From an uncultured Gemmatimonadales bacterium (lineage in GTDB: Bacteria > Gemmatimonadota > Gemmatimonadetes > Gemmatimonadales > GWC2-71-9): a stretch of 64,000 nucleotides of DNA. The notes below the pieces were generated by a model. The model worked only from the letters and a program-made list of their open reading frames with translations. It was not told where the DNA came from and made no database searches. Every line of letters begins with the position of its first letter. Positions within the stretch are counted from its first letter, which is position 1. Positions 1 through 64,000 of the stretch are shown here, piece by piece. Location: contig CAVZZO010000001.1 of the NCBI GenBank assembly GCA_963779755.1, positions 1,440,001 through 1,504,000 of the forward strand, read 5' to 3'. A program made the position numbers and the translations under genes.

Positions 1-609
1 CTGGGGAACGTGATCGGCGCCCTGTGGTTCTTCATGCTGTTCCTGGCGGCCATCACCAGCTCGCTCTCGATGTACCAGCCCGCGGTGGCCTTCATCGAGG
101 AGGCGCTGGGCGTCTCCCGCAACGTGGCCACGACCGCCATGGTGGTGATCGGCAGTATCGGGTCGTTCATGGTGATCTGGTTTACCAAGAACGGCACCTT
201 CTGGAGCACCATTGATTTCTGGGTGGGGACGTTCCTGATCTTCGTGATGGCGATGGTGGAGATCATCTACTTCAGCTGGGTCTTCGGAATCGACCGCGGC
301 TGGGTGGAGGCGCACGTCGGCTCGGCCATCCGGATTCCGCGGATCTACCGGTTTATCATGAAGTATGTCGCCCCGCTGTATCTGCTGGTGGTCTTCGTCG
401 GGTTCTGCTTTCAGAACCTGCCCGCCTCCTGGCAGGGCATCAAGGCCGATCCGGTGGTGCAGCTGGCGCTGGCCTTCATCGGAGTGGTCATCGTGATTCT
501 GCTGATAGTGCTCCGCTTCGGCGAGAAACGCTGGCGGGCGGCGGGACTCGATCTTGACGGCACCTCCCCGCCGGACGACGAGCTGGCCGGCGCCGGGGAG
601 GCCGCATGA
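1..609 (+). CDS. Sodium-dependent transporter, NSS/SNF family (5'-partial, C-terminal helices)
   Basis: Frame is open from base 1. FFMLFLAAITSSLSM, IDFW and KYVAP segments and several TM helices fit an NSS C-terminal half. Confidence 0.85.
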   Translation: MGNVIGALWFFMLFLAAITSSLSMYQPAVAFIEEALGVSRNVATTAMVVIGSIGSFMVIWFTKNGTFWSTIDFWVGTFLIFVMAMVEIIYFSWVFGIDRGWVEAHVGSAIRIPRIYRFIMKYVAPLYLLVVFVGFCFQNLPASWQGIKADPVVQLALAFIGVVIVILLIVLRFGEKRWRAAGLDLDGTSPPDDELAGAGEAA

Positions 610-743
610 CCACCATCGGCTGGATCTTCATGATCATTTCCGTTGGCGCCGTCTGGAGCCTGATGCTCTGGTGCTACTACAAGGTCCTGTCGGCGCCTCC
701 CGAGGATCACGTCGTCAAGCCGCCGGATTCGCTGGGAGGCTGA
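606..743 (+). CDS. 45-aa single-TM protein, probable MetS-like NSS transporter small subunit
   Basis: ATG overlaps the transporter TGA (ATGA). Translates as MTTIGWIFMIISVGAVWSLMLWCYYKVLSAPPEDHVVKPPDSLGG. Too short for the ORF track. Confidence 0.75.
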   Translation: MTTIGWIFMIISVGAVWSLMLWCYYKVLSAPPEDHVVKPPDSLGG

Positions 744-754
744 ATCGAGAAGAT

Positions 755-829
755 GACTGAGGACTGAGTTGCGGGCGACGAGGTGATCCCGAGCGCAGCG
801 AGGGATGACACTCGGCTCAGTCCACAGTC
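755..829. repeat. Inverted heptamer arms around a REP-like palindrome
   Basis: GACTGAG x2 (755-768) and CTCAGTC/CACAGTC (816-829) flank GTGATCCCGAGCGCAGCGAGGGATGAC (783-809), between convergent genes. Confidence 0.6.
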
Positions 830-2001
830 GTTTTCTCTTTTCTCTCGTCTCTTCGATACACCGCCACCCGCTGCACCCCCAGGCTGTCCTTCTCGATGGT
901 GATGATGTCGCCGGAGGGAAGAAAGGCGAGCGGGGCCGGGGCATTCTCCACGGTGCCCAGGTAGGCACCGTCCGGCCGGAAGAGGTCTACCCGGCGAGCT
1001 TCGTCCGGGAAGGTATGGCGCTGGATCCAGAGCGTGCCGTCCGGCGCGAACGCCATGGCCCCCTTGAGAACAGGCACCTCCGGCGCCATCCCGGTCTGCT
1101 GGGCGATCTCCTCCGGTGGGATGGTACAGGACTGCTGACCGATCTGCATGGTCTGTCCATCGCCCAGCTCCCGCCGGGCGAGATCCAGCGTCGCGGCTTT
1201 CGGCGTGATGTTCCGGCGAATGCTCAACGCCAGGTGTCCATCCCGGTAGATATCCGCCACGTACTCCGGGGTCATGACGCTCGCCACCCGTCCGGCGGCG
1301 GCCGCCCAGATGGGAAAGCTGGCGAACACCGGGGCCGCGGCATACGCCACGTGACAGCTGGCGAAACTGGCGTCCCTGGCCTGAATGACCGGGCTCTCTG
1401 CCAGCAAGGTCGTATCGCCTTCGGTAGCGACCGCCAGCCGGTAGTACTGTTCCAGCGTCCTCCGGTTGTCCACCCGATCAAGCAGGATCATGGTGTCGCC
1501 CGCCAGCGCGCGGACCGCCTGCGGGCCTGGCAGGGTGGTGCGAATTTCCGGCAGCGGGTTGCCGCCGGGATCGAAGCGCACGAAGGCGCTCTTCCCGGCG
1601 TCCATGACCCAGGTCGTCCCCGCCGGATCGATGGTTACCTGGAAGGGCAGTACGAACTCCCCCGGCCCGCCGCCCCGGCGTCCCAGGGTGCGGGACCAGG
1701 CACCGGTGCTGTCGAAGAACACCAGGCGATTGTGCTCATTGTCCAGCACGGCGAGGCCGCCGGTGGCGCTGGGAGTGACCTGGCCGGGAAAGAGACGGGT
1801 GAAGGAGGCGACACCGTTCTCCTCGCCGCCGAGCACGACGCGCCGGCGGAAGGACCAGCCGAGGAGGGAGTCCTGCCCGGTGTTCTCGACGATGCGGACG
1901 CCGGCGGAATCGCTGATCCTGGCCGAGGTAGTGTGGGTCGTCTCGCCGCCACAACCGGCCAGGGCCAGCAACAGAGTCAACCTGATCCAGGTTCCCGTCA
2001 C
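817..2001 (-). CDS. 6-bladed beta-propeller (NHL-like) lipoprotein
   Basis: GTG at 2001 with GAGGA SD; lipobox LAGC; GRRGGGPGEF and FRPDGAYLG propeller motifs. Confidence 0.75.
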   Translation of the reverse strand: MTGTWIRLTLLLALAGCGGETTHTTSARISDSAGVRIVENTGQDSLLGWSFRRRVVLGGEENGVASFTRLFPGQVTPSATGGLAVLDNEHNRLVFFDSTGAWSRTLGRRGGGPGEFVLPFQVTIDPAGTTWVMDAGKSAFVRFDPGGNPLPEIRTTLPGPQAVRALAGDTMILLDRVDNRRTLEQYYRLAVATEGDTTLLAESPVIQARDASFASCHVAYAAAPVFASFPIWAAAAGRVASVMTPEYVADIYRDGHLALSIRRNITPKAATLDLARRELGDGQTMQIGQQSCTIPPEEIAQQTGMAPEVPVLKGAMAFAPDGTLWIQRHTFPDEARRVDLFRPDGAYLGTVENAPAPLAFLPSGDIITIEKDSLGVQRVAVYRRDERKEKTTVD

Positions 2002-2144
2002 AAGAATCCTCGCAATTCTCAGGCCTCGCACCCGGCGCTCGAGCCGGGATGCCGGCTCCGGCGGCACCGGTACCACTCCGCCCCTCTCCGGTTCGGTGGT
2101 GCCAGGGCCGGCACCCCCGGTCCTCGCGCCGGAAGAGCTTCCGG

Positions 2145-2172
2145 CTCAGTCCTCAGTCCCCGGCCCTCAGCC
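2145..2172. repeat. Heptamer tandem repeat (CTCAGTC-like x4)
   Basis: CTCAGTC CTCAGTC CCCGGCC CTCAGCC, overlapping the stop of the Fpg-like gene. Confidence 0.6.
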
Positions 2173-3064
2173 CTTTCCGCTCTTCCATCTCTTCCAGCGA
2201 TCTGGGCCAGTCGCGCTTCAGGAGCCGTGAGAGCGCGCGGTCGGCCAGCAGCCGTCCCCCGGTCTGGCAGGTGGCGCAGTAGTTGGTCTCGTTATCGGCA
2301 TAGCGGATGCGCTGCACCGGAGTTCCGCATACCGGGCAGGGTTGACCGTACCGTCCATGGACCGCCATGCCCTCCCGGAACGCGGTCACCTTTTCCGGGA
2401 GCCCCGTTCCCGTGCCGGTTCTGATCCGCTCGGTCCATTCGCGCAGCACGTCCCGGGTGCCGGCATACAACCGCTCGATCTCCGGTTGGTCAAGCTGCCG
2501 GGTGAGGCGCACCGGTGAGAGGCGCGCCCGGTGCAGAATCTCATCGGAATAGGCGTTGCCGATTCCGCTCAGCAGCCGGGGATCGGTGAGCGCCCGTTTG
2601 AGCGTGTGGTTCTCCCGCAGCAGGGCCTCACGAAAGACCTCGAGGCCGGCCTCCAGCGGCTCGACCCCTCCCCGGTCGAAGGCGGCGAGCGCGGCCGCTC
2701 CCTGCACCAGATGCAGCGAGGCCCGCTTCCTGGTGCCGGCCTCCGTCAGGAGAAGCGTACCGTCCGGAAAGTCGAAGGCCGCCAGGCCGAGGCGCCGCGG
2801 GAGGGGCGCCGCGGGCGGCTTCCAGTGGAGCCGCCCGGCGATCATCAGGTGGATCACGAGGAAGAGGCCGTCCTCCAGCTCCAGCACGATCCGCTTTCCC
2901 AGCCGGCGAACCGACCGCACCGGCTTTCCCGAGGCTACCGCGAGCGGCGGATCCACGCTGCGGAGCAGAAAGGGGCTGCCCAGGCGGACCTGCTGGAGTG
3001 CCTGGCCGGTGAACAGCTCCCGCAGGCGCTCCACGTAGACGGTGACGTCGGGGAGCTCGGGCAT
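2153..3064 (-). CDS. Fpg/Nei family DNA glycosylase/AP lyase
   Basis: N-terminal PELPDV, RRLGK, HLMIAG, H2TH motif GIGNAYSDEIL and zinc finger CPVC...CATCQ. Confidence 0.9.
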   Translation of the reverse strand: MPELPDVTVYVERLRELFTGQALQQVRLGSPFLLRSVDPPLAVASGKPVRSVRRLGKRIVLELEDGLFLVIHLMIAGRLHWKPPAAPLPRRLGLAAFDFPDGTLLLTEAGTRKRASLHLVQGAAALAAFDRGGVEPLEAGLEVFREALLRENHTLKRALTDPRLLSGIGNAYSDEILHRARLSPVRLTRQLDQPEIERLYAGTRDVLREWTERIRTGTGTGLPEKVTAFREGMAVHGRYGQPCPVCGTPVQRIRYADNETNYCATCQTGGRLLADRALSRLLKRDWPRSLEEMEERKGLRAGD

Positions 3065-3068
3065 TAAC

Positions 3069-3104
3069 GAGTGGGCAGGCTGGGCAGAGTGGGCAGAGTG
3101 GGCA
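3069..3104. repeat. 9-mer tandem repeat (GAGTGGGCA x4, one variant)
   Basis: Directly visible in the GNAT-Fpg intergenic gap. Confidence 0.75.
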
Positions 3105-3113
3105 CGCGCTGCC

Positions 3114-3812
3114 TCAGTCTGCTGGCTTCAGCCCCCCGCCCCCGATGGCGCGTGCCTGCGCCTCCTGGTCTTCCGGGCGGGCGGCCTGCGGGTTGATCCA
3201 TTCGATGACGGCCGCCCAGCCAAGGCTCTCGGGGTCGTGCCGGAGATAGCCGGGGATGACCGCCAGGACCCGGAAGCCGTGTTTCAACTGGAAGCTGAGG
3301 GTAGGATCCGTGAGCTTGCCGGCGACGATCCGGCGGACGTACTCGTCGGCCGGCATCCGGTTGGCGCAGGTGTGATAGCCCCGCAGCCGGGCGCCGGCCC
3401 GGATGCGCCGCAGACCCAGACGTTCGGTGAGCTCGCGCCGGGCGGTGTAGAGTTTTCGTCCGATCCCCTGCCGCTGGCGGGCCGGGTCGACCATCACTTC
3501 CGCGCCGTAGAGGGTATGGCCTTCGGGATCGTGATTGGTGAAATACCCGCCGTCGGTGAAGTCGCGCCAGGTGCCGTGCATCTCGTAATCGTCCCACAGG
3601 ACGATGAGGCTGGCGGCCATGCCCACGATCTCCCCGCTGGCAGAGTCGAAGGCGACCAGCTGTCCCTCGGGGAACACGCGCAGATGGCTCTCCAGCTGGT
3701 CTTCGGTCCAGGACGGCGAGTCGGGATAGACCCGCCGGGAGAGCGCGATGATCCCCGGAAAATCCTCGCGCCGGGTGGGCCGCACGCCGATGGCTGGCCG
3801 GTGTGCCGTCAC
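3114..3812 (-). CDS. GNAT family N-acetyltransferase (YhcX-like)
   Basis: FPEGQLVA, LYGAEVMVDP, acetyl-CoA motif QRQGIGRKL, DPTLSFQL. Start overlaps the upstream stop. Confidence 0.85.
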   Translation of the reverse strand: MTAHRPAIGVRPTRREDFPGIIALSRRVYPDSPSWTEDQLESHLRVFPEGQLVAFDSASGEIVGMAASLIVLWDDYEMHGTWRDFTDGGYFTNHDPEGHTLYGAEVMVDPARQRQGIGRKLYTARRELTERLGLRRIRAGARLRGYHTCANRMPADEYVRRIVAGKLTDPTLSFQLKHGFRVLAVIPGYLRHDPESLGWAAVIEWINPQAARPEDQEAQARAIGGGGLKPAD

Positions 3813-4696
3813 AGGGTGACCACCTCCACTTTGCCCATGGCCTCGTTGGTGCGGAGACTGTCCAGGAGCGGGATCACGGTGCCGCTCGAGCGGGTGTCGA
3901 GAATGGTCTTCATGTTGAGCTCCCCGATGACCATGGACTCCTGGTTCGGATTGCCCTCGGCGAGAATGCCGTCGCGCGAAAAGGCGAAGTCGCTGGGCGT
4001 CAGAATGGACGCCTGCCCGTAATTCAGGGAGACGGCGGGAACCATCGGCAGTGAGCCGACCGTGCTGGCCTGGATCACGTACATCTGGTTCTCGATGGCC
4101 CGCGCCTGCGCGCAGTAGCGCACCCGGAGGAATCCCTGCCGCTCATCGGTGCAGCTGGGCACGATGAGCACGTGCGCCCCGTGCCGCGCGGCAGCCCGGG
4201 CGATCTCGGGAAATTCCACGTCGTAGCAGACGGCGATCGCCATGGGGCCGAAGTCCGTCTCGAAGATCTTGACGTCGGATCGGGGAGAGACATGCCATTC
4301 CTCCGTCTCGAACCGGGTCATGTGAATCTTGCCCTGGACGCCGCAATCGCCGCGAGGATTGAAGAAGAAGCACTCGTTGTGCACCGTGTCGGTGGAGGGA
4401 TCGTGCACCGGAATGGTGCCGCCCACGATGTAGATCCCGTGCTTCCGGGCCAGCGAGGCCATCAGCTCCCGGTAGCGGGGCAGCTGGCCGGCCAGGGCGC
4501 GGATCTGCACGTCGATGGGGCGCTTGACGTCGGCCAGCGTGAGCAGTTGCACGGTGAAATACTCGGGGAAAACCATCAGGTGGCAGCGGTAATCCGCGGC
4601 GGTGTCCGCCAGCGCCGCGACCTGGTCACGGAACTGATCGAAGGTCTGCACGGGCCGGATGTAATACTGCAGGGCGGCGACCCGGATGCGCTCCAT
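3809..4696 (-). CDS. Carbon-nitrogen hydrolase (nitrilase superfamily)
   Basis: Catalytic E-K-C motifs FPEYF, GKIH and VCYDVEFPE, plus ARAIENQ. ATG at 4696 with GAGGAG SD. Confidence 0.9.
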   Translation of the reverse strand: MERIRVAALQYYIRPVQTFDQFRDQVAALADTAADYRCHLMVFPEYFTVQLLTLADVKRPIDVQIRALAGQLPRYRELMASLARKHGIYIVGGTIPVHDPSTDTVHNECFFFNPRGDCGVQGKIHMTRFETEEWHVSPRSDVKIFETDFGPMAIAVCYDVEFPEIARAAARHGAHVLIVPSCTDERQGFLRVRYCAQARAIENQMYVIQASTVGSLPMVPAVSLNYGQASILTPSDFAFSRDGILAEGNPNQESMVIGELNMKTILDTRSSGTVIPLLDSLRTNEAMGKVEVVTL

Positions 4697-4744
4697 GGCA
4701 CTCCTCGGCGGGGGGCGGGCGTCATGCCGGCGGGTTCGAAAGCA

Positions 4745-4815
4745 AAGGTCGAAGGTCAAACTCGATCCCGCGGCGGTCTCGACTTCGACGTTCGACCCTG
4801 GACCTTCGACCTTTT
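4745..4815. repeat. Inverted heptamer arrays (GGTCGAA / TTCGACC)
   Basis: AAGGTCGAAGGTCAAA ... TTCGACG TTCGACC CTGGACC TTCGACC; can form a hairpin. Confidence 0.65.
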
Positions 4816-4849
4816 GAAACTAGGGCGATTCTCCGGTGAGAGGTAGGGC

Positions 4850-5710
4850 TTATGCGGGTTGCCGGGCTCGCCCCAAGGTCACCATCGTACCACTGGCGAT
4901 GACCAGCGCCGCGCCGGCCAGCTGCAGCGCGCTCACCGGTTCCACAAATACGGGCAGGGCAAAGACATAGGTCAACATGACACTGACGTAGTTGAGCGCG
5001 CTCATGCGGGCCGCGCGGTCCCGGGCGTAGGCGCGCGTCATGGCGATCTGGGCCAGCCCTCCCGCGATCCCGGTCCCCAGGAGGTAGAGCGCCCCGGCGC
5101 GGTCGGGCAGGCGCAACACCGGCAGAGAGATCAGCGCCATGGTCACGCCGGCCGTGAGCGAGAAGTGGAGTGCCACCGCTTCGGCGCTCTCCCGCTGCCC
5201 GATCCGCCGCAGCCAGATCATGGCGAGCGCATAGAAGACCGCGGCCAGCGTGGCGATGACGGCGATCGGCAACGCCGTGGCGAACGAGGGCTGGACGACC
5301 AGAGCCACCCCGGTGAAGGCAATGAGCACCGCGAGACCCACGTGCCGTCCCACGCGCTCACCCAGCAGGGGAGCCGACAGGAGCGCAACGAAGATGGGCC
5401 CCGTGGCACTCAGGGTGGCGGCATCGCCCACGGCGACACGGGGACTGCCCAGCGCATAGAAGACCCCCAGCGCCGAGATGGTGCCGAAGATGCTGCGGCC
5501 CCAGGCGGTGCGGCGGTCGCGGATGCGCAACGGCGCGCCGGTGGCCAGGGCCACGGGAATCACCAGCAGGCCACCCACCAGGAAACGCGCGGCCGCCACC
5601 TCCGACCAGGGCAGTTCGGCGGCGCCCAGGCGGGTAAGGACGTTCATTGCCGCGAACATGACCTGCGCGCCCAACATCCAGAGAGCGGCGGCAAGGGGAC
5701 GGTTGCGCAT
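4850..5710 (-). CDS. DMT/EamA family transporter
   Basis: About 10 TM helices in two EamA-like halves; LSAPLLGER motif. Confidence 0.9.
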   Translation of the reverse strand: MRNRPLAAALWMLGAQVMFAAMNVLTRLGAAELPWSEVAAARFLVGGLLVIPVALATGAPLRIRDRRTAWGRSIFGTISALGVFYALGSPRVAVGDAATLSATGPIFVALLSAPLLGERVGRHVGLAVLIAFTGVALVVQPSFATALPIAVIATLAAVFYALAMIWLRRIGQRESAEAVALHFSLTAGVTMALISLPVLRLPDRAGALYLLGTGIAGGLAQIAMTRAYARDRAARMSALNYVSVMLTYVFALPVFVEPVSALQLAGAALVIASGTMVTLGRARQPA

Positions 5711-5719
5711 GGCGGCAGG

Positions 5720-5729
5720 AAGATATCTT
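5720..5729. promoter_or_regulatory. Palindromic bidirectional -10 element (AAGATATCTT)
   Basis: Gives TATCTT on both strands, 6 nt before the alkA ATG and 9 nt before the DMT ATG. No SD before either gene. Confidence 0.5.
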
Positions 5730-5735
5730 TCCCCG

Positions 5736-6377
5736 ATGCCCGCACCAGCCTACGACCTTCGCGTCGCCGAGCGTCACCTCACCGCGGCCGACCCGGCGCT
5801 CGGCCGCTTCATCAGCCGTTTCGGCCGCTGCCGGCTGGAATTGGACACCGCCGGCACCACCTTCCGCGCCCTGGCCGAATCCATCGCCTATCAGCAGCTC
5901 ACGGGCAAGGCGGCCGCCACCATCTTCGGGCGGCTGGAGGGGCTGTTTCCCCGCCGGAAACTCCGGCCGGCCGCCCTGTTGGCCCTGCCGGAGGAGGCCC
6001 TGCGGGGGGCGGGACTGTCCCGGGCCAAGGTCGCCGCGATGCGCGACCTGGCCCGGCGCACCCTGGACCGGACCGTGCCCACGCTGGCCCGCCTCCAGCG
6101 CATGGAGGACGAGGAGGTCATCGAGCGGCTGGTGCAGGTGCGGGGCGTCGGGCGCTGGACGGTGGAGATGCTGCTGATCTTCGTGCTGGGCCGGCCCGAT
6201 GTCTGGCCCCTCAACGACTACGGCGTGCAGAAGGGGTTCCAGCGGATCTACGGCCACCGCAAGCTGCCGAGCAGGACCAGGCTCATCCGGCAGAGCCGGC
6301 GCTGGCGGCCGTACCGCTCGGTGGCGGCGTGGTACTTCTGGCGCGCAGCGGAGGAACGGCGGGACGACGCGGGGTGA
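5736..6377 (+). CDS. alkA: DNA-3-methyladenine glycosylase II (AlkA, HhH-GPD family)
   Basis: SIAYQQL, GLSRAK, HhH motif VRGVGRWT, DVWPLND, WRPYRS. True start is ATG 5736, inside a longer track ORF. Confidence 0.85.
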   Translation: MPAPAYDLRVAERHLTAADPALGRFISRFGRCRLELDTAGTTFRALAESIAYQQLTGKAAATIFGRLEGLFPRRKLRPAALLALPEEALRGAGLSRAKVAAMRDLARRTLDRTVPTLARLQRMEDEEVIERLVQVRGVGRWTVEMLLIFVLGRPDVWPLNDYGVQKGFQRIYGHRKLPSRTRLIRQSRRWRPYRSVAAWYFWRAAEERRDDAG

Positions 6378-6384
6378 GCCGCTT

Positions 6385-9183
6385 TCAGCCGGCCCTGGCC
6401 TCGTCCGGCTCCTGCAGGGCCTCGCGCAGGTAGCGCCCGGTATGCGAGGCCGGTGTGGCGGCCACCGTCTCCGGCGTGCCCTGCACCACGAGGCGCCCTC
6501 CCTCCGGGCCTGCCTCGGGCCCCAGGTCGATCACCCAGTCGGCCCGTTTGATGATGTCCAGGTGGTGCTCGATCACCACCACGGTATGTCCGGCGTCCAC
6601 CAGACGGTCCAGCACCTGGATAAGCACCCGGACGTCGTCCAGATGAAGGCCGGTAGTCGGCTCGTCCAGGATGTACAGCTTGCGGCCGGCGCGTTTCTTC
6701 GCCGCCAGCAGCTCGCGGGCGATCTTGAGGCGCTGGGCCTCGCCACCCGAAAGAGTGGTGGCCGGCTGGCCCAGCCGGAGATACCCGAGGCCCACCTGCT
6801 GCAGCTGCCAGAGCGCGGCGCCCAGGCGGGGCTGATGGCGGAACCGGGCGATGGCCTCGTTCACGCTCCACTGCAGCACGTCGTGGATTGAGTTGCCCCG
6901 GATCTTGATATCCAGCACCTCGCGCCTGTAGCGGCTGCCCCCGCAGGTTTCGCAGGGCACGAAGACGTCGGCCAGGAAGACCATCTCCACCTGCACGAAC
7001 CCCGCCCCCTCGCACTCGTCGCAGCGGCCGCCCGGCAGATTGAAGCTGAAGGTGGCCGCGGTATAGCCCCGGCGGCGGGACTCCGGCTCGGCCGCGAACA
7101 ACTCGCGGATTTCGTCGAATGCCTTGATGTAGGTGACCGGATTGGAGCGGGGCGAGCGGCCGATGGGCGACTGGTCGACCAGGACGACATCTTCCACCTG
7201 TTCCCAGCCGGTGAGGGTCCTGACCTCGCCCACGGCCTCGCCCAGGTGGCTCTTGGCGGAATGGTTGCCGCGCAGCCGCCCCTCCAGCTGGCGGTAGAGC
7301 ACGTCGTGCACCAGGGTGCTCTTGCCCGATCCCGACACGCCGGTGACGGCCGTGAGCGCGCCCAGCGGAATGTCCACTCCCACGTCCTGCAGGTTGTGCA
7401 GGGTGGCCCCGCGCATCCGGATCCATTGCGGCCCCGCGTGCCGCCGCATGGAAGGCGTGCCGATGCGCTTGAGCCCCGACAGGTACTGCGCCGTGAGCGA
7501 GTTGTGGGCCTCCGCCACCGGGCCGGCGTACACCAGCTGACCTCCGTGCTCGCCGGCGCCCGGGCCCAGCTCGACCATGAAATCGGCCTGCCGGATGGCG
7601 GCGGGGTCGTGCTCCACCACCACCACGGTGTTGCCCTGATCGCGGAGCCGGCGCAGCAGGCCCAGGAGCCGGTCGATGTCGCGCGGGTGCAGGCCGATGG
7701 AAGGCTCGTCGAGGACATACAGCGTATCCACCAGGCGGGAGCCCAGCGCGTTGGCCAGGGCGATGCGCTGGGCCTCGCCGCCGGAGAGGGTGCGGGTCTG
7801 CCGGTCGAGCGTCAGATAGCCGAGCCCCACATCGCGCAGGAACTGGATGCGGCCGGCCAGCTCGTCGAGAATCAGATGCGCCAGCTGCCGCTCGAAGGGG
7901 CTCAACGAGAGCCCGGCCAGCCAGCCGGCCAGCTGATCCACCGAGCGGCTGGAGACCTGGCCCAGGTGTTCGCCGTTCACCAGAACCGAGCGCGCCTGCT
8001 CGTTGAGGCGGCTGCCGCCGCAGGCGGGGCAGGTGAGCGCCAGCTGGTACTGCCGGAGGAACACCCGGATGTACTGCTTGTAGCGCTTCTGCTCCAGGTC
8101 CTTGAGGAACGGGAAGATGCCCACGTAGCGGCCGCTCCGGCCGTGGAGCAGCTCGCGCCGGTCCGCTGCCTTGATCTTCGACCAGGGGCGGTGCGGATCG
8201 ATCCCGAGCTTTCGGGCCATGTCGCGCAGCAGCCGGCGCCGGCCGTCGTATCGCGGCTTGGTCCAGGGGTCGATGGCGCCCTCGGCCAGGCTGCGAGACG
8301 GGTCGGGGATGATCAGCGACTCGTCGTACTCCAGCACGGCGCCGAATCCGTTGCAGCCGGCGCAGGCGCCCCGCGGGTTGTTGAAGGAAAAGAGCGCGGG
8401 CGTCACCACCGCCGCAGGAGTGTCGCAGGCGCTGCAGGCGGGCGACTCGGAGAACCGCAGGCGGCCGCCCTGGTGCAGCACCAGGGCGATGCCTTCGCCC
8501 TCCTGGAAGGCAGTGCTGATCGCGTCGACCAGGCGGGTCCGGTCCGTATCGGTGGTCAGCCGGTCGACCACCACCAGCACGTCGCCGGCCGCGGCCAGAT
8601 CGAGCCCGGGCGGCGGTTCCTCGAGGTGCACCGGTGCCCCGTCGGCCAGCAGACGGATGAACCCCATGGCCCGGAGGTTCTCCATCACGCTTTCGTGGGT
8701 TCGCCGGGCTTCGGCCGCCAGCGGAAAGGCGATCTGGATCCGCCCGCTGGCGCGTTCCAGCACGCTGTCGGCGGCCGACTGCGGCGTGTCGCGCCGGACC
8801 GGCGCGCCGCAACCGCGGCAGACCTGGCGCCCGATACGGGCAAAGAGCAGGCGGAGGAAGTCGTGGACTTCGGTGGCGGTGCCCACGGTGGAGCGGCTGG
8901 ATACCGCCGGATTGCGCTGTTCGATGGCTACGGCCGGGGCGATGCCTTCCAGCCGGTCGACCAGCGGCTTGGGCATGCGGTCGAGGAACTGTTTGGCGTA
9001 GGTGCTCAGCGATTCGATATACCGGCGCTGGCCCTCGGCGTAGAGCGTCTCGAAGGCGAGCGAGCTCTTGCCCGACCCGGAGGGGCCGGTCACCACCGTG
9101 AGGGCCCGGCGGGGAAGCTCGACGGTAATACCGCGCAGGTTGTTCTGGCGGGCGTTGACGATACGGACGACGGGGTTGGACAT
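6385..9183 (-). CDS. uvrA: Excinuclease ABC subunit A
   Basis: Two ABC cassettes (GPSGSGKSS, GVSGSGKST, LSGGEAQR x2), EGQRRYIESLS and CxxC zinc modules. Confidence 0.95.
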   Translation of the reverse strand: MSNPVVRIVNARQNNLRGITVELPRRALTVVTGPSGSGKSSLAFETLYAEGQRRYIESLSTYAKQFLDRMPKPLVDRLEGIAPAVAIEQRNPAVSSRSTVGTATEVHDFLRLLFARIGRQVCRGCGAPVRRDTPQSAADSVLERASGRIQIAFPLAAEARRTHESVMENLRAMGFIRLLADGAPVHLEEPPPGLDLAAAGDVLVVVDRLTTDTDRTRLVDAISTAFQEGEGIALVLHQGGRLRFSESPACSACDTPAAVVTPALFSFNNPRGACAGCNGFGAVLEYDESLIIPDPSRSLAEGAIDPWTKPRYDGRRRLLRDMARKLGIDPHRPWSKIKAADRRELLHGRSGRYVGIFPFLKDLEQKRYKQYIRVFLRQYQLALTCPACGGSRLNEQARSVLVNGEHLGQVSSRSVDQLAGWLAGLSLSPFERQLAHLILDELAGRIQFLRDVGLGYLTLDRQTRTLSGGEAQRIALANALGSRLVDTLYVLDEPSIGLHPRDIDRLLGLLRRLRDQGNTVVVVEHDPAAIRQADFMVELGPGAGEHGGQLVYAGPVAEAHNSLTAQYLSGLKRIGTPSMRRHAGPQWIRMRGATLHNLQDVGVDIPLGALTAVTGVSGSGKSTLVHDVLYRQLEGRLRGNHSAKSHLGEAVGEVRTLTGWEQVEDVVLVDQSPIGRSPRSNPVTYIKAFDEIRELFAAEPESRRRGYTAATFSFNLPGGRCDECEGAGFVQVEMVFLADVFVPCETCGGSRYRREVLDIKIRGNSIHDVLQWSVNEAIARFRHQPRLGAALWQLQQVGLGYLRLGQPATTLSGGEAQRLKIARELLAAKKRAGRKLYILDEPTTGLHLDDVRVLIQVLDRLVDAGHTVVVIEHHLDIIKRADWVIDLGPEAGPEGGRLVVQGTPETVAATPASHTGRYLREALQEPDEARAG

Positions 9184-9287
9184 CGCTGGTAGGCGAAAAA
9201 TAGTCCCCTCGCTCCGGCGGGAACAGGGAACCCGGCCGCCGCCCGCCTCTTCCCCGATCTCCGGGTCGGGCCTACGTTTCCGGCCTA

Positions 9288-10358
9288 ATGGCCACGGCCC
9301 TCTCTCCCCGCATCCTGCTCCGTGGGTTCGTCGTCTTTGCCCTGATCTCCATGGTCGGGTACGCGGCGGTACTGCTCTACGGCAACAATCTCCAGGGGTT
9401 TCTCCAGGCGCTGCGCGGGGTGCACTGGATCTGGCTGCTGGTGGGGCTGGGGCTCGCCTCGATGGACTGGATCGGGGGCGGGCTGCGCCTCTGGGTGGTG
9501 GCGCGGGAAATCCATCCCAACCCGCCGCTCAAGGGGATGATTCTGGCGGGCGGCATGAGCGCCTGGGCGGCCTACCTGACGCCGCTGCAATCCGGCGCCG
9601 CGCCCATGATGATCTACACCATGCGGCGCTACGGCCTGAGCGTGCCGGTGGCGATGACCTGTACGCTGATGACCTTCATCGGCACGGTGGCCTTCTTCGC
9701 CATCGCGGGCCCGCTGGCGCTGGTGTTCGGCGCGGGCAAATCGCTGGGCACCAAGGGCAACGTGCTGGGCCTCTCGCTCTACGATCTGTTCCTCGGCAGT
9801 CTCGGCATCTTCGCGGTGCTGGGCGTGATTTTCATCTTTGTCATCGTTTTCCCCCGCATCATCCGCGACCTGATCCACAAATTGACCGGCTGGATCGGCG
9901 GCAAGAGCCGCCGGGTTGCCGCCCGCCTGGAGAAGCTGCAGGCGGGGGTGGACGAGGCGCACCGCAGTGTGGCCATGTTCAACCGGCCTCGGGGCTGGCT
10001 GGCGCTCTTCTGGGCTACGCTGATTTCCGGGCCGTCCCATGCCAACAAGCTGCTGGCGGGCTACGTGGCCCTGCGCGCGGTGGGCGTCCATGCCAATTTC
10101 GTCGACGTCCTGCTGGTGCAGACGCTGATCACGTTCCTGCTCTACTTCGCGCCCACCCCCGGTGCCTCCGGCGTGGCCGAAGTCCTGTCCGCCCTGGTTA
10201 TGTCGGTCTATGTGGCGCCCGCCGTGACGCCCCTCTATACCCTCTTCTGGCGCCTGATTCTGAGCTATTACACCATCGCTTTCGGGTTCTGGGTGTTTCT
10301 CGGCTGGGTGCGGAAGGGGTTGCGGTCCATCGAACCCGTCACCACCGAGGCGGCCTGA
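9288..10358 (+). CDS. Lysylphosphatidylglycerol synthase TM-domain (flippase-like, YbhN family) protein
   Basis: Polytopic membrane protein with TPLQSG, PTPGASGVAE and WRLI motifs. Confidence 0.8.
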   Translation: MATALSPRILLRGFVVFALISMVGYAAVLLYGNNLQGFLQALRGVHWIWLLVGLGLASMDWIGGGLRLWVVAREIHPNPPLKGMILAGGMSAWAAYLTPLQSGAAPMMIYTMRRYGLSVPVAMTCTLMTFIGTVAFFAIAGPLALVFGAGKSLGTKGNVLGLSLYDLFLGSLGIFAVLGVIFIFVIVFPRIIRDLIHKLTGWIGGKSRRVAARLEKLQAGVDEAHRSVAMFNRPRGWLALFWATLISGPSHANKLLAGYVALRAVGVHANFVDVLLVQTLITFLLYFAPTPGASGVAEVLSALVMSVYVAPAVTPLYTLFWRLILSYYTIAFGFWVFLGWVRKGLRSIEPVTTEAA

Positions 10359-10360
10359 GG

Positions 10361-12157
10361 ATGGCCGCGCCCGACCTGGCGCCGGACGAGCCGCTCGCGG
10401 CGGCTTACGACGCCGCTCTGCTGCGGCGCCTGCTGGCCTACCTGCGCCCCTATCGCTGGCTGGCCCTGCTGGCGGTGGTCCTGCTGCTCCTGAGCGCCGG
10501 GCTCACGCTGGTAGGCCCCTGGCTGACCCAGCAGGTGCTCGATGTGGCGGTGCCGCGGCAGGACACCGGCCTCCTGGCCCGGCTGGCGCTGTTCTTCCTG
10601 GCGTCCCTGCTGCTCGAGTTCGGCGCCCAGTACGGCTCCAGCGTGCTCACCACCTACCTGGGGCAGCGGGTGATGCACGATCTGCGGCTCCAGATCTTCC
10701 GCCACCTGCAGCGCCTCAGCATTCCCTATTTCGACCGCCACCCGGTAGGGCGGCTGATGACCCGGGTGACCTCCGATGTCGAAACGCTGAACGAACTGTT
10801 CAGCTCCGGCGTGGTGGCGATCTTCGGCGACCTGGTGACGCTGCTGGCGATCACCATCATGATGCTCGTCATGGACTGGCGGCTGGCGCTGGTCGCCTTT
10901 GCGGCGGTACCGCTGGTGGCCCTGGCGGCCGGCATCTTCCGCCGGCACGTTCGTGAGGCCTTCCGCCAGATCCGCGTCCGGCTGGCGCGGATCAATGCCT
11001 ATCTGCAGGAGCACCTCTCCGGGATGCGGGTGGTGCAGTTGTTCAACCGCGAGGACGCGGCGGTGCGCGGCTTCGAGGAGGTGAACCGCAGCCATCTGGC
11101 GGCGCACCTCCGGTCGATTACGCTGTATGCCGTCTTCTTTCCGGTGATCGAGTTCCTGACCGCGGCCGCCATCGCGGCGCTGCTCTTCTACGGCGGTCTC
11201 CGCTCGCTCGGCGGGATGCTCACCGTCGGGGTGCTGGCCGCGTTCATTCAGCTCACCCGGCGCTTCTTCCAGCCGCTGCAGGACCTCTCGGAGAAGTACA
11301 ATATCCTCCAGAGCGCCATGGCCAGCTCGGAGCGGGTCTTCCGGCTGCTGGACACCCCGATGGCCGTAGCCGAACCGGCGCGGCCGCAGCCGCTGCCCCA
11401 GCCGGTCCGGGGCGAAGTCCGCTTCGAGAACGTCTGGTTCCGCTATGCCAAGGACGGGCCCTGGGTGCTGCGGGATGTCTCGTTCACTGCCTCGCCCGGT
11501 ACCACCCTGGCCCTGGTGGGCCATACCGGGGCGGGGAAGACCACCATCATCAGCCTGCTGCTCCGCTTCTACGATCCGGTGCGCGGCCGCATCACCGTCG
11601 ACGGGGTGGACCTGCGCGATCTCGCCACCGCCAATCTGCGCGGGCTCATCGGCTTCGTGCAGCAGGACCTGTTCCTCTTCACCGGCGATATCATGCGGAA
11701 CCTCCGGCTCGATGCTCCCATCGACGACGAAGCCGCCCGACAGGCTGCCCGGCGGGTGGGGGCCGACCGTTTCATCGAACGGCTGCCGGCCGGCTACGGG
11801 CACGTCCTGGGGGAGCGGGGCCGCTCGCTCAGTGTGGGGGAGCGCCAGTTGCTGAGCTTCGCCCGCGCCCTGGCGCGCGATCCCTGCATCCTGGTGCTGG
11901 ACGAAGCCACCAGCTCGGTGGATACCGAGTCGGAGGCCCAGATCCAGCGGGCCATCGCGGAGCTGATGCGGGGCCGCACGTCGGTGGTCGTGGCCCACCG
12001 GCTGAGCACGATTCTGGGGGCGGACGAGATCCTGGTGTTACACCATGGTGAGATCCGGGAGCGGGGCACGCATCGTGCGCTTCTGGGCGCGCGCGGCCTC
12101 TACGAGCGGCTCTATCGTCTGCAATTGGAGGGGACGGCTCCCGCCCGCACGGCCTAA
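10361..12157 (+). CDS. ABC transporter, fused permease/ATPase (MsbA/MdlB-like)
   Basis: TM domain with GRLMTRVTSDVE; Walker A GHTGAGKT; LSVGERQ; LDEATSS. Start at 10361, 2 nt after the upstream stop. Confidence 0.92.
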   Translation: MAAPDLAPDEPLAAAYDAALLRRLLAYLRPYRWLALLAVVLLLLSAGLTLVGPWLTQQVLDVAVPRQDTGLLARLALFFLASLLLEFGAQYGSSVLTTYLGQRVMHDLRLQIFRHLQRLSIPYFDRHPVGRLMTRVTSDVETLNELFSSGVVAIFGDLVTLLAITIMMLVMDWRLALVAFAAVPLVALAAGIFRRHVREAFRQIRVRLARINAYLQEHLSGMRVVQLFNREDAAVRGFEEVNRSHLAAHLRSITLYAVFFPVIEFLTAAAIAALLFYGGLRSLGGMLTVGVLAAFIQLTRRFFQPLQDLSEKYNILQSAMASSERVFRLLDTPMAVAEPARPQPLPQPVRGEVRFENVWFRYAKDGPWVLRDVSFTASPGTTLALVGHTGAGKTTIISLLLRFYDPVRGRITVDGVDLRDLATANLRGLIGFVQQDLFLFTGDIMRNLRLDAPIDDEAARQAARRVGADRFIERLPAGYGHVLGERGRSLSVGERQLLSFARALARDPCILVLDEATSSVDTESEAQIQRAIAELMRGRTSVVVAHRLSTILGADEILVLHHGEIRERGTHRALLGARGLYERLYRLQLEGTAPARTA

Positions 12158-12229
12158 CCTGCTTTCGCTTGCGCGGTTAGTGCTGGTCCGGGTAGTTTCA
12201 CCCATCCTGCTGGCCAGGGAACCCTGATC

Positions 12230-13627
12230 ATGATGCAGCTGGAGTACAGCGGACGGCGGTTCGACATTCCTGCCGGCGACTTGGGCATTGGTAACGGCCC
12301 GGATGACGGCATCCGCCTGGAGGGGGACGGCATCCAGCCCCGCCAGGCGGTGGTGAATGGGGCAACGGATGGGTCTGCCGTGATCCGGCGGGGCTCACCC
12401 GATGCAACCGTGCTGGTCAACGGGGTCCGCCTGGGCGCGGAGCCCGCCCCGTTACTCCACGGCGATCGGGTCCAGATCGGGGGCGCCACCCTGGTGGTCG
12501 CCGACCCCCGGACCAGCGGCAGTACCCAGTTTGTGAGCGCCTTTTCTCCGCCCGACGCCGGCCGCAAATCCCGGGATATGGCTTCGACGGCCGGCACGCC
12601 GATGAGCGGCGGCCGCCTGGTCAGCCTGACCGACGGTCGCGAATATCAGGTCCCGGCCACCGGGCTCTCCTTTGGCCGCGATGCGGCCGCCGACGTGGTG
12701 CTGGAGCATACCCAGGTGTCGCGGCGGCACGCCGAGATCTCGTTTACGCCGCGGGGCTACGTCCTGACCGATTCCAGCACCAACGGTACCTGGGTGAACG
12801 GCGACCGGATCGAAGGCGGGCGGCTCCTGGCGCGGGGAGACGTCCTCCGCATGGGCCAGCACGAATTCCGCTTCTATGCCGACGCCGCTCCCCCGGTGCC
12901 GGCCGCGGCGGCCCCGGCGCCCATGGCTCCTCCGGCCGGCGCCTTCCACCGTCTCAACGACACCATGCACGGCCTGCCCGCCACGCCGCCCCGGGGCTTC
13001 CCCTCGCCGGCGGCGCCAGGCCCCTCCCGGCGTTCCACGGAGGTGCCGCTGGCGTCCATGCTGGTACGGAGCGGGCCGCTCAAGGGGCAACGGATGACGG
13101 TGCGAAGCCCGGTGGTGAATATCGGGCGGGCCGACTACAACGATGTGGTCGTACCGGACGACTCGGTGAGCAGCGGACACGCCAAGCTGCAGCGCCGCGA
13201 GGGGGTCTGGATCCTCACCGATCAGGGCTCGACCAACGGCACCTATGTGGACGGCGAGCGGGTCGAAGGCGAGTACCCGCTGAGTCCGGGCGCCACGCTC
13301 CGCTTCGGGAAGGTCTCGGTCCTGTTCGAGCCCTCCGACGAGGGCATGCCGGCGGCCGACGGCGGTACCCGGATCCTGGAGCCGATCCGGCCGCTGGCCG
13401 ATGCCGGGCCCGCTCCCGCGGCCGCTCCGGAGAAGCCCACGCATCTCACCGACGAGCGGCCCACTCCCGAATCCCTGCCTCGGCCCGAGCCGCGTCCCCG
13501 GCCCGTCATCCGACGGCCCCCCATAGTGGTCACCCCGGCCCCCCGCCGCTCGGCGCGGGGCTGGTGGATCGGCCTGGCCCTGCTCGCCGCCGCGGCGGCG
13601 GCGGCCGCCTACTACTTCCTGCGGTAG
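12230..13627 (+). CDS. Triple-FHA-domain protein with C-terminal membrane anchor
   Basis: Two canonical FHA domains (GR...SRRH...STNGT and GR...SSGH...STNGT), one degenerate N-terminal FHA, Pro-rich linkers, C-terminal TM helix. Confidence 0.85.
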   Translation: MMQLEYSGRRFDIPAGDLGIGNGPDDGIRLEGDGIQPRQAVVNGATDGSAVIRRGSPDATVLVNGVRLGAEPAPLLHGDRVQIGGATLVVADPRTSGSTQFVSAFSPPDAGRKSRDMASTAGTPMSGGRLVSLTDGREYQVPATGLSFGRDAAADVVLEHTQVSRRHAEISFTPRGYVLTDSSTNGTWVNGDRIEGGRLLARGDVLRMGQHEFRFYADAAPPVPAAAAPAPMAPPAGAFHRLNDTMHGLPATPPRGFPSPAAPGPSRRSTEVPLASMLVRSGPLKGQRMTVRSPVVNIGRADYNDVVVPDDSVSSGHAKLQRREGVWILTDQGSTNGTYVDGERVEGEYPLSPGATLRFGKVSVLFEPSDEGMPAADGGTRILEPIRPLADAGPAPAAAPEKPTHLTDERPTPESLPRPEPRPRPVIRRPPIVVTPAPRRSARGWWIGLALLAAAAAAAAYYFLR

Positions 13628-13637
13628 CCAGGGCCCC

Positions 13638-14417
13638 GTGCGATTCACCTGCGCCGCCCGCACCGATGTGGGCATCGTTCGCTCCGGCAACGAAGACAAC
13701 TACCTGATGCTGGCCGACCGCGGGCTCTTCATCGTGGCCGACGGCATGGGCGGGCACGCCGCGGGCGAAGTCGCGAGCGAGATGGCGGTGCGTATCGTGG
13801 CCGACGAGATGGGCTCGTTGCGGGGCCTGAACGATCCGCAGGCGGGCGACCGGCTGCGCAGCTCCATTCGCGCGGCCAATTCGGCCATCTTCGGCCGCAC
13901 CCTCCAGGAGCACGACAAGCGCGGGATGGGTACCACGGTGACGGTGCTGGCCCTCATGCCGCAGCGGTATCTTATCGGCCAGGTGGGAGACAGCCGCGCC
14001 TACCTGCTGCGCGACGGGCGCATGCTGCAACTCACCAAAGACCACTCCTACGTACAGGAGCAGGTCGATGCCGGGCTGCTCACCCCCGAGCAGGCGCGGG
14101 TCCATCCCTACAGCAACGTCATCACCCGTTGCGTCGGCGCCAGCAACGAAGTCGTGGCCGATATCTATTTCGGCGCCCTGCGCAAAGGCGATGTGCTGCT
14201 GCTTGCCTCCGACGGGCTCACCGGTATGCTGGAAGACGAGCAGCTGGCGCGCATCATCGATGCCGAAGGCGGCCCGCAGCACTGGGTCGACCGGATGATC
14301 ACCGAGGCCAACCGCCGGGGGGGCCTGGACAACATTACCGTCATCGCCGTCCGGATCGATACCGTCGACGTGCCCTCAGGCGAGTATCCCGCCGTTCCCG
14401 CCAGCGCTTCCCGTTAG
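13638..14417 (+). CDS. PP2C-type Ser/Thr phosphatase (Stp1/PrpC-like)
   Basis: RSGNED, VADGMGGH, GMGTT, VGDSRAY, ASDGL and GGLDNIT motifs. Confidence 0.93.
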   Translation: MRFTCAARTDVGIVRSGNEDNYLMLADRGLFIVADGMGGHAAGEVASEMAVRIVADEMGSLRGLNDPQAGDRLRSSIRAANSAIFGRTLQEHDKRGMGTTVTVLALMPQRYLIGQVGDSRAYLLRDGRMLQLTKDHSYVQEQVDAGLLTPEQARVHPYSNVITRCVGASNEVVADIYFGALRKGDVLLLASDGLTGMLEDEQLARIIDAEGGPQHWVDRMITEANRRGGLDNITVIAVRIDTVDVPSGEYPAVPASASR

Positions 14418-14555
14418 TCGTTAGTCGTTATCATTAGTCATTGGTCGTTAGTCGTTAGGGTCCGCGCCATCGAGGCTTGGCCTGGCGTTGCCGAGCCCTG
14501 GTGAGCGCACCGAATGACCAGCGACGAACGACTCGCGACTAGCGACTGATGGCCA
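14412..14555. repeat. Inverted heptamer arrays (GTTAGTC-like / CGACTAG-like)
   Basis: GTTAGTCGTTAGTCGTTATCATTAGTCATTGGTCGTTAGTCGTTAG on the left and a degenerate complementary array on the right, between convergent genes. Confidence 0.7.
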
Positions 14556-15804
14556 GTGCCTCCACTTCTTCCGCGGGGAGCACCATCAGCTTCAGAACCG
14601 ATGTCACCGGGCGGCTGGGTGGCAGGGCGGTAAAGACCCGCAGGCGGCGGGCGCTGCGGTAGAGCTCGTCGGCCACCCGGGGCAGGCCGAGCTGGCCCGC
14701 CCGGCCGGCGCCGGTCAGCCGTTCGACGCCTCCACTCCGGGTCCGGAGCGGCAAGTCCACCGACAGCATGCTGGGCCGGGCGGGGAAATCCACCAGGACC
14801 TGTCCCGGCTGGAGCCCGGCCTCCAGCGCCAGGTGATCCTCCAGGCGCTCGAGCACGTCGGGCCGTTCATGGATCCAGGGCTGCGCGTCCTGCGGGACAT
14901 CACTGGCCGGCAGGTCGAGCGCGCGTTTGAAGAGGCGCCGTTCGTGCACCGCTGCGGCCAGGCCGGTGGGGTCTTCCCGGAACAGGTGCTCCATCAGCCC
15001 GCCGTCGGTCATGGTGGCCAGCGCTCCCGCGGTCAGCCGGCCAGCAGAGACGGTGGCGCGCACCGCCCGCTTGAACATGCAGGTTGCCGAGCGCACGGCG
15101 TGGTGCCAGTAGACGTTGCGGTACATCTGATACTTGGCGAAGAGCAGAGACTCCAGCGCGCTCACGCCCTTCTCGTGCACGCCGACCTCGCCGCCCCCGG
15201 GCATCTCCACCAGGGTGAGCGCCGCCAGGAGGCGGTTGACGTCCACCGTACCGTAGGGGACCCCGCACATCCAGGCGTCGCGGCTCAGGTACTCGACCTT
15301 GTCGAGGTCCAGCGAGCCCGAGATGAGTCCCGCCAGCGGGCTGGTGCTCCGGCCGGTGACCAGGGCGCCGATGCGCGCCGGCAGCTCTGGAATCCCGAAG
15401 GGGGTCAGGGCCTCTGCCAGCCCGGGCTGCGCCAGCCGCGCGACGCCGAGTCCCTCATGGTGGGGGAATCCGGCTTCTTCGAGAGCGTGGGAAAAGGGGT
15501 AGTGCCCCAGGTCGTGCAGCAGCGCGGCCAGCCGGACGGCGAGGCGGTCTTCGGGGGGGATGGACGCCAGCTCACCCCGCTCTTCCAGGGCGGTGAGCGC
15601 CAGTTTGGTCAGGTGAAAGGTGCCCAGCGCATGCTCGAATCGCGTGTGCGTGGCCCCGGGATAGACCAGGAAGGCATGCCCCAGCTGCCGCACGTACCGC
15701 AGCCGCTGAACCGCCGGCTGGTCCACCACCCGCATGATGCTCCGCTCGATGCGAATGTTATCCCAGAGCGGGTCGCGAATGATGTCGAAGGGAGAATGGG
15801 ACAT
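14539..15804 (-). CDS. HD-domain phosphohydrolase (SAMHD1/dNTPase-like)
   Basis: QRLRYVRQLG, HTRFEHALG, LLHDLGHYPFSH, DLDKVEYLSRD and VYWHH motifs. Confidence 0.88.
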   Translation of the reverse strand: MSHSPFDIIRDPLWDNIRIERSIMRVVDQPAVQRLRYVRQLGHAFLVYPGATHTRFEHALGTFHLTKLALTALEERGELASIPPEDRLAVRLAALLHDLGHYPFSHALEEAGFPHHEGLGVARLAQPGLAEALTPFGIPELPARIGALVTGRSTSPLAGLISGSLDLDKVEYLSRDAWMCGVPYGTVDVNRLLAALTLVEMPGGGEVGVHEKGVSALESLLFAKYQMYRNVYWHHAVRSATCMFKRAVRATVSAGRLTAGALATMTDGGLMEHLFREDPTGLAAAVHERRLFKRALDLPASDVPQDAQPWIHERPDVLERLEDHLALEAGLQPGQVLVDFPARPSMLSVDLPLRTRSGGVERLTGAGRAGQLGLPRVADELYRSARRLRVFTALPPSRPVTSVLKLMVLPAEEVEALAISR

Positions 15805-15810
15805 GCCTCC

Positions 15811-17415
15811 CTAGGCCTTTGGGCCCGCCGCCTTCACGGAATCCGGCACGCCGTCGGCATACTTCGCGAAGTTCTCCCGGAACATCGTTGCCAGCTTCTT
15901 CGCCTGGGCATCGTAGGCATCGTGGTCGGCCCAGGTCTCCCGCGGCGTGAGCAGCCGGCCCGGCACGTCGGGCACGGACATCGGCACCTCGAGGCCGAAG
16001 ACCGGGTCGGTGCGGAAGGCGGCGTGGTCGAGCGCGCCGGACAGGGCGGAGCGGACCATGGTGCGGGTGTAGGGCAGGTTGATGCGGGAGCCGACGCCGA
16101 AGGGGCCGCCGGTCCAGCCGGTGTTCACGAGCCAGACGTGCACGTTGTGCCGCTGGATCCGCTCTCCCAGCATCCGGGCGTAGACGCCAGGATGGCGGGG
16201 CAGGAAGGGCGCGCCGAAGCAGGCGCTGAAGGTGGCGGTCGGCTCGGTGACGCCGCGTTCGGTGCCCGCCACCTTGGCGGTATATCCCGAGAGGAAGTGA
16301 TACATCCCCTGCTCAGGGGTAAGCCGCGCAATCGGCGGCAGCACGCCGAAGGCGTCGGCGGTCAGGAAGACGATGTGCTGCGGGTGGCCGCCGACGCCCT
16401 CGGGCACGTGATTGGGAATGCAGTCGATCTGATAGCTCGCCCGGGTGTTTTCGGTGATTTTCTGGCTGTCGAAGTCCACCCGGCGGGTGACCGGGTCGAA
16501 CTCGACGTTCTCGAGCAACGTGCCGAACATCCGGGTGGCGGCGTAGATCTCGGGCTCGGTGTCGGGCCGCAGGCGGATGACCTTGGCATAGCAGCCGCCT
16601 TCGAAGTTGAACACGCCCCGGTTGCTCCAGCCGTGCTCGTCGTCGCCGATGAGCCGGCGGGTCGGGTCGGCCGAGAGCGTCGTCTTGCCGGTGCCGGAGA
16701 GGCCGAAGAAAATGGCGGTAAGGCCGTCCGACCCGATGTTGGCGCTGCAGTGCATCGGCAGCACCTCGCGTTCGGGCAGGAGATAATTCAGGACGGTGAA
16801 GATCGCCTTCTTCATTTCGCCGGCGTAGCGGGTCCCGCCGATCAGCACCAGCCTCCGGCCGAAATGCAGCACGATGAACGCGCCGCTCCGGGTACCGTGG
16901 ACGGCCGGATCGGCCTGCATCTCGGGGGCGTGCAGGACGGTGAAATCCGGCGCGAAGGAGGCCAGCGTCTCGGCGTCGGGACGCACGAACATGTTGCGTA
17001 CGAACAGCGCGTGCCAGGCGTTCGGCGTCACGAAGCGCACCGGCAGGCGGTACTCCGGGTCGGCCCCGCCGTAGAGATCCTGAACGAACAGGTCCTGCCC
17101 GCCCAGATGCTCACGGACGCTCTGCAGCAGGCGTTCGAAGTGCTCATCGGACAGGGACGCGTTCTTGTCCCACCAGATGTTGTCCGCCGATCCCGGCTCC
17201 CGCACGATGAACTTGTCGTTGGGCGACCGGCCCGTGTGCGGCGAGGTGACCACCGCCATGGCCCCGCCCTGCAGCAGGGCGCCCTCCTCGCGGTGCAGCG
17301 CGTGCTCGTAGAGCACGGCCGGGGCGAGGTTGGCCTGGACCGAACCGGGCTCGAACCCGAGCTGATCGCCAAGGGAGGTTTGCCGGGAGCGGTGCGGGCG
17401 AGTCTGGGTCGACAT
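15811..17415 (-). CDS. pckA: Phosphoenolpyruvate carboxykinase (ATP)
   Basis: [28 protein letters not shown] and IGDDEHGW...FEGGCYAK. Confidence 0.97.
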
Positions 17416-17451
17416 GTACGTCCTTCCCGCGCCGGGGGGGCGCGTCTGAAG

Positions 17452-19722
17452 TCAGGGGCCGGTCGCTGCCCGGCGGCGGGCGCGCTCCTGCGCGTCCACG
17501 GCCGCAATGACGGCCAGGTTTACGATATCATCCACGTCCGAGCCGCGCTGGAGCACGTGGATCGGCGCCGCCATTCCTACCAGGATGGGGCCGATGGCCT
17601 GAGCACCTCCCAGGCGGCTCAACAGCTTGTAGGAGATGTTGGCCGCGTCCAGGTCGGGAAAAATCAACACGTTGGCCGCCTGCCGCAACCGGGCGAACGG
17701 GTACTGCCCCTTGAGAATGTCGGCCACGACCGCCGTGTCGGCCTGCATTTCGCCGTCCACCTGGAGGTCCGGGCGCTCCCGGTGCAGCCGCCGCACGGCG
17801 TCGGCCACCTTGCGCTGCGCCGGGTGCTGGACCGACCCGAAATTGGCGAAACTGAGCAGCGCCATCTGGGGCTCGATGCCCAGTTCCCGGACGAACTCGG
17901 CGGTGGACATGGCGATCTCCGCCAGCCGGCCGGCATCGGGATCGATGTTCACGCTGCAATCGGCGAAGAACAGGGTACGCTGCTGCAGGACCATCATGTA
18001 GATGCCGGCGACGGCGCGGTCCGGGCTGGCGCCGGCCACCTCGAAGGCAGGACGGATGGCGTTGGGATAGTGGCGGTTCACCCCGGTCACGAAGGCGTCG
18101 GCCTCCCCCCGGGTGACCATCATGGCCCCCCAGTAGGCGCTGTCCCGCATCCGCCGACGGGCCTCCGAGCGGGTGACGCCGCGGCGCTGCCGGCGCTTCC
18201 AGAAGTCGGCGGCGTACTCGTCCAGCCGGGGGTCGCTGGAGGGATCCACCACCGCCATGCCGGTGAGCGCGATCCCCGCCTCCCGCGCCGCTGCCCGGAT
18301 ATCGGCATCGTTGCCCAGCAGAATGGGGCTGGCGCTGCCCTCGTCGGCCAGGATCCGCCCGGCCCGGAGGATGCGGGGGTCCTCGCCATCGCCCAGGGCG
18401 ACCCGGCGCAGATCGGCCGCGGCCCGGTTGCTGAGGCCGCGCATGATGGCGCGCCCCCGGCTCAGCCGGGATTCGAGCCCGGTCCGGTACTCCTCGAGGT
18501 CGATCACCTGCGCGGCTACGCCGCTGGCGATGGCCGCCCAGGCCACCGCCGGCGCCACCCAGAGCAGCACCCGGGGGTCGAACGGCTTGGGAATGAGATA
18601 GTCCCGGCCGAAGCGGAGCGCCTCGACTCCGTAGGCCCGCAGCACCACGTCAGGGACGTCTTCCTTGGCCAGGCTGGCCAGCGCCCGGGTCGCCGCCATC
18701 TTCATCTCTTCGTTGATGGCGCGAGCCCGCACGTCCAGCGCCCCGCGAAAGATGAAGGGAAACCCCAGCACGTTGTTGACCTGATTCACGTAGTCGCTGC
18801 GGCCGGTGGCGATGATGGCATCGGGCCGGGCGGCGTGCGCCTCCTCCGGCGCGATCTCCGGGACCGGATTGGCCAGGGCAAAGATGATGGGGTCGCGCGC
18901 CATCCGGGCGATCATCGCCGGCGTCACCGCTCCGCCCACCGAGAGGCCCACGAACACGTCGGCGCCTTCAAACGCCTCCGCCGGCGTCCGCGCCCGGGCG
19001 GCCGGCGCGAAGCGCGCGCGGTAGGGATCCAGGTCGGTCCGGTCGGCGCGGACCACCCCGTCCTTGTCGCACAAGGTGATGTGCTCCCGCCGCACGCCCA
19101 GACGGATATAGTGCTCCGCGGTGGCGATGGCGGCGGCGCCGGCGCCCATGAAGACGACCCGGATCTCCGCCGGCGCCTTCCCGGTGAGCTCCAGCGCATT
19201 GAGCAGCGCGGCACCGGAGATGATCGCGGTGCCGTGCTGGTCGTCATGGAATACCGGGATGGAGAGCCGGGCGCGGAGGCGTTCCTCCACCGCGAAACAG
19301 TCGGGGGACCGGATGTCCTCCAGGTTGATGCCGCCGACGGTGGGCTCCAGCATGCGGCAGAACTCCACCATCTCATCGACCGTGGGGGCGTTGATCTCCA
19401 GATCGAAGACGTCGATATCGGCGAAGGTCTTGAAGAGGACACCCTTGCCTTCCATGACCGGCTTGGCCGCGGCGGGCCCGATGTCGCCCAGGCCCAGCAC
19501 CGCGGTCCCGTTGGACACCACCGCGACCAGATTGCCGCGGGTGGTATAGCGGTAGGCGTCGTCGGGCCGGTCGCGGATGGCCAGGCAGGGCTCCGCCACC
19601 CCCGGGGTGTAGGCGAGGGAAAGGTCGCGCTGGTTCTGGGTCGGCTTGGTGGGGACGACCTGGATCTTGCCGGGCCGCCCCTCTTCGTGGTACCGCAGCG
19701 CGTCGCGGCGGCGGTCCGTCAC
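17452..19722 (-). CDS. maeB: NADP-dependent malic enzyme with phosphotransacetylase-like domain
   Basis: [30 protein letters not shown], plus C-terminal [11 protein letters not shown] at 19722 overlaps the upstream TGA. Confidence 0.95.
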
Positions 19723-20381
19723 GGACGCACCGGCACCATATCGGCCGGGATATGATAGATCGCCTCGGCGGTCCGCACATCCCGGGCGCTCAGGTGGGTG
19801 ACCACGGGGTTGGAGTACATGAGGTCGGTGGTGTCGCTGGTATGGTCGAAGAGGCCCAGGCTGTGGCCGATCTCGTGCGCCACGGTGACTTCGAGACAGG
19901 TCTCGAGATCGCCGCCGGGGAGGCGCTGGTTGATGTAGATGTGCATGGGCAGGCCCAGCTGGTGCCGGGTGGCCACGGTATCGAAAACCGTCGCCCCTTC
20001 GCACTCCGGCAGCATGGCCCCGAGGCGCACCGGGGGCACCAGCCCGACCTTGGGCGGGACTCCGGCCCGGACGATGACGTCGGCCAGGCTGGAATCCGCG
20101 ACCAGCACCGCGTCGTACTCCCCATAGAGGAACGCCGCCTTCCACAGGGCGATGCCATCGGAGACGTGCCGAGAGAGGTCGAAAGTATCCTCGGCCCAGA
20201 AGCGCACCGGCAGCGATGCACGCGGCCAGTGGAAGCTGAGCGAGTCGAGACCGCCGGTGTCATTGGGAACGAACAGGCGCCACTCGTACGGAGCGGGGCG
20301 CGCCGGGCCGGCGATGTCGGTGCAGGCCCAGCCCAGCGCCAGGGCGGCGGCCAGGCCGCCAAGGACGAGTCCGCGTCGCAT
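19719..20381 (-). CDS. Matrixin-like (metzincin) metalloprotease, probable lipoprotein
   Basis: HEIGHSLGLFDH zinc motif, DLMY Met-turn, signal peptide ending WAC. Confidence 0.8.
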   Translation of the reverse strand: MRRGLVLGGLAAALALGWACTDIAGPARPAPYEWRLFVPNDTGGLDSLSFHWPRASLPVRFWAEDTFDLSRHVSDGIALWKAAFLYGEYDAVLVADSSLADVIVRAGVPPKVGLVPPVRLGAMLPECEGATVFDTVATRHQLGLPMHIYINQRLPGGDLETCLEVTVAHEIGHSLGLFDHTSDTTDLMYSNPVVTHLSARDVRTAEAIYHIPADMVPVRP

Positions 20382-20383
20382 GG

Positions 20384-20977
20384 TCAGAAATACCTCGCGG
20401 CCCCGACCTGGAGGCCGAGCCGGTGAACGTCCTGTGCCTGGGAAAACCCGCGGGACTGGAGCTGGGCGGTGGTGAAGCGGTGATAGGCATAGCGGGCCGA
20501 AGCCGTCCATTCCCACCCGTCGCGCCAGGGCAGCCGGTAGTCCAGCCCGAAGCTGCCCATGAGACGCGTAGGCCCCCCCTGCAGGAAGAGCCCTTCCTTG
20601 CGGCCGGGCCAGTAGGCCAGCAGGCCCACACCCGCGCGCCAGTAAAGATGGCGCAGCATGGCCGGCCCTTCGGCGATCAACTGGATGGAGCCGGTCCGCA
20701 GCCCGCCCAGGTCGGTGGTGACGCCGTTCTCTTCGGCGTGCACCGAGCCCAGGGTGATCGCGGCGGCGATCCCCACCCGGTAGCGCGGCCCGCTGGGAAT
20801 GGTGGCCTCCAGACTCAGCGTCGGCGCCAGGGAGGCCCGGACGTTGACCGGGTTGACGATCTGGTCGGTGACGAGCGTGCTGGACCAGGTGCCGCCGACC
20901 CCGGCGGCGACCCGGGTCTGGGCCGCCACCGGGAGCGGGAGGAGGCCGGCCAGAGCCAGCAGGATGGCTGATCGCAT
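20384..20977 (-). CDS. Small outer-membrane beta-barrel-like protein
   Basis: Signal peptide, amphipathic strands and C-terminal Phe (GAARYF). Confidence 0.6.
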   Translation of the reverse strand: MRSAILLALAGLLPLPVAAQTRVAAGVGGTWSSTLVTDQIVNPVNVRASLAPTLSLEATIPSGPRYRVGIAAAITLGSVHAEENGVTTDLGGLRTGSIQLIAEGPAMLRHLYWRAGVGLLAYWPGRKEGLFLQGGPTRLMGSFGLDYRLPWRDGWEWTASARYAYHRFTTAQLQSRGFSQAQDVHRLGLQVGAARYF

Positions 20978-21008
20978 GGGCGGAAGATGGAGACGAGCGG
21001 GAACCGGG

Positions 21009-21896
21009 TCAACGCACCCGGCGGGGGCGGGCATAGGCGCGGAGCCGGCGGAGCATCCGCCGGTCTTCCCGCACCGGGTCGTCGCCCTTGGGCGTCTCCA
21101 GGACCTTGGTGACCCCGGCCAGCCGCGGGTCGGTCATGATGCGCCGGAACGGCGCCGGCCCCAGCGTTCCCTCGGCGATCAGGGCGTGACGGTCACGCCG
21201 GCTGCCCAGGGGCTGGCGCGAGTCGTTCAGATGCATGCAGGAAAGGTGTTCCAGCCCGATGGTACGCTGCCACGATGTCCAGACACCGTCATAATCGTTC
21301 ACCAGGTCGTATCCGGCCGCGTAGAGATGGCAGGTGTCGGCGCAGAATCCGACGCGGTGGCGCAGGTCCTCGGGCAGCAGGTGGCGCAGCTCCGCCAGCT
21401 CCTCGAACCGGCTGCCCAGGGCGGTGCCCGATCCGGCAGTGGTCTCCAGCAGCACACGCACCGGGCCGGGGACGGCGGCCAGGCAGCGGGCCAGACTGGT
21501 GGCATTGCGGCGCAATCCGGCGGTAGGACTATCTATATAGTTGCCCGGGTGCGACACCACCGCCCGGATTCCCAAGGCCTGGCAGCGCCGCAACTCGGCG
21601 GTGAAAGCCCTTGTGGATTGGTCAGTTAGGGCCCTGTCCGGGGAGGCAAGGTTGATGAGGTACGAATCGTGCGCGACCACGTCGGCCAGACGGGTGCGCT
21701 CCAGCTCGTCCCGAAAAGCGTCACAAATGGAACGGTCCAGCACCGGCTCCCGCCACTGGTTGGGAGTCTTGGTGAAGACCTGCATCGCTGTGGCTCCGAT
21801 GGCCGTGCCGCGTGCCGGAGCCCGGTGGACGCCGCCCTGCGTCGAGACGTGGGCGCCCAGTCGTTCGCCGGGGCCCCGGATATCGTTATGGGCCAT
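21009..21896 (-). CDS. nfo: Endonuclease IV (AP endonuclease 2)
   Basis: LGAHVS, HDSYLINLAS, HPG, LLETTAG, DTCH, HLNDS, DRH and ETPK motifs. Confidence 0.95.
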   Translation of the reverse strand: MAHNDIRGPGERLGAHVSTQGGVHRAPARGTAIGATAMQVFTKTPNQWREPVLDRSICDAFRDELERTRLADVVAHDSYLINLASPDRALTDQSTRAFTAELRRCQALGIRAVVSHPGNYIDSPTAGLRRNATSLARCLAAVPGPVRVLLETTAGSGTALGSRFEELAELRHLLPEDLRHRVGFCADTCHLYAAGYDLVNDYDGVWTSWQRTIGLEHLSCMHLNDSRQPLGSRRDRHALIAEGTLGPAPFRRIMTDPRLAGVTKVLETPKGDDPVREDRRMLRRLRAYARPRRVR

Positions 21897-21963
21897 GGCC
21901 GATCCTGCTAGACTCCGGTAGGAGTATGGATACGTCTCGCCCGACCTCAATTTTCCTCTCTCC

Positions 21964-23397
21964 GTGAGCGACCTTCGCCGGCCGCAGGTTCTGCTGTTGG
22001 GCGATCCCTCAGCGCGTCCCGACGGGCTGGAGCGCGTGCTGGTACGGGGCGGATTCCAGGTGACCGAGGCCGACAGTGTTCCACCGGGGCGCCCCTCGGT
22101 CCTGCCCGACCTGGTCCTGATTACCGCCGCCGAGAGCAGCCCGGAACTGGAGGAGGAACTGACCCGGCTCCGGAGCCGTCACTGGGAATCGGTGCCCACC
22201 ATGGTGCTGCTCGGCACCTCCGCGCCGGAGGCCGCCACCCGGGTGCTCAACCAGGGGGCGAGCGACGCGATGACGGCCCCGCTGCATCTGCCGGAGCTGG
22301 TGGCGCGAGCCCATGCCCGGGTGCGGGGGCGCGTCGATCTCCACGGCATGCGGGAGACCAGCGAGCAGCACGAACTGCTGTTCGACATCCTGCAGGAGGC
22401 GTCCTCCAGTCTGCGGGCCGACGAGGTCATCAGTACCCTGGTGCGCCGCGCCGGCGAGGCTCTGGGCGTGGCCCGATGCTCCTTCGTGCTGACGACCGAC
22501 GGCGATCAGCTGGGCCGGGTTGCCGCCGTGTTCGAAAATCCGACCGTGCGCGATCTGCAGGTCGATCTTACCCGCTACCCCGAGATTCAGGAAGCTCTCC
22601 GCACCGAAGCCCCCGTGCATATCGGCGACATCCAGGACGATCCCCTGTTTGCCGCCGCCCGCCAGCAGTGGAGCGAGCAGGGAATCAAGGTCGACGTCCG
22701 CAGTGTCCTGGCCCTCCCGGTGAATCTGCACGGCCGCACCTCGGGGGTCTTTCTGCTTCGTACCGGGCCGGAGGACGAGGCGCTCACCTCCCAGCAGGTG
22801 GCCTTCGCCCGCACCCTGGCGCAGACCACCGGGCGCCTGCTGGAAACCGAGGAGCGCCGCGCCGGCATCTACCGGCGCCAGCTGGCTGCCGCCGCCACCG
22901 ATCCGCTTACCGGCTGCGGCAGCCTCGACGCTCTGGACCGGCGCATCCGGGAGGAATTCGAGCGGGCGCGGCGTTACTCGCTGAGCTTCTGTCTGATCCT
23001 GCTCGACGTCGACGGCCTCCATACGCTGAACGAGCAGTATGGCACCGGAGTGGGCGACCGGGTGCTCACCGAGCTGTGCGGCATTCTCCAGCGCGAGCTG
23101 CGCGCCCCCGATTTCGTCGCCCGCTACGGCGGCGACGAGTTCGCGCTCATCCTGCCCGAAACCGACCTCGATGGCGCCCGACGGTCGATCACCCGGGTGC
23201 GCGAGCGGATCGCGACCCATCCCTTCCCGGAGTTGCCCGATACCGAGCGTCCCCGCCTCAGCGCCGGGATCGTGGCCTTCCCCCATCCCTCGGCGATGCA
23301 GACGGAGGATCTCTTTGCGCTGGTGGAAGCGGCGCTGCTGCGGGGGAAATCGCAGACGGAGGAGCGGATCGGCACGGCGGAGAGCGTGGCGGCCTGA
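21964..23397 (+). CDS. Diguanylate cyclase (pseudo-receiver + GAF + GGDEF)
   Basis: DPLTG, RAPD I-site and RYGGDEF; central GAF; N-terminal receiver-like region. Confidence 0.88.
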   Translation: MSDLRRPQVLLLGDPSARPDGLERVLVRGGFQVTEADSVPPGRPSVLPDLVLITAAESSPELEEELTRLRSRHWESVPTMVLLGTSAPEAATRVLNQGASDAMTAPLHLPELVARAHARVRGRVDLHGMRETSEQHELLFDILQEASSSLRADEVISTLVRRAGEALGVARCSFVLTTDGDQLGRVAAVFENPTVRDLQVDLTRYPEIQEALRTEAPVHIGDIQDDPLFAAARQQWSEQGIKVDVRSVLALPVNLHGRTSGVFLLRTGPEDEALTSQQVAFARTLAQTTGRLLETEERRAGIYRRQLAAAATDPLTGCGSLDALDRRIREEFERARRYSLSFCLILLDVDGLHTLNEQYGTGVGDRVLTELCGILQRELRAPDFVARYGGDEFALILPETDLDGARRSITRVRERIATHPFPELPDTERPRLSAGIVAFPHPSAMQTEDLFALVEAALLRGKSQTEERIGTAESVAA

Positions 23398-23443
23398 TCC
23401 CGGTGCCCGCAGGCCAGCCGAGGTGTGCACGCTGCCCGGAGAT

Positions 23444-24700
23444 CTATCTCCGCTTCCGCAGCCAGTCGGTCGGATCCAGGGCGATCGACACGTCCCCCTT
23501 GGTACCCCGGATTTCGAAGTAGAGATGCGGCCCCTCGTCGGAGTTTTCTCCCCCCACCGTGCCGATCGCCTGGCCTTTCTGCACCTCCTGGCCCTGCGCC
23601 ACCGAGGTGCTCTCCAGCTGGCCGTAGAAGGAGTAGTAGCCGTTTCCGTGCTGGATCAGCACCGCCAGGCCATAGGTGCCGAGCCGTGTGGCCCAGACCA
23701 CCTTGCCGGACTCGACCGCGTGAACCGGCGTGCCCACCGGGGCGGCGATGCCGATCCCGTTGCGGCGGATCACACCGCCGCTGGGAAGCGTCTGCCGGCC
23801 GTAGTTGTAGACGATCCGCCCTTCGACCGGCCAGTCCAGCTTGCCGATATCGCTGGTGGTGAGTGAGGCGGCGGTGCTGGCCCCGCCGGCCGCGGCATTC
23901 CGCCGGGCGCGTTCCAGGGCCGCCACCACGTCGTTGAGGCGCTGCTCGTCGCGCTCCAGCGCGCTCAGCCGGGCCTCGGTGCTCCGGGCCGACTGACGCA
24001 CCTTTCTGAGCCGCTGGCCGCGCTCATCCGCCAGCGTGCTGTAGTGCTGCAGCTCGTCCTCCCGCTCGGCGCGGCGCCGGCCGAACTCGGAGCGCATGGA
24101 CAGGAGGTCCTGCCGCTGCCGCTGGACCCGGTTTCGCAGTTCCTCGACCTCCGCCAGCAGAGCGCGATCCTGCCGGCTGGTGAGATAGAGATACTTGTAG
24201 CGGCTCAGCAGGTCGCCGAAGGATTCGGCGGTGAGCAGGACCTGGAAGGCGTAGAGCGGCCCCCGCTTGTAGATGTCCACCAGCCGCCGGGAGAGTACCG
24301 CCCGCTTGTCGGCCAGGTTGTCCTCGGCCAGGATCAGGCTGCTGCTTACCGAGTCCACTTCGGTGTTCAGCGTGCCGATCTGCCGCTCCAGCTCGTTCAC
24401 GATGCGGCGGGTGGTTTCCTTCTGGTTTTCAATGTTGCTGAGTTCCTGGTCCAGCGTGTGGGCCTGCCCCTGCAGGCGCTGCTGCTCCTGCTGCAGCCGG
24501 GCCCGCTCCTGCCGGATCTGTTCGATGCGGCGCCGGTTTTCCTCCAGCTGTCGGGAGACATCCTGGGCATGGGCGGGAACGACGCCGGCTGCCAGGACAG
24601 CCAGGAGCGCGACAAGACGGCAAGACGGCAAGACGGCACGGGCGGCCCAGGTGCGTCCTCCCGTCCTCCCGTCCTGCCGTCCTGCCGTCCCGCTAGACAT
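23444..24700 (-). CDS. envC: Murein hydrolase activator EnvC (coiled coil + degenerate M23)
   Basis: Coiled coil, WPVEG, degenerate zinc ligands (RNGIGI, HLYFE); lies downstream of ftsEX. Confidence 0.85.
   Translation of the reverse strand: MSSGTAGRQDGRTGGRTWAARAVLPSCRLVALLAVLAAGVVPAHAQDVSRQLEENRRRIEQIRQERARLQQEQQRLQGQAHTLDQELSNIENQKETTRRIVNELERQIGTLNTEVDSVSSSLILAEDNLADKRAVLSRRLVDIYKRGPLYAFQVLLTAESFGDLLSRYKYLYLTSRQDRALLAEVEELRNRVQRQRQDLLSMRSEFGRRRAEREDELQHYSTLADERGQRLRKVRQSARSTEARLSALERDEQRLNDVVAALERARRNAAAGGASTAASLTTSDIGKLDWPVEGRIVYNYGRQTLPSGGVIRRNGIGIAAPVGTPVHAVESGKVVWATRLGTYGLAVLIQHGNGYYSFYGQLESTSVAQGQEVQKGQAIGTVGGENSDEGPHLYFEIRGTKGDVSIALDPTDWLRKRR
24614..24690. repeat. Inverted 8-mer arrays inside the envC 5' end
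   Basis: AAGACGGC x3, then CGTCCTCC x2 and CGTCCTGC x2. Confidence 0.7.
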
Positions 24701-25562
24701 TCCGCAGATGGCGGCCGACGCTCACCAGGCTTCCGAAGAGGCCGATCAGGATCCCGAAGAGCACCAGCACCACGACCTGGCCGGGCCGGAAGAAGACCAG
24801 CTGGTCGAGCGCCCCCGCCTGCCGGCTGCGGAAGAGGAGATAGCCGACATAGACGAGGAGCAGCGACAGCAGCCCGCCGAGCAGCCCCTTGAGGGCGCCC
24901 TCCAGCAGGAACGGCCCCCGGATGAACCAGTCGCTCGCACCGACCAGGCGCATGATGGCGATCTCGCGGGCGCGCTGCAGTACCGTCATGCGGATGGTGG
25001 TGCCGATGATCACCACCGCGACGGCGGCGAAGGCGAGGCCGATCACCCCCACGACGGCCCCGGCCAGGTTCCGCAGCCGGTCGAGCCGCTCCACCCAGTC
25101 GCGTCCGTAGCGCACGTCCTCAACGAAGGGAAAGGCCTTGAGCCGCTCGGAGACGGCGGTGGCGTGGCGGGCGTCGCGGAAACCCGGCTTGAGGCGGATC
25201 TCCAGCGAGGGCGGCAGCGGATTGACCTTCAGATCCTGGAATGCGTCGCGGAACTCGACCAGGTTTGCCCGGGCGCGGGCCAGCGCCTCGTCGGCGCTGA
25301 CATAGGTGACGGTCTGCACTTCGGGGAAGCTCTGGATGTCTTCCGATGCGGCGGCGATGACCTCGGGCGAGGTGCCCCGGAGCAGGAAGGCGACCACCTC
25401 CACCCGTTCTTCGACGCCGCGCAGCGCCTGGCGCAGGTTGATCGCCACCAGGCCGAAGAGCCCCAGCACGAAGAGCGAGAAGGCGATGGTGGTGACCGAC
25501 AGGGTGGAGAGCAGGGGTGCGCGGCGGAACGAGAGCAGCGCTTCGCGGGAAACCAGCCTCAT
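24693..25562 (-). CDS. ftsX: Cell division permease FtsX
   Basis: NPLPPS and REIAIMRLVGASDWFIRGPFLLEG; follows ftsE. Confidence 0.93.
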   Translation of the reverse strand: MRLVSREALLSFRRAPLLSTLSVTTIAFSLFVLGLFGLVAINLRQALRGVEERVEVVAFLLRGTSPEVIAAASEDIQSFPEVQTVTYVSADEALARARANLVEFRDAFQDLKVNPLPPSLEIRLKPGFRDARHATAVSERLKAFPFVEDVRYGRDWVERLDRLRNLAGAVVGVIGLAFAAVAVVIIGTTIRMTVLQRAREIAIMRLVGASDWFIRGPFLLEGALKGLLGGLLSLLLVYVGYLLFRSRQAGALDQLVFFRPGQVVVLVLFGILIGLFGSLVSVGRHLRNV

Positions 25563-26248
25563 CGCATCGCCTCCGAGGGCTCGTCCCGGCCGCTGTCGAA
25601 GACCACCTCGCCGCTGCGCAGCTCGACGGTGCGGTAGCTGGTCGAGCGGATCAGGTTGAGGTCGTGCGTCGCCATGACCACACAGGTCCCGCCGGTGTTG
25701 ATATCGCGCAGCAGCTGCACCACGCCGCGGGTGGCGCGTTCGTCCAGGTTCCCGGTGGGCTCGTCGGCCAGCAGTACCGGCGGATCGTTCACCAGGGCAC
25801 GGGCGATCGCCACCCGCTGTTGCTCACCGCCGGAAAGCTCCCGCGGATATGCGCCCGCCTTGCCGGCCAGCCCCACCTGGGTCAGCACCCGCGCCACCCG
25901 CGAGGGGATGGCGTCGCGCCGGGCGCCGGTCACTTCCAGGGCGAAGGCCACGTTCTCTTCCGCGGTGCGGTCCTCCAGCAGCCGGAAATCCTGGAACACG
26001 ATGCCCAGGCGGCGGCGCAACCGGGGGACCTCCGCCGCCCGGAGACTTCCCACCGAAAAGCCGGAGACCCGCACTTCGCCCTCGGAGGGGCGGCTGTCGG
26101 CGTACATCAGGCGCAACATGGTGGACTTGCCCGCTCCCGAATGGCCGGTGAGGAAGACAAACTCGCCCTTGCCGATGTGGAGCGACACGTTCTTCAGGGC
26201 GAAGCCGCCCTTGGGGAAGGTCTTGGAGACGTGATTGAAACGGATCAA
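25559..26248 (-). CDS. ftsE: Cell division ATP-binding protein FtsE
   Basis: GHSGAGKST, VFQDFRLL, LSGGEQQRVAIARA, ADEPTGNLD; TTG start. Confidence 0.95.
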   Translation of the reverse strand: MIRFNHVSKTFPKGGFALKNVSLHIGKGEFVFLTGHSGAGKSTMLRLMYADSRPSEGEVRVSGFSVGSLRAAEVPRLRRRLGIVFQDFRLLEDRTAEENVAFALEVTGARRDAIPSRVARVLTQVGLAGKAGAYPRELSGGEQQRVAIARALVNDPPVLLADEPTGNLDERATRGVVQLLRDINTGGTCVVMATHDLNLIRSTSYRTVELRSGEVVFDSGRDEPSEAMR

Positions 26249-26307
26249 GCGGCGTCAGTCTCGGTGGAACGATTCGATACTACAAGGATGCAGCGGTGGC
26301 CCGGCCC

Positions 26308-27459
26308 TCATCGCAGGGCCTGTTCCAGGTCCGCGATGATGTCCTCCACGTTCTCCACCCCGCAGGAGAGCCGGACGAAGCCGTCGGGGAAGCCCAGGGC
26401 GGCGCGCTGCTCGGGCGACAGGTGCCGGTGCGAGGTCAGGCGCGGCTCGGAGATCAGGCTCTCGACGCCGGCCAGGCTTGGTGCGTGTACCACCAGCTTG
26501 AGCCGCCGGAGGAACCGCTCAGCCGCCGGCGCCCCCCCGGTCACCTGGAGCCCCACCATGCCGCCGAAGCCCTGCAGCAGCTGCCGGGCGATGGCGTGGT
26601 CGGGATGGGTCGACAGGCCGGGGTAGTGCACCATGGCGATGGCCGGGTGGCCCGCGGCCCACTCGGCCACCGCCTGTCCATTGGCCGAGTGCCGCGCCAT
26701 CCGGAGCTCCAGGGTGCGCAGCCCGCGGTCGATCAGCCAGGCGCTGTGCGGATCGAGGGTCTGTCCCCAGAGCCGCATGAGGCGGACGACTTCGTCCACC
26801 ACCGCCGAGGTGCCCGCCACCGCCCCGGCGATCACATCGCTGTGGCCGTTGAGGTACTTGGTGGCACTGGTGATCACCACGTCCGCCCCCTGTTCCAGCG
26901 GGCGCAGGTGCACCGGACTGGCGAAGGTGGAGTCGACCAGGAGCGCGACACCCGCCTCGCGGGCCAGTTGGGCGAGATGGGGGAGATCCAGGACCCGGTT
27001 GAGCGGATTGGTAGGCGTTTCCACGAAGATGGCGCGAGTGGATTTGCGCATCATGCGCCGCCACTGCCGGGGCTGCTGCGGATCGGCGTAGCTGATTTCG
27101 ATGCCGAGCCGTCCCAGCTCCTCGTCGAAGAGCCGCCGGGTGCCGCCGTAGATCCAGGCGCTGGCGACCAGATGGTCGCCGGGCCGGAGCACCGCCAGGT
27201 GCGCCAGGGCGGTGGCCGCCATGCCGCTGCTCAGGAAGACGGCCGCCTCGGCGCCCTCCAGCAGCGCGTATTTCCGGGCGATCTCCACCTGGTTGGGGTT
27301 GTTGCCGTAGCGGGTGTAGAGCACCTCCTCGTCCGAACCGACCGGGTTGGTGAAGGTGCTGCTCTGAACCAGGGGAGGCACCACCGGCGTCCAGTCGGGC
27401 CGGGTGTGGAGCGGGCCGTGGATGGCGACGGTGGAAAGGCCGGGGCGGCGTTCCGTCAT
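26308..27459 (-). CDS. PLP-dependent transsulfuration enzyme (cystathionine gamma-synthase / Met gamma-lyase family)
   Basis: YTRYGNNP, SSGMAA, ETPTNP, VDSTFA and SATKYLNGHSD (PLP Lys). Confidence 0.92.
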   Translation of the reverse strand: MTERRPGLSTVAIHGPLHTRPDWTPVVPPLVQSSTFTNPVGSDEEVLYTRYGNNPNQVEIARKYALLEGAEAAVFLSSGMAATALAHLAVLRPGDHLVASAWIYGGTRRLFDEELGRLGIEISYADPQQPRQWRRMMRKSTRAIFVETPTNPLNRVLDLPHLAQLAREAGVALLVDSTFASPVHLRPLEQGADVVITSATKYLNGHSDVIAGAVAGTSAVVDEVVRLMRLWGQTLDPHSAWLIDRGLRTLELRMARHSANGQAVAEWAAGHPAIAMVHYPGLSTHPDHAIARQLLQGFGGMVGLQVTGGAPAAERFLRRLKLVVHAPSLAGVESLISEPRLTSHRHLSPEQRAALGFPDGFVRLSCGVENVEDIIADLEQALR

Positions 27460-27995
27460 TGCAGCGGGAGCGGCAGGTAGGCGCCCTCGCGCGCCTGGAC
27501 CAGCCGGTGCAGCACCAGCGCCTGCAGGGCGTCGGCGGCTCGGCCGCCGGGCCACTCGAGGCTGCGGGCCAGGCCGGCGGCATCGGTCGGGCCGCCGCAG
27601 TAGATCAGATCGAAGACCCGCCGGGCGTCGGCCGACACATCGCCCAGCAGGAGCGGCGGGCCGCTCTCGCGCACGGCGGCGACCACCAGGCCGTGACGCA
27701 TGAGGACGTGGTCGATGGCTTCGATGTGGTCGTCGGAGAGGCCCGTCAGCTGCACGTACTGCTCGCCACGGTAGGTGCCGTTGAGCAGGAGCTTGGCGAC
27801 GACTTCGTCGGCGCAGCTGAAATCCAGGAGCCCCACGGAGGAGAAATCGAGGCGGGCGCAGATACAGCTGGCGCGGCGCATGGCCTCTTCCACGCCATTG
27901 CGCACGGCGATACCCGTGGAACGTGTGACCAGGTCCCGGTAGGGAGTGGCAACCGCTCCCTGGAGGATCCGGTCGAGCCGGATGGTCTCGATCAT
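27456..27995 (-). CDS. STAS-like domain protein with possible C-terminal winged HTH
   Basis: LDFSSVGLLDFSCADEVV resembles a STAS core; TDAAGLARSLEW...ALQALVLHRLV resembles a wHTH. Overlaps both neighbours by 4 nt. Confidence 0.55.
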   Translation of the reverse strand: MIETIRLDRILQGAVATPYRDLVTRSTGIAVRNGVEEAMRRASCICARLDFSSVGLLDFSCADEVVAKLLLNGTYRGEQYVQLTGLSDDHIEAIDHVLMRHGLVVAAVRESGPPLLLGDVSADARRVFDLIYCGGPTDAAGLARSLEWPGGRAADALQALVLHRLVQAREGAYLPLPLQ

Positions 27996-28900
27996 CGACT
28001 GGCGTTGTCCTGTGCGGGGATGACGACTTGCACCTGCGCCCCCGGAAAATACGGCAGATGCTCGCTCAGGGGAACATCGTCATCCCAGCTCGGTACAATC
28101 GCGAGGCGCGCGGTGCCGCTGCGAATGGAGATCTTGCCGTTCCAGCGGGCCAGATAGCGCTTGATCCCGGCGAGCCCGTGTCCACGACCCGGGTCGCGGA
28201 AGCGGCTCACCCCCTGGATCAGTGCCGATTCGAGCGCCGCGCCGTCGTCCCAGCGATCGCCATAGCGCTTGGCCTGGACGGCCTCCAGCGAGCGGCGGAA
28301 GCCGATCCCGCCGTCGCTCACCGCGATGACGACCACGCGGCGGCCGCCCAAGCGGCGGCGGAAGGTGTAGGCGTGTACCGCGACCCAGCCGCCGGTTCCG
28401 GCATGCTCCACAATATTCTGGCACGCCTCGGAAAGCGCCATAGCGAATCCCATAGTGGCCTTGGGCTCGAGGCCCAGCTCGCCGGAAAGGATCCGTGCGG
28501 CTCCCTCCTGGATCTTGCCCACCACGTGGTGCACATCCTCGGCCGCCCGGACCGGCGTGACATCCAGCAGCACGTCCGACTGCTCGTCGGGCTGCACCCG
28601 GGGCACCTTGCCGTGGATCTCGCAGAGCTCCACCGCATAGCGGAAGAAGCCGACCCGCGCCCAGTAGCGCCGCACATCCTCGTTCCCCGGGACGGTGAAG
28701 AGCGGCTTCTGGCCGCGGTGTTCACCCAGAAACTGGGCGGCGGTAAGCATCCCCACCAGCCCGTAGGGCGAGGCCCACTGCGCCCGGTGCGCGTCGATCA
28801 GCACCGGTTCCTCGGCCTCCAGCGCGGCGGCATAGGACTGCGCGAACTGATCGAAGCTCCGGTCGTCGAAGCTGGCGGGAACCTCCACCACGCGCGTCAC
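27992..28900 (-). CDS. GHKL ATPase (anti-sigma kinase-like) with N-terminal STAS-like region
   Basis: N-box SEACQNIVEHA, G1 SDGGIG, G2 GRGHGL; no visible DHp histidine; GTG overlaps the PfkB stop. Confidence 0.72.
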   Translation of the reverse strand: MTRVVEVPASFDDRSFDQFAQSYAAALEAEEPVLIDAHRAQWASPYGLVGMLTAAQFLGEHRGQKPLFTVPGNEDVRRYWARVGFFRYAVELCEIHGKVPRVQPDEQSDVLLDVTPVRAAEDVHHVVGKIQEGAARILSGELGLEPKATMGFAMALSEACQNIVEHAGTGGWVAVHAYTFRRRLGGRRVVVIAVSDGGIGFRRSLEAVQAKRYGDRWDDGAALESALIQGVSRFRDPGRGHGLAGIKRYLARWNGKISIRSGTARLAIVPSWDDDVPLSEHLPYFPGAQVQVVIPAQDNASR

Positions 28901-29862
28901 GGCGTCACCAGCTCGCCGCGGAGATGCCGGGGCAGCCCGGTGGCGCCGCGGTAGGCCGCGTTCCTCGCGGCCAGGCGGTTGGCGGCACCCAGCGCCTCCT
29001 CCACCCCCTCGCCCGCCAGCAGGCGCGCAAACAGGGTGGCGCCGAAGACGTCGCCGCAGCCGGTCGGGTCGACCGCCTCGGCGGGCGGGCCCTGCACCCG
29101 GGCGGTGCGGGCGGCCGCGCCGGCGCCCGCCGTAAGCCGGGGCCTCCGGCCGCCGCCCGGCAGGCGCTCGAACCCGGGCGCGGCGACGTACACCGCGCCG
29201 CGGGCGCCCAGGGTGACCGCCAGCAGCGCCACCCCGGCGCTCAGCGCCTGGGCGGAGAGAGCGAGGGGATCGGGGGAAAGCTGGCGCATCTCGTCCTCGT
29301 TGATCTGGACCAGGTCGAAGCAGGCAAGCCAGTCGGTGGCGTCGGGAAGGGGTTGCAGCCTCCGGACGCCGTCTCCCTGCATGCCGAGCAGCAGGCTGTG
29401 CAGATCGGCATAGATGGCGCCGCCGAATCCCTGGCGCAGCGCCTGGGCGGTTCCCAGGCAGCATTCGAAGCCGGAAATGAAGTTGATGTACACCGCATCC
29501 AGGTCGCGGACCATGGGTCCGAGCTCGGCCCAGTTCCAGGCGGGAACGCCGCCGGCCATCCGTTCGCAGCGGCGCTCGCGGTTTTCATAGCGCAGGGTCA
29601 CCCGGTTGTTCGGAACCGGCACCTCGATGAACCGGCTGCCCGGTTCGGCCCGGCGCAGGGAGCCCAGAAATCCGCGGGCCTGGGCCGCCATGTCGCGGCC
29701 CACCTTGATGAGCGGTACCAGGGTCCAGTCGGGCGCGAGCGCCGCGTCGAACCCCGCCAGGGCGTAGGCGATGCCGCCCCATTCCTCGACAGGCGGCGCC
29801 GCGGGATCGCGGCCATAGATCAGGTCCCAGACCATCGACCCGATGACGCCGACCCTAGGCAT
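28897..29862 (-). CDS. PfkB family carbohydrate kinase
   Basis: WGGIAY, QINEDE, VTLGARG and VDPTGCGDVFG. Confidence 0.85.
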   Translation of the reverse strand: MPRVGVIGSMVWDLIYGRDPAAPPVEEWGGIAYALAGFDAALAPDWTLVPLIKVGRDMAAQARGFLGSLRRAEPGSRFIEVPVPNNRVTLRYENRERRCERMAGGVPAWNWAELGPMVRDLDAVYINFISGFECCLGTAQALRQGFGGAIYADLHSLLLGMQGDGVRRLQPLPDATDWLACFDLVQINEDEMRQLSPDPLALSAQALSAGVALLAVTLGARGAVYVAAPGFERLPGGGRRPRLTAGAGAAARTARVQGPPAEAVDPTGCGDVFGATLFARLLAGEGVEEALGAANRLAARNAAYRGATGLPRHLRGELVTP

Positions 29863-30865
29863 GCGGCTCCGGGTGATCCTCGTGGCGGGAGGCGGGATGG
29901 CTGCTCTGCTCGATGAACGACCGCGCGGCTCCGACGACGCCCGCCGTGCCCCGGAGCGCGCCGGGCACGATGCGGCAGACATCCACCGCCGGCTTGAAGG
30001 CGCGCCGCGCCACCTCGCGCCGGAGCGGAATGAAGAGCTTGTCTCCCGCATCGGTGACTCCCCCACACACCACGACCACCTCGGGATTCAGCACATTCAC
30101 CAGGCTGGCCACCCCCGCCCCCAGGAACCTGGCCGTGTCGCTCACCACCTCCTGGGCGAGAGTATCGCCGGCGTGGGCGGCGTCGTACACCGTCTGTGCA
30201 GTGACCTTGCGGAGGTTGCCCCCGACCTGTGCCGGGATACTCGACTCCTCGCCGGTCTCGATCCGCTCCACTGCCCGCTGGGCGATGGCGGGCCCCGAGG
30301 CGTAGGCCTCGAGACAGCCGTCGTTGCCGCACTTGCAGCGCCGGCCGTTGATCTCCACGGTGCAGTGGCCGATCTCGCCCGCCACATCCGAGGCGCCGTG
30401 GAAGAGGCGGCCATGGAGGATCAGCCCGCCCCCGATGCCGGTGCCGATGGTAAGGCCCACCGCCGTCCGGCTGCCCCGCGCCGCGCCCAGCCACCACTCG
30501 CCCAGCACGGCACAGTTGGCGTCGTTATCGAGCGAGGCCGGCAGCTCGAGTGCCTCGCTCAGCCGGTCGCGGAGCGGCATGTTGATCCAGCCCAGATTCG
30601 GCGTCAGCAGCACCACGCCGCTCCGGGTGTCGAGCGGCCCGGGCGAGCCGATCCCCACCCCCAGGATCTTCCCGTCAGGATCGGCCTGCCGGCACTCCGC
30701 CACGGTGTCGCGTGCCATGACCGCCAGGCGGCTGATGATGCTGTCGGGGCCGTCCTCCGGCCGGGTCGGCTCGCTCCGCAGGCCATGCACCGCCGAGCCG
30801 TCCTCCGCGACGCAGCCAAGCACCAGATTGGTCCCGCCGATGTCGATGCCGACGATGTAGTTCAC
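29855..30865 (-). CDS. ROK family sugar kinase (glucokinase-like)
   Basis: GIDIGGT, DNDAN, GTGIGGG, GEIGH and CKCGNDGCLEAYAS. Confidence 0.93.
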   Translation of the reverse strand: MNYIVGIDIGGTNLVLGCVAEDGSAVHGLRSEPTRPEDGPDSIISRLAVMARDTVAECRQADPDGKILGVGIGSPGPLDTRSGVVLLTPNLGWINMPLRDRLSEALELPASLDNDANCAVLGEWWLGAARGSRTAVGLTIGTGIGGGLILHGRLFHGASDVAGEIGHCTVEINGRRCKCGNDGCLEAYASGPAIAQRAVERIETGEESSIPAQVGGNLRKVTAQTVYDAAHAGDTLAQEVVSDTARFLGAGVASLVNVLNPEVVVVCGGVTDAGDKLFIPLRREVARRAFKPAVDVCRIVPGALRGTAGVVGAARSFIEQSSHPASRHEDHPEPHA

Positions 30866-30968
30866 TGCGTGTCCGGACGTTGGGCCCCCGGAAGGGCGGT
30901 ACAGGGATAACGGCGGCAGCTGCCCACGCTGGTTTCAGTCCTGAGGCGTCTCCCGGTCGCGGCCCCGC

Positions 30969-31970
30969 TCAGTCCCCAGTCTTCAGTCCTCGTATCGCTT
31001 CCAGCACCATCTCCACAGAGATCTCCGTCATGCAGCGGTGATGTCCCAGCGGACAGCGCTGCGGCCCGTGCTTCGAGCAGGGGCGGCAGGCCAGTCCCGG
31101 ATGTTCCACCACCCTGTCACGCAGCCCGCGAGGGCCGAAGCCGAAGGCAGGCACCGTGGGGCCGAACACCGCCACGATGGGCGTGCCGGTAGCGGTGGCG
31201 AGATGCAGGGGTGCCGAGTCGTTGGTCACCAGCACGGCGGCCGATTCCAGCAGTGCGGCGGAGACCCGCAGGGGGAGTTGGCCTGCCGCATTGTGGGCCC
31301 GCCCGGGGCCTGCCGCCCGCACCAGCGACTCGGCGAGATCCCGGTCCTCGGGGCCGCCGATGACTACTACCGGCTTCTCCAGCCGCGCCGCCAGCTCTCC
31401 ATAATAGGGCCACCGCTTGGTGGCCCAGATGGAGCCGGGGGCCAGGGCGATGAACCCGGAGCCGAGTCCTCGCGCCTCCAGCCATTGGGCCGCTGCCCGG
31501 CGGTCCTCTTCGGTCAGGCCCAGTGAAACCGGCGGGACCGGCTCGGCCCGTTCCGGTGCCAGCCGCAGCAGCCGTTCGACCTCGTGGCCGGTTCGGGGCC
31601 GCGGCACCCGGCGGGTGTACAGCAGCGACGCGCCGTCGCCGAAGCCCAGCCGCTCCGGAATGCCGGCGAGCCGGGCCAGGGCCGCGGTCCGCCAGGAGCG
31701 GTGGGGCAGCACCGCCCGCGCATATCCCTGCCGCCGCAGCGACCGGGCCAACCGGAATAATCCGGGCCATCCCCGATCGGCGCCACGCTTGTCGTAGCGG
31801 ATCACCCGGCGCACCGCGGGATGGCTTTCCAGTAGCGGCGCCGCGGCGGGCGTGGTCACGACGTCCACCGTCCCGTACGTACCGGCCAGCGCGGTGAGGA
31901 GCGGGGTGGTCAGGACCACGTCCCCCAGGAAGGCGGTCTGGATGACCAGGGTGCCCCCGCCTTCCTGCAT
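30969..31970 (-). CDS. waaF: LPS heptosyltransferase II (GT9)
   Basis: QTAFLGDVVL, APGSIWATKRWP, TNDSAPLHLA, FGPT and a C-terminal Cys cluster. An alternative start at 32036 runs through the repeat array. Confidence 0.85.
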   Translation of the reverse strand: MQEGGGTLVIQTAFLGDVVLTTPLLTALAGTYGTVDVVTTPAAAPLLESHPAVRRVIRYDKRGADRGWPGLFRLARSLRRQGYARAVLPHRSWRTAALARLAGIPERLGFGDGASLLYTRRVPRPRTGHEVERLLRLAPERAEPVPPVSLGLTEEDRRAAAQWLEARGLGSGFIALAPGSIWATKRWPYYGELAARLEKPVVVIGGPEDRDLAESLVRAAGPGRAHNAAGQLPLRVSAALLESAAVLVTNDSAPLHLATATGTPIVAVFGPTVPAFGFGPRGLRDRVVEHPGLACRPCSKHGPQRCPLGHHRCMTEISVEMVLEAIRGLKTGD

Positions 31971-31975
31971 CCCAT

Positions 31976-32058
31976 CCGGTGAGCGGTAAGCGGTAAGCGG
32001 CAGGCGAGGCGGAGCCCCGGGTTCCCTTCCGCTCACTGCTCACCGCTCACCGCTCACC
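31976..32058. repeat. Inverted heptamer arrays (GCGGTRA / YCGCTCA)
   Basis: CCGGTGA GCGGTAA GCGGTAA GCGGCAG ... CCGCTCA CTGCTCA CCGCTCA CCGCTCA, between lepA and waaF. Confidence 0.7.
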
Positions 32059-32061
32059 ATC

Positions 32062-33861
32062 CTATTCGACCTGCAGGACCGCGAGAAATGCCTCCTGCGG
32101 GATTTCCACCGAGCCCACCTGCTTCATGCGCTTCTTTCCTTCCCGCTGCTTTTCCAGGAGCTTCCGTTTGCGGGTGACGTCGCCGCCGTAGCACTTGGCC
32201 AGCACGTCCTTGCGCAGCGCGCTGATGGTTTCCCGCGCGATGATGCGGGAGCCGATCGCCGCCTGCACGTTGACCTGGAACAGCTGGCGCGGAATCAGCT
32301 CTTTCAGCTTTTCCGCCACCTTGCGGCCCCATTCGTAGGCCTTGTCGCGATGGATGATCACACTGAAGGCGTCGATCTGCTCGCCGTTGATGAGCATGTC
32401 GAGCTTGACCAGTTCGGAGGCGCGGTAGCCGGCCGTCTCGTAATCGAAGGAGGCGTAGCCGCGGGTCGCGCTCTTCAGCCGATCGTAGAAGTCGAGGACG
32501 ATCTCACCCAGGGGGAAGTCCCAGTCGAATTCCACCCGGGTCTGATCCAGGTATTTCATGCCCAGGTAGATGCCCCGCCGCTCCTGCCCCAGCTTCATGA
32601 TGGGACCGATGTAATCGGCGGGGGCCATGATGCGCGACTTCACATACGGCTCCTCGATCCGCTCGATGCCGGCGGGGTCGGGAAAGATCGTGGGGTTCTC
32701 CACCACCAGGAGCGAGCCGTCGGTCTGGTAGACGTGATACTCCACCGTGGGCACGGTGGTGATCAGGTCGAGATCGAACTCGCGCTCCAGCCGTTCCTGG
32801 ACGATCTCCATGTGCAGCAGGCCCAGAAAGCCGCAGCGGAACCCGAACCCCAGCGCGGTGGACGATTCCGGTTCGTAATGCAGGCTGGCATCATTCATCT
32901 GCAGCCGCTCGAGGGCGTCGCGCAGGCCCTCGTACTGCTCCGAGTCGGTGGGGTACAGGCCGGCGAACACCATGCTCTTGACGTCGCGATAGCCCGGCAG
33001 CAGCTCGGCCGCCCGGTCGGCTGCGTCGAGTACGGTGTCTCCCACCCGGCAGTCGCGTACGCTGCGCAGGCTGGCCACCAGGTAGCCGACCTCGCCGGCC
33101 TCGAGCCGATCGGTGGGCCGCTGGCCCAGCTGGAGGTAGCCGACCTCGTCCACAGTGAAGACGTCGTCCGGATGGGAGCCGAACGCGATCTCCATGCCCG
33201 AGCGGATCACCCCATCCACCACGCGCACACTGGGGATGGCCCCGCGGTAGCGATCGAAGTAGTTGTCGAAGATGAGCGCCCGGAGCGGGCCGTCTTCCAC
33301 GCCCCGGGGGGGCGGCACCCGCCGGACGATGGCTTCGAGCAGCTCGGGGACGCCGGTGCCTTCCTTGGCCGACACCTGGAGAATCTCGTCGCGCCGGACA
33401 CCGATCAGGTTCATGATCTCCTCGGCGCGCTTCTCCGGCTCGGCCCCCGGCAGGTCGATCTTGTTGAGGACCGGGATGATCTCCAGCCCGGCGTCCACGG
33501 CGAGGAAGAGATTGCTCACCGTCTGTGCCTGGACACCCTGCGTGGCGTCGACCACGAGAATCGCCCCCTCGCAGGCGTTGAGCGAGCGGGAGACCTCGTA
33601 GGTGAAGTCCACATGCCCGGGGGTGTCGATCAGATTGAGCTCGTAGGTAACCCCGTCGGCCGAGGGATAGGCCATCCGGACGGCATTCAGCTTGATGGTG
33701 ATACCGCGCTCGCGCTCCAGATCCATGGTGTCCAGGAGCTGCTGGCGCATGAGCCGCTTCTCCACCGCACCGGTGGCCTCGATGAGCCGGTCGGCGAGGG
33801 TGGACTTGCCGTGATCTATATGGGCAACGATACAGAAGTTGCGAATTCGGGACTGAGACAT
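32062..33861 (-). CDS. lepA: Elongation factor 4
   Basis: [43 protein letters not shown] and VEIPQEAF; 599 aa from ATG 33861. Confidence 0.98.
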
Positions 33862-33932
33862 GGGGGGAATGTAGGTGGGAGGGCGGTAAGGGGGTAAGGC
33901 GGTAGCCGGGAGGGCGGGAAGGCGGGCAGTGT

Positions 33933-34151
33933 GGTAGAGGTGGCAGGGGCGTTGACACGGGAACCCGAACCTCGGCAATGACGCCCTGTGGACGAGTCGA
34001 AATCTGAAAACTCTGCCAGGAGGGGGCGCTTACGGTGTACCACATCACGAGGCAGTGGCCGCAGGAGGGAACCCGGGGCCTGATGTCCCAGGTGCGTCGC
34101 CCGGTGGTCTCAGCCGCCGTCAGCCTCCCCGAGGGGGCAGCCGCCTCTACC
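33933..34151. other. Unexplained ~219-nt element bounded by 12-nt inverted repeats (candidate ncRNA or MITE-like)
   Basis: GGTAGAGGTGGC ... GCCGCCTCTACC, with internal hairpins and a duplicated GGGAACCCG...CGCCC-GTGG unit. Confidence 0.3.
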
Positions 34152-34491
34152 GGCCCTCCAGCTCCTCCAGCCGCCCCATTGCCCGGCGCAGGTGCGGGAT
34201 CACGATGCTGCCGCCGACCACCAGGCCTACACTGAACAGCTCGAGGAATTCCTCGCGGGTTACTCCCTCCTGATGGCAGCGCTGGATGTGGTAGGTGATA
34301 CAGTCGTCGCAGCGCAGGACGAGCGAGGCCACCAGCCCCAGCATCTCCTTGGTTTTCGTGCCCAGCGCTCCGGGCTCGTAGGCCCGGTGGTCCAGCGCGA
34401 AGAAGCGGTTGATGGTGAGGTTCCCGGCGCCCAGGATCACCTGGTTCATCCGGTCGCGGAAGGCGTCGAAATCCTGGAGAGATCCGCTCAT
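34147..34491 (-). CDS. Carboxymuconolactone decarboxylase / AhpD-like protein
   Basis: GALGTKTKEMLGLVASLVLRCDDCITYH, with CxxC. Confidence 0.88.
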   Translation of the reverse strand: MSGSLQDFDAFRDRMNQVILGAGNLTINRFFALDHRAYEPGALGTKTKEMLGLVASLVLRCDDCITYHIQRCHQEGVTREEFLELFSVGLVVGGSIVIPHLRRAMGRLEELEGR

Positions 34492-34540
34492 GGAGGCTCC
34501 TGGTAAGCCGTTCGGGTGGCGGCGCGAAAGGTAATAACGC

Positions 34541-34575
34541 AGAAGCCGCAGACCGATGTCCGGTCCGCGGCTTCT
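34541..34575 (-). terminator. Probable terminator hairpin after the DUF4384 gene
   Basis: AGAAGCCGC-AGACCG / CGGTC-C-GCGGCTTCT stem; T-rich tail on the minus strand. Confidence 0.45.
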
Positions 34576-34596
34576 TCTGCGATGGGTTGGGGAGGG

Positions 34597-36066
34597 TCAG
34601 CGACTGTCGGGCTTCCGCCGGCGGAGGACCGGCTGGCTCGACTGCGGCTGCCGGGAGGGTTCCGCCCGCGCGGGCTCCGAGCGTTGCGGCTGAGACCTGC
34701 CGGGCTCCGCCCGTTGCGGCTGCTGGCGGCCGGGCTCCGAGCGCTGTGGAGGCTCGGCACGCCGGGGCTCGGAGCGCGGCGGCGTTTCGGCTCGGGACGG
34801 CGGCCGCTCCGTGGTCCGCCGCTGATCCGGCCGGCCCGGCTGCGAGGGCTCGCCCCGCCGGGGTTCCGCGCTTCGTGAATCGCTGCCATTGTCCATGGGG
34901 CGCAGGTCGCGGTTGGGCTCGACCGTCCGGCGGTCGCCGGACCGGGGCGGTGAGTTGTCGTTGGGGTCGACGCTGCGCCGATCGGCGGGCTGCCGGTCGG
35001 CCGGCTGCCGGTCGTTCCCCGGGTTGGGATCGACGGTGCGCCGCTCGCCCGGGGCGTCGGTGCGCCCGCGATCGACGTTGGGCTGGACCGACGGACGCTC
35101 ACCCGGTGTGGCGCGGCGGTCCTGCGGCTGCTGCGTGCCCTCGCGGCTGCCGGGGCTCTCCACCCGCCGCCGGCCCTCGACCGGAGCCGGAACGGCACCG
35201 CGCCCGCCCACGTCCGCGCTGGTCCGGTCGCGCTCGACGGTGCGGCGGTCGGTGACGATGGGCCGTTCGCGCACCCGAGTCACATAGTCGGACCGGCCGT
35301 CGTAATCCTTGAAGACGTAGCGCGGCGCGGCGCGGCGCGGCCGGGCAACCACCACCCGCCGCCCGGGGTAGTACCGGTAGGGGTAATAGTAGGAGTTATC
35401 GTAGATCACCAGCCGGAACCGGGAGCAGTGATAGCGGTACGGATCCCAGTAGCGGTAGCTCACGTAGGTATGGCAGTCGTAGCAGACAAAGCGCGGGTAG
35501 TCGTAGTGCTGCTCGACATAATAGGGGATGATGTCGTAATCGTAGGTGCCGCGCGCGGCGATGCGGGCGGCAAAATCCGTCGCGGTCACGTAGGGATCGC
35601 CCCGGACGCGGCCGTCGGCGATGGTGCGGTAGTCCCAGTGATCGCCCAGGACGTAGGAATCGAAGTCGAACGGATCGGGCGAGGCGATCGCGAAGACGTA
35701 GCCGACCCCGGGATAGTCGTCCACCACGAAGGCCCGGTCGCCGCGGTCCAGTACCTCGAAGGTGCGGCCGCCGCGCGCGAAGTTGTCTTCCCACGGTTCG
35801 CGCGGAAAGAGCACCCGGACCCGGCCATCGGTGTCGATCCGGACGACGGTGATGTAGCCGTCGGACTCGGGCCGGACATAGACCCGGACCCGGTTGCCCC
35901 GGTTGTAGGGGCTCTGGTCGTGATTGGTCCAGACGGTAATGCGGGGATCGGCGCTGGCATGCATCCAGGTCGAAATCCGGTCGAGGGCGCTGACCGGCAG
36001 CGGATGCGGCACCGCAGGAGCCGAGGCTCCCAGCGCGAAGGCGATACCGAGAATGGAAGTGAACAT
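34597..36066 (-). CDS. Exported DUF4384-domain protein with Tyr-rich segment and R/P-rich disordered tail
   Basis: Signal peptide; YNRGNRVRVYV...DGYITVVRIDTDGRVRVLFP; CYDCH; RQPAD and RSEP repeats; GGAGG SD. Confidence 0.72.
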   Translation of the reverse strand: MFTSILGIAFALGASAPAVPHPLPVSALDRISTWMHASADPRITVWTNHDQSPYNRGNRVRVYVRPESDGYITVVRIDTDGRVRVLFPREPWEDNFARGGRTFEVLDRGDRAFVVDDYPGVGYVFAIASPDPFDFDSYVLGDHWDYRTIADGRVRGDPYVTATDFAARIAARGTYDYDIIPYYVEQHYDYPRFVCYDCHTYVSYRYWDPYRYHCSRFRLVIYDNSYYYPYRYYPGRRVVVARPRRAAPRYVFKDYDGRSDYVTRVRERPIVTDRRTVERDRTSADVGGRGAVPAPVEGRRRVESPGSREGTQQPQDRRATPGERPSVQPNVDRGRTDAPGERRTVDPNPGNDRQPADRQPADRRSVDPNDNSPPRSGDRRTVEPNRDLRPMDNGSDSRSAEPRRGEPSQPGRPDQRRTTERPPSRAETPPRSEPRRAEPPQRSEPGRQQPQRAEPGRSQPQRSEPARAEPSRQPQSSQPVLRRRKPDSR

Positions 36067-36107
36067 GTCCCCTCCGGGTGGCCACAAAGGAACTCGACAC
36101 CATGGAA

Positions 36108-36123
36108 AGCAGAGCTTGTGCCA
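36108..36123 (-). promoter_or_regulatory. Sigma-54 (-24/-12) promoter
   Basis: TGGCACAAGCTCTGCT has exact GG-N10-GC spacing, about 40 nt upstream of the DUF4384 ATG. Confidence 0.55.
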
Positions 36124-36226
36124 TCAGGCTGGACGCCACCAAATAGCTGAACGGCAATGGGTTAGGTCATTCCTCCTGAGGGGTGATGCCGGCCGGCTTG
36201 TCCGCCTCGGGGGACATGCCCGCGCG

Positions 36227-36256
36227 TTGACTTCCGCCCCGTAACTCGGATACGTT
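36227..36256 (+). promoter_or_regulatory. Sigma-70-type promoter for the DUF58...pdxA gene run
   Basis: TTGACT-N18-TACGTT, 9 nt before ATG 36266. Confidence 0.5.
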
Positions 36257-36265
36257 GCCCCGCGC

Positions 36266-37192
36266 ATGAACCGGCCCGGTGTTTCCCTCGCTTCCGCCCG
36301 TATCGACCTGCTGGATCCCTTCGAGGTCTCCCGCCTGGGCGGTCTGGAACTCATTTCCCAGGGCGTCGTCGAGGGCTTTCTGACCGGTCTGCACCGGTCT
36401 CCCCGCCGCGGTTTTTCGGTGGAATTCGCCGAGCACCGCATGTACCAGCCGGGTGACGAGTTGCGGTACGTAGACTGGAAGATCCTGGGCCGCAACGACC
36501 GGCTGTATGTGAAGCAGTTCGAGGAAGAAACCAACCTGCGGGCGATGATCGTCTGCGACGCGAGCCGGTCGATGGCCTGGTCGGGAGCGCCCGAGCGGGT
36601 GCTCACCAAGCTGGCCTACGCCCAGCGCCTTTCCGCCGCGCTCGCACTGATCCTCCTGCGCCAGCGGGATGCCACCGGGCTGATCACCTTCGACGAAGAA
36701 GTCCGCGCGGTGGTGCCGGCCCGCGCCCGCATGAGTCACTGGCATACGCTGCTGCGGGTGCTGAGCTCGACCGAGCCGGGCCGGGGCACCGCGGCTGAGC
36801 CCGCCCTGCGCCGGGTGGTGGCGCGGCTGCGCCGCCGGGGCCTGGTGATCTTCGTGTCCGATCTGCTGCTGGAGCGCGATCCGGCGCTTCTGGCGCTGCA
36901 GTTCCTCCGCCACCGCGGGCACCAGGTGATGGTTTTTCACCTGATGGATCCGGCGGAGGTGACGCTCGAAGGGCCAGCCGAGGCGCGCTTCGAGGACCCG
37001 GAGACGCGGGCGCATGTGGTGCTGCGTCCCCGCGATTGGGCAGATGTGTACCGCCAGACGGTCGAGGGGGTCATCTCGGACTGGCATCGGTCCTGCCGTC
37101 GCCACGGCATTCAGTACGTCCGGGTCACCACTGATACTCCGTTCGGGCTGGTCCTGCGCCGGGCGCTCTCGCGGCCCGCCGGTTTCGCGTGA
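36266..37192 (+). CDS. DUF58 (vWA-like) protein
   Basis: GLHRSPRRGFSVEFAEHRMYQPGDELRYVDWK, YVKQFEEETN and DASRSM. Confidence 0.93.
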   Translation: MNRPGVSLASARIDLLDPFEVSRLGGLELISQGVVEGFLTGLHRSPRRGFSVEFAEHRMYQPGDELRYVDWKILGRNDRLYVKQFEEETNLRAMIVCDASRSMAWSGAPERVLTKLAYAQRLSAALALILLRQRDATGLITFDEEVRAVVPARARMSHWHTLLRVLSSTEPGRGTAAEPALRRVVARLRRRGLVIFVSDLLLERDPALLALQFLRHRGHQVMVFHLMDPAEVTLEGPAEARFEDPETRAHVVLRPRDWADVYRQTVEGVISDWHRSCRRHGIQYVRVTTDTPFGLVLRRALSRPAGFA

Positions 37193-38969
37193 TCAGCTTT
37201 CTCCACCCCTGGCTACTGGCGGGCCTGGCGGCGGCCGCCCTCCCCGTGCTGCTCCACCTGGTGCACCGGCGGCAGCCGCCGACGGTCGAGTTCCCGGCCG
37301 TGCGCTATCTGATCGATACCACCCGGGAGCACCAGCGCCGCCTCAAGCTGCGCAACCTCCTGCTGCTGCTCCTGCGCACCGCGCTCATTCTTGCCCTGGT
37401 GCTGGCCGCGGCCGGCCCCAGCGCGCCCATCCGGGGCGCGCCCGCGCACGCGCCGGCGGCGCTGGCGCTCATCGTGGACAACAGCCTGAGCAGCGGGGCG
37501 GTGGTTCAGGGCGCCACCCGGCTGGATCAGCTTCGCCGCGCCGCGCGGGGAGTGCTGGACCGGGCGGGGGGGACGATGCGCTCTGGCTGGTCCTGGCCGA
37601 CGGGAGCCCCCGGCGGGGCAGCGCCGCGGAGCTGCGCACGCTGATCGACTCGCTCCGGCCCGACGCCCGGCGGCTGGACCTGGGCGCCGCGCTGGCGGTA
37701 GCGCAGGGCGTGCTTGCCGGCCAGCCTCTCCCGGGGGAGATCGTCCTGCTCACCGACCTCCAGGCCAGCGCCGTGAGTCCCGCCGCGGTGCAGGTTCCCC
37801 TGCTGGTAGGCCGCCCCGAGGACCAGCCCGGGCCCAACCTCGGCCTCGCCGGGATCGATCCGGGGCCGCAGCCCTGGACGCCGGAGGGGGGACGGGTCCT
37901 GGTCCAGGCGGCCGGCGATTCCGTGTCCGCGCCGGTCACCGTGCGCCTGGACGACCGGCCCGGCCGGCAGGCACTGCTGCAACCGGCCGTTCCGGCGACG
38001 GTGTCATTACGTGGGAGCGCTCCGGGCTGGCAAGTGATCCACGCCGAGCTGGACCCGGACGAGTTGCTGGCCGACGACCGGCGCGATGCGGTGGTGCGGG
38101 TTGCCCCGGTGGCGCGGGTTACCTGGGACAGCGCCGACCGGTACGTCTCGGCCGCCCTGCAGGTGCTGGTGGCCAACGGGCGGCTGGACCGGGGGGGCCA
38201 ACTCAGCATGGGAGCTCTGGGGCCCGGCCCGTCGGTGGTGGAGCCGCCGGCGGATCCTGCCGAGGTGGGCGCGCTCAACCGCTCGCTGCAACAGCGGGGC
38301 GTGGCCTGGCATTTCGGCACCCGGCGCGATGTGGCCGCCACGGTCGACAGCGGGGGGCTGGCGGCGGGCGTGCGGGTCCTGCGGCGCTACCAGCTGGAAC
38401 CGACCGGCTCCGGCCGCACCGGGGTGGTGGCCACGGCGGGCGGCGCCCCCTGGATCGTGCGATCGGGAGGTGTGGTGCTGCTGGGCAGCCGGGTGGATCC
38501 GGACTGGACCTCGCTTCCGCTCACGGCCGCGTTCGTTCCCTTCATGGATGCCTTGCTCAACCGGGTGGCCCGGGGCGAAGTCGTCCTGGCCAACGGATCG
38601 CCCGGGGCGCCCATTACGCTGCCGGACCAGGTAACCGAACTGCGGCAGAACGATCGTCACTGGAGCTTCGAGGGCGGCTCCGATTTCCATCCTCCCGATG
38701 CCGGGGTGTATTTCCTGCTGGCCGGCGCGGATACCGTGGGCGCCTTGTCGGTGAATGCCGATCCCCGGGAATCGCTGCTGGCGCGGGCACCGGATCGCCA
38801 GGTGCGCGCGCTCTGGCGCGGCGCGCGGGTGCTGGCGCCGGAGGCGGCAGCGGCCCGGTCGTTTACGCAGGGTCTGCGGGCCGATCTCCGGGGCCCGCTG
38901 CTCTGGACGGTGCTGGTGCTCGCGCTGGCCGAGGTGGTCTTTGCCAGCCTGTGGCGGAGGCCGGCGTGA
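37189..38969 (+). pseudogene. BatA/vWA-domain membrane protein split by a 1-nt frameshift (pseudogene or assembly error)
   Basis: The BatA N-terminus (FLHPWLL...PVLLHL...EFPAVRYL, VDNSLSS) starts at 37189. The rest (DDALW...LLTDLQ, C-terminal TM) is in the -1 frame after the G7 run at 37566-37572. Confidence 0.75.
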
Positions 38970-41900
38970 GTCTGCCGCAGGTGGTGGAAGCGTTCGGGCG
39001 GGCACCCGGGGCGGGGGCGTTGCGGGAGCGATTGCCCGGCCGGGGGACCGCGCTGCCGGTCGGCGGACTGCCCGGGTCGAGCGGGGCGGTGCTGGCGGCA
39101 TGGCTGGCGCGACAGCTGCCACAGCGGCTGGTGGTCATTGTGGCGCCTACTCCCTCCGACGCGGAGCGCTGGCTCAGCGACCTGCAGGCCCTCACCGACG
39201 AGCCGGCCGGACTCTACCCGCAGCGGGAATCGCTGGGCGAGGAAGAGCCGCACCTGGAGATCGCGGGTGAACGGGTAGAAAATCTCGCGTCGCTGCTGCA
39301 GGGCCGTCTGCGGCTGCTGGTCACCACGGCGCGTGCCACCGCCGAGCGGACGGCGGTGCCGGCCACACTGGAGCGGCTGCGGCTCGACCTGCGCCCGGGG
39401 ACGCTGCACCCGCTACGCGAGGTCGTCGCGACGCTCGACACCATGGGCTATCAGCGGGTCCCCACGGTGACCGAAGTGGCCCAGTACAGTGTGCGCGGCG
39501 GTATCGTGGATGTCTACGGGTTCGGCATGGCGCAGCCGGCGCGCTGCGAGTATTGGGGCGACGACCTGCATTCGCTCCGCTCCTTCGACCTGACCACCCA
39601 GCGCTCGGGTGAGCCGCTGGACGCCGCCACGGTACTGCCGGTCCGCACCATCCAGCCGGCGGAAGCGCCGCCGGGCGGTGCGACGGTCCGCCGCACGCTG
39701 CTCGATCTGCTGCCGGCCGACACGCTGCTGGTCGAGGAGTCGGCCGGCCCGGTGGCCGACGAGGTGCTGCGGGCCTGGCGGGAAGCGGAGCATCATCTCG
39801 CGGTGGCGCGCCGGCTCGGCGAGGAGGTGCCCGACCGCACCGCGCTCTTCGTCGCGCCGGAGGACTGGTCGGTCCTGCGGGAGAGCTTCGGGCGGCTGGT
39901 GTTGAACCAGGAGGGCGGGGTGCAGCTCGGGTTCTTCCCTCCCGAGCCGGTGAACCGCGACCTCAACCGCCTGCGGGCGGTGCTGGCCGGCGAGCTGGCC
40001 ACCCTGGTGCTGTGCGACAACGAAGGACAGCTGGAACGCCTGGAGGAGTTGCTGAGCGAGGGGCGGCCCGGGTTCGGCGGCGGGTTGCAGGCGACGGCGG
40101 CCACGCTGGCGGTGGGGTCGCTCGACGGCGGCTTCGTGATGCCGACCCTGCGGGTGCTTACCGACCACGAAATCTTCCGGCGGGCGCGGCGGCTGCGCCG
40201 GCCCCGGCGCTACCGCGAGGCGGCGCCCTCGGCGGCCACCGGGACACTCAGTGTGGGCGACTACGTGGTGCACCTGGACCACGGGATCGGCATCTACCGG
40301 GGCATCGGCACCGTCAGTGTCGGCGGCGGCACGCTGGACGTCGCGGTGGTGGAATACGAGGGCGGCGACCGCCTGAACGTCCCGCTCTACCGGCTGGACC
40401 AGCTGGAGAAGTATCGCGCGTCGGGCGAGGACGGCGACCGGCCGCCGCCCCGCCTGCACAAGCTGGGGGGCTCCAGCTGGCAGCGGGTGCGGGAGCGCAC
40501 CCGGGAGGCCATCAAGGTGATGGCGGCCGAGCTGCTGGACCTCTATGCGCGGCGCACGGTTGCGGCGGGCTACGGGTTCCCGCCGGACACCCGCTGGCAG
40601 CGGGAGCTGGAATCCAGCTTCCTCTACGAGGACACGCCCGATCAGGTGCGGGCCACCGCCGAGGTCAAGGCCGACATGGAACGGCCGCGGCCGATGGACC
40701 GCCTGCTGGTGGGCGACGTCGGCTACGGCAAGACGGAAATCGCGGTGCGCGCGGCCTTCAAGGCGGTCCAGGGCGGGCGGCAGGTGGCGGTGCTGGTGCC
40801 CACCACCATTCTCGCCGAGCAGCACGGCCGCACTTTCCATGAGCGGCTGGCCGATTTCCCGGTGCAGGTGGAGGTGCTCTCGCGCTTCCGGACCGGCAAG
40901 GAACAGAAGCAGGCGCTGGCGCGCCTGGCGGACGGCCGGACGGATATCATCATCGGGACGCACCGGCTCCTGTCGAAGGATGTGCTGTTCAAGGATCTGG
41001 GGTTGCTCATCGTGGATGAGGAACACCGCTTCGGGGTGCGGCACAAGGAACGGCTCAAGGAGCTCAAGCTGACGGTGGACGTGCTCACCCTGACGGCGAC
41101 TCCCATTCCCCGTACCCTGCATCTCAGCCTCGCGGGTCTCCGCGACCTGACGCTGATCGAGACGCCGCCGCGCGATCGTTCGCCGGTGCTGACCTTCGTG
41201 GAGCCCTGGGATGACGGGCTGCTGGAGGAAGCCTTTGCCCGGGAGCTGGACCGTGGCGGCCAGGTGTTCGTGGTGCACAACCGGATCGAGACCATCGGCA
41301 CCATCACCGAGCGGGTGCGCACGCTGGCGCCCCGGGCCCGGGTGGGCATGGCGCACGGGCAGATGCCGGCCGACGCGCTGGACCGGGTCATGCGGGCGTT
41401 CGTGGCGGGCGAGGTGGACATCCTGGTCTCGACCATGATCGTGGAGTCGGGGCTGGATGTTCCCAATGCGAACACCATGGTCGTGCACGATGCGCACCGG
41501 TTCGGGCTGGCGCAGCTGTACCAGCTGCGGGGGCGGGTGGGGCGCAGCCACCGGCGGGCGTACTGCTATCTGCTGGTGCCGGACCAGATCGCCCTCGATG
41601 CGGAAGACCGGCTCAAGGTGCTGGAGCATCATACCGATCTGGGCGCCGGTTACCGGATCGCGCTGAAGGACCTGGAGCTGCGGGGTGCCGGCAATCTGCT
41701 GGGCGCCGAGCAGTCGGGGCACGCGCACGCGGTGGGGTTCGACCTGTATCTCCGCTGGCTGGAAGAGACCGTCCAGGCGCTGCGGGGCGGGGGCGCGGTG
41801 GAGGCGCCGGCGCCCCCCGAGGTAGTGCTGGACCGGCCCGCCAATCTGCCCGATGCCTGGGTGCCGGACGACGAGGCCAAGCTGGACCTGTACCGGCGAC

Positions 41901-42322
41901 TGGCGCGGGCGGGGTCATCGGGCGAAATTCAGGAGTTGCGTACGGAAATGCGTGAGCGGTTCGGGCCCCTTCCCGCGGAAGCAGAAACCCTGCTCAACAT
42001 GGCGCGGCTCCGGGTCCTGGGGGCGCGGCTCGGCCTCCAGCACGTGCTGGTTCGTGGGGACGAGGCGCGGCTCACCTTCCGGCAGGGGGCGGTGCCGCGG
42101 CTGGCCGGGCTGACGCAGGCGATGGACGATGTGCAGCTGGCGGCGGAAGTCCGCCGGGCAGTGCCCTTGTCGCTCCGGCTCCTGCGGCTGGGCGGCGAGG
42201 CGATCATTCCCGCCCTGGTGCGGGCGCTGTCGCGCGCGCTGCAGGAGGATGCTCCGGCCGGGCGGTCCGCGGCGAATGCCGGGCCCCGGCCGGGGGGAAC
42301 GAATGGCAGGACGGAAACCTGA
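38966..42322 (+). CDS. mfd: Transcription-repair coupling factor
   Basis: GDYVVHLDHGIG, GDVGYGKTE, VDEEHRFG, TATPIPRTL, QLRGRVGRS and DLELRGAGNLLG. Confidence 0.97.
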   Translation: MSLPQVVEAFGRAPGAGALRERLPGRGTALPVGGLPGSSGAVLAAWLARQLPQRLVVIVAPTPSDAERWLSDLQALTDEPAGLYPQRESLGEEEPHLEIAGERVENLASLLQGRLRLLVTTARATAERTAVPATLERLRLDLRPGTLHPLREVVATLDTMGYQRVPTVTEVAQYSVRGGIVDVYGFGMAQPARCEYWGDDLHSLRSFDLTTQRSGEPLDAATVLPVRTIQPAEAPPGGATVRRTLLDLLPADTLLVEESAGPVADEVLRAWREAEHHLAVARRLGEEVPDRTALFVAPEDWSVLRESFGRLVLNQEGGVQLGFFPPEPVNRDLNRLRAVLAGELATLVLCDNEGQLERLEELLSEGRPGFGGGLQATAATLAVGSLDGGFVMPTLRVLTDHEIFRRARRLRRPRRYREAAPSAATGTLSVGDYVVHLDHGIGIYRGIGTVSVGGGTLDVAVVEYEGGDRLNVPLYRLDQLEKYRASGEDGDRPPPRLHKLGGSSWQRVRERTREAIKVMAAELLDLYARRTVAAGYGFPPDTRWQRELESSFLYEDTPDQVRATAEVKADMERPRPMDRLLVGDVGYGKTEIAVRAAFKAVQGGRQVAVLVPTTILAEQHGRTFHERLADFPVQVEVLSRFRTGKEQKQALARLADGRTDIIIGTHRLLSKDVLFKDLGLLIVDEEHRFGVRHKERLKELKLTVDVLTLTATPIPRTLHLSLAGLRDLTLIETPPRDRSPVLTFVEPWDDGLLEEAFARELDRGGQVFVVHNRIETIGTITERVRTLAPRARVGMAHGQMPADALDRVMRAFVAGEVDILVSTMIVESGLDVPNANTMVVHDAHRFGLAQLYQLRGRVGRSHRRAYCYLLVPDQIALDAEDRLKVLEHHTDLGAGYRIALKDLELRGAGNLLGAEQSGHAHAVGFDLYLRWLEETVQALRGGGAVEAPAPPEVVLDRPANLPDAWVPDDEAKLDLYRRLARAGSSGEIQELRTEMRERFGPLPAEAETLLNMARLRVLGARLGLQHVLVRGDEARLTFRQGAVPRLAGLTQAMDDVQLAAEVRRAVPLSLRLLRLGGEAIIPALVRALSRALQEDAPAGRSAANAGPRPGGTNGRTET

Positions 42323-42333
42323 GAGGAGTGTAC

Positions 42334-43830
42334 ATGCGGAAAGCATGGCTGATGCTGGGAGTGCTGGTGCTGGCGGGCTGCAATGGCGATCTATTCCGGG
42401 CGCACGCCGATGTGGCGGCGACGGCCGCGGGCCAGGAGCTCTCGGCCGACCGGCTGGGGACGTTGCTGTCTTCGACCAAGGGCCTCAAGGTGAACAACGA
42501 GGCAGCCGAGTTCCTGGCCAACGTCTGGATCGACTACACGCTGTTCGCCCATGAACTGGTGGCCGGCGATTCCCTGACCGACTCGACCCGCACGGTGGCC
42601 ACCATGTGGCCTCAGATCGCGGAGATCGAGAGCCAGCGCCTGTTCGATACGCTGCTGAGCCGCCGGGCAGAGACTTTCTCCGCGGCGGCGGCCGACAGCG
42701 CGTATCGCGCGGGGGACATCCGCGCGGTGCAGCACATCCTCTTCGGCGTGCAGCCCAACGCCCAGCCGCCGGCCCGGGCCGAGGCCAGGCGGAAGGCCGA
42801 GACGGCGCTGACGCGCATCCGCAGCGGGGCGGACTTCGGCAGCATCGCGATGGAGCAGAGCCAGGATTTCCAGAGTGCGCGCGACAGCGGCTGGCTGCCG
42901 GCGGGCCCGAAGGGCCGGTTCGTCACCGCCTTCGACAGCGCGGCCTACAGCCTGAAGCCGGGCGAGACCAGCAATCTGGTCGTGACGCCCTACGGCTTCC
43001 ACATCATCCGGCGTCCCGACATGGCCACGGCGCGCCCCCGCATGATCCAGTACCTGCGGCAGAGTATGGAGGATCAGCTCGATTCGCTGGTGCGGGACTC
43101 CCTCACCCGGGCCGACAAGCTCGAGGTGGCGAGCTCGGCGGTGAAACGGGCCCGGAGCGCCCTGGACGATCCGCAGGGGCAGCGGAATTCGGGGGAGACG
43201 CTGGTGAGCTACCAGGGCGGAAAGTTCACCGTGGCGGACTTCCTGCGCTGGGTCTATGCCATGCCGCCGCAGTTCGTTCCGCAGGTCAAGCAGGCGCCGG
43301 ACGAAGACCTGGTCAAGTTCCTGACCATCCTGGCTCAGAACGAGCTCCTGCTGCGCGTGGCCGATTCCACCGGTGTCCGGCTGACCCCGGAGGAATGGGC
43401 CGGTATCCGGCAGCAGCAGGCGCTGACGATCGACACGCTGCGGACCACGCTCAACCTGGGCAGCGCGATCACCGATACGTCGGTCAGCGCGTCCGAGCGG
43501 CAGAAGATCGCCGCCATGCGGCTGGATGCCTACTTCGACAGCGTGGTCGCGGGAACGGCGCGGCTGCGCCGGGTGCCGCCGCCGCTCAGCGCAGCGCTCC
43601 GAACCGATGGCAAGTACCGGGTCAACCAGGCGGGGATCGCCCGTGCGGTCGAGCTGGCCGAGGCCGACCAGGCGAAGCGGGACAGCGTCCAGGGCGGCCC
43701 GCGTCCTCCGGGGCTGCAGCCGGCGCCCGGCGGCGCCCCGATTCCCGGGGCGGGTACCCCGGCAGACACCGTCCGCCGCGGCAGCGCCGGCGCGGGCGGA
43801 AGCACCACCGGGACGAAGGGCGGCAGATGA
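42334..43830 (+). CDS. Parvulin-type peptidyl-prolyl isomerase lipoprotein
   Basis: Lipobox LAGC; VQHIL...FVTAFDSAAYSLKPGETS...TPYGFHII. Confidence 0.85.
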   Translation: MRKAWLMLGVLVLAGCNGDLFRAHADVAATAAGQELSADRLGTLLSSTKGLKVNNEAAEFLANVWIDYTLFAHELVAGDSLTDSTRTVATMWPQIAEIESQRLFDTLLSRRAETFSAAAADSAYRAGDIRAVQHILFGVQPNAQPPARAEARRKAETALTRIRSGADFGSIAMEQSQDFQSARDSGWLPAGPKGRFVTAFDSAAYSLKPGETSNLVVTPYGFHIIRRPDMATARPRMIQYLRQSMEDQLDSLVRDSLTRADKLEVASSAVKRARSALDDPQGQRNSGETLVSYQGGKFTVADFLRWVYAMPPQFVPQVKQAPDEDLVKFLTILAQNELLLRVADSTGVRLTPEEWAGIRQQQALTIDTLRTTLNLGSAITDTSVSASERQKIAAMRLDAYFDSVVAGTARLRRVPPPLSAALRTDGKYRVNQAGIARAVELAEADQAKRDSVQGGPRPPGLQPAPGGAPIPGAGTPADTVRRGSAGAGGSTTGTKGGR

Positions 43831-45185
43831 TGCGGCAGCTGGCAACCGCCGCCTTCATGGCGGCGGCTCTGGCCGGGGCAACCCCCGCCGCTGCGCAGCA
43901 GACGGCGGCGCCGCTGCCCCTGCCGGACGATACGACGGCAGTCGTGGACCGGGTCCTGGCGGTGGTCGGGAACGACGTGATCCTCCGGTCCCAGGTGGAC
44001 GAAGAAATCTTCAAGCAGCAGGGGCAGGGAATGCCGCTGCCCACCGACCCCGACTCGCTGCACCAGTACCGGCAGAAGGTCCTGAGCGATCTGATTGACG
44101 AGTCGCTGCTGGTGCAGCAGGCGGAGCGCGATACGGCGATCCACGTGACCGACCAGGACGTGGCCGAAGCGGTAGACCAGCAGGTCCGCTATATCCGGCG
44201 GCAGCTGCCCTCCGAGCTGGAGTACAAGAACGAGCTGCGCAAGGCGGGATTCCAGACGCCGGAGGAGTATCGCCGGTGGCTGAGCGAGGACCAGCGCAAG
44301 CAGCTGCTGCGGCAGAAGTACATCGCCAAGCTGGAGCAGGAAGGCAAGCTCGACCCGGTGCAGCCCACGGATGCGGAGATGCGGCAGTACTTCGAAGAGC
44401 AGAAGGCCTCGCTGCCCGAGGAGAACCGCAAGCGGCCGGCTACCATCACCTGGCAGCAGATCGTACTGGCGCCCCAACCGAGCGACTCGGCCAGGGAGCG
44501 ATCGCGACGGCTGGCCGATTCCATCGTGACCGCGCTCCGCGGCGGGGCCGATTTCGCCACGGCCGCCAAGCGTTTCAGCGACGATCCGGGCACCCGCGAC
44601 AAGGGCGGCGAGCTGGGCTGGTTCCGGCGTGAGGCGATGATCCCGGAGTTCAGCCGGGTGGCGTTTCTGCTTCGACCGGGCCAGATCTCCGACCCGGTGG
44701 AGAGCCCCTTCGGCTTCCACATTATCCAGGTGCAGCGGGCGCAGCCGACTGAAGTCCAGGCCCGGCACATCCTGATCATGCCGGAGATCACCCAGGGCGA
44801 GGCGGACAGCGCGCGGGCCATGGCCGACAGCATCGCCGCCCTGGTGCGCTCGGGCGCTTCCGTGGACAGCCTGCAGCGCATCTACCACGATCGCTCGGAA
44901 GTCAAGAACGTGGAGGATGTGCCGGTCGATAATCTGCCGGAGGCGTATGCCAAGGCACTGGCCGACGCCGATTCCGGCCAGGTGCTGGTGGTGCCGATTC
45001 CGGCACAGCCCGCCACCCGCACCAAGTACGCGGTCGTGCTGGTGGGCGTGCGAACCCCGCCGGGCGAGATCACCTACCAGGACTACAAGGACCAGATCCG
45101 CTCGGCGCTGGCGAAGGACCTGGCGGTGCGCCGCTTCATCGCCCGCCTGCGCGCCTCGAACTACGTGGAGGTGCGCCCCACGTGA
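43827..45185 (+). CDS. surA: SurA-like periplasmic chaperone/PPIase
   Basis: VDRVLAVVGNDVILRS, GGELGWF, ESPFGFHII; lies immediately before pdxA. Confidence 0.82.
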   Translation: MMRQLATAAFMAAALAGATPAAAQQTAAPLPLPDDTTAVVDRVLAVVGNDVILRSQVDEEIFKQQGQGMPLPTDPDSLHQYRQKVLSDLIDESLLVQQAERDTAIHVTDQDVAEAVDQQVRYIRRQLPSELEYKNELRKAGFQTPEEYRRWLSEDQRKQLLRQKYIAKLEQEGKLDPVQPTDAEMRQYFEEQKASLPEENRKRPATITWQQIVLAPQPSDSARERSRRLADSIVTALRGGADFATAAKRFSDDPGTRDKGGELGWFRREAMIPEFSRVAFLLRPGQISDPVESPFGFHIIQVQRAQPTEVQARHILIMPEITQGEADSARAMADSIAALVRSGASVDSLQRIYHDRSEVKNVEDVPVDNLPEAYAKALADADSGQVLVVPIPAQPATRTKYAVVLVGVRTPPGEITYQDYKDQIRSALAKDLAVRRFIARLRASNYVEVRPT

Positions 45186-46153
45186 GGCCTCGCCTGGCGG
45201 TTACGCTGGGCGACCCCCGTGGCATCGGGCCGGAGATCGCCGCGGCGGCGCTCCGCTCTCCCCTGGAGGCCGAGGTCACGGTGATCGGGGCCGAGGACCA
45301 GGTCGCCGCCGTCCCGGCGGATCACCGGATCAGCCTCGGCCCCTGGCACCTGGGCAGCGGCGAGTCTCCCGCCGGCGAGCAGGGCCACAGCCGGACCATC
45401 CGTGCCGGGCGCCTCGCGGGCCACGCCATCGAGACGGCGGCCCGCATGGCGATGGCGGGCGAGGTCGACGGCATCGTGACGGCTCCCATCAACAAGTACG
45501 CGGTGCAACTGGCCGGATTTCCCTGGCCCGGGCATACCGAGTGGCTGGCGCATCTGGCCGGCGATGTCCCCGTCGCCATGATGCTGGCAGCCGACCGGTT
45601 GCGGGTCGTCCTGGTCACCATTCATGTCGCCCTGCGGGACGTGCCGGCCCTGCTCACCGGCGACCGGGTGGTGCGCACCGGACGCATCACCCGCGAGGCG
45701 CTCACCCGATGGTTCGGCATCGCCGAGCCCCGGCTGGCGCTGTGCGCGCTCAACCCGCACGCGGGGGAACAGGGGCTGTTCGGCGACGAAGAAGCCCGGA
45801 TCCTGGCGCCGGCGGCGCGCGAGCTGGGTGCGGCGGGGCCGTTGCCGGCCGACACGGTATTCGTGCGGGCCATGCGGGGCGAGTTCGACGCGGTGCTGGC
45901 GCCCTATCACGACGTGGGAATGACGGCGATCAAGGTGGCGGCCTTCGGCCACGGGGTGAACGTGACACTGGGGCTCCCGTTCCCCCGTACCTCGCCCGAT
46001 CACGGGACCGCACTGGATATCGCGGGGCGGGGCACCGCGGATCCGGGGAGCATGCGGAAGGCACTGGAGATGGCGGTGGGGATGGCCAGGGACAAGGAAT
46101 CAGGAATCGGGAATCAGGGGGTGGACGGGCGTTCCTCCATTCCTGATTCCTGA
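45182..46153 (+). CDS. pdxA: 4-hydroxythreonine-4-phosphate dehydrogenase
   Basis: TLGDPRGIGPE, TAPINK, GHTE, LNPHAGE and RTSPDHGTALDIAG. Confidence 0.95.
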   Translation: MRPRLAVTLGDPRGIGPEIAAAALRSPLEAEVTVIGAEDQVAAVPADHRISLGPWHLGSGESPAGEQGHSRTIRAGRLAGHAIETAARMAMAGEVDGIVTAPINKYAVQLAGFPWPGHTEWLAHLAGDVPVAMMLAADRLRVVLVTIHVALRDVPALLTGDRVVRTGRITREALTRWFGIAEPRLALCALNPHAGEQGLFGDEEARILAPAARELGAAGPLPADTVFVRAMRGEFDAVLAPYHDVGMTAIKVAAFGHGVNVTLGLPFPRTSPDHGTALDIAGRGTADPGSMRKALEMAVGMARDKESGIGNQGVDGRSSIPDS

Positions 46154-46154
46154 T
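46096..46154. repeat. Inverted heptamer arrays (GGAATCR / ATTCCTG) in the pdxA 3' end
   Basis: GGAATCA GGAATCG GGAATCA ... ATTCCTG ATTCCTG; the array supplies the pdxA stop codon. Confidence 0.7.
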
Positions 46155-46165
46155 GCCCGGTCCCT

Positions 46166-47527
46166 TTACAAGCGCCGCGACGTCCGGCGCGATGGTTTCG
46201 CCGTGGGGATCTCCGCGGGGAGCACCTTGGTCACCCGCACCCGCTTGACCCGCCGCCCGTCCATTTCCGTCACTTCGAAGGTGAACCCCTGGGCGGTGAC
46301 GCTGTCGCCGGTGCGCGGCAGCCGGCCGATGCAGCCAAAGACGTATCCGCCCAGCGTGGTGTATTCCGAGTCGTCCAGATCGGCGGAGAGCTCGTCGTTG
46401 AAATCGCTGATCGGCATGGCGCCGTCAACCTCGGGCGCCCCCTGCGCCGGACGGACCGGCTCGGGCCGGTCGTATTCATCGTAGATCTGCCCGACGATTT
46501 CCTCCAGCAAGTCCTCCATGGTGACCAGGCCGGCGGTCCCGCCGTACTCGTCCAGCACGATGGCCATGTGGATCTTGATGCGCTTCATATCGGCCAGCAC
46601 ATCCTCGACCTCGCGGGTGCCCGGCACGAACAGCGGCGGGCGCATGATGTCGGAGATCCGCTGCCCCGGCGTGGAGCGGATGGCGGTGAGAATGTCCTTG
46701 CTGTGCACGATACCGACGATATCGTCGATCGAGCCGGCATAGACCGGATAGCGCGAACGCCGGGCGGAGACCACTTCGTCGGCCGCTTCCTCGACGGTGA
46801 TGTCGCTGGCGAGGGCAGTCATCTGGGTCCGGGGAGTCATGACTTCCTGGGCGGTCTTCTCCGTGAATTCAAAGACTCCTTCCAGCAGCCGCGCGTCCTG
46901 CTGCTGCAGGCTTCCGCCCTCCTGGCTCTGTTCCACCAGCATCCGGATCTCTTCCGGTGAATGGAGCCGTTCCCGCTCCCGGGGCCGGGGGATGCGGAGC
47001 AGACGGAGGAGCGCATTGGCCGTCCCGTTCAGGACGGCGATCGGGGCGGCCATGATCCAGCTGAAGCCGAGCAGGGGGCCGGCCACCCAGGCGCCGATCA
47101 CCTCCGGGTAGAGCAGAGCCAGGCCCTTGGGTACCAGTTCGCCCAGAATGATATGCAGCATGGTGATGAGGACGAACGCGACCGTCACCGCCACCGTGTG
47201 GGTGGCGATGGTGGCCAGTGCCCCCGGCAACCGGGCGAAGCCGCCCTGGAGCAGGCTGGCCAGCGCCGGCTCGCCGATCCAGCCCAGTCCCAGGGATGCC
47301 AGGGTAATGCCGAGCTGGGTGGCGGAGATATAGCGGTCGAGGTGCTGGAGGGCCCGGCGGGCGAGCCCGGCGCGGCGATTGCCGTTCCGGACCATCTCGT
47401 CGAGCCGGGTCTTGCGGGCGCCCACCAGGGCAAATTCGGCGGCCACGAAGAAGGCGTTGGCGAGGACCAGGATCAGGACCGCCAGCAGGCCGCCGGCCAC
47501 GGGGAAGCTACTCGAGGGGTCGTCCAT
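46166..47527 (-). CDS. HlyC/CorC (CNNM-CBS-CorC) family transporter
   Basis: FFVAAEFALV, QLGITLASLGLG, GELVPK, VMTPR and DEYGGTAGLVTMEDLLEEIVG. Confidence 0.93.
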   Translation of the reverse strand: MDDPSSSFPVAGGLLAVLILVLANAFFVAAEFALVGARKTRLDEMVRNGNRRAGLARRALQHLDRYISATQLGITLASLGLGWIGEPALASLLQGGFARLPGALATIATHTVAVTVAFVLITMLHIILGELVPKGLALLYPEVIGAWVAGPLLGFSWIMAAPIAVLNGTANALLRLLRIPRPRERERLHSPEEIRMLVEQSQEGGSLQQQDARLLEGVFEFTEKTAQEVMTPRTQMTALASDITVEEAADEVVSARRSRYPVYAGSIDDIVGIVHSKDILTAIRSTPGQRISDIMRPPLFVPGTREVEDVLADMKRIKIHMAIVLDEYGGTAGLVTMEDLLEEIVGQIYDEYDRPEPVRPAQGAPEVDGAMPISDFNDELSADLDDSEYTTLGGYVFGCIGRLPRTGDSVTAQGFTFEVTEMDGRRVKRVRVTKVLPAEIPTAKPSRRTSRRL

Positions 47528-47587
47528 AGCTCTAACTGTATTGCCGCCCGGGAGTAACCGCGAGGGCCGCGCTCCGGCGGGGTGATC

Positions 47588-47625
47588 TAACGCCTTGATT
47601 GCCAAGGGGTAAGCCCCCGTATATT
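47588..47625. promoter_or_regulatory. IHF-consensus site and -10 box in a divergent intergenic region
   Basis: Minus-strand AATCAAGGCGTTA (47588-47600) matches WATCAANNNNTTR. TATATT (47620-47625) lies 5 nt before the CDF ATG. Confidence 0.45.
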
Positions 47626-47630
47626 AGGGC

Positions 47631-48548
47631 ATGCAAACGCTTGACGACGCGGGCTGCACCGCGACGCCGCAGCCGCGGACCACGCGGCGCCTCTGGCTGG
47701 TGCTGGCGCTGACCGGCGGGTTCATGCTGGTGGAGGTCGCCGGCGGCTACCTGAGCGGATCGCTGGCTCTGCTGGCGGATGCGGGGCACATGCTGACCGA
47801 CGTGGCGGCTATCGGCCTGTCGCTGTTTTCGGCGGGAATGGCGCGCCGCCCGGCGGACGTGAACAAGACCTACGGCTATCTCCGCTACGAGATCCTGGCC
47901 GCCCTGGTCAACGGGGCGGCCCTGCTGGGCCTTACCGTCTGGATCGTCATCGAGGCGGTGCACCGGCTGGGCGCGCCGCAGCCGGTACAGGGGTGGATCT
48001 TCCTGGGGGTGGCCTCGGCCGGGCTGGTCGTGAACCTGATCGGCGTGGCGGTCATGCACGGGATTTCCCGCGCCAATCTCAACTCGCGCGGGGTCTACCT
48101 GCATCTGCTGGGCGACGCGCTGGGCTCGGTCGGTGCGCTGGCGGCGGCGGCGATCATTCTGCTCACGGGCTGGACCCCGGCGGACCCGATCGTGTCGGTG
48201 CTGATCGGCGGGCTGATCGTGATCGGCGCGTGGCGCCTGGTGCGGGAGAGTGTGGACGTGCTGCTCGAGGCGGTGCCCCCCGGCGTTTCCCTGACGGACG
48301 TGCGGCAGCGGGTGCTTGGCGTGGACGGCGTCTCCGGGGTGCACGACCTGCACGTCTGGACGGTGGGCAGCGGCATGGTGGCGATGAGCGGCCACGCGGT
48401 GGTTCCCGATCTCCAGGCCCACCCCGACGTGCTGGACGAGATCCGCTCCGGCATGTCTGCCCTGGGGATCGACCATGTCACGGTGCAGATCGAGGTGGCG
48501 CACCGGTGCGAGGAGCCGGCCGAACATCATGCGCGCCGAGCGGGGTAG
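47631..48548 (+). CDS. Cation diffusion facilitator (CzcD/ZitB-like Zn/Co/Cd exporter)
   Basis: [26 protein letters not shown] and HVTVQIE. Confidence 0.93.
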
Positions 48549-48805
48549 CGCAGGAGGCTGGTGAGGCAGTGTCGCGCCGGGGTGAGGCGTGAGGCGTGAG
48601 GGGTTGCGTCTTGCCTGCAGGGGGCGCCGGCACCCGCGTTTTCCAGCCCGGCTTCCGCCTTTTTTCCCTCTCTTGCGGTCCGACGGAGCCCCGTCTATAT
48701 ATGCCGCGCGGAGACCCGGCCGGCGGCGTCACAGCGCCGGCCGCGCGACTCTCCGCCCCCGGGGTCGACCCGGTGTCCAGCGGCATTCGGGAGAGGTGAG
48801 CAGGC

Positions 48806-50647
48806 GTGATTCGGAACCTGGCGATTATCGCCCACGTAGACCATGGCAAGACCACCCTGGTGGACAAGATGCTCCGCCAGGCGGGGGCATTCCGGGCCAA
48901 CCAGCAGGTGGAGGAGCGGGTGATGGACTCCAATCCCCTGGAGCGGGAGCGGGGTATCACCATTCTGGCCAAGAACACCTCGGTCCACTGGCGGGATACC
49001 AAGATCAATATCGTGGATACGCCGGGTCACGCCGATTTCGGCGGCGAGGTCGAGCGGATTCTGCGCATGGTGGACGGCGTCCTGCTGCTGGTGGATGCCG
49101 CCGAGGGCCCCATGCCGCAGACCCGGTTCGTTACCCGCAAGGCGCTGGCGCTGGGGCTCCGGCCCATCGTGGCCATCAACAAGATCGACCGGACCGACGC
49201 CGAGCCGCTGCGGGTGCACGATGAAGTCCTGGACCTGCTGATCGAGCTGGAAGCGACGCCCGAGCAGCTGGACGCGCCTTTCCTCTATACCTCGAGCCGG
49301 CAGGGGATCGCCACGCCGGAGCTGGACCAACCCGGCACCTCGCTGGAGCCGTTGTTCCGGACCATCGTGGAGTACATCCCGGCGCCGAAGAGCGACGCCG
49401 AGGGGCCGTTCCAGATGCTGATTTCCACGCTGGATTATTCGCCCTTCCTGGGCCGCATGGGGATCGGCCGGATCGAGCGGGGGCGGGTGCGGAGCGGCGA
49501 CCAGGTGGCGCTGCTGCCGTTCGGGCCTCCGGGGCTGGTCGAGCTGGAGGGGGTGGAGCGGGCGCGGATCAGCAAGCTGTACACCTTCGAAGGCCTGACG
49601 CGGGTGGAGATCGCGGAGGCGTCGGCGGGCGACATCATCATGCTGGCCGGGCTGGAGGGCATCGAGATCGGGCGCACCCTCACGGCGCCCGATGCGCTGG
49701 AACGGCTGGAAGGCATCGCGGTGGAGGAGCCCACCATTTCGGTGGACTTCATGGTGAACAACTCGCCCTTCTCCGGGCGTGAGGGGAAATTCGTCACCAG
49801 CCGCCAGTTGCGCGACCGTCTCTTCCGGGAGCTGGAGCGCAACGTCGCCCTCCGGGTGGAGGATACCGATTCTCCCGACACCTTCGCGGTCGCGGGCCGG
49901 GGCGAGCTGCATCTGGCCATCCTGATGGAAACGATGCGGCGCGAGAGCTACGAATTCCAGGTATCGCGGCCGCGGGTAATTACGCGCACCGCGGAAGACG
50001 GCACGCGGCTGGAACCCTATGAAGAGTTGATGGTCGATGTGCCCGAAGCGATGCTCGGCACGGTGATCGAGAAGCTGGGGCCCCGGCGGGCCGAGCTGAT
50101 CGAGATGAAGAACCCCGGGCAGGGTTCCGTCCGTATGAGTTTCCGCATTCCCGCGCGCGGGCTGTTCGGATACCGGTCCGAGTTCCTGACCGACACCCGC
50201 GGCACCGGGATCCTGCATCATCGCTTCCTGGACTACGGCCCCTGGGCCGGTCCGCTGGCGGGCCGGAAGAACGGGGTGCTGGTCGCCGACCGCGAGGGTG
50301 TGGCCGTGGCGTACGCTCTGGGGGGCCTGCAGGAACGGGCCCGGCTGTTCGTGCGGCCGGGCGATCCGGTCTACGCCGGGATGATTACGGGCGAGAACTC
50401 CCGGCCCGATGACATGGACGTGAACGTCACGAAGGAAAAGAAGCTCACCAACATGCGTACCACCGCGTCCGACGAGCATATCCTGCTCGAGCCGCCGCGG
50501 GAAATTACCCTGGAGTACGCGCTCGAGTATATCGAGGAGGATGAGCTGATCGAGGTTACCCCGCAGGCCATCCGGCTGCGGAAACGGGAGCTGGATGCCA
50601 GCGACCGGAAGAAGGCCGCCCGGGCCGCCCGGGCGGGTGGATCATAG
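48806..50647 (+). CDS. typA: Translational GTPase TypA/BipA
   Basis: [47 protein letters not shown] and KKLTNMR. Confidence 0.97.
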
Positions 50648-50696
50648 GTCTGTCACCCCGGAGATGGCTGTGGTCACCAGTGATCGGGAGGATTCC

Positions 50697-50942
50697 ATGT
50701 TGCCCTGGGAAGCGTCGATGGAAGCCGTCGAGCTCCGGCGTCGTAATGTGGACGACGACGATGAATTCGAGGACGACGGGTTCAGTTTCGACGACGAGGA
50801 AGACGAGGACGAGGACTACGACGAGGACGAGGACCTGGACGAGGAGGAGGAGGACCTCGACGAACAGGAGGACTACGACGACCTGGACGACGAGGACGAG
50901 GCTCCCCGCCGCGGCCGCAAGGTGTCGGGCGACGACTGGTAG
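50697..50942 (+). CDS. Small, extremely acidic protein (81 aa)
   Basis: GGGAGGA SD; 44 of 81 residues are D or E; GAC/GAG codon usage matches the genome. Confidence 0.6.
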   Translation: MLPWEASMEAVELRRRNVDDDDEFEDDGFSFDDEEDEDEDYDEDEDLDEEEEDLDEQEDYDDLDDEDEAPRRGRKVSGDDW

Positions 50943-51008
50943 GCCGGTGGCAGGGCGGGAGCACCCGGAGCGTGCGGAATCCCTGCCCGTTTGCCGGCTC
51001 TCATCCGG

Positions 51009-51037
51009 TTGCGGCGCCCGGGATGCGGCGTTATCCT
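51009..51037 (+). promoter_or_regulatory. Sigma-70-type promoter of tRNA-Ile
   Basis: TTGCGG-N17-TATCCT, 11 nt upstream of the tRNA. Confidence 0.5.
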
Positions 51038-51048
51038 GAGGCTCCCCG

Positions 51049-51122
<74 letters not shown>

Positions 51123-51161
51123 TTACGAGGAGTGAAGGAATGAGAAATGGGGATTCAGGGG

Positions 51162-51196
51162 CGCCCCGCCGGAGATCCGGCGGGGCGTTCCACTTC
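51162..51196 (+). terminator. GC-rich terminator-like hairpin between the tRNA and the convergent gene
   Basis: CGCCCCGCCGGA-GA-TCCGGCGGGGCG perfect inverted repeat, followed by TTCCACTT. Confidence 0.6.
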
Positions 51197-51203
51197 GTGG
51201 TTC

Positions 51204-51722
51204 TCAGCGGGTGGTGAAGGCGAACACGGCGCCGTAGGTGCCGTTGCCATCGCGCCAGCCGGGGCCAATCTCGCCGCCGCCCATCATCCCACCGCCGCCC
51301 ATCATCCCCTCGGTGGCCCACTGGCCGCCCAGGTGCCGGCAGGCCCAGTCCAGGTCCAGCGGATTGCCGGTCGAGTCCCGCATGCCGCCGCCCAGGTGCA
51401 GGGAGTAGTGCGTTGCCGGCGCCAGCGCGCTATCCTGCATGAAGGTGAGCATGGAATCGCCATGCGACCAGTGCCAGGAGCCGGGAACAACGGGACCGTT
51501 GATGCCGCTCAGGTGTAACGCGGCACTGGCCTCCCCGGCCATCATGGGGCGATCGAAGCGGATGATTACCGGGCGCGTCGGGTCCACGTCCGCGGCGCCG
51601 GCGGCAGGGGTGACGGCGATGACTCGCGCGGCCTCGGAAGTCGGCGCGTTGGCGGACGGGTTGCACGAGACGAAGACGACGCCGGCCAGCACGAGTGTCA
51701 GGAAGGTGGCATATGCGCGCAC
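51204..51722 (-). CDS. Ig-like (Big_5-type) lipoprotein with Met/Gly-rich tail
   Basis: Lipobox-like FVSC; VTPAAGAADVDPTRPVIIRFDRPM...LAPATHYSL; GMMGGGGMMGGG. Confidence 0.7.
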   Translation of the reverse strand: MRAYATFLTLVLAGVVFVSCNPSANAPTSEAARVIAVTPAAGAADVDPTRPVIIRFDRPMMAGEASAALHLSGINGPVVPGSWHWSHGDSMLTFMQDSALAPATHYSLHLGGGMRDSTGNPLDLDWACRHLGGQWATEGMMGGGGMMGGGEIGPGWRDGNGTYGAVFAFTTR

Positions 51723-51778
51723 AGAGCTCTCCAGTCAGGCAGCGGAGGGAAAGGTCGGCGTTACGGCCTGAAGGCTTC

Positions 51779-52426
51779 ATGAAGCCGGACAGAAGGCCAC
51801 TTCATCTGGTGCTGCTTATCCTGGTGGGTCTGGCCGGGTGCGGAGGGGCGGCGACGGGTGGCGGCGCAGCCGCCGGCGCGGCCGACAGCACGGTGCTGGT
51901 CGGCGGCATCGCCGCTTCCGCCCTTCCGGACACGGGCTCGACGGGGGCCCGGCTGGTGGGACGGTACTGCGGCCAGTGCCACGCGGTTCCTTCTCCTGCC
52001 CGTCATGCCGCCGGCGACTGGATTCCCACGTTGCGACGGATGTATCTCCGCATGGACCACATGGCCGCCATGGGCGGCATGATGGCTGGGCGCGGGATGG
52101 GGCGGGGCATGATGGGGCAAGGCCGCACCGTCATCCGCAGCCCCACGCCCGCCGAGCGCGATACCATACTGGCATACCTCCAGGGCCACGCCATGCGCGC
52201 ACTGGCGGAGGACAGCCTGCCCGACGCCGGCGCCGCCGGCGCGGCGATCTTCCGGCGCGCTTGCTCCCGCTGCCACGCGCTGCCCGACCCCGGGCAGCAC
52301 ACCGCGGCGGAGTGGCCGGCCGTGGTGGCCCGGATGCGGGAGCACATGCAGCAGATGAACGTGGGCGACGTCAGCGACGCGGACGCGCAGGCGATCGTCG
52401 CCTACCTCGGCCGTACCGCCGGCTAG
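51779..52426 (+). CDS. Diheme c-type cytochrome lipoprotein with Met-rich linker
   Basis: LAGC lipobox; CGQCH and CSRCH, each followed by P..H.A..W...RM...M; MAAMGGMMAGRGMGRGMMG. Confidence 0.82.
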   Translation: MKPDRRPLHLVLLILVGLAGCGGAATGGGAAAGAADSTVLVGGIAASALPDTGSTGARLVGRYCGQCHAVPSPARHAAGDWIPTLRRMYLRMDHMAAMGGMMAGRGMGRGMMGQGRTVIRSPTPAERDTILAYLQGHAMRALAEDSLPDAGAAGAAIFRRACSRCHALPDPGQHTAAEWPAVVARMREHMQQMNVGDVSDADAQAIVAYLGRTAG

Positions 52427-52596
52427 GGCCGCTCGCGCCGGCCCAGTTCCCTCGCGAGTTCTGCCAGATGGCTGGCCATGGTCTCCTGCGCCCGCATGCT
52501 GCGCCAGAGGGCCGTCAAACCCACGGCCACGACGGCGATCCAGATCAGGCCATACAGCAGCATCATGCCGCCCCAGGCGCCCTGCATTCCCCACAT
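52423..52596 (-). CDS. 57-aa single-TM Met-rich protein (not in the ORF track)
   Basis: GGAGGTGA SD; MWGMQGAWGGMMLLYGLIWIAVVAVGLTALWRSMRAQETMASHLAELARELGRRERP; stop overlaps the cytochrome stop (CTAG). Confidence 0.7.
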   Translation of the reverse strand: MWGMQGAWGGMMLLYGLIWIAVVAVGLTALWRSMRAQETMASHLAELARELGRRERP

Positions 52597-52662
52597 GATT
52601 CACCTCCGGAAAAGGTTCTGGCCGGGAGTGTTCCGGGAACACCCCCGGCCGGAAAGTACCAC

Positions 52663-53145
52663 TCAGTGCTGCTGGTACAGGCTGGTCGAGCCGTCCGCCG
52701 CGAACGCGATCACATTGTAGGGGGCCCGCTCGCCGTCCATGCCGGGTGACCCGGCCGGCATGCCGGGAGCCGCGAGTCCGGCCACCGCCGGGTGTTCCCG
52801 CAGGAGCCGGATGATATCCTCCGCCGGCACGTGGCCCTCGATGACATAACCCTTGACCAGCGCAGTGTGGCACGAGGCCAGCTCCTGCGGCACCCCGTGC
52901 TCCCGCATGGCCGCGGCGGGATCGGCGGCTTCCTTCACTTCAACCCTGAACCCGTGCGATTGCAGGTGTGCGACCCACTTCCCGCAGCAGCCGCAGCTGG
53001 GGCTCTTGTACACGACGACCGTCTCGCCGGTCGTCCGGGGGCCCCGCAGGGCCATGACCAGGACGGCCGCCAGAGCCAGGGTCGTTGCGGCGAGCAGCGG
53101 GCGGATCCAGCGGCGGCCGGCGGGCCGCGGTTTCCTTGGGGACAT
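52663..53145 (-). CDS. DUF411 (CopG-like) periplasmic metal-binding protein
   Basis: YKSPSCGCCGKWVAHL, SCHT, EGHVP and PGMPAGSPGM. Confidence 0.9.
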   Translation of the reverse strand: MSPRKPRPAGRRWIRPLLAATTLALAAVLVMALRGPRTTGETVVVYKSPSCGCCGKWVAHLQSHGFRVEVKEAADPAAAMREHGVPQELASCHTALVKGYVIEGHVPAEDIIRLLREHPAVAGLAAPGMPAGSPGMDGERAPYNVIAFAADGSTSLYQQH

Positions 53146-53187
53146 GACCGATATTCTCCTTCTCTTCGTAAGGTTGAGGCTCCCCGG

Positions 53188-53538
53188 CTATTCCAGCGCC
53201 TGGAGCCCGGTCACTCCGGTCCGGATCTTGGTGACTTGCAGTACCGGCTGGACGTAGACGATGCCATCGCCGCGGCGGCCGGTGTGCGCCGTTCGGACCA
53301 GGATCTCGGTGAACATGTCTTCCCGCTCTCGGGCGCAGATAAAGGTCACCTGGGCCTTATCAGTGGATTCCACGGCCTCATCCAGCGAGACCCGGGCGGA
53401 GGCCGGATCCACCCCGGCCCCGATCGCATGCACCCGGCCGACGGTAAGGCGGGGTACTCCGGCCTCCTTGAGCCGGTGGACCACCCGCTCCAGCATCTCA
53501 CGCCGCACGATGGCGTGGATGGCGACCAGTTCCGGCAT
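53188..53538 (-). CDS. PII-like signal protein
   Basis: IHAIVRRE...TGRRGDGIVYVQPV...IRTG (PII B- and C-loop motifs). AGGAGG SD; starts 8 nt after the cusA stop. Confidence 0.82.
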   Translation of the reverse strand: MPELVAIHAIVRREMLERVVHRLKEAGVPRLTVGRVHAIGAGVDPASARVSLDEAVESTDKAQVTFICAREREDMFTEILVRTAHTGRRGDGIVYVQPVLQVTKIRTGVTGLQALE

Positions 53539-53546
53539 GGCTCCTC

Positions 53547-56500
53547 CTAGTCCTCGACCGTGAGCGCCATCTCGTCCCGCAGTGCCTCGCGCACCAGCAG
53601 GTCGGGCCGCCGGGCGACCTGCCGCCGGCGCCAGAGCAGATAGATGGCGGGAATGACCGCGAGGGTGAGCATGGTGGCGGTGAGCATGCCGCCCACCATG
53701 GGGGAGGCGATGCGGCGCATGACGTCCGCCCCCGTGCCCGAGCTCCAGAGAATGGGCGCGAGGCCGGCGATGATGGCGGTGACGGTCATGACCACCGGCC
53801 GCAGCCGCTCCAGCGCGCCGTCCCGCACCGCGGCCGCGACATCGGCCGAGCATTGCATCCGGCCCTCCAGGCTGCGGCGGTGGAAGGCCTCGTCCAGGTA
53901 GATGAGCATCACGACGCCGGTTTCGGCGGCGACGCCGGCCAGGGCGATGAAGCCCACCCAGACCGCCACGCTGGTGTTGTAGCCCAGCGCCCAGAGGAAC
54001 CAGACGCCGCCCACAAGGGAAAACGGCAGCGCCAGCATGACGATGAGCGATTCAGGCACGCTCTTGAAGTTGAAATAGAGCAGCAGGAAGATGATGCCCA
54101 GGGTGACGGGCCCCACGAGCCGCATCTTCCGGGCGACCCGCTGCATGGATTCGTACTGTCCGCTCCAGACCAGGGTGTAGCCGGTGGGTAGCGTCAGCTG
54201 CTGCGCCACCGCCGCCTGCGCGTCCCGTACGTAGCTCCCCACGTCGCGCTCGCCGTTGTCCACGAAAATCGTGGTGACCGGGAAGGCGTTCTCCGTCTTG
54301 ACCGCCATGGGCCCCTGGACGATGCGCACCGCCGCCACCTGGCCCAGCGGGATCTGCCGGCCGCCCATGGCGGGCACCACCACTTCCTTGAGCTTTTCGA
54401 CGTTGTCGCGCAGCTCCCGGGGATACCGGACGTTGACGGCATACCGCTCGCGTCCTTCGACGGTGGTGGCGGCGGTGATGCCCCCGACAGTCGCCATGAT
54501 GGCGTTGTGGATGTCGCCCACGTTGAGTCCGTAACGCGCCGCCTCGGTGCGGTCCACATCGATGTCCACGTAATACCCCGAGACGCCCCGCTCGGCGAAG
54601 GCGCTGCGGGTGCCGGGCACCCGCTGCATGATGCGCTCCACCCGCATGCCCAGCGCCTGCAGCGTGTCGAGGCTGGGGCCGAAGATCTTGATGCCTACCG
54701 GCGTCCGGATCCCGGTCGCGAGCATATCGATGCGCCCCTTGATGGGCATGGTCCAGGCATTGGTGACCCCGGGCATGCGGGTGGCCTCATCCATGGCGGC
54801 CACCAGCTTCTCGTAGGTCATGCCGGCGGGCCACTGATCCTCGGGCTTGAGGGTGATGGTGGTTTCGTACATGTCGAGCGGCGCCGGATCGGTGGCGGTC
54901 GAGGCGCGGCCGGCCTTGCCCAGTACCCGTTCGACTTCGGGGAAGGACGCCAGCACACTGTCCTGGTAGCGCATGATGTCGCGCGCCTGCGCAATCGACA
55001 CGCCGGGCACCGTCGTGGGCATGAAGAGGATGGTGCCCTCATGCAGTTCCGGCATGAATTCGCTTCCCAGCCGACGCCAGGGCAGGATCGTTACCGCCAG
55101 GACCGCTATCGCCGCCAGAATGACCGTCCAGGGCCGCCGCAGGGCGAAGTCGATCACCGGGCGGTAGAGGCGCTGGAGCACGCGGTTCACCGGATTCTCC
55201 CGTTCCGGCCGGATCCGTCCGCGGATGAGATACCCCATCAGCACCGGAACCAGGGTAATGGAGAGAAACGCCGCCCCGGCCATGGCGAAGGTCTTGGTGA
55301 AGGCCAGCGGCTTGAAGAGACGCCCCTCCTGCTGCTCCAGGCTGAAGACCGGCAGGAAGCTGAAGGTGATGATGAGCAGGGAGAAGAACAGCGGCGGCCC
55401 CACCTGCTTGGCGCTCTCCAGGACGATCTCCCAGCGGGAGGTGCCCGGCTCCGCGCGCTCCAGGTGTTTGTGCATGTTCTCGATCATGACGATCGCCGCA
55501 TCCACCATCGCTCCGATGGCGATGGCGATCCCCCCCAGGCTCATGATGTTGGCGTTGACCCCGATGGCGCGCATGACCAGGAACGAGATGAGAATCCCCA
55601 GCGGCAGCGTGATGATCGCCACCAGGGCGGAGCGGAAGTGCAGCAGGAACAGCACGGCCACCGCCGCCACGATCAGCGACTCCTCCACCAGCTTGTCGCG
55701 CAGGGTGTCGATGGCGCGATGGATGAGGTCGCTCCGGTCGTAGGCGGTGACGAGGCGCACCCCATGGGGCAGCCCCTTCTGGATCTCGGCCAGGCGGGCC
55801 TTCACCGCCTCGATGGTCTTGAGGGCGTCGGAGCCGAACCGCATCACCACGATGCCGGCGACGACTTCGCCCTTCCCGTCGAGATCGGCGGCGCCGCGGC
55901 GCGGCGCGGGGCCGACCTGGACGTTGGCCACGTCGGCAACCCGGATGGGCGTGCCGTTCATGGTGGCGCCCACGGTGACGTCTTCGATGTCGGCGACGCC
56001 CTGGAGATAGCCCAGGCCGCGAATCATGTACTCCCGGCCGCCCATCTCCAGCACCCGGGCGCCGATGTCCACGTTGTGCGAGCCGATGGCCTGCGCCACC
56101 CGGGTGACCGGGATGTTGAAGGCGCGGAGCCGTTCCGGGTTCACCTCGACCTGGTACTGCTTCTGGAAGCCGCCCAGGCTGGCGACTTCGGAGACGCCCG
56201 GCACGGCGGTGAGCTGGTAGCGGATATACCAGTCCTGCAGGGTCCGGAGCTGGGCGAGATCCAGGCTGTCGGACTCGAGCACGTACTCGAAGACCCAGCC
56301 CACCCCGGTGGCATCCGGTCCCAATGTCGGTTCCACCCCGGTCGGCAGGGTCTTGCGAATGCCGTTGAGGTATTCCAGGACGCGGCTCCGGGCCCAGTAG
56401 ATGTCGGTGCCGTCTTCGAAGATGACGTACACCAGGCTGAGGCCGAAGAACGAGTAGCCCCGGACCACCCGGGCGCCGGGTACCTTCAGCATCTCGGAGG

Positions 56501-56708
56501 TGATGGGATAGGTGACCTGGTCCTCCACGATGCCCGGAGCCTGCTCGGCGAAGTCGGTCTGGATGATGACCTGCACGTCCGACAGGTCGGGGATGGCGTC
56601 GAGCGGCGTGGTGCGCATGGCCCAGACCCCGCCGGCAATGAGCGCGGCGGTGCCCAGCAGCACCAGGAAGCGGTTGCGCAAGGACCAGGCGATGACGGCG
56701 TTAATCAT
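53547..56708 (-). CDS. cusA: Heavy-metal efflux RND permease, CusA/SilA type
   Basis: DAIPDLSDVQVI, LGPDATGVGWV, IAIGAMVDAAIV; Met-triad-like LFMPT, LDMYET, WTMPIKGRIDM; GVAAETGVVM. Confidence 0.93.
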   Translation of the reverse strand: MINAVIAWSLRNRFLVLLGTAALIAGGVWAMRTTPLDAIPDLSDVQVIIQTDFAEQAPGIVEDQVTYPITSEMLKVPGARVVRGYSFFGLSLVYVIFEDGTDIYWARSRVLEYLNGIRKTLPTGVEPTLGPDATGVGWVFEYVLESDSLDLAQLRTLQDWYIRYQLTAVPGVSEVASLGGFQKQYQVEVNPERLRAFNIPVTRVAQAIGSHNVDIGARVLEMGGREYMIRGLGYLQGVADIEDVTVGATMNGTPIRVADVANVQVGPAPRRGAADLDGKGEVVAGIVVMRFGSDALKTIEAVKARLAEIQKGLPHGVRLVTAYDRSDLIHRAIDTLRDKLVEESLIVAAVAVLFLLHFRSALVAIITLPLGILISFLVMRAIGVNANIMSLGGIAIAIGAMVDAAIVMIENMHKHLERAEPGTSRWEIVLESAKQVGPPLFFSLLIITFSFLPVFSLEQQEGRLFKPLAFTKTFAMAGAAFLSITLVPVLMGYLIRGRIRPERENPVNRVLQRLYRPVIDFALRRPWTVILAAIAVLAVTILPWRRLGSEFMPELHEGTILFMPTTVPGVSIAQARDIMRYQDSVLASFPEVERVLGKAGRASTATDPAPLDMYETTITLKPEDQWPAGMTYEKLVAAMDEATRMPGVTNAWTMPIKGRIDMLATGIRTPVGIKIFGPSLDTLQALGMRVERIMQRVPGTRSAFAERGVSGYYVDIDVDRTEAARYGLNVGDIHNAIMATVGGITAATTVEGRERYAVNVRYPRELRDNVEKLKEVVVPAMGGRQIPLGQVAAVRIVQGPMAVKTENAFPVTTIFVDNGERDVGSYVRDAQAAVAQQLTLPTGYTLVWSGQYESMQRVARKMRLVGPVTLGIIFLLLYFNFKSVPESLIVMLALPFSLVGGVWFLWALGYNTSVAVWVGFIALAGVAAETGVVMLIYLDEAFHRRSLEGRMQCSADVAAAVRDGALERLRPVVMTVTAIIAGLAPILWSSGTGADVMRRIASPMVGGMLTATMLTLAVIPAIYLLWRRRQVARRPDLLVREALRDEMALTVED

Positions 56709-57927
56709 GGGAATGCTCCGCCGGGGCCGAGGGCGTCGAGGGGCTCATGTGCTGCATGCCGGGCATGGAGGCACCGGTGGTTCCCAGCCGGGACTCGGCG
56801 TCCACCAGGAAGTTGGCCGACCCGACGATCGTCTCGCCTTCTTCCAGCCCGCTGAGCACCTGCACCCGGTCTCCACCCCGGGCGCCGAGCACGACCTCCC
56901 GGGGCGAGAGCATGCCGCTGGAGTCGCGCACGAAAACCAGGTTGCGTTCGCCGGTCGCGATGACCGCGGCCATGGGAACCGACGGATACCGCTCGCTCAG
57001 GTCCGAATCGAAGTAGATGGTGGCGAACATACCGGGCTTGAGGCGCAGGTCGCGGTTGGGTACGGTGACCCGGACCCGATTGGTGCGGCTGTGCACGTCC
57101 ACGGTGGGATACACGAAACTCACCCGTCCCATCACGTGTTCCCCGGGATAGGCGGACACCTCGATATGTGCCTGGGTGCCGGTACGAACGAACTTGAGGT
57201 CCTGCTCGAACATCTCGCCTTCCACCCAGACCTCGCGCAGATCGGCAATCTGGTAGAGTTTCTCGCCCGGCATCACCCGCTGCCCCTCGAGCACGCTCTT
57301 CTCCAGGACGATGCCACTCACCGGTGAGACCAGGGTGAGCGTCTTGGTCACCTCGCCGGTGCGCTCCAGGCGGTTGATCTGCGCCGGGGTGATGTCCCAC
57401 CAGGCCAGGCGGCGTCGGGACGACTCCAGGGTGGCCTGGGCCCCGGCCCACGCCTCGCCCGCCGAGCTGTCCACCATGCCGGCCAACCGCTTCGCCGTCA
57501 GGAATTCCTCCTGTGCCGCGACCAGGTCGGGGCTGTAGATAGAGAGGAGCGTCTGGCCCCGCCGCACCGACTCGCCGGTGGTGTTCACGTACAAGTGCTC
57601 GACGTAGCCGGCCACCTTGGGTGTCACGTCGGCGACGTTCTGTTCCGGCGCCAGGATCTCGCCCACCGTGCGGATGGTCCGGGTGAGCGGCTCGCGCTGG
57701 ACCGTGGTGTACGTCACACCCAGCGCCTGCTCCTGCTGGGCGGTGAGATGGACGGCCTGGCGGACGGCGGTGCCGGCGCTATCCATCGCCCCCTGGGTTC
57801 CGCCCGCCTGCATCTTCGCGTGCTCTTCTGCGGTCATCCCCGCCATGGGTGAGGCCTCGTCGGCGGACTTGCCGCAGGCTGCCAGGCCCAGGGCCACCGC
57901 CAGGGCGGCGCTCCAGATCATTCTCAT
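56701..57927 (-). CDS. cusB: RND periplasmic adaptor, CusB type
   Basis: IYSPDLVAAQEE, LYQIADL, LKPGMFA, ANFLVDAES; Met/His-rich termini. Confidence 0.88.
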   Translation of the reverse strand: MRMIWSAALAVALGLAACGKSADEASPMAGMTAEEHAKMQAGGTQGAMDSAGTAVRQAVHLTAQQEQALGVTYTTVQREPLTRTIRTVGEILAPEQNVADVTPKVAGYVEHLYVNTTGESVRRGQTLLSIYSPDLVAAQEEFLTAKRLAGMVDSSAGEAWAGAQATLESSRRRLAWWDITPAQINRLERTGEVTKTLTLVSPVSGIVLEKSVLEGQRVMPGEKLYQIADLREVWVEGEMFEQDLKFVRTGTQAHIEVSAYPGEHVMGRVSFVYPTVDVHSRTNRVRVTVPNRDLRLKPGMFATIYFDSDLSERYPSVPMAAVIATGERNLVFVRDSSGMLSPREVVLGARGGDRVQVLSGLEEGETIVGSANFLVDAESRLGTTGASMPGMQHMSPSTPSAPAEHSHD

Positions 57928-59204
57928 TGGTTCTCTCCTTCAGTGCCCAGCAGGGCCTGGATACGCGCCATGGCCTGCTGCCACGAGGCGGCATAGCGGA
58001 TGGCATCTACTTCGTAGCGGTTCACGGTCAGCTCGTTCTGGATCAGCGTCTGGAAATCCACCCGCCCCACCCGGTAGGCCGAAAGGGCCGATTCTACTGC
58101 CGCGTGCGCCTGGGGCAGGATGGCGGTGCGGTACAGCTCCGCGAGATCGCGCGCCCGCTCCGCCTCCGCCCGCTGCTCGGTCAACTGGGCAAAGGTCTCG
58201 TTGGCCAGATCCTGCGCCATGGCTTCCTCCCCCGCCTGCATGGCCGCCATCTCCCGGCGCAGGGGGAGTTGCCGTTTCCCGGCCCAGATGGGGAGGCTCA
58301 CGCCCACCATGATGCTCACCATGTCGTCGAACTGGGGACGTTGACCGTAGGCAACCGAGACCATCAGGTCGGGGTACAGCGCGCGGCGTGCGGCGCGATA
58401 GCCCGCCCGCGCGGCCTCCACCCGCTCCGACGCGGCCGCCAGGGCGGGCCGCTTGTGCACGGCAATTGCGAACAGGGAATCGCCGGCGGGCAAGGGATCG
58501 CCAGGGGCGGGAAGGAGCAGGGTGCCCACTGGCGCCATGGCATCCCGGCCGAGCTGGGCGTTGAAGCGGGCCGCCATGGCCTGGCGGTCCTGCTGCATCA
58601 CCGTGATGTCCCCGGTCATCCGGGCGATGGCGACCTGGGCCTGGAGTACGTCCTGCTGCAGGCCCTCGCCGGTGGCGTAGCGGCTCTGCGAGACCTTGAA
58701 GAAGTCCCGGAGCAGCTCGCGGGTATCGCCCATGACGGCCAGGGCCCGGTCCATGTAGGCCAGCTCGTAGTAGAGGACGGTCACCCGGCTTTCGAGCTGG
58801 AGCTCCGCCTCATCCGCGCTCAGGCTGCCGGCGCGGGAGAGGTGCGTGGCCCGCTCTCGTGCAAAACCGAGCTTGCCGGGCCAGGGGAAGGTCTGGGACA
58901 GTTCCAGCTGGTCCATGGTCATGGCCTGTCCGGTTCCGAAGCCGTCGAGCGGCCGGTTCATAAGGCCGAGGGAAAGCCGGGGATCGGGGAGTGCCCCGGC
59001 CGGCGAGATGCGCTCCGCGGCGGCCCGGGCCGAGCTGCGCGCGGCCTGGAGCGCGGGATTATTCTCGCGGGCGATCCGAATGGCGTCTTCCAGCCGGAGC
59101 GTATCCGTGCCGGCGCCCTGGGCCTGGGCCCATCCGGGCGCGGCGATCATCATGAGTATCAGGCACAACCACTCCAGCCGGTTGCGCGGCTTCGAACGGG
59201 ACAT
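57924..59204 (-). CDS. TolC family outer-membrane factor (CusC-like role)
   Basis: Signal peptide, ALPDPRL, QTFPWPGK, SAYRVGRVDF; overlaps the cusB start. Confidence 0.88.
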   Translation of the reverse strand: MSRSKPRNRLEWLCLILMMIAAPGWAQAQGAGTDTLRLEDAIRIARENNPALQAARSSARAAAERISPAGALPDPRLSLGLMNRPLDGFGTGQAMTMDQLELSQTFPWPGKLGFARERATHLSRAGSLSADEAELQLESRVTVLYYELAYMDRALAVMGDTRELLRDFFKVSQSRYATGEGLQQDVLQAQVAIARMTGDITVMQQDRQAMAARFNAQLGRDAMAPVGTLLLPAPGDPLPAGDSLFAIAVHKRPALAAASERVEAARAGYRAARRALYPDLMVSVAYGQRPQFDDMVSIMVGVSLPIWAGKRQLPLRREMAAMQAGEEAMAQDLANETFAQLTEQRAEAERARDLAELYRTAILPQAHAAVESALSAYRVGRVDFQTLIQNELTVNRYEVDAIRYAASWQQAMARIQALLGTEGENQ

Positions 59205-59286
59205 ACCTCTCCTGGTCGTTCAATTGTTGGAATCTCCCCGGCGCATCAGAGCCGATGCGTCAGGGTACATGTCAGCTGGGAGAGGT
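59205..59286 (-). promoter_or_regulatory. SD-sequestering mRNA stem between the leader and the TolC gene
   Basis: mRNA ACCUCUCC (59286-59279, starting at the A of the leader UGA) is exactly complementary to GGAGAGGU (59212-59205), which sits directly before the AUG. Confidence 0.6.
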
Positions 59287-59612
59287 CAGACTTCGGGAGG
59301 TGGGAGGAGCGGGGCGGCGGGATCGGCCGGCTGGAACCGGGAGCGTTCCACCGTGGAAATGCGGTGCAGCGGAGTGGCGAAGGACAGCGCGACGACCGGA
59401 TGGATGACGGCTGGGGCCGGCACGCCGCAGACTGCCGGCATGGCGCAGCCGGTTGAGGACGGTACGCCCGGGAGCATTCCCTGCCCATGATCACCCGGCA
59501 GGCTTGCCTGGTGACAGGGTGCAGTGGCCGGCATGTGGCACAAAGCAGGCGCCGCCAGCCAGAACAGCTGGCTGACCAGCAACAGTGCCGACAGATTCCG
59601 GATCAAGCGCAC
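59286..59612 (-). CDS. 108-aa exported Cys/His leader with C-terminal PPP (CutF/CruR/CzcI-like)
   Basis: GTG at 59612 with AAAGGAG SD; hydrophobic N-terminus; CH...CH and CAMPAVC; ends PAAPLLPPPEV. Confidence 0.68.
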   Translation of the reverse strand: MRLIRNLSALLLVSQLFWLAAPALCHMPATAPCHQASLPGDHGQGMLPGVPSSTGCAMPAVCGVPAPAVIHPVVALSFATPLHRISTVERSRFQPADPAAPLLPPPEV

Positions 59613-59707
59613 CTGGGCTCCTTTGACATCCACTCGCCGGACGCTGGAATCTATGTTCCGGCGCGGCACCCCGGCAATCGGGGGCCCGGCATGTCGCAAT
59701 CTGGCCT

Positions 59708-59750
59708 TTGACATTGTCGCTCAACTGAAGAATTTGTGAGCATCTCTTCA
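59708..59750 (+). promoter_or_regulatory. Promoter with ArsR/SmtB-like operator
   Basis: TTGACA at 59708-59713; imperfect 6-2-6 palindrome TGAGCA-TC-TCTTCA at 59737-59750. Confidence 0.4.
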
Positions 59751-59775
59751 CGATTCAGGGAGATGGAGGGCGCTT

Positions 59776-60954
59776 ATGCACTCATCCATGCTCGAGGCCA
59801 TCGGCCGCGCCCTCTCCATGGCCTTCACCATGGGCTGGGAGATTCTCTGGGCGCTGGTTCTGGGATTCACGCTCTCCGGGGTGGTGCAGGCGGTAGTCTC
59901 GAAGCGGGAGATGCGCCGCCTGCTGCCGGACGATTCCCCCCGTTCCCTCCTGCTGGCCACCGGGCTCGGCGCCGCGTCCTCCTCCTGTTCCTATGCGGCC
60001 GTCGCGCTGGCGCGCTCGCTCTTCCGCAAGGGGGCCGATTTCACGGCGGCCATGGCCTTCCAGTTCGCTTCGACCAACCTGGTAATCGAGCTGGGCATCC
60101 TGCTGGCGGTGCTGATGGGGTGGCAGTTCACGCTGGCGGAGGCGGTGGGCGGGCCGCTGATGATCGTGCTGCTGGTGGTGTTCTTCCGGATGTTCCTCTC
60201 GCCCCGGCTGGTGAACGCCGCGCGACAGCAGGCGGAACGCGGGCTGGCGGGGCGGATGGAGGGGCACGCCAAGATGGATATGTCGGTGAAGGGCGGTGGG
60301 TCGCTCTGGCATCGGCTCTGGTCGCCGGAGGGTCGGACGGCCACGAGCCACTATTTCGTGATGGACTGGGCCTCGGTCTGGATGGACATCGCGGGGGGAC
60401 TGCTGATCAGCGGCGCGCTGGCCGCCTGGGTGCCTCACGAATTCTGGCAGGGCTTCTTCCTGAGCGGCCACCCCCTCGTGGCAAAGTTCTGGGGGCCGAT
60501 CATCGGGCCGGTAGTGGCGATCGCCTCATTCGTGTGCTCGGTGGGGAACGTGCCCCTTGCCGCCGTGCTGTGGAACGGCGGAATCAGCTTCGGCGGCGTG
60601 GTGGCGTTCATCTTCGGCGACCTGATCGTGCTGCCCATTCTCAACATCTACCGTAAGTACTATGGCTGGAAAGTGACCGTATTCCTGCTGGGCACCTTCT
60701 ATGTGGCCATGGTCCTGGCGGCGCTTGGCGTCGAGTTCCTGTTCCAGGTGCTCGGCTTGATCCCGGCACACCGGCAGGCGCGGGTGGTGGAAGCAGCGGT
60801 CACCTGGAACTATACCACCTGGCTGAATCTCTCCTTTCTCGCGCTGGCGACGTTGCTGGTGATGCGGTTCCTTCGCACCGGCGGGCCGAAGATGCTGCGG
60901 ATGATGAGCGGGCAGCCCCGGACGGCTCCGGCATCGGGCCAGCCGGAGAAATAA
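59776..60954 (+). CDS. DUF318 (ArsP-like) permease
   Basis: SSSCSYAA, ASTNLVIE and FVCSVGNVPLA; multiple TM helices. Confidence 0.85.
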   Translation: MHSSMLEAIGRALSMAFTMGWEILWALVLGFTLSGVVQAVVSKREMRRLLPDDSPRSLLLATGLGAASSSCSYAAVALARSLFRKGADFTAAMAFQFASTNLVIELGILLAVLMGWQFTLAEAVGGPLMIVLLVVFFRMFLSPRLVNAARQQAERGLAGRMEGHAKMDMSVKGGGSLWHRLWSPEGRTATSHYFVMDWASVWMDIAGGLLISGALAAWVPHEFWQGFFLSGHPLVAKFWGPIIGPVVAIASFVCSVGNVPLAAVLWNGGISFGGVVAFIFGDLIVLPILNIYRKYYGWKVTVFLLGTFYVAMVLAALGVEFLFQVLGLIPAHRQARVVEAAVTWNYTTWLNLSFLALATLLVMRFLRTGGPKMLRMMSGQPRTAPASGQPEK

Positions 60955-61129
60955 TGAACCGCAGATTACGCAGATTGCTACGGTCATCTGCCGGCGTCCG
61001 CTGAGCTTCGCCAGCCCGCCAGGACGAGAACCGTCGTTCGGTTCCTGCGCCCAAGAGGCTGGATCGGAGCATCCCTCCCTGTCGGAAATCCATCCTGCCT
61101 GATCTGCGGCTCAACTGATCTTGAGAGCG

Positions 61130-61507
61130 CTAGGATCCCTTCCCGGGTCCCTTGTTCTCCGGCGCCAGCAACTCATCCAGCAGCCGCCAGGTGTAGAAGG
61201 AGGCCCGGCCCCGCAGCGCATCCCAGCGTTGCCGGGTTTTGAGGGGAATGGCGTCCGTCACTTCTGCCATGCCGAGGTAGTAGGCGAATTCACTGAGATA
61301 TCCGGCCGACGAACTGGTCGCGTTGCGAAACATCCGGCGGTTGCCGGTACCCACCCCAAAGGCGAGCCGGGCGGCGGACCGCAGGGCGGTCCAGCGGAGG
61401 CGGTCGATGACGGCATCATCGAGTGCGCAGTCTTTGGTGTCCGTGAATACGGCCACCGCCAGGGCGTGGCAGCTCTTCCAGGCGTCGTTCTTCTCGAAGG
61501 TCATCAT
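61130..61507 (-). CDS. Divergent four-helix-bundle protein (TIGR02436 / 23S-IVP-like)
   Basis: 125 aa; the pattern FEKNDAWKSCHALAVAVF...RLRWTALRSAARLAFG...MFRNA...GYLSEFAYYL parallels the family consensus. Confidence 0.6.
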   Translation of the reverse strand: MMTFEKNDAWKSCHALAVAVFTDTKDCALDDAVIDRLRWTALRSAARLAFGVGTGNRRMFRNATSSSAGYLSEFAYYLGMAEVTDAIPLKTRQRWDALRGRASFYTWRLLDELLAPENKGPGKGS

Positions 61508-61605
61508 GGTGTCCCCGGTGGTTGCATTGGGGATACCAAGGTACGACCCGTCGCCGTTTTCGATGGACCATACGGCGGCGGGGCGTGCCGGAATGCCGCG
61601 GAGCC

Positions 61606-62520
61606 TCAGGAGCCCGGTGTGGCATCCCCCGTATCGACCAGCCGGAGGAAGCGCAGGGTTTCCGCCGTGAATCGCTCCGGTTCCTGCAGGTTGATGGCAT
61701 GGCCGCCGCCGGGAATGACGACCATGCGGGAGCCGGTGATCCCATAGTGGAGTCCCGCGGCCACAACCTGCAGGTAGGGAATTTCCTCGTCGCCGATGAG
61801 TACCAGGGTCGGCGTGTGCACCTTGCGGAGCTCGTCGGCGCGTGCCGGCGGGGCCAGATTGGACGGGGGAGCGGGGTCCAGGAACTCGGTTCCCCGGTAG
61901 CTTCGCAGCAGCGCCTGGAGGTGCGCCTCGATGGGGGCCGGCGCCGGCTGCCCGTGGAACATCACCCGGTGGACCCATTCCGAGATGGCGGCGCGGAGGG
62001 AATCGAGCCCCTGGGTTCTGGCGATGGCGGCCCACCGGGCGGGCTGCGGGGCATCGGGGCCGTCGCCGGGCGGGTTGAAGCCGACGGGAGGCCCGCATCC
62101 GAGCAGGATGAGACCTTCGACGCTTTCCGGATAGCGGAGCGCAAAGGTCAGGGCTACCAAGGCCCCGGCCGAATGCCCCAGGATGTGGGCCCGGGGGATG
62201 CCGAGACTATCGAGCAGCCCTTTCAGGTCGGCGGCATCGGCCGTGGGGTCGGGTTTGCCGCTCGAGGTACCGAAACCCCGGCGATCGTAGCGCACAACCC
62301 GGTATCGCCGGGCCAGGTCCCCCACCACGTTGTCCCACTCGGTTTGATCGACCGCCCAGCCGTGGATGAGGACGAGCGGCTTCCCCGCGCCCTCGATCTG
62401 GTAGTGAAGGGTGACGCCATTGACCGCTACCTTGCCCGTTCGGGCCTGCGCCGCCAGCGGAACCGTGCTGAGTGATCCGCCGAGGAGCAGGAGGCCGAGC
62501 ACTGCACCAGGGAGTCTCAT
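61606..62520 (-). CDS. Exported alpha/beta-fold hydrolase
   Basis: LIHGW, YDRRGFG, nucleophile elbow GHSAG, GGGH catalytic His; signal peptide. Confidence 0.9.
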   Translation of the reverse strand: MRLPGAVLGLLLLGGSLSTVPLAAQARTGKVAVNGVTLHYQIEGAGKPLVLIHGWAVDQTEWDNVVGDLARRYRVVRYDRRGFGTSSGKPDPTADAADLKGLLDSLGIPRAHILGHSAGALVALTFALRYPESVEGLILLGCGPPVGFNPPGDGPDAPQPARWAAIARTQGLDSLRAAISEWVHRVMFHGQPAPAPIEAHLQALLRSYRGTEFLDPAPPSNLAPPARADELRKVHTPTLVLIGDEEIPYLQVVAAGLHYGITGSRMVVIPGGGHAINLQEPERFTAETLRFLRLVDTGDATPGS

Positions 62521-62556
62521 CGTGCCTCCTTGTGTGGAACAAAGATCGGCCGGGGC

Positions 62557-63999
62557 TCAGGGGTCCTCCGGCGGTGGCGTATCCCGGGCGCGGCGCACCT
62601 GCTCGGCGAGGCGCCGGAAACGGGGATCCGACTGGATCGGATCCCAGAAGGGATGATCCAGCGTCTTGCGCATGCCGATGATGGGTAGCCGCTGGAGCAT
62701 CGCGATTCCCCGCTGGGAAAGGCCGGCCCCTACCAGCGCCGCCGCCGAGCTGAGCACGACCAGCCGGTTGCGGGATTGCGCAGGCCGATACCGGGTCGAG
62801 AGTTCATCCAGCAGGCGCCGGGCCGCCGCCGTGTCGCCCATTCGCGCGGTGACGAGTACGCGCATCGCCGCGGCATAGACCGCGGCCGCGGTATCGGAAG
62901 CGGGTCGGCGGCCGACCAGCGTGTCGAGGGCGGTGACATCCGCCAGGGCGGCGGGCGCATTACCCCGGCCCAGCTCGGCCGTCATGTGCAGGGCGCGAAT
63001 GGACATGTCATGGCGGCCCAGCGCCATGGCGCTGTCGATGAACTGGAGCGCATCGTTCCAGCGGCGGCGCTGGGAGTACAGGGTGCCGAGGAGCCAGGCG
63101 GTGACGGCCCGGTCGGGCTCCAGCGCGAGGGAATGCCGCAGGGCGGAATCGGCGACATCATCGTGGGCCGGGTTCTCGAACCAGCCTGCCACCGCCTCCG
63201 CCCGGCCGTACTGATACCAGGCTTCGGCGTCATCCGGTTCGAGCTGTACGGTGTGCTGGAGGGCGACGATCGACTGCGCTACGCAGTCCGGCACGCCTGC
63301 CGGACAGGTGGCGCCACCGGCCCCGCCGAGGAGAAGCGGGTCGATGGAGAAGCCGTGAATGCCCACCCCCGCGGGTGTAGGAATGAGCAGGAAGCCGCGC
63401 GCCAGCCAGCCGTCGGCGCCGGCCGAATCGAGGGCAATGGCGCGATTCGCGGCGGCGAGCCCGCGTGCGAGGAGACTGTCCTTGCCCAGGCCGGGATAGG
63501 GCCAGGGCCAGTTGGCGTAAATGCCGTACACCAGCCCCATGCGCCCCCAGGCGGCGGCGAAGCCCGGATCGAGTCGGAGGGCGGCCTGGTACTCGTCCAG
63601 GGCATGACGGCCGTCCGCTTCCGAGGTACGCCGGGCCAGGTAGAAGTTGCCCTTGAGGTAATGGTCGTAGGCCTCCCGATCGTTGGTGGGCCGGGCGGTG
63701 AGCGCGGTGCTCTCGGCCGGGGCCAGACGTCCTACTACCTCGCCGGCCACCGACTGGGCGATCTGGTCTTCGATGGCCATCACGTCGCCGTCGGGACGAT
63801 CGTAGGTGCTGCCCCAGAGATGGCGGCCGCCGCGGGTGGTGACCAGCTCCACCCGCACCCGCAAGCTCCTCCCGGCGCCTTCGACGCTGCCGGTGACCAG
63901 ATTGGCCACTCCCAGGGCACGCCCCACCTCGATGGGATCGGTGTTGGCGCGAAAGCGCTTGACCGCGTTTCCCGACGATACCGTCAGCCGGCCGACCTG
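62557..63999 (-). CDS. TolB-like + TPR protein, C-terminal part (5' end lies beyond the window)
   Basis: Frame is open to the window edge; GRALGVANLVTGSV...LWGSTYD, EAYDHYLKG, LDPGFAAAW and TPR repeats. Confidence 0.78.
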   Translation of the reverse strand, partial: QVGRLTVSSGNAVKRFRANTDPIEVGRALGVANLVTGSVEGAGRSLRVRVELVTTRGGRHLWGSTYDRPDGDVMAIEDQIAQSVAGEVVGRLAPAESTALTARPTNDREAYDHYLKGNFYLARRTSEADGRHALDEYQAALRLDPGFAAAWGRMGLVYGIYANWPWPYPGLGKDSLLARGLAAANRAIALDSAGADGWLARGFLLIPTPAGVGIHGFSIDPLLLGGAGGATCPAGVPDCVAQSIVALQHTVQLEPDDAEAWYQYGRAEAVAGWFENPAHDDVADSALRHSLALEPDRAVTAWLLGTLYSQRRRWNDALQFIDSAMALGRHDMSIRALHMTAELGRGNAPAALADVTALDTLVGRRPASDTAAAVYAAAMRVLVTARMGDTAAARRLLDELSTRYRPAQSRNRLVVLSSAAALVGAGLSQRGIAMLQRLPIIGMRKTLDHPFWDPIQSDPRFRRLAEQVRRARDTPPPEDP

Positions 64000-64000
64000 G

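Follow-up and report, generated by a model that had tools for sequence, protein, structure and literature searches.

A CutF-like translational switch predicted in front of a CusA-type heavy-metal efflux operon, probably of Gemmatimonadota

A 108-amino-acid ORF is likely to be the CutF-type cis-acting, translated regulatory leader of an operon of the order leader-OEP-CusB-CusA-PII-DUF411, where OEP is an outer-membrane efflux protein. In the best reading, the locus looks like a lineage-specific CutF-like translational switch on a CusA-type pump operon. The anatomy of the leader, its conservation, its fixed spacings and the locus-specific predicted pairing of the adjoining RNA are read from the sequences. 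Cus-type pumps are the textbook case of CusRS two-component control, and here the whole operon appears instead to be gated post-transcriptionally by a nascent exported peptide. The features are listed in Table 1; the window is the whole 64,000-nucleotide stretch of DNA that was analyzed.

Table 1. Positions of the putative leader, the spacer RNA elements and the pump operon genes in the window
Feature	Position	Strand	Description	Basis
Leader SD, AAGGAG	59618..59623	-	5 nt 5' of GTG	Sequence reading
Leader ORF	59286..59612	-	108 aa plus TGA (59288..59286); GTG start at 59612	Translation
Putative N-terminal signal-like or membrane helix	59538..59612	-	Residues 1-25; basic MRLIRN, hydrophobic stretch to P22-A-L-C25	
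C56-x5-C62, candidate metal-binding motif	59427..59447	-	42 residues N-terminal of first Pro of PPP	
PPP codons, CCA CCT CCC	59295..59303	-	Followed by exactly two codons, GAA GTC, then TGA	
Anti-SD, ACCUCUCC	59279..59286	-	First base is the A of UGA, last base of leader stop codon	
Inner spacer hairpin	59236..59265	-	CCCUG.ACGCAUC-GGCU-CUGAUGCG.CCGGGG region	MFE folds
OEP SD region, GGAGAGGU	59205..59212	-	3' arm of closing helix; ends 1 nt 5' of ATG	
OEP (CusC/TolC-like), 426 aa	57924..59204	-	Outer-membrane efflux protein	Pfam OEP, E 3.7e-36
CusB-like membrane-fusion protein	56701..57927	-	Start overlaps OEP stop by 4 nt	Pfam HlyD_D23, E 2.5e-77
CusA-type heavy-metal RND pump	53547..56708	-	Start overlaps CusB-like stop by 8 nt	TIGR00914, 1185.9 bits (cut-off 701)
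P-II-like small protein	53188..53550	-	Start overlaps CusA stop by 4 nt	Pfam P-II, E 6.5e-12
DUF411 protein with CGCC motif	52663..53145	-	Last gene of the cluster	Pfam DUF411, E 2.1e-26; PDB 6wis, E 1.9e-28

An OEP, a CusB-type adaptor and a CusA/CzcA-family pump are encoded in one operon, which by its predicted products is a heavy-metal RND system of the CusCBA type. The pump also matches Pfam ACR_tran, and its best solved relative is E. coli CusA (1150 bits, versus 554 bits for ZneA). The CusA-type pump and the gene for the DUF411 protein, which we take to be CopG-like, point to a copper context. Because of the stop overlaps, the CusB-like, CusA-like and P-II-like genes would be translationally coupled and would follow the OEP gene. 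The sequence-only reading that drew attention to this locus had stated that the window holds no CusRS or CueR gene, and this stands for the two families searched there: Trans_reg_C and MerR_1 have nine and five matches in the genome, respectively, and none inside C1:1440001-1504000. Among 14 ORFs at 34.6-64 kb, none was identified as a regulator by Pfam. The same genome contains a second heavy-metal RND operon with a RAPP-tailed leader in front, and one of its porin genes is also headed by a Pro-tailed leader.

The leader ORF, its Cys/His pairs, its terminal PLLPPPEV and its distance of 81 nt from the TolC-like gene were all located as the sequence-only reading had claimed. The GTG start lies at the same aligned position as the starts of homologues P0003-P0005, and a 142-aa form beginning with an ATG at 59714 probably reflects gene calling that ran too far 5'. 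The Cys and His residues are arranged as Cys25-His26, Cys33-His34, Cys56 and Cys62. In an alignment of 12 leaders (A1), C25, C33, C56, C62, P101 and P104-106 are invariant, and R5, Q15, L16, P22 and C25 of the helix are conserved. Neither A1 nor alignment A3 contains a conserved stretch of 7-10 columns. The sole confident element of an AlphaFold2 model is a helix spanning residues 2-25 (pLDDT 84-91), with pLDDT below 50 for residues 31-84 in a model built on a shallow alignment, so that a sensor peptide fits better than a folded chaperone. Cys25 lies at the end of this hydrophobic helix and an A-x-A site is missing in many members; the cleavage site is ambiguous, and the helix is possibly a signal anchor. 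No match to the leader was found in Pfam (E <= 0.1) or NCBIfam.

The intergenic spacer from the leader stop to the OEP ATG (59204) is 81 nt long. The anti-SD is the exact complement of the SD region, as had been proposed, and the two are paired at P 0.99 in the ensemble fold of this locus. In the minimum-free-energy fold they form the closing stem around an inner hairpin with arms CCCUG-A-CGCAUCG / GAUGCG-C-CGGGG, which contains the CGCAUC/GAUGCG hairpin also predicted earlier. The stability of this predicted structure is not exceptional: the 141-nt fold (-39.2 kcal/mol, z -0.21) is no better than shuffles, 75 of 200 of which are at least as stable. When the spacer was shuffled with its dinucleotides preserved, the 8-mer arose at any position in 98 of 20,000 trials and at the stop in 5 of 20,000; ACCTCTCC occurs five times in the window against 2.26 expected. 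Judged from this one sequence, the case for pairing beyond chance is only moderate. The decisive evidence is, at the level of sequence comparison, conservation and covariation across homologous loci. Rfam (E <= 1) yielded no family over 58900-59900. A promoter and terminator scan of 59100-59900 gave 0 and 0 sites, including no intrinsic terminator in the spacer, although such a scan says little for this phylum.

A HMMER search of 1.84 billion representatives returned 13 matches, relatives are 104-135 aa long, and in a word-index protein search a single relative (65% identity) appeared beside the protein of the window itself. Within the family to which the window belongs, 44 of 401 genomes and 21 of 78 genera have the leader; none of 235 genomes from other families of the same phylum has it. 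The single bacterial family bearing the 44 loci probably belongs to Gemmatimonadota. Searches of metagenome contigs and genome contigs with the single protein and a two-sequence alignment (A4) found no relatives. In a protein atlas, unnamed clusters of Gemmatimonadota and Pseudomonadota were listed, with DUF6660 of Bacteroidota at rank 27, which gives no more than a lead to the phylum. No RNA sequencing run was listed as containing the stretch, and one soil DNA sequencing run shares 0.24 of its words. L002, a weak paralogue match, was dropped as an antisense frame. Three proteins were kept out of alignment A1, namely, the 142-aa form from the window itself (P0002) and two long proteins, P0008 and P0011. 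L019, which a contig end truncates and an internal TGA interrupts, and L020, a match of E 9e-4 within a 777-aa frame, were omitted from the analysis, and the partial matches G581 and G488:C335 lie outside the analyzed set. No downstream start exists in L017, where the spacer is joined to the interior of an RND gene, or in L035, where the spacer is deleted, and these two entered the tail counts only. The junction of L014 is identical to that of L013.

Several features of the leader are constrained across these loci. The tail reads PPP plus exactly two residues plus stop in 41 of 43 readable tails, with PP in the other two, which bears out the expectation that the PPP would be conserved. The codons of the PPP vary between loci by synonymous changes that leave the residues constant, indicating that the peptide is what is selected. 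The C-x5-C pair (a gap of 6) is found in all 43 readable tails, in every case 41-43 residues N-terminal of the PPP (printed gaps were summed by hand where an extra Cys follows the pair), and the intervening stretch is poorly conserved despite its fixed length. The downstream gene is an OEP gene in 32 of 38 loci in a Pfam scan that excluded L022 and L023, the two closest relatives, in which the OEP reading frame is frameshifted. The predicted architecture of an exported-looking Cys leader, PPP tail and SD-masking anti-SD is conserved across the 44 loci.

The RNA element is conserved in the same way. CCUC stands immediately 3' of the leader stop in 34 of 44 loci and is lacking there in 10; the leaders of these loci are just 35-50% identical, yet the non-coding CCUC is kept. 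In the folds of the 32 loci that have a recognizable downstream start, its probability of pairing with the SD region is >= 0.89 without exception (32 of 32). The arms are matched locus by locus (CCUCUCC/GGAGAGG, CCUCGCC/GGCGAGG, CCUCACC/GGUGAGG, CCUCGG/CCGAGG, GCCUCUCUC/GAGAGAGGC and CCUCAUCAC/GUGACGAGG), and the second and third of these types occur as a pair of copies in a single genome, distinguished by a matched change from G:C to A:U. Among 11 distinct anti-SD types, the mean duplex energy was -13.1 kcal/mol with the own partner and -10.1 kcal/mol with foreign partners, and none of 20,000 permutations reached the own value, in agreement with the covariation that the sequence-only reading had proposed as a check. 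In a fixed-register count of 28 sequences, 92.4% of cells were paired, versus 35-59% with a slid partner, and three of the eight pairs of the closing helix change on both sides. RNAalifold predicted the closing helix unaided on an unfitted MAFFT alignment of 20 closer spacers, in which four base pairs of the inner hairpin base were also kept. It predicted no pairs on the 28-sequence alignment A2, owing to a gappy middle and shifted SDs in three rows. (L028, L044, L046 and L047 were excluded from A2 because of long spacers and included in the duplex-permutation and fold sets.) Homologues have a hairpin at the same spacer position with different stem sequences.

The core CCUC:GAGG is invariant, so that the covariation rests on the positions that flank it. 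Some of the 11 variant types are related to one another, one sequence is common to most loci, and SD conservation by itself could reflect the needs of translation. Pairing is weak in L046-L048 (-8.9 to -11.1 kcal/mol), and in L046 and L047 an AGGA lies nearer the ATG, outside the helix. In a sister clade whose loci have no CCUC behind the stop, the SD is predicted to pair, in five of nine loci, with the codons of the PPP, so that a ribosome on the PPP would unmask the SD there too.

A link between the leader and DUF2946, the family named in the sequence-only reading for known leaders of this kind, did not survive comparison with the family model. None of 12 leader family members matches PF11162 (DUF2946; gathering score 23.7 bits) at E <= 10, and a six-frame search of the leader's own genome with PF11162 leaves the leader unmatched, the best match elsewhere scoring 15.3 bits. 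An hhalign comparison of A1 with six PF11162 matches above the cut-off from the same phylum (A5) gave a probability of 0.9% (E 0.061), confined to the signal helix, with both profiles shallow enough to miss a very distant relationship. The CXXC motif of CruR and the CxxxC motif of CutF are absent from the leader family, which has C-x5-C and an upstream Cys pair 6-12 residues apart. True DUF2946 proteins with RAPP tails occur in 6 of 301 genomes from other families of the same phylum and in 0 of 124 from the window's family. The leader is, as far as its sequence indicates, no member of DUF2946; it is CutF-like in its predicted working, and kinship is unsupported.

By contrast, the leader has several of the features by which CutF-like proteins are defined in PMC9973294. 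It is shorter than 150 aa, has PP within its last 15 residues and lies 81 nt from the OEP gene; as a candidate for the signal peptide that the definition also requires, it has a basic n-region and a modeled hydrophobic helix (residues 2-25). Two features of the CutF mechanism are also found, namely, an anti-SD stem-loop that masks the downstream SD in silico and a PPP plus two residues plus stop with a metal motif about 45 residues upstream (42 here, 41-43 in the family).

CutF itself is encoded in the cutFOG operon of Rhodobacter capsulatus (PMC9973294; bioRxiv 10.1101/2025.02.05.636593), where it is described as acting only in cis and as dependent on export by Sec/SRP, with an arrest that is prolonged by Cu and sensitive to EF-P. 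An EF-P gene is present in the genome studied here. The C-terminus of CutF, P109EPEGPPPRL118, has the same tail of PPP, two residues and stop, and 45 residues separate its metal motif from the PPP (PMC9973294). CutF and the leader are further alike in being small ORFs directly 5' of a copper defense gene, with an N-terminal signal-like helix, four Cys in two pairs, a metal motif about 42-45 residues before the PPP, an anti-SD stem, predicted in the case of the leader, over the SD of the following gene and a spacer of <100 nt. Unlike CutF, which belongs to the DUF2946 family, the leader has no detectable sequence homology to that family and no Pfam DUF2946 match. The candidate motif is C-x5-C rather than CxxxC, the controlled gene would be the OEP gene of a CusCBA-type pump rather than a multicopper oxidase gene, and the lineage is probably Gemmatimonadota rather than Pseudomonadota. 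The switch described here is an in silico prediction.

The sequence-only reading had presented control of an RND efflux operon in this way as undescribed, a view that PMC9973294 preempts. According to its bioinformatic survey, CutF-like genes are followed more often by the OEP gene of an RND system than by any other gene, and ORFs of its CusD and SilD nodes and CzcI of Cupriavidus show the same order, with a small Cys/His ORF followed by OEP-MFP-RND. The survey set was gathered by jackhmmer from CutF seeds and is drawn mostly from Pseudomonadota and Bacteroidota. The term "Gemmatimonad" is absent from the main text and three supplements of PMC9973294 (the File S1 list itself lies outside this scope), and its available text reports no tested RND case, no SD/anti-SD covariation and no fixed spacings. 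RND gating is thus published as a prediction, and the accessible portions of the literature searched contained no tested RND system. The family described here provides an unusually clean test case, with an anti-SD at the stop, invariant spacings and natural compensatory variants. A CutF-type design would also reach beyond what the DUF2946 model detects, and DUF2946-based surveys will therefore undercount such switches.

Two other groups of leaders are informative. CruR (Bp2923) of Bordetella pertussis, which is a genuine DUF2946 protein and has CXXC and RAPP motifs, is reported in PMC9426467 to be relieved of arrest by copper, which leads to Rho-dependent termination and switches off its target, a TonB-dependent importer. 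It resembles the leader in that a translated ORF, lying 5' of the genes on which it acts in cis, carries a Cys motif and ends in a tail with Pro residues; CruR senses copper via its nascent chain and a C-terminal arrest motif, as the leader may also do. SecM, VemP and MifM, as outlined in PMC9973294 and the 2025 preprint, are likewise exported or membrane-targeted leaders in which arrest is tuned by pulling force and the paused ribosome opens an SD-masking stem. They differ from the leader in sensing secretion or insertion capacity rather than metal, in having other arrest motifs and in lacking Cys motifs.

We infer the working of the switch, namely, an arrest of translation, export of the leader, binding of metal and the sign of the output, as follows. 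The first bases of the spacer (A/G-CCUCUCC, counted from the last base of the stop) and its last bases would form the closing helix, and the OEP start would thereby be masked by default. A ribosome lingering at the end of the leader, either at the invariant PPP two codons 5' of the stop or at the stop itself, would keep the 5' arm in or against the mRNA channel and free the SD. By analogy with CutF, the leader would be exported cotranslationally, and with the ribosome at the PPP, the C-x5-C, 41-43 residues upstream, would just have emerged on the periplasmic side. Binding of Cu(I) or Ag(I) to the C-x5-C may then change the force with which the nascent chain is pulled, and hence the length of the pause, turning the pump on.

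The geometry bears on where the pause would have to occur. The footprint of a ribosome extends to about +15/16 from the P site. With the second and third Pro codons in the P and A sites, the ribosome would touch the anti-SD no further than roughly its first one or two bases; the anti-SD would be covered in full once the third Pro had moved into the P site or the stop codon into the A site. The earlier proposal that a ribosome paused at PPP covers the anti-SD would accordingly hold for the third Pro in the P site and fail for the position one codon earlier.

This geometry also bears on plain translational coupling, in which the closing helix would do no more than tie OEP translation to that of the leader, the ORF would encode a Cys-rich protein that handles metal in the periplasm in the manner of CzcI or CusF, neither regulated arrest nor nascent-chain sensing would take place and the PPP would be a structural or processing signal. 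We consider this unlikely. The anti-SD starts at the stop, where a PPP-paused ribosome would only abut it; every terminating ribosome would cover the whole anti-SD, so coupling without a regulated pause could also operate. The four invariant Cys would suit a metal-binding protein, and CzcI and similar CutF-like proteins lack the Pro motif and may act differently (PMC9973294). However, a PPP followed by exactly two residues in nearly all tails under synonymous codon drift is hard to explain as a structural tail, and the fixed distance between C-x5-C and PPP across poorly conserved sequence, the low pLDDT of residues 31-84 (on a shallow alignment) and the pairing of the SD with the PPP codons in the sister clade all argue against coupling alone.

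Transcriptional control of the CruR type, in which a pause at the Pro tail would shield the RNA from Rho and release of the pause would cause termination in the spacer, with the main effect on transcription of the pump genes, appears quite improbable. The spacer is short, its two ends form a closing helix with inner hairpins in the ensemble, and a short, structured spacer would be a poor Rho loading site. Moreover, what is conserved and covaries is the SD mask itself, and an efflux pump should, by the logic of CutF, be metal induced. Such control is nevertheless exercised by CruR with a DUF2946 leader and a RAPP tail (PMC9426467), the second heavy-metal RND operon of the same genome has a RAPP-tailed leader, and the spacer contains no intrinsic terminator in the scan of 59100-59900. 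Already disfavored, and scarcely credible in our view, is the absence of any regulatory function, with the complementarity a by-product of C-rich, Pro-codon-like sequence beside a G-rich SD in a high-GC genome. A fold no better than shuffles and the frequency of ACCTCTCC in the window would agree with this, but the retention of the non-coding CCUC among such divergent leaders, the failure of all permutations to equal the own arms and the drop in pairing in the slid controls would not.

Within the favored reading of a CutF-like translational switch, it is possible, if rather doubtful, that the leader is an exported arrest-peptide metal sensor that arose as an independent invention or as a branch diverged beyond recognition in one (probably) Gemmatimonadota family, that it works as a molecular ruler and that it, in place of a CusRS- or CueR-type protein, is the operon's only copper/silver sensor. 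The ruler would consist of the C-x5-C, 41-43 residues, the PPP, two codons and the stop, with the anti-SD following directly, and would bring the metal site to where the translocon opens into the periplasm as the leading edge of the ribosome touches the SD-masking helix. Given the other Pro-tailed leaders, before the second RND operon and the porin gene, nascent-chain sensing may be a general form of envelope-metal control in this lineage.

The leader polypeptide has a basic N terminus followed by a hydrophobic stretch (MRLIRNLSALLLVSQLFWLAAPALC), two Cys-His pairs (Cys25-His26 and Cys33-His34), two further cysteines (Cys56 and Cys62), and the C terminus PLLPPPEV. It heads a cluster encoding a CusC/TolC-like outer membrane efflux protein (OEP), an adaptor, and a pump, in which the starts of the adaptor, pump, and P-II-like genes overlap the preceding stops by 4, 8, and 4 nt, respectively. 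As judged by sequence similarity, the operon context is copper/silver efflux, because the pump is far closer to Escherichia coli CusA (1150 bits) than to the zinc pump ZneA (554 bits) and because the DUF411 protein matches PDB 6wis. Searches with the Trans_reg_C and MerR_1 families (CusR- and CueR-type regulators) found no such genes inside the window, in agreement with the sequence-only reading, which had noted no CusRS or CueR gene there. An EF-P gene is present in the same genome. AlphaFold2 modeling from a shallow, 12-row alignment was confident for helix 2-25 alone, with residues 31-84 at pLDDT < 50, and this model would fit a sensor peptide more than a folded chaperone.

Coordinates of the leader, its spacer, the efflux cluster, and flanking genes
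Feature	Position in window	Strand	Details
Leader ORF	GTG 59612 to TGA 59288..59286	minus	108 residues; AAGGAG 5 bases before start
Anti-SD arm	59286..59279	minus	ACCUCUCC; first base is the A of UGA
Conserved spacer block	59250-59272	minus	between anti-SD and first hairpin
Inner hairpin	59265..59236	minus	MFE fold
OEP SD region	59212..59205	minus	GGAGAGGU; stops 1 base short of ATG
OEP gene	ATG 59204	minus	81 nt 3' of leader; Pfam OEP, E 3.7e-36
CusB-type adaptor gene	after OEP gene	minus	HlyD_D23, E 2.5e-77
CusA/CzcA-family pump gene	after adaptor gene	minus	TIGR00914, 1185.9 bits
P-II-like protein gene	after pump gene	minus	
DUF411 protein gene	last of cluster, after P-II-like gene	minus	match to PDB 6wis
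Two-cytochrome-c-domain protein gene	51695-52426	plus	past DUF411 gene, opposite strand
ArsP_1 permease gene	59776-60954	plus	E 1.5e-69; divergent from leader

The leader, its distance of 81 nt from the OEP gene, the perfect 8-nt pairing, and the hairpin in the loop are as the sequence-only reading described them: the anti-SD arm ACCUCUCC is exactly complementary to GGAGAGGU, the Shine-Dalgarno (SD) region of the OEP gene, and forms the closing helix of the minimum free energy (MFE) fold. The fold which that reading had proposed thus returned the helix, with a stability no better than that of shuffled sequences. Taken by itself, the pairing in the window is not compelling, because the 141-nt fold matches shuffles (z of -0.21; 75/200 equally or more stable) and because the 8-mer complement also arises in dinucleotide shuffles of the spacer (anywhere in 98/20000, at the stop in 5/20000). 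A spacer block that follows the anti-SD and precedes the first hairpin (consensus, GTAGTGTGCCCTGACGCG; window version, CATGTACCCTGACGCA) occurs at the same place in most homologous loci and is conserved beyond what pairing explains; it may serve as a binding site for a protein, as a processing site, or as an internal promoter.

No Pfam or NCBIfam family matches the leader, and HMMER searches over 1.84 billion representatives returned 13 proteins at E <= 1e-3. Alignment of 12 short relatives shows C25, C33, C56, C62, P101, and P104-106 to be invariant. The nearest clusters in the protein atlas are from Gemmatimonadota, the probable phylum. Among 401 genomes sampled across the phylum, 17 matched the profile of these 12 relatives, all in the window's own family (16/165 in that family versus 0/235 in the other eleven families of this sample); within the family, matches were found in 44/401 genomes and 21/78 genera. 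Homologous loci numbering 44 were examined. The gene 3' of the leader encodes an OEP in 32 of the 38 loci scanned, and the remaining six, from a sister clade, encode proteins of 123 aa (five loci) or 95 aa (one locus). The 123-aa proteins (L011, L013, L015, L041, and L049) look secreted and follow the leader with no OEP; one has an LTXXQ (CpxP/Spy-like) match below the cutoff (E 2.6e-4). The window's leader has its two closest genomic relatives in L022 (G421:C34) and L023 (G485:C2), where leader, anti-SD, and SD are intact and the OEP frame is broken, after 78 aa with resumption in another frame in L022 and early in L023, reflecting either frameshifted pseudogenes or assembly errors. At L017 (G209:C164), the leader tail and CCTCTCC are joined directly to internal sequence of an RND pump gene, through either a deletion or an assembly chimera.

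Conservation of PPP, which the sequence-only reading had left to comparison of homologous junctions, is borne out: 41/43 readable tails end in PPP, exactly two residues, and the stop, the exceptions being HPP-RV (L018) and APP-QA (L035). The PPP codons differ synonymously among loci (CCA CCT CCC, CCG CCG CCC, CCT CCG CCG, and others), and selection therefore acts on the peptide rather than on the RNA. The distance from C-x5-C to the first proline of PPP is 41 to 43 residues in every readable locus, across poorly conserved intervening sequence, and CCTC (CCUC in the RNA) immediately follows the stop codon in 34/44 loci. L035 (G510:C100), the sole locus with PPP replaced by PAPP, has a spacer deletion from just past the conserved GTGTGCC block into the OEP start, leaving the OEP gene without SD and ATG; this looks like joint decay of tail motif and spacer.

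Several lines of evidence favor the helix across loci. Partition function folding of the 32 loci that have both CCTC next to the stop and a recognizable downstream start gave pairing of CCUC to the SD region in every case, at P >= 0.89 (mean, 0.99), and the stem always closes the whole spacer. The arms match locus by locus: the majority carry CCUCUCC/GGAGAGG, L007 and L033 carry CCUCGCC/GGCGAGG, L021 carries CCUCACC/GGUGAGG, L038 carries GCCUCUCUC/GAGAGAGGC, L012 carries CCUCGG/CCGAGG, and L010 carries CCUCAUCAC/GUGACGAGG with one mismatch. Even the pair at the last stop codon base varies, from A-U with TGA to G-U or G-C with TAG. With one representative per distinct anti-SD 8-mer (n = 11), mean duplex energy was -13.1 kcal/mol with the own SD region versus -10.1 with foreign ones, and 0/20000 permutations gave as good a value. 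When 28 spacers were aligned with MAFFT and read in fixed register, 92.4% of cells were paired, compared to 35-59% after shifting of the partner by 1-3 columns, and 3/8 helix pairs have changed on both sides. RNAalifold predicted the closing helix unaided from an unfitted 20-spacer alignment and did not recover it from the alignment of 28 rows, which has a gappy middle. The arms covary by locus, as the switch had been expected to require, with the limits that the CCUC:GAGG core is invariant and that most loci carry one identical sequence. Pairing is weak in three loci (L046-L048), two of which have AGGA nearer the ATG, outside the helix.

One genome (G004) holds two leader-OEP copies, L007 (C82) and L021 (C83), whose arms differ by a matched change and pair in a register shifted 4 nt upstream relative to that of most loci. 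The spacer stretch that separates the inner hairpins from the SD carries an insert of ∼13 nt in L025 (G463:C52) and of ∼60 nt in L028 (G626:C98), and both loci keep the closing helix; the L028 insert resembles a small mobile or palindromic element and has the inverted repeat GTGCCGTTCCAAC...GTTGGAACGGCAC at its borders.

The switch put forward by the sequence-only reading is largely supported as architecture, in its anatomy, conservation, spacing, and pairing, and we consider it probable that access to the OEP SD depends on leader translation. The leader would be exported, PPP would pause the ribosome, and Cys56 and Cys62 may bind Cu(I)/Ag(I), which could lengthen the pause and turn on the pump. 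Counting from the first base in the P site, a bacterial ribosome covers mRNA out to roughly +15/16 nt. With that footprint, Pro105/Pro106 in the P/A sites would place the anti-SD start at +15, where it is merely touched, and a PPP-Glu/Gln/Asn pause, with the P site occupied by Pro106, would place CCUC at +13..+16 and open most of the helix. Once the stop codon reaches the A site, the ribosome would enclose the entire anti-SD arm; this would fit the main rival, plain termination-coupled unmasking of the SD without a regulated pause, which we regard as unlikely. Because the two-codon spacer is invariant and common to CutF, the sequences suggest that the PPP-to-stop distance matters. A Rho mechanism like that of CruR is possible and fits poorly to a short, tightly folded spacer; we give it a very low probability.

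Leader-dependent exposure of the SD is also indicated, more weakly, in the sister clade, where nine loci have tails of PPP-IA, -IS, -II, or -RA, or the HPP-RV of L018, and lack CCUC directly behind the stop codon. For 5/9, the predicted SD partner is the PPP codons themselves (CCC CCU CCC versus UGGGAG), and a ribosome on PPP would likewise expose the SD; this is weaker evidence because proline codons, by their very composition, complement G-rich SDs.

The CutF leader of Rhodobacter capsulatus is exported, has four cysteines, and carries PPP at its C terminus; its copper-prolonged, EF-P-sensitive arrest melts a stem in which an anti-SD masks the cutO SD (PMC9973294; preprint 10.1101/2025.02.05.636593). 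Its tail, P109EPEGPPPRL118, is likewise PPP, two residues, and the stop, and its copper motif lies 45 residues ahead of the proline motif (PMC9973294), compared to 41 to 43 here. Membership in DUF2946, the family named in the sequence-only reading's comparison, was not detectable: PF11162 matched 0/12 leader family members and missed the leader when its own genome was searched in six frames, and the leaders aligned with a probability of 0.9% to a profile built from six genuine DUF2946 members that belong to other families in the phylum. Since the geometry is common and membership is undetectable, we place the leader with CutF by presumed mode of action and not by family. The six genuine proteins (L052-L057, in 6/301 genomes sampled) have CxxC motifs and, in five of six, SRAPP-type tails, and are CruR-like. 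Searches of 124 genomes from the window's family found none, and PPP-tailed leaders turned up in that family alone; within the samples searched, the distributions are complementary.

As a general claim, novelty for an RND operon fails, as OEP genes of RND systems are described as the commonest downstream neighbors of CutF-like genes, in a network with CusD, SilD, and CzcI labeled (PMC9973294). Full-text literature searches found no experimental test on an RND operon, no account of this lineage, and neither the covariation nor the fixed spacings described here. The string "Gemmatimonad" is absent from the main text and three supplements of PMC9973294, whose protein list (File S1) may include the family. 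The present system is a lineage-specific variant of the published switch type, with unusually clean anatomy and natural compensatory variants, and standard DUF2946-based annotation would miss such leaders.

The window's own genome contains other Pro-tailed, leader-like ORFs. A second heavy-metal RND operon (RND gene, C1:377402-380455; TIGR00914, 897 bits) is headed by a small minus-strand ORF with a signal-like start (L050, G000:C1:381619-384882; ending near locus coordinate 1494), which has a CHNHAEHC motif, the tail QSRAPPAV-stop (RAPP plus two residues), and a subthreshold DUF2946 match (15.3 bits; E 0.087); ∼170 nt 3' of it is the start of an OEP-like gene. When the whole genome was scanned for signal-like ORFs with PPP plus 1-3 residues at the end, one additional match emerged, a third Cys-bearing leader-like ORF (L051:4081-4431, minus; G000:C3 near 1307080-1307430) of 117 aa that ends in DPPPPRLA-stop; the gene 100 nt 3' of it encodes a beta-barrel porin (Pfam BBP2, E 1.4e-29).
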